Position numbers and translations under genes: made by a program. Below, piece after piece: positions 1 to 30,220 of a DNA stretch of 30,220 nt (position 1 is the stretch's first letter; each line of letters starts with the position of its first letter). The notes below the pieces were generated by a model. That model was not told the DNA's origin. It was given only the letters and a program-made list of their open reading frames with translations, and made no database searches. Source of the DNA: Bacteroidota bacterium (GTDB lineage Bacteria > Bacteroidota > Bacteroidia > Chitinophagales > Saprospiraceae); NCBI GenBank assembly GCA_038530915.1, contig JBCBCD010000001.1, forward strand, positions 1 through 30,220. The letters run 5' to 3'.

Positions 1-169
1 CAAAAATATCAAATATCATGGATTTATTAATGTTAGTACTATCAGTTGTCGTAGGTGATTTAGGTGGCCTTTAGATTCAAAAAGATTATGTTTAGTTTTT
101 TCTTTTTTAAGAAATATTATTAATTTCTACATTAAACATTTTTAGTTAAAACGTTCATTAAAGATTCCC

Positions 170-177
170 TACTTTTG
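170..177 (+). promoter_or_regulatory. Bacteroidota -7 promoter element (TACTTTTG)
   Basis: Exact TAnnTTTG match 14 nt upstream of the ATG at 192. Confidence 0.6.
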
Positions 178-191
178 CGGTCAAATTACAA

Positions 192-2459
192 ATGACTGAA
201 TGTATGAGATCTATTACAGTAGGAATATTATTACTTGGGCTGTTAAATATGATAAACGCCCAAATTACACAATCTAACAATCCGTACACCATCCAAATAA
301 ACCAAACCCCATCACCTATTATCCTAGATGGCGTATTGGATGAAGCAGCTTGGCAAAAAGCTGATTTAGTAAGTAGTTTTTATCAAAATTTCCCCTTTGA
401 CACATCCTATGCTGATGAAAAGACCCTCGTTAGAGTGACTTTTGATGCACAGTTTCTATATATCGGAGCGCAAGTGTTTCAAGCTGAGAATAGTTTGATT
501 ATTTCCAGCTTGAGACGAGACTTCGATCCAGGGACTAGTGATGATTTCTCGGTCAATATTGATCCATTTCAGGATCAGTTGAATGGATTTCATTTTGGAG
601 TATCTGCTTTCAACATACAGCGAGAAGGCCTTATAGACAATGGTGATAATGTCCCTTTAGACTGGGACAATAAATGGTATTCTCAAGTAAAAAGATCTTC
701 AGATAGCTGGACAGTCGAAATGGCAATTCCTTTCAAAACGTTGAGGTACAAAAGAACTGAAACGGATAACATCTGGCGGATTAGTTTCTCCAGGCGTTCC
801 ATAAAGAAAAATGAAGTCTCGGCTTGGCCTCCTGTACCAAGACAATTTGACGTAGATCACCTAGCTTTCACTGCCTTGATGGAATGGCAAAACCCCCCTC
901 CCAAACCTGGTGCGAATATCTCCCTGATTCCCTTTATGATAGCCAACACCGAAAGAGATTTTGAATTCAACCTTCCCGGTGAGCAAAACTTTGATGTGGG
1001 CATGGATGCCAAAATTGGTGTCACTCCTTCTCTAAACTTGGATTTAACCATTAATCCTGATTTCTCACAAGTAGAAGTAGATAGACAGTTGACCAACTTA
1101 AGCCGTTTTGAATTATTCTTTCCGGAAAGAAGACAGTTCTTTTTGGAAAATGAAGATTTATTCAGTCGTTTTGGCTTCCCTGGTTCGAGGCCGTTTTTTA
1201 GTCGTAGAATTGGTTTGGCTAGTGGTACCATTCAAAAAACCAACACCGCTGGTGATATTATTGAGGTAAATAGAAGTCTTAATGTTCCCATTATTGCTGG
1301 AGCAAGACTAAGTGGCAAACTGGATAACAACTGGCGTATTGGTCTATTAAACATGCATACCGCTGAGCAAGAGGACTTAAACCGGAATCCTGCCAATTAT
1401 TCGGTGGCTGTTTTACAACGTAAAGTTCAAAAAAGATCGGTACTTGGTGCCTTTTTTGTTAATCAGGAAAACTACCTAAAAAACGGCGATGGTGACTTTG
1501 AGTTGGATAGAAATGGATTTAGCCGAGCAGCAGGTATAGAATACAACTTCTTTTCTGAAGACAATAAATGGGAGTCAGAAGCATTTTACCATCGTTCTTT
1601 TAATGCAGAAGACAATCGAGATGCTCAGGCGGCAGGTTTCTATCTGGGATATAATACCAGAGAACTACGTATTTTTGCAGGAGGGCATTATGTTGGAGAC
1701 AATCATCAAGTTGACATGGGATTTATCCCACGAACAGGGTTTGTAAGTACTTTTAATAATATCAATTACAGCATATATCCCAATTCAGATAAAGTCAATC
1801 AGATCAGATTTCAATTGGAAAATAATTTTACCTACAATAAGGCAGATTCAAAGTGGACGGATCGCAGCCATGGCTTAAATGGAAGTATCGTTTTTCCAGG
1901 ACAGAGTGAATTTTCAATTGGAATACAGCAGGATTACACCTATCTTTTCTTTTCCTTTGATCCTACCAATTCAGATGGTGTGGAACTGGCAGAAGGTACA
2001 GAATATACCTATAATAGTTTTGGAGCTTCCTATGATTCAGATTTTAGAAAGCGCTTTTTTTATAGTTTAAGTATTAGTGGGGGCCAATTTTTTAATGGGA
2101 ATATTCTTAATTTATCCGGAGAAATCAACTATCGTCTCCAGCCCTACGGCACATTTTCCATCGCTTATGAATACAATAACATCAGTCTGCCAGAGCCATA
2201 CAATTCAGCAGATTTTTGGCTGGTAGGTCCAAGAGCTGAGTTGGCCTTGTCTAGAAGTATCTTTTGGAGTACTTTCTTACAATACAATACTCAGGCAGAT
2301 AACATCAACATCAACAGTCGTTTACAATGGCGGTTTCAGCCAGCTTCTGATATCTTTTTGGTGTACACAAATAATTATTTCACCAACGAATTTTTTGAAA
2401 ACCCAAGGGAGAAAAACCGAGCTTTGGTGTTTAAGATTAGTTACTGGTTGAATTTATAG
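192..2459 (+). CDS. DUF5916-domain outer-membrane protein with N-terminal CBM9-like domain
   Basis: Signal peptide; CBM9-like motifs PIILDGVLDEAAW and WTVEMAIPFKTLRY; DUF5916-type NPDFSQVEVD and LFFPERRQFFLEN; beta-barrel-like C-terminus KISYWLNL. Confidence 0.8.
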   Translation: MTECMRSITVGILLLGLLNMINAQITQSNNPYTIQINQTPSPIILDGVLDEAAWQKADLVSSFYQNFPFDTSYADEKTLVRVTFDAQFLYIGAQVFQAENSLIISSLRRDFDPGTSDDFSVNIDPFQDQLNGFHFGVSAFNIQREGLIDNGDNVPLDWDNKWYSQVKRSSDSWTVEMAIPFKTLRYKRTETDNIWRISFSRRSIKKNEVSAWPPVPRQFDVDHLAFTALMEWQNPPPKPGANISLIPFMIANTERDFEFNLPGEQNFDVGMDAKIGVTPSLNLDLTINPDFSQVEVDRQLTNLSRFELFFPERRQFFLENEDLFSRFGFPGSRPFFSRRIGLASGTIQKTNTAGDIIEVNRSLNVPIIAGARLSGKLDNNWRIGLLNMHTAEQEDLNRNPANYSVAVLQRKVQKRSVLGAFFVNQENYLKNGDGDFELDRNGFSRAAGIEYNFFSEDNKWESEAFYHRSFNAEDNRDAQAAGFYLGYNTRELRIFAGGHYVGDNHQVDMGFIPRTGFVSTFNNINYSIYPNSDKVNQIRFQLENNFTYNKADSKWTDRSHGLNGSIVFPGQSEFSIGIQQDYTYLFFSFDPTNSDGVELAEGTEYTYNSFGASYDSDFRKRFFYSLSISGGQFFNGNILNLSGEINYRLQPYGTFSIAYEYNNISLPEPYNSADFWLVGPRAELALSRSIFWSTFLQYNTQADNININSRLQWRFQPASDIFLVYTNNYFTNEFFENPREKNRALVFKISYWLNL

Positions 2460-2491
2460 TTTTGGTCTTTGGTCTATGTCAGCTCTAACTT

Positions 2492-2547
2492 AGACAAAAG
2501 ACAAAAGACAAAAGACAAAAGACAAAAGACAAAAGACAAAAGACAAA
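2492..2547. repeat. Heptamer tandem repeat (AGACAAA)x8
   Basis: Eight exact copies; preceded by an imperfect inverted arm ttttggtctttggtcta (about 2460-2476), forming a hairpin just after the stop at 2459. Confidence 0.95.
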
Positions 2548-2612
2548 AATTATTCTATGCGAGAAATCGGAAAAGTAATTGTAAATTCAGGCTCACTTAC
2601 TTTAAATAAATT

Positions 2613-3638
2613 ATGAGTCGCTCAGTCAATGTAATTTTACTGTTAGTAGGGGTAGTATTTATCTTGATAATTACTAAAAACTACTTGATACCTGTTGTTT
2701 TAGCTTTAATTATTTGGTATTTGATCAGAGTTATTGGCCAAAACATGAGCCGCTTCAGTTTGTACAATAAGTTGCCGGGATGGATTCAATATACACTTAT
2801 CTTTTTGTTGATGTTTTCTACAATTATTGGTGTTTCAGAATTGTTGTTGATGAGCATTCGTAACTTTTCTAAAGTCTTACCATCTTATCAGGAGAATGTT
2901 GAAAAAATCAATGCCTCTATTATCGAACAGTTCAATTTTGATGTCATAGCCAACTTGGAAAAATATGCCGGAGAAGCCGATGTAGCTGCTATTTTAGAGC
3001 CCATCATGAATAGTCTTTCCGGTGCAGTTGGGAATGTTGTCATGATCATTATCTACTGTATATTTTTACTATTGGAGCAAGGCACTTTTGAGCGAAAATT
3101 CAGGTTTTTGTTTAAGGATGAGGAGAAATATGCTCAAGCTAAAAATATTATGCATCGCATTGATGAGTCATTTAGTAAATACATCTTGTTAAAAACCTTT
3201 GTAAGTGTTTTAACAGGGGTATTAAGCTACTTTGCTTTGTTGTTGCTCAAGGTAGACTCACCCGTACTTTGGTCTTTCTTAATTTTTTTATTGAATTATA
3301 TTCCTAGTATCGGTTCTTTACTAGCTACTGCCTTTCCGGTAATTGTTGCCATGCTTCAATATGGCGAAGTGATGCCTGGCATTTATGTGTTATTAGTAGT
3401 GGGAGCCATACAATTGGTAGTGGGTAATTTCATTGATCCTAAATTAATGGGCGATTCCTTGAATATAAGTTCTTTGGTGGTATTACTAGCCTTAGTTGTG
3501 TGGGGTGCCATATGGGGCGTGTTAGGCATGGTATTGAGCGTACCTATTACTGTGATGTTGATCATAATATTCAGCAATTTTGAAGCCACAAGACCTATAG
3601 CAATATTGCTTTCATCAAATGGAACGCTAAAAGACTAA
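2613..3638 (+). CDS. AI-2E family transporter (PerM/UPF0118)
   Basis: 341 aa, multi-TM; motifs FLLNYIPSIG, GNFIDPKLMG and WGVLGMVLSVP. Confidence 0.9.
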   Translation: MSRSVNVILLLVGVVFILIITKNYLIPVVLALIIWYLIRVIGQNMSRFSLYNKLPGWIQYTLIFLLMFSTIIGVSELLLMSIRNFSKVLPSYQENVEKINASIIEQFNFDVIANLEKYAGEADVAAILEPIMNSLSGAVGNVVMIIIYCIFLLLEQGTFERKFRFLFKDEEKYAQAKNIMHRIDESFSKYILLKTFVSVLTGVLSYFALLLLKVDSPVLWSFLIFLLNYIPSIGSLLATAFPVIVAMLQYGEVMPGIYVLLVVGAIQLVVGNFIDPKLMGDSLNISSLVVLLALVVWGAIWGVLGMVLSVPITVMLIIIFSNFEATRPIAILLSSNGTLKD

Positions 3639-3640
3639 AT

Positions 3641-4363
3641 ATGAATCAATTTGAAACTCCCATAAACTTACTCAAATTACCTAATGGTCAATCGGTTAAG
3701 GGAATACTTTTTGACTTGAATGGTACGATGGTAGATGATATGATGATCCACCACAAAGCCTGGAAGAAAAAACTGGCAGAACATGGATTAGACCTAACAT
3801 TGGAGGAAGTTCGACAAACCATACATGGTGTCAATGAGGAAATATTGGAGCGTTTATTTGGCCACAAATATTCAGTAGAGCAAAGAAAACAAATCGCTTG
3901 GGAGAAAGAAGCCGCTTATCGGGAAATATTCAAACCCGACCTCAAACTTATTGATGGCCTACCTGCTTTTTTGGCTTCATTAACCCATGCAGGTATTCCT
4001 ATGGCAATCGGAACTGCCGCACCAAAAGAAAATGCTGATTTCGTTTTAGACGAGTTGAATATGCGTTCGATGTTTGGTGCACTGGTACATTCCGGAGATG
4101 TAGAAAAGGGAAAACCTAACCCTGAGGTTTTTGAAAAGGCAGCCAAAGGCATACATCTAGAAGCAAAAGATTGTCTGATTTTTGAAGATAGTCCAACAGG
4201 TGCAGAAGCTGCTTATAATGCCGGAGCTCCTGTTATCATCATTACAACTACCCATACTTCTGAAGAATTTGCACATCTTACAAATGTGGTTCATACGATG
4301 GATAATTACAATAACATTCATATCAAAAATGCTGGTGAAGATTGGAAATTAGATATTGGGTAG
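3641..4363 (+). CDS. HAD-family phosphatase (beta-phosphoglucomutase-like)
   Basis: Motif I LFDLNGTMVD (second Asp replaced by Asn), KGKPNPE, and motif IV IFEDSPTG; starts 2 nt after the AI-2E stop. Confidence 0.85.
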   Translation: MNQFETPINLLKLPNGQSVKGILFDLNGTMVDDMMIHHKAWKKKLAEHGLDLTLEEVRQTIHGVNEEILERLFGHKYSVEQRKQIAWEKEAAYREIFKPDLKLIDGLPAFLASLTHAGIPMAIGTAAPKENADFVLDELNMRSMFGALVHSGDVEKGKPNPEVFEKAAKGIHLEAKDCLIFEDSPTGAEAAYNAGAPVIIITTTHTSEEFAHLTNVVHTMDNYNNIHIKNAGEDWKLDIG

Positions 4364-4552
4364 TGGTATTATCCTGTGATCTTGTTTTATATCCTATGAT
4401 GTTTTGCTCTTTTGATCCTGTGATGAGATACTGCTGAATGGTCAAGTAGATTTAATCATTCAGCAGTATAACTCTTCGTAACTCTGCGCCCTCAGCGGTG
4501 AAGAAAAATTGGTCTGAAAATTTTGTTTGATAAGTGTGAAAATCGAACTTAT

Positions 4553-4608
4553 AAAAAGATAAAAAGATAAAAAGATAAAAAGATAAAAAGATAAAAAGAT
4601 AAAAAGAT
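4553..4608. repeat. Octamer tandem repeat (AAAAAGAT)x7
   Basis: Seven exact copies ending 1 nt from the stop codon of the TonB-dependent receptor. Confidence 0.95.
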
Positions 4609-4609
4609 C

Positions 4610-7039
4610 TTAATACTCATCTCCACCCATACCTCCATCTCCACGACCCCCTCTTCTATCTCTCTTCTTCTGGTTGATGCGATAACTTAAATTGATGGTA
4701 AGGGTACGTGGTCTCCACTGTGAATCTCTTTCAGAAAAGAAATCAGCTTGCTCTACGATGCTTCTGAATCTTCTGGAGTTGAATAAGTCTCTTACATTAA
4801 CTGCGAGTGTTGCTCTACCTTTAAGTAGGTCTGTTGAAGCACCTAGATCTACTCTGGCTAATGATCTTCTTCTACCTTGAGCCGTATTTTCTGGAGCAGT
4901 ATAAAAAATAGATCCTTGAAAATCAATTAATTCAAAAAACTCAATATTGGTATTGAATCGAGTATTCCATGTAATGGCATCATTGTAAAAACGTACTCCT
5001 TCAAACTCTCCATCTGTTATGGCTCTATAGAAGTTGAAATTAGCATTTATACTCCATGCTTTAGTAATATCCTGATTGGCATTGAACTCAATACCATAAG
5101 CATTTTGAGTAGATAAGTTAACAGGAATACGCAAGGTGGTACCATCAGGATTGATAGTGATAATACGCTCTACTACACCTTGACGGTGGCGGTAATACAA
5201 ACTGGTTAAAACAGATCCTGAATCCCAGTACTTCAAATAACTGGTTTCAAAAGAGTTGGTAAACTCTGGTTGTAAGTTAGGATTACCCGCAAAGTTGTTT
5301 CTTGGGTCGCTAAAACTAGAAAATGGCAATAAGCTTCTAAACCTTGGTCTGTTGATGCGACGGCTATAGCTCAATTGAATTTGATCTTCGTCATTTAATT
5401 TGTAAGCTAGGTTGGCACTTGGAAAAAAGCTGAAGTAGTTTTGGTTGTTCGACTCATTGGTTTCAATTAAGCTTACTGTGATGTCAGATTGTTCTGCTCT
5501 TAAACCAAATTGTGCAGAAAAACGCTCAAACTCTTTAGCATAAATAGCATATGCTGCGTAAATATTTTCTTCAAACTGCAACTGATTACTAAGGTCTTCG
5601 AAACGTACAAACTGGTCGGTCACAGGATCAAGTTCTTCCACAAAAAAGTCGTTGTCAATGGTTCGAACACTTGCTCTTAATCCTGCCTCAAATTTAGCAC
5701 CTTCACCTAGTGGATGGATATAGTCTGTTTGGAATAAGAAGTTGCTGTTTTTCTCTACATTATCGGATTGTTGAAGGATGGGAGTATTGTTATCTACAAA
5801 CTCCTGATAGTCAGATAACTCACTTTCAGTATCCGTGAATAGTTTTAAGTCTACTGTCCATTTCTGATCTTTATGTCTCTCAAATGTTTTTTCATAATTC
5901 AAGTTGGCCTCCACATCGGTCTCGGGCTCTTCTTCAATAGTTTCTCTTAGTGTTCTACTAATCACATCGTCATTTTCATCCAAGTCTTCGTACAATAAAT
6001 CAGAGAAATTCTCATTTTTTTCACGGCCATATACAAATGAACCAGTCAACATATTGTAATCATTAATAAACCAATTGGTACCAAATTGAAAGTTGCCAGA
6101 AAAACCAGTTCTTCTTCTATCATTATTACTTCTAAAAGCACTTGTAGATCCATCTTGATTGATAGATCTTTGGTAGTATCTCGTAAATCCCGGAGACTCC
6201 CTATATCCTGCGCCTAAACTAGTAAACCAATTGAAGTTATCTTTGCGATAATTTAATGTATAAGACAAGCCATGGTTGCCCGGAAAACCAGTTCTCACTG
6301 CAAAAGAACCATTGAAACCATCTTTCTTTCCTTTCTTCAGTATAATATTAATGATACCGACCTCACCTTCTGCTTCATATCTGGCAGATGGGTTGGTGAT
6401 GATTTCTACACGCTCTATCATATCTCCCTGTAACTGTCTCAAGCCTTCTGTGCTATTTAATCCAACTAGACCTGATGGCTTACCATCCAATAAAATGCGT
6501 ACACCTTGACTCCCCCTTAAGCTTACATTACCTTCTACATCCACTTGGACCGAAGGAATATTGTCCAATAATTCAGAGGCATTCATACCTGTATTACTCA
6601 AATCTTTCCCCACATTAAATACACGCTTGTCTAAGCTCAAACTCATTTGAGACTTTTCAGCTACAACCTCGATTTCATCAAGGACCATACTATTTTCGAG
6701 CATATTGATGGTTCCTAATGAAATTAAGTTGCCATCTCTGTTAAAATCTCTGATGGTTTGTTTTTTGTAAGAAACGAAAGTGATCTGTAGTACAAAATCT
6801 ACAGCATCGGTCTTTAATTCAAAATTCCCATCAAAGTCTGTGGTCGTACCTGTAATAAGAGAACTATCAGCCGGACTCAAAAGAGAAGCTGTTGCAAAAC
6901 TCAAGGGCTCATTAGTGTTAGCATCTACTACTTTACCAGTAATGGTTGTAGTAACTATCACATCCATCGGCTGTGCAAATGATAAATTTGGAAAAAGTGC
7001 AATTAGTGCACAAAGCGTTATTCCTTGGTAGAATTTCAT
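4610..7039 (-). CDS. TonB-dependent receptor / outer-membrane beta-barrel family protein
   Basis: Signal peptide; CarboxypepD_reg-like ITGKVVD..TNEPLSFATA; plug LLDNIPSVQVDVEGNVSLRG and IEIITNPSARYEAEG; barrel GNPNLQPEFTNSFE; Gly-rich tail. Confidence 0.9.
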   Translation of the reverse strand: MKFYQGITLCALIALFPNLSFAQPMDVIVTTTITGKVVDANTNEPLSFATASLLSPADSSLITGTTTDFDGNFELKTDAVDFVLQITFVSYKKQTIRDFNRDGNLISLGTINMLENSMVLDEIEVVAEKSQMSLSLDKRVFNVGKDLSNTGMNASELLDNIPSVQVDVEGNVSLRGSQGVRILLDGKPSGLVGLNSTEGLRQLQGDMIERVEIITNPSARYEAEGEVGIINIILKKGKKDGFNGSFAVRTGFPGNHGLSYTLNYRKDNFNWFTSLGAGYRESPGFTRYYQRSINQDGSTSAFRSNNDRRRTGFSGNFQFGTNWFINDYNMLTGSFVYGREKNENFSDLLYEDLDENDDVISRTLRETIEEEPETDVEANLNYEKTFERHKDQKWTVDLKLFTDTESELSDYQEFVDNNTPILQQSDNVEKNSNFLFQTDYIHPLGEGAKFEAGLRASVRTIDNDFFVEELDPVTDQFVRFEDLSNQLQFEENIYAAYAIYAKEFERFSAQFGLRAEQSDITVSLIETNESNNQNYFSFFPSANLAYKLNDEDQIQLSYSRRINRPRFRSLLPFSSFSDPRNNFAGNPNLQPEFTNSFETSYLKYWDSGSVLTSLYYRHRQGVVERIITINPDGTTLRIPVNLSTQNAYGIEFNANQDITKAWSINANFNFYRAITDGEFEGVRFYNDAITWNTRFNTNIEFFELIDFQGSIFYTAPENTAQGRRRSLARVDLGASTDLLKGRATLAVNVRDLFNSRRFRSIVEQADFFSERDSQWRPRTLTINLSYRINQKKRDRRGGRGDGGMGGDEY

Positions 7040-7084
7040 TCCGGGTAATTTAATAAGTCGTTAAATATCAACAGATGTTCAGTG

Positions 7085-7092
7085 CAAAAATA
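7085..7092 (-). promoter_or_regulatory. Bacteroidota -7 promoter element (TATTTTTG)
   Basis: caaaaata on + equals TAnnTTTG on -, 45 nt upstream of the receptor ATG. Confidence 0.5.
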
Positions 7093-7203
7093 CGACTATT
7101 AAACGGTCCAAACAGTCATATGTTTGTTGGAATAATACATTAGGCGAGCTAAATATATTTAGAGACAATTTTGATCTACTTGTTGGTAAAAAGTCCTGAT
7201 TAA

Positions 7204-7238
7204 TTCATCATTCATCTTTTATCATTCATCTTTCATAT
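7204..7238. repeat. Imperfect heptamer repeat (TTCATCW)x5
   Basis: ttcatca ttcatct tttatca ttcatct ttcatat, abutting the LytTR stop codon. Confidence 0.8.
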
Positions 7239-8002
7239 TAAAGAAATGGATTCTCAGAAATATTCTGCAAAGACTTTAATAGGCTTTCTTTTTTTCGAAA
7301 TGATACTGGCACTTTGGTACCATCACTTAGAATGATCTGTCCTCCATCAGCTTTATCGAATCTAATCACATGCTGGATATTAATCAAATGAGAGTGATGT
7401 GATCGTATGAAGCCATAAGGTGAAAAGAGCTTATCGTATTCTTTTAAATTGATAGAGGTGGTGATGGGACTTCGACCGTTAACAAAAAAGCGAGTATAAC
7501 TACCATCAGCCTGACAGCGGAGGATGTCTTTTATCTGTATAATATAAAGGCTATCTGAGTCTTTTAGTACTACTTTCCTATCCTGATTTGACAGCATATT
7601 CATATTTTCCATGAAGATGGACTGTTCGATTTTTTGGTTGACTCGTTGTTTGGCCTTATCTATTGCATCCGTTAAATGATTGGGCTCAATAGGTTTCAAA
7701 AGATAATCTATAGCAGATAAACGAAAAGCTTCTACAGCATACTTGTCATGAGCTGTGATAAAAATAACCTGATGATTTTTATGGTTGAGTTGTCTCAATA
7801 AATCTACACCTGTACCATCTTGCATTTCTACATCTAAAAAAATGAGATCAGGATGATGTTTTGATATGAGCTGTAGACCTGTTTTTACACCATTGGCCTC
7901 ACCTAATATTTGAATATCAGGACAAAAAATATCCAGTAAGCTTTTTAAGCTATTGCGAGCATTTTTTTCATCATCTATTATCACAACTTGCATCATAGCC
8001 AA
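7238..8002 (-). CDS. LytR/AlgR-family response regulator (REC + LytTR)
   Basis: IIDDE, DLIFLDVEMQDGTG, IFITAH, DYLLKP; LytTR FIRSHHSHLIN. The start could also be 7996 or 7993. Confidence 0.92.
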   Translation of the reverse strand: MAMMQVVIIDDEKNARNSLKSLLDIFCPDIQILGEANGVKTGLQLISKHHPDLIFLDVEMQDGTGVDLLRQLNHKNHQVIFITAHDKYAVEAFRLSAIDYLLKPIEPNHLTDAIDKAKQRVNQKIEQSIFMENMNMLSNQDRKVVLKDSDSLYIIQIKDILRCQADGSYTRFFVNGRSPITTSINLKEYDKLFSPYGFIRSHHSHLINIQHVIRFDKADGGQIILSDGTKVPVSFRKKESLLKSLQNISENPFL

Positions 8003-8185
8003 ACTCCAATTTTTACTAGTTTACAAATTAAGTTGTGTTTGTGTATTAGAAAAGAAATCTATGTTTTTTTAATACACATACACAGAAGGATAGGCTGTCA
8101 AACCCAAAGGATAAGACAGCCTCATCAAATATTTCCTCTTTAAAGCGAGTAGTAACACATTTTACAAGAGCACTAGTTTTCATAA

Positions 8186-8220
8186 GCAAATGGAAGTTGC
8201 CATTGGCAACTTCCATTTGC
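8186..8220. repeat. 17-bp perfect inverted repeat (possible terminator or RNA stabiliser)
   Basis: gcaaatggaagttgcca-t-tggcaacttccatttgc, 4 nt past the stop at 8225; no clear U-tract. Confidence 0.75.
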
Positions 8221-8224
8221 ACCA

Positions 8225-10984
8225 TTATTTTATAACTATAAATGTTTTTGAATCTTCATTGCCCAATTGATCGATGGTTCTCAGGTAATAAATGCCATCA
8301 TTCAACTGACTGATATCAATATTTTCAGTCTTTGTACCAGCCATCACTTTTCTATTGTATTGCTTGAGTACTTGTCCTAACCTGTCAATAATCTGGATTT
8401 GAGTATCACTCTCTAATGCTTTGCCAAACTCAATATTGATGTACTCATTGGCCGGGTTGGGATAAATAGTATTGAGGATACCATTAGTTAGTAACTGATC
8501 AGTAGAAAGACTCAATTGAGGCAAAGGTTCTTGTAATAAGTTACCATTCGCCGGGCCGATATAAGCATCATCAATAGCCATATCACTTCTCCCTCCTGAA
8601 CCGGTTACACCGATTACTCTCAATCGGGTAGCATTGGTTGCATATCCGTTTAAGTTGATGCTTGCAAAATTCCATTGATTGCCCTGGTCTCCCGATTTTT
8701 TCCAAATGGCCTCACTCCAACTTACGCCACCATCGGTACTTACCTGCACTTCCAAAGAACCCATGGTAGATCCATACATGTGGTATTGGAATTCAAAAAC
8801 CGGATTGTTGACTTGAGTTAAGTTCATGCATTTTTTGATGGTCAAAATAGCTGACTTACCTGGATTGCCACTACCACTAGATTCAACGTATCTATAATAG
8901 TTTCCTTGAGCTGCAGTTGTTGGCCCTGTATTTGAAGTTGGGGTAGACCCACTGCGTTTCTTCCAGTTTCTATCATCAACCGCTTCTTGTTTAAAGAGCC
9001 CCACGCCTCCTTCAAATCGTTGGTAGTAGGGCCAATTGTTTTTGGTACCATTGCAGTTGGAAGCTAACCCTACATATACATTTCCTTCAGCCGTACAGTT
9101 GTTAGCATCTGTAACGGTATAACTGTAAAATCCAATATCAACATTTGAAAGGTCCTCGGTAGTTGCACCATTAGACCAATTGTATGTGTAAGGACCAACA
9201 CCTGTACTGACAGTGAGATCAACAGATCCATCTTGTGAAGAATTGGTAGTACAATCAAAGGAAGTGGCAGAGGCACTTACAGCTGAGATTTCATCCATAT
9301 TGAAAACTGCAATATCCTGACAACCTTGTGCATCCTGAACAGTAACAGAGTAGGTGCCTGTGGCATTCATAGTGATGCTGTTGACATTTACATCACCTGT
9401 AGACCAAGTAATTTGGTAGGGGGGCGTACCTGAAAGTAAAAAATTTAATTGTGCAGTACCAGTGGTATTGCCACAAGTAAAGTCACTATCTGTTACTGAG
9501 ATGTCGATTGGATTGATACATGTATTACTTGCGTCTGTGAGGTTGATCGCATCTACTGCAATATCACCCTGGTCATTTTGAGTAAGACCTGTTACAAAGC
9601 GTAAAATGACCCATTCTTGACCAGCATAAGCAGATAAATCTACTGTAGCGTTTTGCCAGCTGTTGCCCTGATCACCACTTAATGAAAAGGTATGTCCTGT
9701 GTTGTTCCAATCATAGCCTCCATCCAAACTTACTTGTAATGCCAATTGACCAGCTCCGGTACCTGTCATATGATAATCAAAAGAGATTTCCGGGCTATTG
9801 TTATTGGAAAAATCAAAACAAGGACTTTCAATTACTGCTACCGGATAAGCATAAAATGGACCGGTAGGTGGCAAAGTAGCTTCAGAATAAATGTATTGAG
9901 AACCTTCAGAAGCAGCATTTGGTCCTGTTCCAGCAGTAGGTGTTGCCCCACTATTTACCAAATAAGATGCAGCAGTAAAGGTTTCATAAAAGGAATTGGT
10001 ACGCCAGCCGTTAAGACCATTTTCAAACCCTTCAGTATAGGGGAATTGATTGATCGTCACTTCACAAGCAGCTGCCTGTGAACAAGCCAGGTAGTTTCTA
10101 TCAAATTGAGCACTGTATTCCATTCTTGCCAATTGCTGAGGAGAAAAATGATCTCTACAATCATTTGGCGCATAAGACATATAATTGCCAGTATCAGGGT
10201 TGTAAGCCTGCCCATTGCCATCGGTAACAGTTCCGACATATGTACAGCCGCTCATCTTACCGATCAGATTTGGATCTGCGGGAGTGTCACAAAGCTCATC
10301 TCCCGCAGTTGTACAGTTGGGATTATTTGTTCGTGTAACGAGTTCCGGAGTCGCTCCATTAGGTCCATGAGTGGGATACAAAGAAAAATACTGTCCTACC
10401 AGATGTAGAAGAACAGATTCTGTAGAAAAGCCAGAACATCTGCGAGAATAGATGATTCTTTCTCCTTGTCCAGGATAAGAAGATAAACCACAGTAAAAAG
10501 GTCCACTGATTCCTTGCTTAAGTTCATCTACAAAGTATAGGTTGAGTACATTGGGTACATCGTATTGATTCAATACCGATTGATTGCTCAGAAAAAGTCC
10601 ATACACATTCGAGTCATCAATTACATTAATGGGACTACAACTATACAATTGTATATTGGCAGCCCTAAGTTCCTGATTGATTAAACCCAGGTAATAAGAC
10701 ACAAAAAACAAATCACCTGATAAGCTGAATCCACTTTGAGCAATATGGATTTGTATGGGTACCCAGGTAATTGAATTAGTATTTGCACTTTTTGCTAGGC
10801 TTGCATTTGATGGACCAAACCTATAGGCATTGTCCACGGTGTAGGCATCTCTTAGTGCCTTAGTTTTTGCCATAAATACCCTGGCATCTTCATTAAGTTG
10901 TGTTGCAGATAATTGATCTTGTGCAGTGAGCTGAAAAGTAAATAGAGATAAACACACCCCCAATAGTAGTAAACTGTTTCTCAT
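8225..10984 (-). CDS. T9SS-secreted protein: M43-like (degenerate) peptidase domain + MAM + SprB-like repeats + MAM + CTD
   Basis: Likely start MRNSLLLLG at 10984 (ORF open to 11059). M43-like GDELCDTPADP and NYMSY; two MAM-like domains (FDYHMTG..GDQGNSW and FQYHMYG..GDQGNQW); SprB-like GPYTYNWSNG..YTVTDANNC; CTD IYPNPAN..GIYYLR. Confidence 0.85.
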   Translation of the reverse strand: MRNSLLLLGVCLSLFTFQLTAQDQLSATQLNEDARVFMAKTKALRDAYTVDNAYRFGPSNASLAKSANTNSITWVPIQIHIAQSGFSLSGDLFFVSYYLGLINQELRAANIQLYSCSPINVIDDSNVYGLFLSNQSVLNQYDVPNVLNLYFVDELKQGISGPFYCGLSSYPGQGERIIYSRRCSGFSTESVLLHLVGQYFSLYPTHGPNGATPELVTRTNNPNCTTAGDELCDTPADPNLIGKMSGCTYVGTVTDGNGQAYNPDTGNYMSYAPNDCRDHFSPQQLARMEYSAQFDRNYLACSQAAACEVTINQFPYTEGFENGLNGWRTNSFYETFTAASYLVNSGATPTAGTGPNAASEGSQYIYSEATLPPTGPFYAYPVAVIESPCFDFSNNNSPEISFDYHMTGTGAGQLALQVSLDGGYDWNNTGHTFSLSGDQGNSWQNATVDLSAYAGQEWVILRFVTGLTQNDQGDIAVDAINLTDASNTCINPIDISVTDSDFTCGNTTGTAQLNFLLSGTPPYQITWSTGDVNVNSITMNATGTYSVTVQDAQGCQDIAVFNMDEISAVSASATSFDCTTNSSQDGSVDLTVSTGVGPYTYNWSNGATTEDLSNVDIGFYSYTVTDANNCTAEGNVYVGLASNCNGTKNNWPYYQRFEGGVGLFKQEAVDDRNWKKRSGSTPTSNTGPTTAAQGNYYRYVESSGSGNPGKSAILTIKKCMNLTQVNNPVFEFQYHMYGSTMGSLEVQVSTDGGVSWSEAIWKKSGDQGNQWNFASINLNGYATNATRLRVIGVTGSGGRSDMAIDDAYIGPANGNLLQEPLPQLSLSTDQLLTNGILNTIYPNPANEYINIEFGKALESDTQIQIIDRLGQVLKQYNRKVMAGTKTENIDISQLNDGIYYLRTIDQLGNEDSKTFIVIK

Positions 10985-11139
10985 ACGAAAGCTTGATTTG
11001 TTGGAATTATAAATGTTAGTTTCTTCAATCATCCTTCCCCAGAATGATTTTGACAACATTAAAGTACCAGCTTTCAGACTACTAATTGGAGAGGTTGTAT
11101 AAGTGTAAGTGTTTAGTATATAAGTGTGTATGATGAGTG

Positions 11140-11197
11140 TAGGGTTTAGTGTGTAGGGTGTAGCGGTGTGTATGCCTCTACATCCTACCCACTACAC
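11140..11197. repeat. Degenerate GGTGTAG-type repeats with an inverted partner
   Basis: gtgtagggt...gtgtagggtgtag followed by ctacatcctacccactacac; same unit as the array at 21421. Confidence 0.6.
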
Positions 11198-11826
11198 TAT
11201 ATCCTCAATGACCACATGTATTTCTCTACATCTTCATCAATATCCGAAAACTCTAACACCTGTATGGTCAATAAATCTGTACTGGCGTAGTAAAGATTTT
11301 TATAGAGTTTGGGATTTGATTTCATAGTTATTTCGTGCTTCAATTTGAAGACCTTTTGATTCCTGTTTTCTTTTAGATTAGATTCCAACCTTTTGATATT
11401 TAAACCAGAATTGGCTCTTTCAACACGGCTGTGAACAACATTCAGGTTTTGAGTAATATAAGTGGCTTGAGTTTCATCCAAATCGGTCAACTTTGCATTG
11501 ATTACAATAAGAACACGGAACTGTGTTGTTGTATCGATGAAAATATCAAGATATTGATCGTCATGCTCTGTCTGAGCTAAGAAGGTTCTCAATAATGATA
11601 GGTTGGTTTTATTTTTTGTAGGACTTGGGATATCTGAATCTAAAAGATATAGACTCGAACGTTTAAATTTTGAAGGAAACCTAAACATGATGTTTTCACC
11701 ATCCAAAGAGATTTCATTGGTGCCAGCCCATTGACCTTCAGTAGGTTGTGAGTTACTACAGGCAGAAAAAACAAAAGTAGAAACAGAAAAAACCAATAAA
11801 TGGTAAAAAAGAGAACGATTTAACAT
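11197..11826 (-). CDS. Hypothetical lipoprotein
   Basis: Likely start MLNRSLF at 11826; hydrophobic stretch ending in lipobox-like FSAC; a TAGCTTTG promoter element at 11874-11881 argues against the 11868 start. Confidence 0.7.
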   Translation of the reverse strand: MLNRSLFYHLLVFSVSTFVFSACSNSQPTEGQWAGTNEISLDGENIMFRFPSKFKRSSLYLLDSDIPSPTKNKTNLSLLRTFLAQTEHDDQYLDIFIDTTTQFRVLIVINAKLTDLDETQATYITQNLNVVHSRVERANSGLNIKRLESNLKENRNQKVFKLKHEITMKSNPKLYKNLYYASTDLLTIQVLEFSDIDEDVEKYMWSLRI

Positions 11827-11962
11827 AGTCACAATATTAATGAGGCCAATATTACAACTCATTAACAAGAGTTCAAAGCTAAGGATCGATAACTAACTAT
11901 TAAATAACATTTATTTAAGCGTAGGGCTGTCTCCTCTTACGGATTCACCAGTCAATAATATG

Positions 11963-12025
11963 TTGTTTGATGTTTAAAAAGCTAGAAAACGCAAAGCGTT
12001 TTCTAGCTTTTTAAACATCAAACAA
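11963..12025. repeat. 30-bp perfect inverted repeat with 3-nt loop
   Basis: ttgtttgatgtttaaaaagctagaaaacgc-aaa-gcgttttctagctttttaaacatcaaacaa. Confidence 0.95.
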
Positions 12026-12071
12026 AACTTACCTTGTGGCTTATGACGAGGTACGAGTAATGAGACCCCCT

Positions 12072-12110
12072 CAAACAAAAGAGGCTACTCTTTTGAGCAA
12101 GAGCAACCTC
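12072..12110 (-). terminator. Rho-independent terminator of the 2511-aa gene
   Basis: Minus-strand stem gaggttgctctt/aagagtagcctc (12 bp, 2 G-U) followed by ttttgtttg. Confidence 0.7.
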
Positions 12111-12154
12111 AGCTTGATGAGTGTTTCGGGATGGTTGTATGCTTTGTTGAGTTT

Positions 12155-12212
12155 AGAAGTTTAAAAGTGTAACGGTTTAAAAAATTTTAAACTCTTACAC
12201 CTTTAAACTTCT
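12155..12212. repeat. 28-bp imperfect inverted repeat
   Basis: agaagtttaaaagtgtaacggtttaaaa versus ttttaaactcttacacctttaaacttct (25/28), 8 nt past the stop at 12221. Confidence 0.8.
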
Positions 12213-12220
12213 TAAACCTT

Positions 12221-15200
12221 CTATTGCTTCATAATCTTCCTATTAAGAATGACACCACCAATATTCATACGCATCATGTACACTCCATTTGGTAGAGTAG
12301 AAAGATCCAATTCACTAACTTCTTTCAGGATGCCACTTACTCGACGTCCATGTACATCGAATATCTGTAATTCGTCTATCGGTACTCCTGCTGCATTAGT
12401 GAAGTATAAGTTATTGGTAACAGGATTTGGATAAATCTCTAATGTTTTCAATATCTGTAGAGGATCATTGCCACCTATTGCCTTAAACTCTATTGTTTCT
12501 GTACCTAATGGAATGATACCATTGGTAGTACTTACTGCAAATGTATGCTTAGTAGATACACTTGATTCTTTTATTCCAGCAATATCGAGTATGATTCCAC
12601 TCATATAAGCAATGGGTCCGTAACCAGATACATCATTTTGATCGTTACGAGTCAAGGCCATTTCAATGATGCCATCAGAATATACTTTGTCTATGGTCAA
12701 AATGTTGACATTGTTAACCCCAAACCAACTGTTTGGATACTCAATTTCTATAGAACTTGGATCGATGATGGTCGTATCAAACTCAATTTCGAAAGCAAAT
12801 CCATAGATGTCTGTTGCTGGCTTTTCAAACGTACCTAGTGTGATTGGTATTCTGAAAGACCTTGCTCCCTGCATTGAACCTGTCTCTGGTACTTCAACAA
12901 AGATAGAAGGATCCAAATCTGTTAATGGTAATGGAGCTCTCGCTATTTCAGTACCTCTGGTTTCACCATAGTTGCGCTCAATGACTAATTTATCTGCTAT
13001 GTCAACCACACCATCACCATTACAATCGGCATGTTGGAAGTTGATGCCATTCGCAAAGGCACCATTCCAAGCTCTGGAAACATTTGCTTCCCAATCAACA
13101 CCGCCATCAAATCGGGTTGGTCCGGTATGCCCAAAAGCTACCCCTATATAGATTAAATCACGGTGGTTTGCAATATTATCTGCATTGGCATCACCCGGCC
13201 ATACTTCAGGTGAAGGACAAGGCTCAAGTGGCACTTCAAAGCTTAGTACACAAGTATCTGGGAAAGTAATGATTTCAAAGAGACCTGCTCTTGGTAAACC
13301 AGTCGTACTTTCAAATGGTATTGTAAGTGAATCAAATGATAATGGTAGATCATCTTCTGTGAATACTCCTAAGGAAGAACCATTTTCATTTACAATAAGG
13401 AAATTGTCCAGGTTATTGCCAGCTTCAAAATCCAAAGTAAAGCCATATTCAGTATCTCCAGATACATAACAATCATTAAGGCTAACAGTTAATTCACTGA
13501 TTTCACATAGATCATTTTTGCAGTATTCGTATAAATCAATTTCGGCTTCAGCACAACAAGTATCGTTATCATTAATACAAGCTTTCAGATAGTAGTTGAA
13601 GGTATTTGGCCCCGGATTGTAAATTTCCAATAGAATAGGAAGGTCGTCTAATCTGAAAAATCCAATTCTTCCATTTCTATCGTATAAGTCGAATGACTGA
13701 TTACCATCTCCATTGTATTCAAAGTCAACCTCTAGTATGAACCTATTGTCGTCTAAACATTCAAGAAGACTTATATTGAAATCGTCAATCTTACATTCAT
13801 CATCTGTACAACCGTCTTTTACAAACACATCCTGTACAAAGCGACAACCCAATTCTGCATTAGATAAAGCTACTGTAATGTAATCGATGATGATGCCCTC
13901 AAAAGGTCCCACAACGATGGAGGATTGAGATGTTGAAATACTATCGAAAACTTCTCCATTAACAATTACTTCGTAAATCAAATCTGTAGGTCCAGCCAAT
14001 GGTGAAAACTCAGGCTTGATCTCTAAATTGTATTTACCATCATCCGTACAATCTACCTGGTACACTTCTAGGCTCCTTACTCCACAACTTTCGCTCACAC
14101 AAGATTCTACTCCTATGCTTGAACTTACTGCACAATCAGGAAATGCATTCGACTTTACAGTTATTTTTACTTCATTTGAGTTGGAAGTGAAGACAGGATC
14201 AATTAGTATAGGAAAATCTCTCAAAAGGAAAGTTCCTACATATTCATCAAAACGGTACACATCAAAACTATCAGCAGCAGCAGCAAAATCTGCAATTATT
14301 GGTTGGACGAAAATGGATGGATACTGTTGCCAACCGGCATAACAAGAATCTGGGTATAGTTGCAAATCTACGAGATTGCAAGGGGGAACAGGGCAATCTG
14401 GAACTTCCAATTTGGTATCTGCACAACAGTTGGTATTTGGATCACAAGCACTTAGATACAGTACACCCTCACTGCTAGGCAATCCAACTTCCACTTCGAT
14501 CGGTAAATCTGCATATTTATACCTACCTATCGTACCCAATTGATCGTAAAGGATGAAGTATTCTGAATCAGTCTCTTGATAATCCAAATTGACCGCTACT
14601 TTGTATTTGCCGGAATCATAGCAATCAATGAATTCTGCTTTGATTTCCTTTATCGGACAAGGATCTACGCAATAAGGAGGTTCAAATAACTTCCTGAATT
14701 GACAATCAGGACGCAAGACACTCTTAGCGGTGATCAATAACTCTCCCTGCGGTTTTATAGGACCTAAATAAACAGGGAACTGAAAATCACCGAATCTTCC
14801 AAAATATTCATCATAAATGTAGATATCGTATTCTCTTACTACTGTTAATAGACTTGGTTCCAATTTCAAATCTACATAGAGGAAGAAAGAACCATCCGCA
14901 TTACAAGAATCTGGTTTGATTTCTATATCTAATATGTCACAGTAAGGTGGCTCATAACATGGCTCTACAAAGATTTCAGATCTTATTGTACAGTCATAAA
15001 CTCCGGCTGCATTTAATGCTTTTACGCTTACAGTTTGCCATAGAGAATTGGCTGTACTGTCTGTCCATGCAGGTATAGCTACAGGGAATTCATCAGCTAC
15101 AAAAGTTCCCATGTATTCATCAAACAGGAAGACATCAAATGGATCGCCACCACGTACACCATCAGAAAAGTCTGGGATTACATAAATCATGCGCTCACCA

Positions 15201-18200
15201 TTGGCAGTACAAGAATCTACTTCAAGGTGTAGGCTTTCCAATCCACAATCTTTTTCACAATCGGGAGCATCTAAAGTTAGAGCGGTGTAGCAGTCCACGG
15301 GATTATAAAGGTCGATGATTAAAATGTTGACATCATCGCCTGTAGCCTCAAATGGGCCAAATTGCAACTGGGAGTTCGAGTTGTTGTATTCAAAAGGTCC
15401 GAACACCGCTCCATTAATAAATACAGCAAAGCCTGAATTTGAAAAAGTATCTGGTCTTATTTTTAAATCTACATAGTAGAAGCCATCATTACAATTGGTC
15501 GTTTCTGCTTTTACCTCATCTAATGGACAATCGGAAGACCCGCCACATCTGGCATCAATTACCGTATTGGCATAACATCCTACTTCTCTATCTATAATTT
15601 CTATGACTAGTGGCTCTTCGTCATTTCCTTCAAACTCACCCAAATCAAAAGGCAGATCACTGTATTTAAATGGTCCAAAATCACCTTGATTGGTTTTTAT
15701 GAGGAATGCTTCACCTACATTTTTGAAATCAAAAGTCCCTTTTACCCTAAAAAAGCCAGCTTCATCACAATCAGTGCGTTCCACTCTAAGGTTGTAGATG
15801 CCACATTCTGTACTAAAGCAATTGACGTCAATTACAGTTCTTGCACCACAAAAGGTCAAAGTGTCAAAAACTTCAATTGCTAGAGAATCGCCGGGAATAC
15901 CTTCAAATGGCCCGATTTCGAATGGCTGATCTTCATAACTGAAAGGACCAAATAATCCTTGATCAGTAGCTACATAATATTCTTCACCAGGATTTTTGTA
16001 TTCAAATTGCCCTTTTACAAAGAAAACACCATTGCTATCACAATCTGTACTCTCAACACGTAAATCGTAGATGTTACAGCCAGGGTTTTGAAAACACTTA
16101 TCTTCTACAACGGTTGTGTCTTGGCAGCCTGTCTCAGGATCAATCACTGCAATCACTAAAGGTTCAAATGAAGGACTAACAAATGGACCTACCGTCACAG
16201 GGATATCTTGATAAGGAAAAGGACCAAAATCACCTTGATTGGTAGCTACTACAAATGATTCGCCGACATCAACGTATTCAAACTTAAGCGCTACAAAATA
16301 TAGGCCATTGGTGTCACAATCTACTTGCTCTGCCACCAAGTTCTCAATTGCACAATCACCTACCGGACAGTCTATTTCAAGTGGTTCAAATAAACAGCAC
16401 TCCGGAAATGACAGGTCACAAACTTGTATAAATTGTGGAATCAAAGCGTCACTAAATCTTCTCTTAATCTTCACAGGTAACTCATCATAAGCAAACTTTT
16501 CAGTCACACCGTCTGCAGTGCTCACTTCAAATGATCCTCTTCTGTCTCTAACCTCAATATCGAACAAGACTTCATAAATGCCTTCTTTTGGATAGCATAT
16601 TGTTTCTAATACAACCAATTTTTCAATTGGACAACGCTCTTCGCAGTCTACATAAGGACGATAAACCTTAGCACCACAATCAGAATTGAAGCCGTCGTAA
16701 ACCTCCCAGTACATTTCATCATCAGTGAAAGAACTGAATGGACCTACTCGCAATGGCAAGTCTTCATAAGAGTATAAACCTATTAGACGACTATTTTCAT
16801 ACAAAAAGAAGGTATCAGCACTATTATAATCGTGCTCGAAATCAAGAGCTACGTAGAAATTACCAAGTGAATCACACTCACTAGGCCTAGCTACAAAGTC
16901 TCTAATCGAACAGCTATCCAAGCAGTTGACAGTTGGACGGTATGCTCCGGCACTACAATCGCGATTTTCAATATCTTGTACTTCCAGATACATGAGGTCA
17001 CGCGTGAAAGAGCTATAAGGCCCCACTTTTATAGGTAATTCGTCGTATTCGTATTTTGCAATTTCATTGCCATTTTGTAAGAAAACAAAGGCTTTAGAAG
17101 TATTATCGTGATGGAAGTCCAGATAGACATAGAAGTTTCCATTGGTATCACATTCGCTAGCTTTGACAGTGAAATCTCTAATGGAGCATTTTTCCGTGCA
17201 ATCTACATATGGGCGATATACTTTGGCGCCACAGTTAGGTACCTCTGAATCATAGACTTCCCAGTACATTTCATCATCAGTGAAAGAACTAAAGGGCCCT
17301 ACTCTCAATGGCAAGTCGTTATAAGAATGTCTGGAAATTTCTTGACTGTTTTGCCACAATACAAATACTCCTGAAGTGTTCTCATGTTTAAAATCGAGAT
17401 AAACATAGAAATTACCATTGGTATCACACTCAGTAGGTTTAGCTGTAAAGTCACGTATAGAACATTTCTGAGTACCGCAAGGTATATCATAAGCTATCCC
17501 AATGCAGCACTCATCAATGTTACGATCGCACACTTTCACATATCCTGAATCAACAGGATGGTTTGGAGATTTGGGTAACCTCACCTTTACGGGGAGATCT
17601 TTATAGGAGAACGAGAATTCTTGACCATCTTCTGAACGTACTACAAACTCACCTTCATCCACATAGGCGTCCAGATTTATTTCTAAAACATAGGAGTCGT
17701 CGTCATCATTGCACTCAACAACGGCAGCTTTGCCATCTTCAAAAGAACAGATGAATACACAGTCGTTGCCATCTACTACAGTTTCAGCAGCACAAGAACT
17801 GTCTCTGCTGTCTATGACTGTAAAAATAATAGGCTCTTTTATTGGTCCTTTAAACGGCCCTACTTGTACTGGCAATTCAGAATAAAGGTATTGGCCATAC
17901 AAGGAGTCATTATAAAGTAGGTCAAATAATTTGCCATCACCTTCGTGTTGGAAGTTGATGTCTACGTAAAAGAAGCCTCTTTCATCACAAGGCAGTGCAT
18001 CAGCCCAAAGCTCACTGATAGCGCATTCAAGTGGTGGATTGATACAAAGGTTATCCAGAAGCAAAGGCGCTCCACCAATCAAGAATGCTTGTATTTCCCC
18101 TTCTACGGTTAATAATCCTCTGTTGGCAGAACCGGGCTCGCGTTCAAATTTGGCGATTACATTATTGCCAATATTGAAGTATTCTTCCGATAGGGTCAAC

Positions 18201-19756
18201 AATACTTGTATGTTTTCGCCATTAACACCCAAGTTATACAAGCCGGTAGTGCCCAGCTCCAGTTCAATGGTAATTCTTTCTACGACACCATCATATTGAG
18301 TAAAATCAAAGATGGTATTCATCGCCTCATACCTCAGATAGTTGCCTTCACCAAAAGGTAACTCAGGAGCAGTCGTTCCATTTTTAACTTCCAGATCACC
18401 AAAAACGGTGCCCCAGAACAAGTTTTGGAAAGGGAGCAGGCTTACACCTACCCCTTCCTCTTCGTAGATGCGGTCACCGGGTTCGTATCCACTATTCGCA
18501 TTGTAAAACCCTGGGTCCAGTCCTTCAAAACCTATGCAAGATGAGGGTGGGGTGTTGCAATAGGACTTTTCCAAAGTTATTTTTTCACAGCAATCCAACT
18601 GTATCGCAGGACATACGCCCACAGTAAAAGTGGCTGCTTCGGTTAAAATTTCTATATTTTCAAGGGTTAGTGGTAATTCTGCATAACTGGCTGTATCGTA
18701 AGGTGCATCATCGATGTAAACGATGAAAAAGTCGTTGGGGGACGGTCTGAAATCCGTTTGGAAATTGAGGTATACATCATAAGCGATGCCATTGTCGTCA
18801 CAATTGACGATTTCAGCTTTCAAATCATTGATGCGGCATTCATTACCACAATTGGGGCTAAACAATTGGTACTTTGCCGCACAATTGGGGTCGGCCAAAT
18901 CTTGTATAATGAAAATATAGTTGTCCACATCACCTGATAATGGGCCAATTCTTGGGAAACTGTCTTGATAGCTGAATGTGCCATAGCTATCTCCATTTTC
19001 ATCCAACAACATATAGCCGTCAGAAAGAGGCTCGATAGCATCAAAAGCAATATTGGCATAAAAGATACCATTCGGCGTACAAGGCTCTGCTTCTACTGTA
19101 AAGTTTTCGATCAGACAGGTACTTGCAAAGCTAATCTGATAACAGATATCGTTGATGCCCATTTCCTGACCACCAATTATGATGCGAGATACATCACCGG
19201 TGATACAAACGGAGCCGGCAGGAAAATCAAAATCGAGGGTATCCACACTAATATCGATGCCTTCCAGTGCATCTATTTCTTTGAGTTTTTCAAAGGCTTC
19301 AAATAAGTTATTGGCAATAACAACTTGAGAATTGTTGATGCCAAGGTTAACTTCACCGCCACCGTCATAAAAATTAAAACAGATCTCGGCGAATTTTGTG
19401 TTAAAAAAGCCAAATTGAATATCCAGGTTAATGTTGCTTGGGGCAGCTAAAGGACCGACTTCCAGGAGGTCGCCAAAAAAGTCCTCACCTATGAAAAGGT
19501 TTTCATAGCCAGTACCGCCACTAGAATAAAAGAAAGTATCAAGTCTGACTTCGATTTCATCTTGAGCAAAAATTACTGTTTCAGGGGATGTATTTGTTGA
19601 CTTTCCGATGGTAAAAGAGGAGTCAACACCCAGAGATTCCCAGGTAATACAATCAGAATAAAATGGGGGCTGTGCATAGGTCGTAGATACTACCAGAATA
19701 AGTAGTAAACTCAACGAACTGATTAGTTTTAGCAGATTGTTCATGGTTACCTTCAT
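12221..19756 (-). CDS. Giant T9SS-secreted repeat protein (19 Cys-framed ~92-100-aa repeats, dockerin-like, cohesin-like, CTD)
   Basis: Signal peptide; repeat pattern C-x-I-x10-C..G.F.V...F..Y.DLP..GPF..C..C; WPGDANAD..DCNGDGVVDIAD; IPITLG..DIYGFAFEIEFD; CTD IYPNPV..GVYMMRM. The start could be 19744. Confidence 0.9.
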   Translation of the reverse strand: MKVTMNNLLKLISSLSLLLILVVSTTYAQPPFYSDCITWESLGVDSSFTIGKSTNTSPETVIFAQDEIEVRLDTFFYSSGGTGYENLFIGEDFFGDLLEVGPLAAPSNINLDIQFGFFNTKFAEICFNFYDGGGEVNLGINNSQVVIANNLFEAFEKLKEIDALEGIDISVDTLDFDFPAGSVCITGDVSRIIIGGQEMGINDICYQISFASTCLIENFTVEAEPCTPNGIFYANIAFDAIEPLSDGYMLLDENGDSYGTFSYQDSFPRIGPLSGDVDNYIFIIQDLADPNCAAKYQLFSPNCGNECRINDLKAEIVNCDDNGIAYDVYLNFQTDFRPSPNDFFIVYIDDAPYDTASYAELPLTLENIEILTEAATFTVGVCPAIQLDCCEKITLEKSYCNTPPSSCIGFEGLDPGFYNANSGYEPGDRIYEEEGVGVSLLPFQNLFWGTVFGDLEVKNGTTAPELPFGEGNYLRYEAMNTIFDFTQYDGVVERITIELELGTTGLYNLGVNGENIQVLLTLSEEYFNIGNNVIAKFEREPGSANRGLLTVEGEIQAFLIGGAPLLLDNLCINPPLECAISELWADALPCDERGFFYVDINFQHEGDGKLFDLLYNDSLYGQYLYSELPVQVGPFKGPIKEPIIFTVIDSRDSSCAAETVVDGNDCVFICSFEDGKAAVVECNDDDDSYVLEINLDAYVDEGEFVVRSEDGQEFSFSYKDLPVKVRLPKSPNHPVDSGYVKVCDRNIDECCIGIAYDIPCGTQKCSIRDFTAKPTECDTNGNFYVYLDFKHENTSGVFVLWQNSQEISRHSYNDLPLRVGPFSSFTDDEMYWEVYDSEVPNCGAKVYRPYVDCTEKCSIRDFTVKASECDTNGNFYVYLDFHHDNTSKAFVFLQNGNEIAKYEYDELPIKVGPYSSFTRDLMYLEVQDIENRDCSAGAYRPTVNCLDSCSIRDFVARPSECDSLGNFYVALDFEHDYNSADTFFLYENSRLIGLYSYEDLPLRVGPFSSFTDDEMYWEVYDGFNSDCGAKVYRPYVDCEERCPIEKLVVLETICYPKEGIYEVLFDIEVRDRRGSFEVSTADGVTEKFAYDELPVKIKRRFSDALIPQFIQVCDLSFPECCLFEPLEIDCPVGDCAIENLVAEQVDCDTNGLYFVALKFEYVDVGESFVVATNQGDFGPFPYQDIPVTVGPFVSPSFEPLVIAVIDPETGCQDTTVVEDKCFQNPGCNIYDLRVESTDCDSNGVFFVKGQFEYKNPGEEYYVATDQGLFGPFSYEDQPFEIGPFEGIPGDSLAIEVFDTLTFCGARTVIDVNCFSTECGIYNLRVERTDCDEAGFFRVKGTFDFKNVGEAFLIKTNQGDFGPFKYSDLPFDLGEFEGNDEEPLVIEIIDREVGCYANTVIDARCGGSSDCPLDEVKAETTNCNDGFYYVDLKIRPDTFSNSGFAVFINGAVFGPFEYNNSNSQLQFGPFEATGDDVNILIIDLYNPVDCYTALTLDAPDCEKDCGLESLHLEVDSCTANGERMIYVIPDFSDGVRGGDPFDVFLFDEYMGTFVADEFPVAIPAWTDSTANSLWQTVSVKALNAAGVYDCTIRSEIFVEPCYEPPYCDILDIEIKPDSCNADGSFFLYVDLKLEPSLLTVVREYDIYIYDEYFGRFGDFQFPVYLGPIKPQGELLITAKSVLRPDCQFRKLFEPPYCVDPCPIKEIKAEFIDCYDSGKYKVAVNLDYQETDSEYFILYDQLGTIGRYKYADLPIEVEVGLPSSEGVLYLSACDPNTNCCADTKLEVPDCPVPPCNLVDLQLYPDSCYAGWQQYPSIFVQPIIADFAAAADSFDVYRFDEYVGTFLLRDFPILIDPVFTSNSNEVKITVKSNAFPDCAVSSSIGVESCVSESCGVRSLEVYQVDCTDDGKYNLEIKPEFSPLAGPTDLIYEVIVNGEVFDSISTSQSSIVVGPFEGIIIDYITVALSNAELGCRFVQDVFVKDGCTDDECKIDDFNISLLECLDDNRFILEVDFEYNGDGNQSFDLYDRNGRIGFFRLDDLPILLEIYNPGPNTFNYYLKACINDNDTCCAEAEIDLYEYCKNDLCEISELTVSLNDCYVSGDTEYGFTLDFEAGNNLDNFLIVNENGSSLGVFTEDDLPLSFDSLTIPFESTTGLPRAGLFEIITFPDTCVLSFEVPLEPCPSPEVWPGDANADNIANHRDLIYIGVAFGHTGPTRFDGGVDWEANVSRAWNGAFANGINFQHADCNGDGVVDIADKLVIERNYGETRGTEIARAPLPLTDLDPSIFVEVPETGSMQGARSFRIPITLGTFEKPATDIYGFAFEIEFDTTIIDPSSIEIEYPNSWFGVNNVNILTIDKVYSDGIIEMALTRNDQNDVSGYGPIAYMSGIILDIAGIKESSVSTKHTFAVSTTNGIIPLGTETIEFKAIGGNDPLQILKTLEIYPNPVTNNLYFTNAAGVPIDELQIFDVHGRRVSGILKEVSELDLSTLPNGVYMMRMNIGGVILNRKIMKQ

Positions 19757-19952
19757 TTAATCAAGATATATGGAGATTGTTAACTAATTAATCACATTAC
19801 AAATATGCTTGATCTTTTAGCGTAAATAAAGTACTTTTAAGGGTGATTATTGAGTTGCTTTCTCCTTTATAAAGAATTGATTTTATTTTAAAAATTTGAT
19901 AATGAGTGTTTTGTGGTGAAATGTATTGTGTAAATAATTGACTGTTAATTTT

Positions 19953-21413
19953 ATGGGAAAAAAATTATTTGAAAATTTGGGCCATTTAGATACAAAACAA
20001 CTGAAGCGATTTCAGTCGTTTGTCGACTCGCCCTATTTCAATAAGCATAACAAAGTGCGGAGATTGATGGAATATGTTTTGCCGTTTCATCCTTCTTATG
20101 ACGATAAAGCACTGCAACAAGATACTATTTTTACCCACCTTTTTCCAGAAGAAAAATTTCAGCAGAACAAACTTGCGGTGATTTTTACTTATACACAAAG
20201 GCTTTACAGACAGTTTGTTAGCCTGGAAAGGATGCAATCCCGGCCCATGGAGCTAGAATTGGGCTGGCTGGAAGAACTGCGCCATCAAATGGAATTTGAC
20301 CAATACGAAAAACAGTACGACAAAATTTTTTCCCAGCTAAAAAAAGAAGAAAAGGAAGCCACCCTGTTTTACCATCAGCGATATCGACTATCGGCAGATC
20401 GGGCCATGCTTTCTTTACAAAAGGGTAGGAGAGAGGAGGATCAGAGTTTGCAGAGCAAGCAAAATTTCCTGGATGCTTTCTTTTTGGCCGAAAAATTCAG
20501 AGATGCCTGCGAATTGCATTTGCGCGGAAAAGAAATGAAAGAAGAGTTCAAACTCCGTCTGATCGACGCTGCCATAGAAGAGATGGAATCCCAGACAAAA
20601 ATCTACCAGCCTTTTCCTTTTGTGATGATGTACTACAACATTTACATCATGCTCACCAATAATGACAATCCTGATTATTACTATCAGGCCTTTGATTTAC
20701 TCAAAAGTCAGGTCCATTATTTCTCAGAAAACGAACTCAAAACCCTATACAATTACCTACAAAACTACTGTATTGAAAAGATCAATTCCGGTAGAGCCGA
20801 TTTCCTTAAAGAGATTTTCTTGCTGTATAAGAGTCAGCTAGAGAATGAGCTGCTCATTGAAGAAGGTTACCTCAGTGAGTGGCATTACAAAAACATTGTC
20901 ACCACCGGTATTCGCCTCAAAGAAATCGATTGGGTAGAAGACTTCATCGAAAGCTACAAAGACAAAATGAAACCAGACAGCATAGACAATGCTTACCGAT
21001 TCAATCGAGCAGCTTTCTGTCATGCTACCCAAAGATACGATGAAGTACTTTCCCTGCTCCATCAGGTTGAGTATAGTGACCTGCGTTATAATCTCGGTGC
21101 CAAAGCGCTCCTCCTACGCACCTATTACGAACTCGAAGAACTGGATGCCTTATCAGCTCTAACAGACTCTTTCCGACAGTACCTCCTGAGAAACAAGCTC
21201 ATGGCCGATACTCATCGAAGAGGCTACTACAACCTTTTCCGACTCACGAAAAAGATGGCCACCCTTAGAGTCAACCAAAGCTATTATTCCGACAAGCGCA
21301 AACAAAAAGAAATTGAACAATTGAGAAGAGCGATAGATAATACGACCTATATTTTTAATAAATCGTGGTTGGAACAAAAATATGGTGAGTTGATGGAGGA
21401 AGTAATTGTGTAA
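19953..21413 (+). CDS. Hypothetical all-helical protein, possible winged-helix + TPR-like regulator
   Basis: Long ORF (ATG at 19953; TTG at 19938); no signal peptide or TM segment; helical-repeat character; divergent from the giant gene. Confidence 0.7.
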   Translation: MGKKLFENLGHLDTKQLKRFQSFVDSPYFNKHNKVRRLMEYVLPFHPSYDDKALQQDTIFTHLFPEEKFQQNKLAVIFTYTQRLYRQFVSLERMQSRPMELELGWLEELRHQMEFDQYEKQYDKIFSQLKKEEKEATLFYHQRYRLSADRAMLSLQKGRREEDQSLQSKQNFLDAFFLAEKFRDACELHLRGKEMKEEFKLRLIDAAIEEMESQTKIYQPFPFVMMYYNIYIMLTNNDNPDYYYQAFDLLKSQVHYFSENELKTLYNYLQNYCIEKINSGRADFLKEIFLLYKSQLENELLIEEGYLSEWHYKNIVTTGIRLKEIDWVEDFIESYKDKMKPDSIDNAYRFNRAAFCHATQRYDEVLSLLHQVEYSDLRYNLGAKALLLRTYYELEELDALSALTDSFRQYLLRNKLMADTHRRGYYNLFRLTKKMATLRVNQSYYSDKRKQKEIEQLRRAIDNTTYIFNKSWLEQKYGELMEEVIV

Positions 21414-21420
21414 ATATTTT

Positions 21421-21448
21421 GGTGTAGGGTGTAGGGTGTAGGGTGTAG
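21421..21448. repeat. Heptamer tandem repeat (GGTGTAG)x4
   Basis: Four exact copies 7 nt after the stop at 21413. Confidence 0.9.
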
Positions 21449-21512
21449 TGGGAATAGAAGAATTATTAAATGAAGTAAGCTAACTCCATGAAACTCTTGC
21501 GACACCATGGTG

Positions 21513-21546
21513 AAAAAAAGAGCTGCAGGAATCCACCCACAGCTCT
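21513..21546 (-). terminator. Rho-independent terminator of the AhpD-like gene
   Basis: Minus-strand agagctgtggg-tggatt-cctgcagctct followed by a T-tract. Confidence 0.7.
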
Positions 21547-21567
21547 CACAAATCTGACTTTACTATA

Positions 21568-22116
21568 TTATGCGTTAACAGTGGCTAAAGCTGGAGCAGC
21601 TGGGAAATCAACTGGCACCTGAGTCGTTTTGTGCAAGAAGTTGCTGATGATTTTATCACCAATCACGACCAAAATATCTACCAAATTAGCTTCATTATAA
21701 CCAGCTGCAAACAATTTCTCTTTAGTAGCATCGCTAGTAGTTCCTCTTTCTTCAGTAATTTCTTTTACGAATTTAACCAAGGCATCGGTTTTAGCATCGA
21801 AAGAAGCACTACCGCCACGGATCTCAAGGATTTGATCATCTGTGAAGCCATTCATTTTACCCAAAGCGGTGTGAGCAGCCAAACAGTACTGACATTCATT
21901 CACTTGGCTCACTACCAAATTGATCACCTCTCTCTCCTTAGCTTTAAGGGTACTTTTACGGTTTTGAAAAGCAAGGTAATCGCCCAGAGCGGTATCGTTG
22001 TAAGCAAAAGTAGCATACAAATTAGGAACGAAACCTACCATTTTTTTCAAATTGTCAAAAATAGCTTGGTTGTTTTCTGATACTTGATCTCTGGTTGGAA
22101 CTGCAAAAGCTTTCAT
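21568..22116 (-). CDS. Carboxymuconolactone decarboxylase / AhpD-like alkylhydroperoxidase
   Basis: GFVPNLY, REVINLVVSQVNECQYCLAAH (CxxC-x3-H motif). Confidence 0.88.
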   Translation of the reverse strand: MKAFAVPTRDQVSENNQAIFDNLKKMVGFVPNLYATFAYNDTALGDYLAFQNRKSTLKAKEREVINLVVSQVNECQYCLAAHTALGKMNGFTDDQILEIRGGSASFDAKTDALVKFVKEITEERGTTSDATKEKLFAAGYNEANLVDILVVIGDKIISNFLHKTTQVPVDFPAAPALATVNA

Positions 22117-22177
22117 TGTTGTTGTTATTTTGTTATTGATTAATTACACCACAAAGATGCAGGCAAAAAGGAGGGGA

Positions 22178-22217
22178 GGAGTAGGATGAATTTCCCGGGG
22201 AGTAGGATTTTTTTCCC
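22178..22217 (-). promoter_or_regulatory. Direct-repeat operator candidate (21-bp period)
   Basis: ggagtaggatgaatttccc and ggagtaggatttttttccc, upstream of a near-consensus -7 element (CATCTTTG, 22152-22159 on -). Confidence 0.5.
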
Positions 22218-22255
22218 ATAGGGCATAATTCATAGGTCATAGGTCATAGGTCATA
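22217..22255. repeat. Heptamer repeat (CATAGGT)x3 exact plus degenerate flanks
   Basis: cataggg cataatt cataggt cataggt cataggt cata. Confidence 0.85.
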
Positions 22256-22511
22256 CTCTGTGAAACTCTTGCGACACTATGGTGAGGAAATGTATACATT
22301 TGGTAAGTAAGAACCTTTTTTATCTTGTGATCTTGCGATGATTTAAGTTGAGTATTTTGTTATTTTGGTTTAGCAAAAGCAGCTATGACAGCATAAAAAC
22401 ATAACAGCATGGTTACTTGCTGGAATAAATTTCACCCAACCTCCATCACAAAATGATCGTACCTGCCAGAGCAGCCATGACAGCATAACAAGATGAAAAG
22501 ATAACAAGATG

Positions 22512-22543
22512 AAAAAAAGCCGAAGCCGTTACCGACTTCGACT
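22512..22543 (-). terminator. Rho-independent terminator of the SPOR pair
   Basis: Minus-strand agtcgaagtcg-gtaa-cggcttcggct (11 bp, 2 G-U) followed by a T-tract, 29 nt after the stop at 22573. Confidence 0.8.
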
Positions 22544-22572
22544 CAAAAAGCCACAACTTACCAGACCAGGTT

Positions 22573-23271
22573 TTACAGGATCCTTATGCCTTGAAGGTCT
22601 CGGACAAAGCCTTGAAGACTTTGCTGTAGCTTGAATTGTTGTATATCAGATCTGTTGAGAAAAGGACCTAACAGTAGTTTGTACGGAATAGTACTGTTGG
22701 GATCATAGCCCAATTGGACCAATGAGCCATAGTTGGAGTAATAGCTTTCAAATGTGGTATAGGCGTTTTGTTCCAGCTTAAAAGCATGCAGTTGTAAGTA
22801 GAGCTTTTGATTGGCAATGGCTTTTTGTGGCTTTGCTGGTTTTGGTTTAGGGGATGGACTTGGAACTGAAGTTTCGTAAGTAGTTGGAGTAAGTGTCGAT
22901 TCAGAAGGAGTAGACGCTTCTGACTTTACTTTAGGAGCTAAGTTAAATGGTATAGACTGTGTAGTTGATGATGGAACCAAAGTTTCTTGTTTTCTGCTTT
23001 TTGGTTTTTGTTGGGAAGATGGGCTGGTCTTTCGCTCTATTGTTTCCAATAACAGGTAGCCGGTAAATGAGATCACCACAAAGATCAGTAAACTAATGAT
23101 GTAAGTGTACTTGGTTTTTAGATTCAGAAAATCATCAGTCACTCTTTTCTTGACGGGAATCAACTGAATCACTAAGTTTCCTATGCTTTTTTGAAACTTC
23201 CTAACAATAAGTAGCCCAATAATAAGCGAGAGGAATACTTGGAAATACTGAAAAAGAACCATTAAAGTCAT
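22573..23271 (-). CDS. Membrane protein with C-terminal SPOR domain
   Basis: Two N-terminal hydrophobic segments, Ser/Pro/Lys linker, then LYLQLHAF..NA..YKLLLGPF. Confidence 0.75.
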   Translation of the reverse strand: MTLMVLFQYFQVFLSLIIGLLIVRKFQKSIGNLVIQLIPVKKRVTDDFLNLKTKYTYIISLLIFVVISFTGYLLLETIERKTSPSSQQKPKSRKQETLVPSSTTQSIPFNLAPKVKSEASTPSESTLTPTTYETSVPSPSPKPKPAKPQKAIANQKLYLQLHAFKLEQNAYTTFESYYSNYGSLVQLGYDPNSTIPYKLLLGPFLNRSDIQQFKLQQSLQGFVRDLQGIRIL

Positions 23272-23358
23272 TTAATCAATTTTTGTGTTTAAAATGTTTT
23301 CGTTGGTGCGAATGAGTTGGGTTGTTCTTTTCCGGTAAGCGGCTTCTATGCTATGCTT

Positions 23359-23955
23359 TTACCATTCAATAATATGACTGTTGATGCTAAGCTCTTTTTG
23401 ATACCTTTTGGCCAATGATTTTTCCTCAAATGGTCCAATTAAGAGTTTGAATAAGTTTTCATAAGGCTCCAATTGCAGGTTTATGAACTGCCCCTTGTAA
23501 TTGTTGTAAGCATGGGCTGCATTTCTGTAATCCTTGAAGGCACCTATTTGTATGTAGTATTTTGGACCGTGCATGATATTCGAAAAAAGGGAGCTCTCCT
23601 CCGCAGAATCGAGCTCCTGGCTGAACGGAATGAACGGTATGTCTTTAGGGGTTTGTTTTTTGGCCAGACTCACCTTTTGCAATGGCAAGTTGTCATCTAA
23701 TCCTATATTCTGAAAATTGGTCCATCGTGAAAAAGCTACCAATAAGCCTATGATCAATGTAACGAAGATTAGGAAATACATAAATGCATTGCTGTCTCTA
23801 TTGTGGTATCTGGGGTTTAGAAAAGTTGGGTCTTGCCATTGTCTTTGTGACATCGGCAGCTGATTGTTGTTAGACATTTTGTTGCCCATCAGCATGCCTA
23901 TTATAATGCCTGCGAGAAGTAGAATGATCAGTAAGTTAAGGTTGTCCATAGTCAT
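23359..23955 (-). CDS. Membrane protein with C-terminal SPOR domain
   Basis: Two hydrophobic segments, then YYIQIGAF..NA..FKLLIGPF. The start could be 23949. Confidence 0.8.
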   Translation of the reverse strand: MTMDNLNLLIILLLAGIIIGMLMGNKMSNNNQLPMSQRQWQDPTFLNPRYHNRDSNAFMYFLIFVTLIIGLLVAFSRWTNFQNIGLDDNLPLQKVSLAKKQTPKDIPFIPFSQELDSAEESSLFSNIMHGPKYYIQIGAFKDYRNAAHAYNNYKGQFINLQLEPYENLFKLLIGPFEEKSLAKRYQKELSINSHIIEW

Positions 23956-24161
23956 TCAGTATGTTCTATTTTCTGTGACTATGACACTTCCCAAACCAAT
24001 TTTAATAAGGAGACATCATTATTTTATTGCTTTGAAGATTATTTTGATTTTTTTAAAAAAAAGCGAAGAATTCTCAATTGGTAAGTGTATACGATAGGAA
24101 AACGATTTACAAACACTACAATTAACTTATTTACTAATTGTAAAAAATCAAACATAATACA

Positions 24162-24569
24162 ATGAGCCACCATCTAACTAAGCTCCTCTGCTCTGTTGAA
24201 GTAAGAGCTTCATCGGACGCTTCTTTAAAAATATTGGATAATTTACTGAAAAGTTATATCCCAGAATTATTCCTTAAGTCTCCATCCATCCGTGATGACT
24301 TAACATTTATTTTGCAAGAGGAAAATGCGGAATGCCTCTTACAAGAATATCTCGATTCACTAAGTCTAGCAGGAACATTTAACATGGATGAACTATATGA
24401 CTTACTTCTGGGAATCCATTACATATATATAGATGATAAGCTTAATTCTATTTATGAAGTAGAAAATGTTCTGAATGCAAGTAAAGATCAAACTTCTTTT
24501 TTCTTAGAAAATTATTACCAAGCAAATCAAGCTGTATGTAAAATTAATGTTGTAAAATCTTCAAAATAG
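24162..24569 (+). CDS. Hypothetical protein (135 aa)
   Basis: ATG-initiated ORF, first of the rightward run; acidic and helical; no family recognised. Confidence 0.65.
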   Translation: MSHHLTKLLCSVEVRASSDASLKILDNLLKSYIPELFLKSPSIRDDLTFILQEENAECLLQEYLDSLSLAGTFNMDELYDLLLGIHYIYIDDKLNSIYEVENVLNASKDQTSFFLENYYQANQAVCKINVVKSSK

Positions 24570-24680
24570 CCTATGTATCTATAACAATTATTTAATCTTA
24601 AAAGAGAATATTTTCCATTTGGCATGTGTAGAAGTAGTGTAATCAAGTTACTTATATCTATCCACTTCAAAATAAATACT

Positions 24681-25235
24681 ATGGAAAAGGGTAAGAAATC
24701 TGAAAAGCAGTGTGAGAGGTCGCTTGCCGAAGCAATTTATGTAGACCATCACAAAAAACTCTATCTACACGCCAGGGTGTTAACCAGAAGATACAAGCTT
24801 ATGAGTGATTTTGCTCAAGACTTGATACAAGAACTCTTTTGTGATATTCTCGATAAGGAAGATCAATATAGAGAAGGTATAAAAACGAAAGGTTATTCTT
24901 ACTTGTACAGAGCTTTGATCAACAAAACAAAGAATTTCAAGCGTGATAAGGAAACTCGTATTCAATATGAAGAATTAGCAAGTAGAAACAATGATGTAGG
25001 TTTGCCCTTCGAAATGAAGTTCAATAACCAAAAACAGTCCTTCTATGACTTCATGAAAGATAAACTAACAGAAAAAGAATACAAAGTAATGAGAAGATAT
25101 TTACTTAACTGTACACAATCTCAAATTGCTGACTCCCTAGACATTCCACAAGGAAGTGTGGGTAGAATAATTAAGAACTCTAAAGAGAAGCTTCGATGCC
25201 ATAAAGCAGAGTTTGATTTACTTCTTTACATATAA
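24681..25235 (+). CDS. ECF-like sigma-70 family RNA polymerase sigma factor
   Basis: Region 2-like AQDLIQELF..YLYRALINKTKNFKR; region 4 HTH SQIADSLDIPQGSVGRIIKNSKEKLR. ATG at 24681 preferred (ORF open from 24624). Confidence 0.75.
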   Translation: MEKGKKSEKQCERSLAEAIYVDHHKKLYLHARVLTRRYKLMSDFAQDLIQELFCDILDKEDQYREGIKTKGYSYLYRALINKTKNFKRDKETRIQYEELASRNNDVGLPFEMKFNNQKQSFYDFMKDKLTEKEYKVMRRYLLNCTQSQIADSLDIPQGSVGRIIKNSKEKLRCHKAEFDLLLYI

Positions 25236-25245
25236 ACCTCTATTT

Positions 25246-25587
25246 ATGCGAGCCACTATAACTCAGCCAAGTTTATTCACTGAAGAACCTATATTATTGG
25301 ATTATAGTCTGTTGAATGAATTGATCAAAGAGCTAATGCCAGAACTTTTAGATGGAAGTAAAAAATCTAAAAGGCTACTCAAAAGAATAGAAATTTTTCT
25401 CTTTTTCGACAGTAGTTATACCAGCGAATTATTAGCTAATGAATTAAGGTCAGAATTATACAATGCTTTTCGTGGAATCAAATCTATCAATGTTGTAAAG
25501 AATATCAACTTGATAGAATGGTATTTAGAAGAAAAGAAACGTGAATTTGGCCAATGGTTGGATCAAGCTATTCAATCCAAAAGATGA
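25246..25587 (+). CDS. Hypothetical protein (113 aa)
   Basis: ATG 10 nt after the sigma-factor stop; helical; no family recognised. Confidence 0.65.
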   Translation: MRATITQPSLFTEEPILLDYSLLNELIKELMPELLDGSKKSKRLLKRIEIFLFFDSSYTSELLANELRSELYNAFRGIKSINVVKNINLIEWYLEEKKREFGQWLDQAIQSKR

Positions 25588-25655
25588 GTATGAGTATTTA
25601 GCCATTTACTTCAAGACCAGGATTGCACTTTTTTTATTCACCACAATCCTGCACA

Positions 25656-26702
25656 TTGAACAAACAAACGCGCAACCAACACCTGCAAAACAAGATCGTT
25701 TTTTGCAGCATTAAAAGTGTGAGGGCCATGGGCGAGTTGATCAAAACAGATCCACAACGGATGTACCTGCTCGCCCAACAGCCTCAATACAAAACTTTCT
25801 CCATCCCTAAAAAAGACGGAGGCAAACGTGAAATTGAAGCTCCTAATCTGGATCTTAAAAAAGTATTGGGCAGGCTCAATCGCTACCTGCAATCTGTTTA
25901 TGTTTTTGAAAAATCCAGTGCGGTACATGGTTTCGTTACTTCGGTAAAGAATGATGCTGATCGACGCAGTGTCGTATCTAATGCTCGCAAACATCTGGGT
26001 AAATCCTACCTGCTCAATCTCGATATAAAAGATTTTTTTCATTCCATCTCTCGCGAAATGGTGCTATCCATCTTTATCAATGCACCTTTTCATTTTAAAG
26101 GAGAATTGGCAGATCTATTGGCTGATCTGACCACTTTTCAGGGAAGACTACCAATGGGAACTCCTACTTCTCCGGTACTATCCAACCTTGCTTGTCGAAC
26201 GCTAGATGAGCAACTGCTTGATTTTTGCCAGCAAATGCTTTGGTCCTATTCTCGCTATGCCGATGATATGAGTTTTTCCTCCAATCAAGTCATTACCAAT
26301 GAAAAGATGTATTCTACCATTGCGATTCTGAGAGAATGTGGCTTTGAAGTCAACAAAAAGAAAATGAAAGTATATGGCCCTGATGAAGCCAAAATAGTGA
26401 CCGGTTTATTGGTTTCTAAGGAAAAAGTAGCTTTGGCTCCAGATTTTCTGAAAATACTAAAAGATGACCTGCAAAAATTGGAAGCCATCGTCAAAGCACA
26501 ACAAGAACAAGGGCAACTGACTACCCACTGGGTAGAGCAGCACAAAAAACAAGTCAAAGGACGAATTAATTTTGCTGGTTTTGTGCTTGGAAAATCTAAT
26601 CCGGAATACATGCAACTCAAAAGTAGCTTTTATTCTGCCATTTCTCCACCACAAGAAGAGTTTGGTGCCATGAGCTGGCGAGGATTTCCCTACAACCTTT
26701 AG
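25656..26702 (+). CDS. Reverse transcriptase with retron-type signatures, adjacent to cas1 (not fused)
   Basis: IPKKDGGKREIEAP, NARKH (25980-25994), LDIKDFFHSI, LPMGTPTSPVLSN, YADD (26256-26267), VTG (26397-26405). Start uncertain: TTG 25656 preferred; TTG 25623 or ATG 25728 possible. Confidence 0.93.
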   Translation: MNKQTRNQHLQNKIVFCSIKSVRAMGELIKTDPQRMYLLAQQPQYKTFSIPKKDGGKREIEAPNLDLKKVLGRLNRYLQSVYVFEKSSAVHGFVTSVKNDADRRSVVSNARKHLGKSYLLNLDIKDFFHSISREMVLSIFINAPFHFKGELADLLADLTTFQGRLPMGTPTSPVLSNLACRTLDEQLLDFCQQMLWSYSRYADDMSFSSNQVITNEKMYSTIAILRECGFEVNKKKMKVYGPDEAKIVTGLLVSKEKVALAPDFLKILKDDLQKLEAIVKAQQEQGQLTTHWVEQHKKQVKGRINFAGFVLGKSNPEYMQLKSSFYSAISPPQEEFGAMSWRGFPYNL

Positions 26703-26703
26703 C

Positions 26704-26788
26704 GTAGGGCGAATTTTACATTCGCCTCACCCAAAAGGTAGCTTGGAATTCATTCCAACAAAAAAGGTACTGCAGAATTTATTCTGCA
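26704..26788. repeat. Cluster of three GTAG/GTAC-headed palindromes (REP-like)
   Basis: GTAG-ggcgaat-tttac-attcgcc; GTAG-c-ttggaat-tc-attccaa; GTAC-tgcagaat-tt-attctgca. Confidence 0.75.
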
Positions 26789-26901
26789 TTCAAGCAGATC
26801 CACTTACTAATTGGCTTTGAAAGCATATTACTCGACTCAAACTGACGATTCTCTATTTTTTAAATCATGCGAACGTAAAGTTGGCACTACACAACAACCC
26901 A

Positions 26902-27879
26902 ATGCAACTCGTTTTAGATACCAAAGGATTAAAAATCCAAAAGAAGAATGGCACCTTTCTTGTCATCTCCGAAAAAGGAGAACGATCTATTAGTCCGGCC
27001 AAACTCAGTAGTATTGCCATCACGGCTACTGTTGAACTCAGTACGGATGCCATATTGCTGGCTGTAGATAATCAACTGCCTATCATTTTTTTTAACCGCA
27101 TAGGAAAGCCTCAGGCCCGTCTATGGAGCCCTTATTTTTCCAGTATTTCTACCTTGCGCAGGCAACAGATCCTGTTTGCAGAAATTCCGGAAGCAACCTC
27201 CTGGATGGTCAGTCTGTTTGAAATTAAAACGGAACAACAACTGCAAACCATCAAATACCTCAAACAGAAAAATGGCCGTCTCAACATTGCGCTTACTACT
27301 GCAAGCAATGGCATCAAACGCAACGGTAGAAACCTGGACAACTATCGTGGGATGATATTAGACAAAGCTCGTCCTTCTTTGCTGGGAGTGGAGGGGAGTA
27401 TAGCACGCATCTATTGGCAGGCGGTGGGTAATGGCATTCCTCGAGTATATGGTTTTTCAGAACGTAGTCGACGCCCTGCCAAAGATATCTTCAATGCAGC
27501 ACTGAATTATTTATACGGCATGCTTTATTCTGTGGTTGAAGGTGCAATTTTTGCAGTAGGATTAGACCCACATCTGGGCATTTTTCATGTTGATGCACAC
27601 GACAAACCGACTTTGTCATTTGATCTAATTGAGCCTTTTCGACCTTGGGTGGATCTTTTATTAGTAAAACAGTGCTATGAGGGAACACTGAAGAAAAGCC
27701 AATTTACACAAAACAGATATGGCATCTTTTTAAATAAAGAAGGAAAAGCGCATTTCATACCGGTATTCAATGACTTCATGCGATCGAAACTTATTTTTTT
27801 AGACCAAGAGGCGAGTGTCAAAAACCACATACATTATCTGGCAGGCCAACTCGCACAACGCATTAGAAGCAGTTTTTAG
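26902..27879 (+). CDS. cas1: CRISPR-associated endonuclease Cas1
   Basis: LLGVEGSIARIYW (E), NAALNYLYG, LGIFH (H), SFDLIEPFR (D/E); ATG at 26902. Confidence 0.95.
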   Translation: MQLVLDTKGLKIQKKNGTFLVISEKGERSISPAKLSSIAITATVELSTDAILLAVDNQLPIIFFNRIGKPQARLWSPYFSSISTLRRQQILFAEIPEATSWMVSLFEIKTEQQLQTIKYLKQKNGRLNIALTTASNGIKRNGRNLDNYRGMILDKARPSLLGVEGSIARIYWQAVGNGIPRVYGFSERSRRPAKDIFNAALNYLYGMLYSVVEGAIFAVGLDPHLGIFHVDAHDKPTLSFDLIEPFRPWVDLLLVKQCYEGTLKKSQFTQNRYGIFLNKEGKAHFIPVFNDFMRSKLIFLDQEASVKNHIHYLAGQLAQRIRSSF

Positions 27880-28015
27880 TCATGCTGTCATGCTATTATG
27901 CTGTCATGCTGTTATGCTGTTATGCTATTATGCTATTATGCTGTTATGCTGTTATGCTGTTATGCTGTTATGCTGTCATGCTATTATGCTATTATGCTGT
28001 CATGCTCTCATGCTG
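27880..28015. repeat. Octamer tandem repeat TYATGCTR x17
   Basis: 17 contiguous 8-nt units (136 nt; one unit ends in C) starting at the first base after the cas1 stop. Confidence 0.95.
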
Positions 28016-28202
28016 TTATACTCTAATCTAACATTACTTTATCGGTCTTGTCAGGTCAGAATTTGCTTTTTCTTGAAGATTCCTTTGATGCTTAAATCAG
28101 TATTGAATCCTTTTTATCTTTTAAACAACATACGTTTCAATGATCCAAACAATAAACACAAAAGCTTTTAATCAAATCAACCAAATTGTTTTCAAACAAC
28201 CC

Positions 28203-29012
28203 ATGTACGCCAATAGGTTGCACATTAATACTTATTGGGAATTGGGGCGATACCTGTCTCTTTTATTGGCAAGAAAAGTGCTAGAATCTCCTGAGGATGT
28301 TTTCTATCTACTGGATTTGATTCCTGAATCACTAGCAAGGCATCTCAATAAGAAAAAACTACAACGATTATTGAAGCTGATCGAGTTATGGCCCAAGTCA
28401 AGCCTTTTGCACGCTACGCTTTCATGGACCCATTATTGTCAACTGATGAAACTAGAGGACAAAAAGGAAAGAGCGTTTTATACCGAACAAGCTGCCATTC
28501 ATCATTGGAGCTGTAAAGTGCTACAACGACAAATCAAATCTGACTTGTATCATCGGATCAGTAGAGTAGAGCAGATATTCAGAGACCAATATATACTGGA
28601 ATACATTCAAATTGACCCGCAATGGACCGAACAAATGCTTGAAAAAAAGTTGCTAACAAAGATTGAAAACACCTTGTTAGAATTGGGTGCTGGCTATACT
28701 TTTGTAGCTCGACAAAAACGGATAGTAGCTCCTAGCAGGAAGCCTTATTTCATCGATTTGGTCTTTTATAATGCTCATTTAAAAGCCTACGTTTTGGTAG
28801 ATCTCAAAAAGGAAGCCCTCAGCCATCGCGACCTTGGTCAAATGGATATGTACATGCGACTTTTTGATCAATTTATAAAGCACAAAGAAGCCGAGAAAAG
28901 TTATGGCTTGATCCTTTGTAAAAAAGTAGATCCCAGCCTCCAGGAATATAGTCTGCTGGCTGACTCCACCCATTTGAAAGTAGCTACTTATAGCTTTAAA
29001 CTTCCAGATTGA
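28203..29012 (+). CDS. YhcG/DUF1016-family PD-(D/E)XK nuclease-domain protein
   Basis: YWELG, LSWTHY, ERAFY, LLELGAGYTFVARQKRI, FIDLVFYN, VLVDLK, DLGQMDMY. Start ATG 28203 or 28140. Confidence 0.88.
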   Translation: MYANRLHINTYWELGRYLSLLLARKVLESPEDVFYLLDLIPESLARHLNKKKLQRLLKLIELWPKSSLLHATLSWTHYCQLMKLEDKKERAFYTEQAAIHHWSCKVLQRQIKSDLYHRISRVEQIFRDQYILEYIQIDPQWTEQMLEKKLLTKIENTLLELGAGYTFVARQKRIVAPSRKPYFIDLVFYNAHLKAYVLVDLKKEALSHRDLGQMDMYMRLFDQFIKHKEAEKSYGLILCKKVDPSLQEYSLLADSTHLKVATYSFKLPD

Positions 29013-29026
29013 GTCTAGAAACTTAG

Positions 29027-29100
29027 AGGAGGAGAAGGTTAATTTAATATACTCAACCCTAACCTTCTAACCCCCTAACCCTCTTCTAACCACATCAACC
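29027..29100. repeat. CTAACC-type short repeats with a partial inverted arm
   Basis: ttagaggaggagaaggtt ... aaccctaaccttctaaccccctaaccctcttctaacc, between the nuclease gene and cas2. Confidence 0.6.
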
Positions 29101-29120
29101 AATAAACTCATAAACCAACA

Positions 29121-29423
29121 ATGCCTTATCTAATCTGTTACGACATTTCTAAAGATTCCCTGCGTGCACGTTTGGGGAAAGAAATCCTAAAATATGGTCT
29201 GGATCGAATCAATAAATCCGTATATTTAGGATCAGCTAATAAAAGTTCTTTGACAAAATTGGAAAATTGGATAGCTCAGGAAATAGCTTCCAAAGGCGAT
29301 CCACAAGACAGCTGTATTATTATTGCTGTCGACAAAGAACAAGTACAACGCATGCGGATTTACGGGATCAGAAATTTTGACCCGGAAGAATTAAGCGGAG
29401 AGAAGAGCACTTTGATATTGTAA
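29121..29423 (+). CDS. cas2: CRISPR-associated endoribonuclease Cas2
   Basis: YLICYDIS, RINKSVYLG, DSCIII; 100 aa; directly upstream of the leader. Confidence 0.93.
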   Translation: MPYLICYDISKDSLRARLGKEILKYGLDRINKSVYLGSANKSSLTKLENWIAQEIASKGDPQDSCIIIAVDKEQVQRMRIYGIRNFDPEELSGEKSTLIL

Positions 29424-29777
29424 CTAATTAAATGCAATAAATTGTTTTATCATTATGTTAAGTAGAAAAGTATAAAATGCTACATAAAGTTATGGTTATG
29501 ATATACAAACACATGCTAACTTAGGCTAATGCCAGAAAAAGCTCATATATGAAAAAATAAATCTATTTTTTGTTTTATGTTTTTGGGTAAATTGCTGGAA
29601 ATCAGAAGGTTGTTTAATTTATATTGCAATAAGTTGTTATGTTAAAAATGCAAATTGTGAAAAAAACTTTCAAAAAAACGCTGTCGAAACAAGGTGTACA
29701 CGCAATGGTTGGGTGTAAATTGTTATGTGTAAGTTTTACAATTACAATTAATAATGAACATATTAAAATTCTTTGCG
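29424..29777 (+). promoter_or_regulatory. CRISPR leader
   Basis: 354-nt AT-rich non-coding stretch between cas2 and the first repeat. Confidence 0.75.
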
Positions 29778-30220
29778 GTATGAGTGCTGTCCATTAAGAG
29801 CGAGGACTAAGACCTGTCCCCAAATCAGTAAAGAATTCTGATGTTTCGGGTATGAGTGCTGTCCATTAAGAGCGAGGACTAAGACCATTTTTCAAGTGCT
29901 GCTATAGCATCTTGATTTCCTGTATGAGTGCTGTCCATTAAGAGCGAGGACTAAGACGAAACCTTTAACGCGAAAGTCTAATCCCAAAGAGGTATGAGTG
30001 CTGTCCATTAAGAGCGAGGACTAAGACTCTCTTCTGACTCATTGTCGTTGAGTCGGAAGACCAAGTATGAGTGCTGTCCATTAAGAGCGAGGACTAAGAC
30101 AAGCTGCGTTGAGAGCCATATAGTCCTTTCCTTCAGTATGAGTGCTGTCCATTAAGAGCGAGGACTAAGACTCTCCAAGTCAGGTAAATCAAGATTGTAC
30201 AGAACAAGTATGAGTGCTGT
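29778..30220 (+). CRISPR. CRISPR array, repeat GTATGAGTGCTGTCCATTAAGAGCGAGGACTAAGAC (36 bp), truncated by the window end
   Basis: Six identical repeats at 29778, 29850, 29922, 29992, 30065 and 30136, and a partial seventh at 30208. Six unique spacers of 36, 36, 34, 37, 35 and 36 nt. Internal GTCC/GGAC stem. Orientation inferred from the leader. Confidence 0.99.

Follow-up and report, generated by a model that had tools for sequence, protein, structure and literature searches.

Results

A retron-type reverse transcriptase within a CRISPR adaptation module

The window, which is the whole 30,220-nt stretch of Bacteroidota DNA analysed here, closes with a CRISPR adaptation module that contains a stand-alone reverse transcriptase (RT) of retron type. 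Comparison with related loci makes it probable, on balance, that this is a type III adaptation module whose RT was recruited from the retron lineage and would, with no retron RNA, assist the capture of spacers from RNA. The RT, cas1, cas2 and the array form one co-oriented run, and the annotated features are as follows.

24162-25587, + strand: three co-oriented upstream genes, the first a 135-aa ORF; conserved neighbours of the RT in the YhcG subclade
24624-25235, + strand: ECF-type sigma-70-like protein (Sigma70_r2/r4; TIGR02937, 5e-14)
25213-25587, + strand: 124-aa ORF
25656-26702, + strand: stand-alone retron-type RT, 348 aa, TTG start
26703-26901, no strand assigned: RT-cas1 spacer with three small GAAT/ATTC hairpins (fold z -1.2 to -1.3)
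26881-27879, + strand: cas1 ORF (Pfam Cas_Cas1, 1.9e-63; TIGR00287, 2.1e-65; PADLOC Cas1b, 8e-76)
27882-28019, no strand assigned: (ATGCTGTT)x17 microsatellite in the gap between cas1 and the nuclease gene (Tandem Repeats Finder)
28140-29012, + strand: YhcG/DUF1016 PD-(D/E)xK nuclease between cas1 and cas2 (Pfam YhcG_C, 1e-41; DUF1016_N, 2.6e-18)
29121-29423, + strand: cas2 (Pfam CRISPR_Cas2, 1.5e-13; TIGR01573)
29424-29777, + strand: AT-rich leader, 354 nt
29778-30220, + strand: CRISPR array with the 36-nt repeat GTATGAGTGCTGTCCATTAAGAGCGAGGACTAAGAC, six identical full copies and a seventh truncated where the contig stops

A first-pass annotation made from the letters alone had described the order RT, cas1, YhcG, cas2, leader and array with identical repeats, and every element was found. 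It had also placed the RT about 68 nt from the upstream gene and had seen no retron toxin effector; 68 nt separate the end of the upstream ORF (25587) from the RT start, and no toxin-type effector was detected in the operon of the window. The RT reading frame is already open at 25623 in the ORF list, and the start was assigned to the TTG at 25656 on the evidence of a same-genus orthologue and of the N-terminal pattern (MxKxT..H....FC) that homologues conserve. The true start of cas1 is probably the ATG at 26902, as alignments with homologues begin at M8.

The nuclease gene, which PADLOC labels 'PD_DExK, CAS associated' (1.3e-24), is found at this place in 16 related loci as well as in Haliscomenobacter hydrossis, and its placement between cas1 and cas2 is restricted to one subclade. 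The sigma-like gene and the 124-aa ORF recur in 11 and 9 related loci, respectively, and both are present in H. hydrossis. Leaders of the YhcG subclade are long throughout (333-668 nt); that of the window has no sequence conservation among relatives and no detectable structure (fold z +0.4). The array holds six spacers of 34-37 nt, for which no protospacers were found, and its repeat is homologous to the repeats of related loci (GTAGGAG...GGACTGCGAC) and was not found on other contigs of the same genome.

The clade is linked to effector genes of type III-B or III-A: in relatives, Cas6, Cmr1-6, Cas10b and CorA, or Csm3 and Csm5, adjoin the module. The genome of the window also encodes Cas6 and Cas10/Csm1-5, a full type III-A set, on a different contig (C363) of the 1468-contig assembly, with no physical link to the window. 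The same genome has a type I-B system, which carries its own Cas1. Near the type III loci of relatives, genes for CorA and an EAD11-domain protein were observed.

The RT belongs to the retron lineage

The first-pass annotation had described an RT with NARKH, YADD and VTG that has no maturase or endonuclease tail and is not fused to Cas1. These motifs were located at residues 109-113, 201-204 and 248-250 (numbered from 25656), and RVT_1 is the sole Pfam domain (1.1e-19). Both NAxxH and VTG are hallmarks of retron RTs. Neither Pfam nor the predicted fold contained a maturase, endonuclease or Cas1 domain, a CARF/SAVED sensor, an effector, or a fused Toprim, protease or TIR domain.

Profile, sequence and fold comparisons agreed that the lineage is that of retrons, not of group II introns, as had been proposed. 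The PADLOC matches were RT-TIR_XII, RT-Protease_XI and RT-Toprim_I-C (1e-73 to 1e-70, up to 246 bits), covering the RT part of these profiles only. NCBIfam retron families scored about 197 bits, against 63 bits for the group II RT profile (cut-off 300), and a PDB sequence search gave 5e-27 for retron RTs against E values near 1e-5 for group II RTs. The best PDB sequence and Foldseek matches were retron Ec67/Eco2 and Ec86, and the top matches of both searches were retron RTs throughout. Across PADLOC, NCBIfam, PDB sequence and fold, retron RTs outscored group II RTs by 10-20 orders of magnitude. The tree, a placement that the first-pass annotation had proposed, set the window RT among retron-type RTs, at a long distance from RT-Cas1 fusions and group II RTs. 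The longest branch of the tree, at 3.7 substitutions per site (support 100), divides the retron-type RTs from both, and with them the window RT from the Bacteroidota RT-Cas1 fusions. Judged by sequence and modelled fold, the RT is of the retron lineage, with types XI, XII and I-C (Eco2/Ec67) as its nearest types. These retrons have NAxxH, YADD and VTG in common with the window RT and provide its best profile, sequence and fold matches; the window RT differs from them in having no msr-msd, no fused effector domain, cas1 and cas2 as neighbours and an extra C-terminal tail.

The predicted fold is confident (pLDDT 93), with a C-terminal end composed of three helices and a short tail. This tail, W341-x-x-F344-x-Y346, is specific to the clade: W341 is present in 39/39 members and, in the alignment, absent from the sister retrons. 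Its pLDDT is low; the aromatic tail gained by the clade is conserved and probably flexible. All 39 clade sequences, which span about 60% sequence divergence, keep the DD unchanged, together with the A and H of NAxxH and the T of VTG; by sequence, the enzyme is a retron-type RT with its catalytic site intact.

A conserved clade linked to cas1

The RT clade is monophyletic (SH-aLRT 99). When linkage was surveyed across genomes, as the first-pass annotation had proposed, cas1 was found within 2.5 kb of the RT in 56 of the 64 scanned clade loci, compared with 0/12 outgroup retron RTs. Seven further clade loci have Cas6, RAMP, Cas2 or an array nearby, and one is uninformative. The linked members are spread over several Bacteroidota orders. 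Constant neighbours of the RT are Cas6, Cas1 and Cas2, and its fixed place is beside cas1, not among the effector genes. Many loci hold the RT inside a Cas6-RT-Cas1-Cas2 operon with reading frames that overlap or abut, and the Cas6-RT and RT-Cas1 gaps are shorter than 20 nt in many members. Pairwise distances of RT and Cas1 are correlated (r = 0.90; maximum 0.34 in 1000 permutations), a co-divergence that partly reflects shared vertical descent. Among 301 evenly sampled Bacteroidota genomes, RT-Cas1 fusions occurred in 22 and the retron-type clade in about 1-2; one relative from this phylum sample (L126) carries two in-frame TAA stops in its RT.

The RT is of retron lineage and its link to cas1, cas2 and CRISPR is conserved without fusion; independent domestication for adaptation, apart from the RT-Cas1 fusions, is therefore the best reading, as the first-pass annotation had suggested.

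The retron RNA appears to have been lost

The nearest non-CRISPR relatives of the clade in the tree are sister retrons (L050-L052, L070, L071, L085), of which L050-L052 and L071 are 31-35% identical to the window RT. They consist of a DnaB_C-like ATPase partner, a non-coding RNA that shows a1/a2 pairing immediately 5' of the RT gene, and the RT; unlike the window clade, they have neither cas genes nor the C-terminal aromatic tail. Their structured RNA, 180 nt long and upstream of the RT, is strongly folded (z -5.4 to -7.5) and includes 12 compensatory pairs. A covariance model built from it (R1) recovered every sister locus, including three outside the training set. With the same model no credible match was obtained for the window (best 10 bits) or for any CRISPR-linked locus, over more than 60 related loci, and an Rfam search for msr-msd gave no match. 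Candidate regions reached fold z-scores of only -0.5 to -2.3, compared with those of the sister RNAs; the lowest, -2.3, is that of the 68 nt before the RT, which fold slightly better than shuffles. No RNA-seq run was found to contain the sequence.

The RT-cas1 spacer is, by its sequence, not a retron RNA. Copies of its third hairpin (26760-26789) occur on 10 or more further contigs of the same genome, and the corresponding gap is only 55 nt in the same-genus orthologue and 1-20 nt, or filled by unrelated palindromes or microsatellites, in other clade members. Dozens of further contigs likewise carry the (ATGCTGTT) simple repeat. The clade thus lacks the msr-msd of its sister retrons, which, from these comparisons, appears to have been lost. 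Retron RNAs diverge quickly, and one of a different shape may lie elsewhere, such as in trans or in overlap with a gene; with NAxxH and VTG retained the enzyme might still recognise structured RNA.

The window RT is a member of a catalogued clade

The RT of H. hydrossis DSM 1100 is 56% identical to the window RT at 100% coverage (E 1.6e-122), and both are 348 aa long. Gene order is the same in both: a SPOR gene (- strand), the sigma-like gene, a small ORF, RT, cas1, YhcG, cas2 and the array, with homologous 36-nt repeats. RAMP and Cas6b genes lie upstream in H. hydrossis, whereas the type III genes of the window's genome are on another contig and the window contig ends in the array. The RT-cas1 gaps hold different junk repeats, and the window comes from a different organism, uncultured and marine, with a genome of Saprospiraceae type; the two loci show no functional difference. 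The tree places the window RT in the same supported subclade as other YhcG-type loci.

Earlier papers record the H. hydrossis RT as retron-like and CRISPR-associated (PMC5541045, PMC6013744, PMC8934634). It is listed in the 2015-2019 literature, in the Makarova 2015 annotation and, as these works are cited, by Toro et al. 2017, 2018 and 2019, and RTs of its type are designated 'clade 14' of CRISPR-RTs in the account given by PMC8632793, citing Toro et al. 2019 (RNA Biol). The first-pass annotation was right that the RT is retron-like and cas-linked, but its claim of novelty was overstated, as an orthologue-level relative had already been catalogued as clade 14. The RT does group with a known CRISPR-RT clade in this sense, but not with the group-II-like RT-Cas1 proteins. 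By sequence relationship the window RT is a further member of clade 14, and the concept is already in the literature. Another independent recruitment from outside group II is that of the Abi-P2-like RTs of 'clade 15', which are linked to type I-C CRISPR (PMC8632793, PMC8934634); they differ from the window RT in RT lineage and CRISPR type, and the Abi-P2 fold match is distant (rank 50).

Discussion

Acquisition from RNA is proposed for this clade by analogy with an unrelated RT lineage. Group-II-like RT-Cas1 and Cas6-RT-Cas1 proteins of type III and VI systems, such as that of Marinomonas mediterranea MMB-1, likewise place an RT in the adaptation module of an RNA-targeting CRISPR system, and spacer capture from RNA is the presumed common role. 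The window RT differs from these fusions (clades 1-13) in being of another RT lineage, unfused, and equipped with NAxxH and VTG. RT-dependent capture of RNA spacers has been demonstrated only for group-II-like RT-Cas1 (PMC11014452 and references in PMC8632793). Under the proposed model, the free-standing RT would work with the Cas1-Cas2 integrase, docking on it possibly through the W-x-x-F-x-Y tail; by copying foreign transcripts, or by extending RNA prespacers, it would let spacers be derived from RNA. The YhcG nuclease might trim prespacers in a Cas4-like manner, and Cas6 would process crRNAs for a Csm or Cmr effector. Retron RTs normally copy their own RNA only, priming from that RNA. A more elaborate and rather improbable version is that the RT, having lost its template RNA yet kept the NAxxH and VTG apparatus of retrons, still primes from a 2'-OH, now on foreign transcripts, so that branched RNA-cDNA prespacers would pass to Cas1-Cas2 via the tail; if true, this would be an RNA-to-spacer route mechanistically unlike that of group-II-like RT-Cas1.

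An alternative we hold to be unlikely, yet deserving of weight, is that the RT is a type III partner that provides an accessory DNA output, or processes, primes or repairs DNA prespacers, and does not capture RNA. Type III loci do carry many accessory genes, such as those for CorA and the EAD11-domain protein, and in other settings RTs of retron lineage serve as sensors or effectors of defence; but this RT has no CARF/SAVED sensor or effector domain, is fixed beside cas1 away from the effector genes, and diverges in step with Cas1. The first-pass annotation had also raised a retron-CRISPR hybrid, in which the RT makes msDNA from a dedicated RNA and the cDNA is fed to, or regulates, Cas1-Cas2. 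Strict retention of NAxxH and VTG, the unusually long leaders of the YhcG subclade and the slight folding of the 68 nt before the RT would fit such a system. No msr-msd was found, though it is obvious in sister retrons: neither Rfam nor the covariance model identified one, the leaders are neither conserved nor structured, the RT-flanking gaps are under 20 nt in many members, and the gaps of the window hold repeats dispersed across the genome. We therefore regard a hybrid templated by its own RNA as very unlikely.

An early survey took the H. hydrossis copy, then the single known case, for an ordinary retron or mobile retroelement that had landed by chance beside a CRISPR locus (PMC5541045). 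Defence genes cluster in islands, and REP-like and microsatellite insertions do occupy the window gaps. This view is already contradicted by the comparative data and is now hardly tenable, because linkage holds in 56/64 members over several orders, RT and Cas1 co-diverge, the gene lies within a Cas6-RT-Cas1-Cas2 operon with overlapping or abutting frames in many loci, and neither a retron RNA nor an effector gene accompanies it. Equally implausible is a decaying, functionless remnant: the two stops in L126 are what decay would produce, but the window ORF is intact, its predicted fold is confident, and the catalytic and hallmark residues are unchanged in every clade sequence compared.

The window adds one member and further detail to clade 14, and no new category. 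Loss of the retron RNA relative to a sister retron, the invariant active site, the new tail and the co-divergence with Cas1 provide handles for experiments, and transcript-recording tools might gain a compact alternative in a free-standing 348-aa RT that acts with a separate Cas1-Cas2. If RNA spacer capture by this adaptation module is true, a sharp question becomes how a retron RT chooses its template and primes once its own RNA is gone. A second, independent recruitment, this time from retrons, would then show that RNA spacer capture is easy to evolve.

Organisation of the locus

The assembly (7.9 Mb in 1468 contigs, 37.5% GC) contains the window as the complete contig C1 of 30,220 bp, and the sole public run containing this sequence is a DNA run from a marine metagenome. 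Positions 1-24,000 encode ordinary Bacteroidota chromosomal genes (TonB-type receptor, T9SS cargo proteins, LytTR regulator, SPOR proteins). From 24,162 to the contig end all genes lie on the plus strand, in the following order:

From 24,162 (+): 135-aa ORF
(+): ECF-type sigma-70-like protein
(+): 124-aa ORF
25656-26702 (+): reverse transcriptase (RT), with NARKH at residues 109-113, YADD at 201-204 and VTG at 248-250
(+): cas1
(+): YhcG/DUF1016 PD-(D/E)xK nuclease gene, between cas1 and cas2
(+): cas2
Leader: 354 nt, from cas2 to the array
CRISPR array: six identical 36-nt repeats and a truncated seventh, spacers of 34-37 nt, leaving the contig

The RT reading frame is open from 25623. Its start was assigned to the TTG at 25656 because of the conserved N-terminus of its homologues and because a same-genus orthologue likewise starts with TTG; the upstream stop lies 68 nt away. 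The sole Pfam domain is RVT_1. Every particular that the first-pass annotation had read here (an RT with NARKH, YADD and VTG, the 25656 start, the 68-nt gap and the Cas1-Cas2-array neighbours) was confirmed in the sequence.

At 22573-25587 a SPOR-type gene (minus strand) and the sigma-70/ECF-like gene make up a single block with one or two small ORFs. The block is kept 5' of the RT in approximately ten related loci and in Haliscomenobacter hydrossis, and may therefore serve this CRISPR subclade as a regulatory module; its small ORFs gave no Pfam or PADLOC match. Between cas1 and YhcG, a (ATGCTGTT)x17 microsatellite (27882-28019), found on dozens of other contigs of the genome, generates a spurious 118-aa "AVMLLCCH" ORF.

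The RT belongs to the retron lineage

Four independent comparisons (PADLOC, NCBIfam, PDB sequences and predicted fold) place the RT among retron RTs. The top PADLOC models were RT-TIR_XII, RT-Protease_XI and RT-Toprim_I-C (E 2e-73 to 4e-70, RT part only), and the protein scored approximately 197 bits with NCBIfam retron families versus 63 bits with the group II RT/maturase model (cut-off 300). A PDB sequence search returned first the retron RTs Ec67, Ec86, Kva2, Ec83, Ec78 and Eco8 (E 5e-27 to 3e-9), followed by group II RTs (E ~1e-5), with zero RT-Cas1 chains at E 0.01 or better. The predicted structure (pLDDT 93) best matched the fold of retron Eco2/Ec67 (E 2e-22, TM 0.70), then those of Ec86, Eco7, Ec78 and Ec83, with every group II RT ranking below.

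A tree was built from the CRISPR-linked RTs together with further RTs of retron type found in related genomes, three RTs of group II introns and ten RT-Cas1 fusions of Bacteroidota. In it, 3.7 substitutions per site (branch support 100) separate every retron-type sequence from both the group II RTs and the fusions, and the window RT falls in a single retron-type clade of 68 rows (SH-aLRT 99). Profile, PDB, fold and tree comparisons thus agree with the earlier reading of the protein as retron-type rather than group-II-like. The same genome also has a gene for a bona fide RT/maturase of group II introns on contig C154 (locus L105, 1303-2616, minus strand; TIGR04416, 392 bits), and therefore the lineage from which CRISPR RTs usually derive is present beside the retron-type CRISPR RT.

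A protein search with the RT found more than 2000 relatives of approximately 347 aa, the named ones being from Saprospiraceae, Phaeodactylibacter, Lewinella and H. hydrossis. The H. hydrossis RT is 56% identical over its full length and has the same neighbourhood order as the window (RAMP, EAD11, Cas6b, gap, SPOR gene on the minus strand, sigma-like gene, small ORF, RT, Cas1, YhcG, Cas2, gap). This protein (GI 332661943) was CRISPR-neighbouring in the 2015 Makarova classification, was named a "retron/retron-like RT" with VTG (PMC5541045), served as a retron-like outgroup (PMC6013744) and was counted as one of the several sources from which CRISPR RTs arose (PMC8934634). CRISPR RTs of its type are clade 14 of Toro et al. 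2019 (RNA Biol), as relayed in a review (PMC8632793). The first pass overstated the novelty: surveys already list this category, under the name clade 14 or Haliscomenobacter type, and the window is a new member of it. A literature search found no experimental work on the clade.

Linkage to cas1 is conserved across the clade

Related loci were scanned using one genome per species (80 loci), with ORFs clustered and clusters named. The recurring neighbours were Cas1 (58 loci), Cas2 (50), Cas6 (36), YhcG (16), the sigma-like gene (11), the SPOR-type gene (10) and the 124-aa ORF (9), together with type III-B genes (Cmr1, Cmr3, Cmr4, Cmr5, Cmr6, Cas10b, CorA) or, alternatively, Csm3 and Csm5 (type III-A or III-D-like). 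Within the clade, cas1 lies 2.5 kb or less from the RT in 56 of 64 loci; seven more hold Cas6, RAMP genes, Cas2 or an array in a truncated or rearranged locus, and one is a short, uninformative contig. Outside the clade, cas1 was absent from all 12 scanned loci. The basal subclade has the order cas1-cas2-RT, and members beyond it have (Cas6)-RT-cas1-cas2-array; in the subclade of the window this order is extended by YhcG between cas1 and cas2, by the upstream sigma-like block and by a long leader.

Over 39 paired loci, RT and Cas1 show equal mean divergence and their distances correlate with r = 0.90 (maximum of 1000 permutations, 0.34), a correlation that must in part reflect shared vertical descent. 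The main interpretation proposed at first pass, a retron RT recruited to CRISPR adaptation, is reasonable.

The clade is concentrated in Saprospiraceae and relatives. Members occur in three of 12 family relatives (G003, G008 and, with two members, G012). Among 300 other Bacteroidota genomes, sampled evenly, the clade is rare, and only one further genome scores as a member, at 324 bits (L126, G230:C15:70987-72030); this gene has two in-frame TAA stops and so may be a pseudogene. RT-Cas1 fusions are present in 22 of 301 genomes of the even sample. How large the CRISPR-linked clade is, and that it is strictly monophyletic, are additions of this analysis.

The array and candidate effector modules

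The window contains no effector genes, and its CRISPR repeat is on no other contig of the genome. The spacers gave zero matches to their own genome, and three of them zero exact matches in IMG/VR. Elsewhere in the assembly, contig C363 (6.9 kb; L081, 1-6884) carries Cas6 adjoining divergent Cas10/Csm1-Csm2-Csm3-Csm4-Csm5, a complete type III-A set, and contig C187 (L082, 5325-9401) a separate type I-B system with Cas8b, Cas7b and its own Cas4 and Cas1b. Because the window lacks effectors and the repeat is absent elsewhere, it is the arrangement in relatives that suggests the array would be served by the type III-A module of C363.

A 12-mer match at the end of contig C285 was rejected as a continuation of the array, since it belongs to a different repeated sequence. 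The end of C285 and the start of C1330 share approximately 55 nt (…GGCAAGGCTACGACTTCTGATCTTAATGGACACC…), with the adjoining ~45 nt mutually reverse-complementary; this is an assembly-breaking repeat that differs from the window's CRISPR repeat. A repeat-like stretch just 5' of the RT is not significant, because its local alignment score of 16 was equalled by 28 of 300 shuffles. Real second arrays terminate just 5' of the RT in L006, L010, L015 and L016. Two same-repeat arrays flank the adaptation genes in these four loci and in L018, L022, L033, L058 and the H. hydrossis locus L124, and in some of the two-array loci the last upstream repeat lies less than ~150 nt from the RT start.

Sister retrons encode an RNA that the clade lacks

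As sister group, the CRISPR-linked RTs have a retron-like system made up of ATPase, ncRNA and RT. Its RTs (L050-L052, L070, L071, L085) follow a DnaB_C-like ATPase gene after a gap of 127-265 nt, which is far more structured than shuffles in four of five loci tested (z -5.4 to -7.5; L070, z -0.3). The gap has textbook retron-RNA architecture: an RNA of approximately 180 nt in which a1 pairs with a2 over a long range and which holds a small conserved hairpin (GGTTGTGTACCTGCAACC) as well as a long one, with compensatory changes at 12 of 33 pairs. The RNAs are located as follows:

L050: 9785-9970
L051: 9705-9892
L052: 9775-9964
L071: 9628-9804
L085: 1080-1273

When four of these RNAs were used to build a covariance model, it found the RNA directly 5' of the RT in three loci outside its training set, L071 (E 1e-5), L070 (0.04) and L089 (0.96). 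Over ~1 Mb it gave no match close to the RT of any locus linked to CRISPR, and with filters off its top match in the window (10 bits) lay between SPOR genes. The msr loop motif TTGTGTACCTGCAA was found upstream of sister RTs only, and an Rfam scan of 22000-30220 (E up to 5) returned two chance-level matches. In many clade members cas1 and cas2 overlap, and the distances from Cas6 to RT and from RT to Cas1 measure -44 to 20 nt; the window's own intergenic gaps are unstructured. The sister-type ncRNA is therefore absent from the clade, which counts against the first-pass alternative of a retron-CRISPR hybrid with its own templating RNA.

The RT-cas1 gap was also rejected as a retron RNA: it is weakly structured, one of its hairpins recurs on at least ten contigs, the same-genus orthologue has a gap of just 55 nt and other members hold unrelated inserts. 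That REP-like hairpin (AAAAAAGGTACTGCAGAATTTATTCTGCAT; 26760-26789) is on at least ten other contigs, and the insert is absent in the same-genus orthologue. The corresponding H. hydrossis gap holds a 182-nt near-perfect palindrome (L124:11048-11229; MFE -113 kcal/mol, z -18) that resembles an inserted MITE or REP element and to which nothing in the window corresponds, and that of L004 a (GTGA)n run. The long leader failed as a hidden ncRNA, subclade leaders being neither conserved nor structured.

The clade thus keeps the retron enzyme but neither retron RNA nor effector, and as a system fails these two defining tests of a retron. Added here are a defined sister retron with its ncRNA and direct evidence of ncRNA loss on recruitment.

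Conserved residues and a clade-specific tail

Across 39 members with a mean divergence of ~60%, no substitution occurs at either catalytic aspartate, at A or H of NAxxH, or at the T of [V/I]TG. Every member terminates in a tail of the form W-x-x-[F]-x-[Y] (W in 39/39, F and Y each in 35/39), which sister retron RTs lack; this clade-specific tail is also added here. The RT model gives it low confidence, with pLDDT 59 and 47 for the last two 10-residue blocks, as would be expected of a short docking peptide, and the tail may bind Cas1-Cas2. A predicted complex of RT with a Cas1 dimer, using our own alignments, scored 0.29, under the mark of 0.32, and weighs neither for nor against such binding.

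A proposed role in spacer acquisition

The comparisons establish the retron lineage of the RT, the architecture of the locus, its conserved linkage, an intact active site and the absence of the sister-type ncRNA. Chance proximity to a CRISPR locus is hardly credible beside that linkage, and a relic is just as improbable for an enzyme with invariant catalytic aspartates. A hybrid in which the RT works with a hidden ncRNA is very unlikely after the covariance searches. A role in type III immunity other than adaptation deserves more weight but is unlikely, given the fixed place of the RT beside cas1.

Recruitment to adaptation is the reading we favour: the RT is probably a working subunit or partner of a type III Cas1-Cas2 integrase. 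In the window's subclade, YhcG may serve as a Cas4-like trimmer. Spacer uptake from transcripts has been demonstrated for RT-Cas1 fusions, a lineage unrelated to this RT (PMC11014452, PMC8632793); on that model, the RT would let the type III systems of these bacteria take spacers from transcripts.
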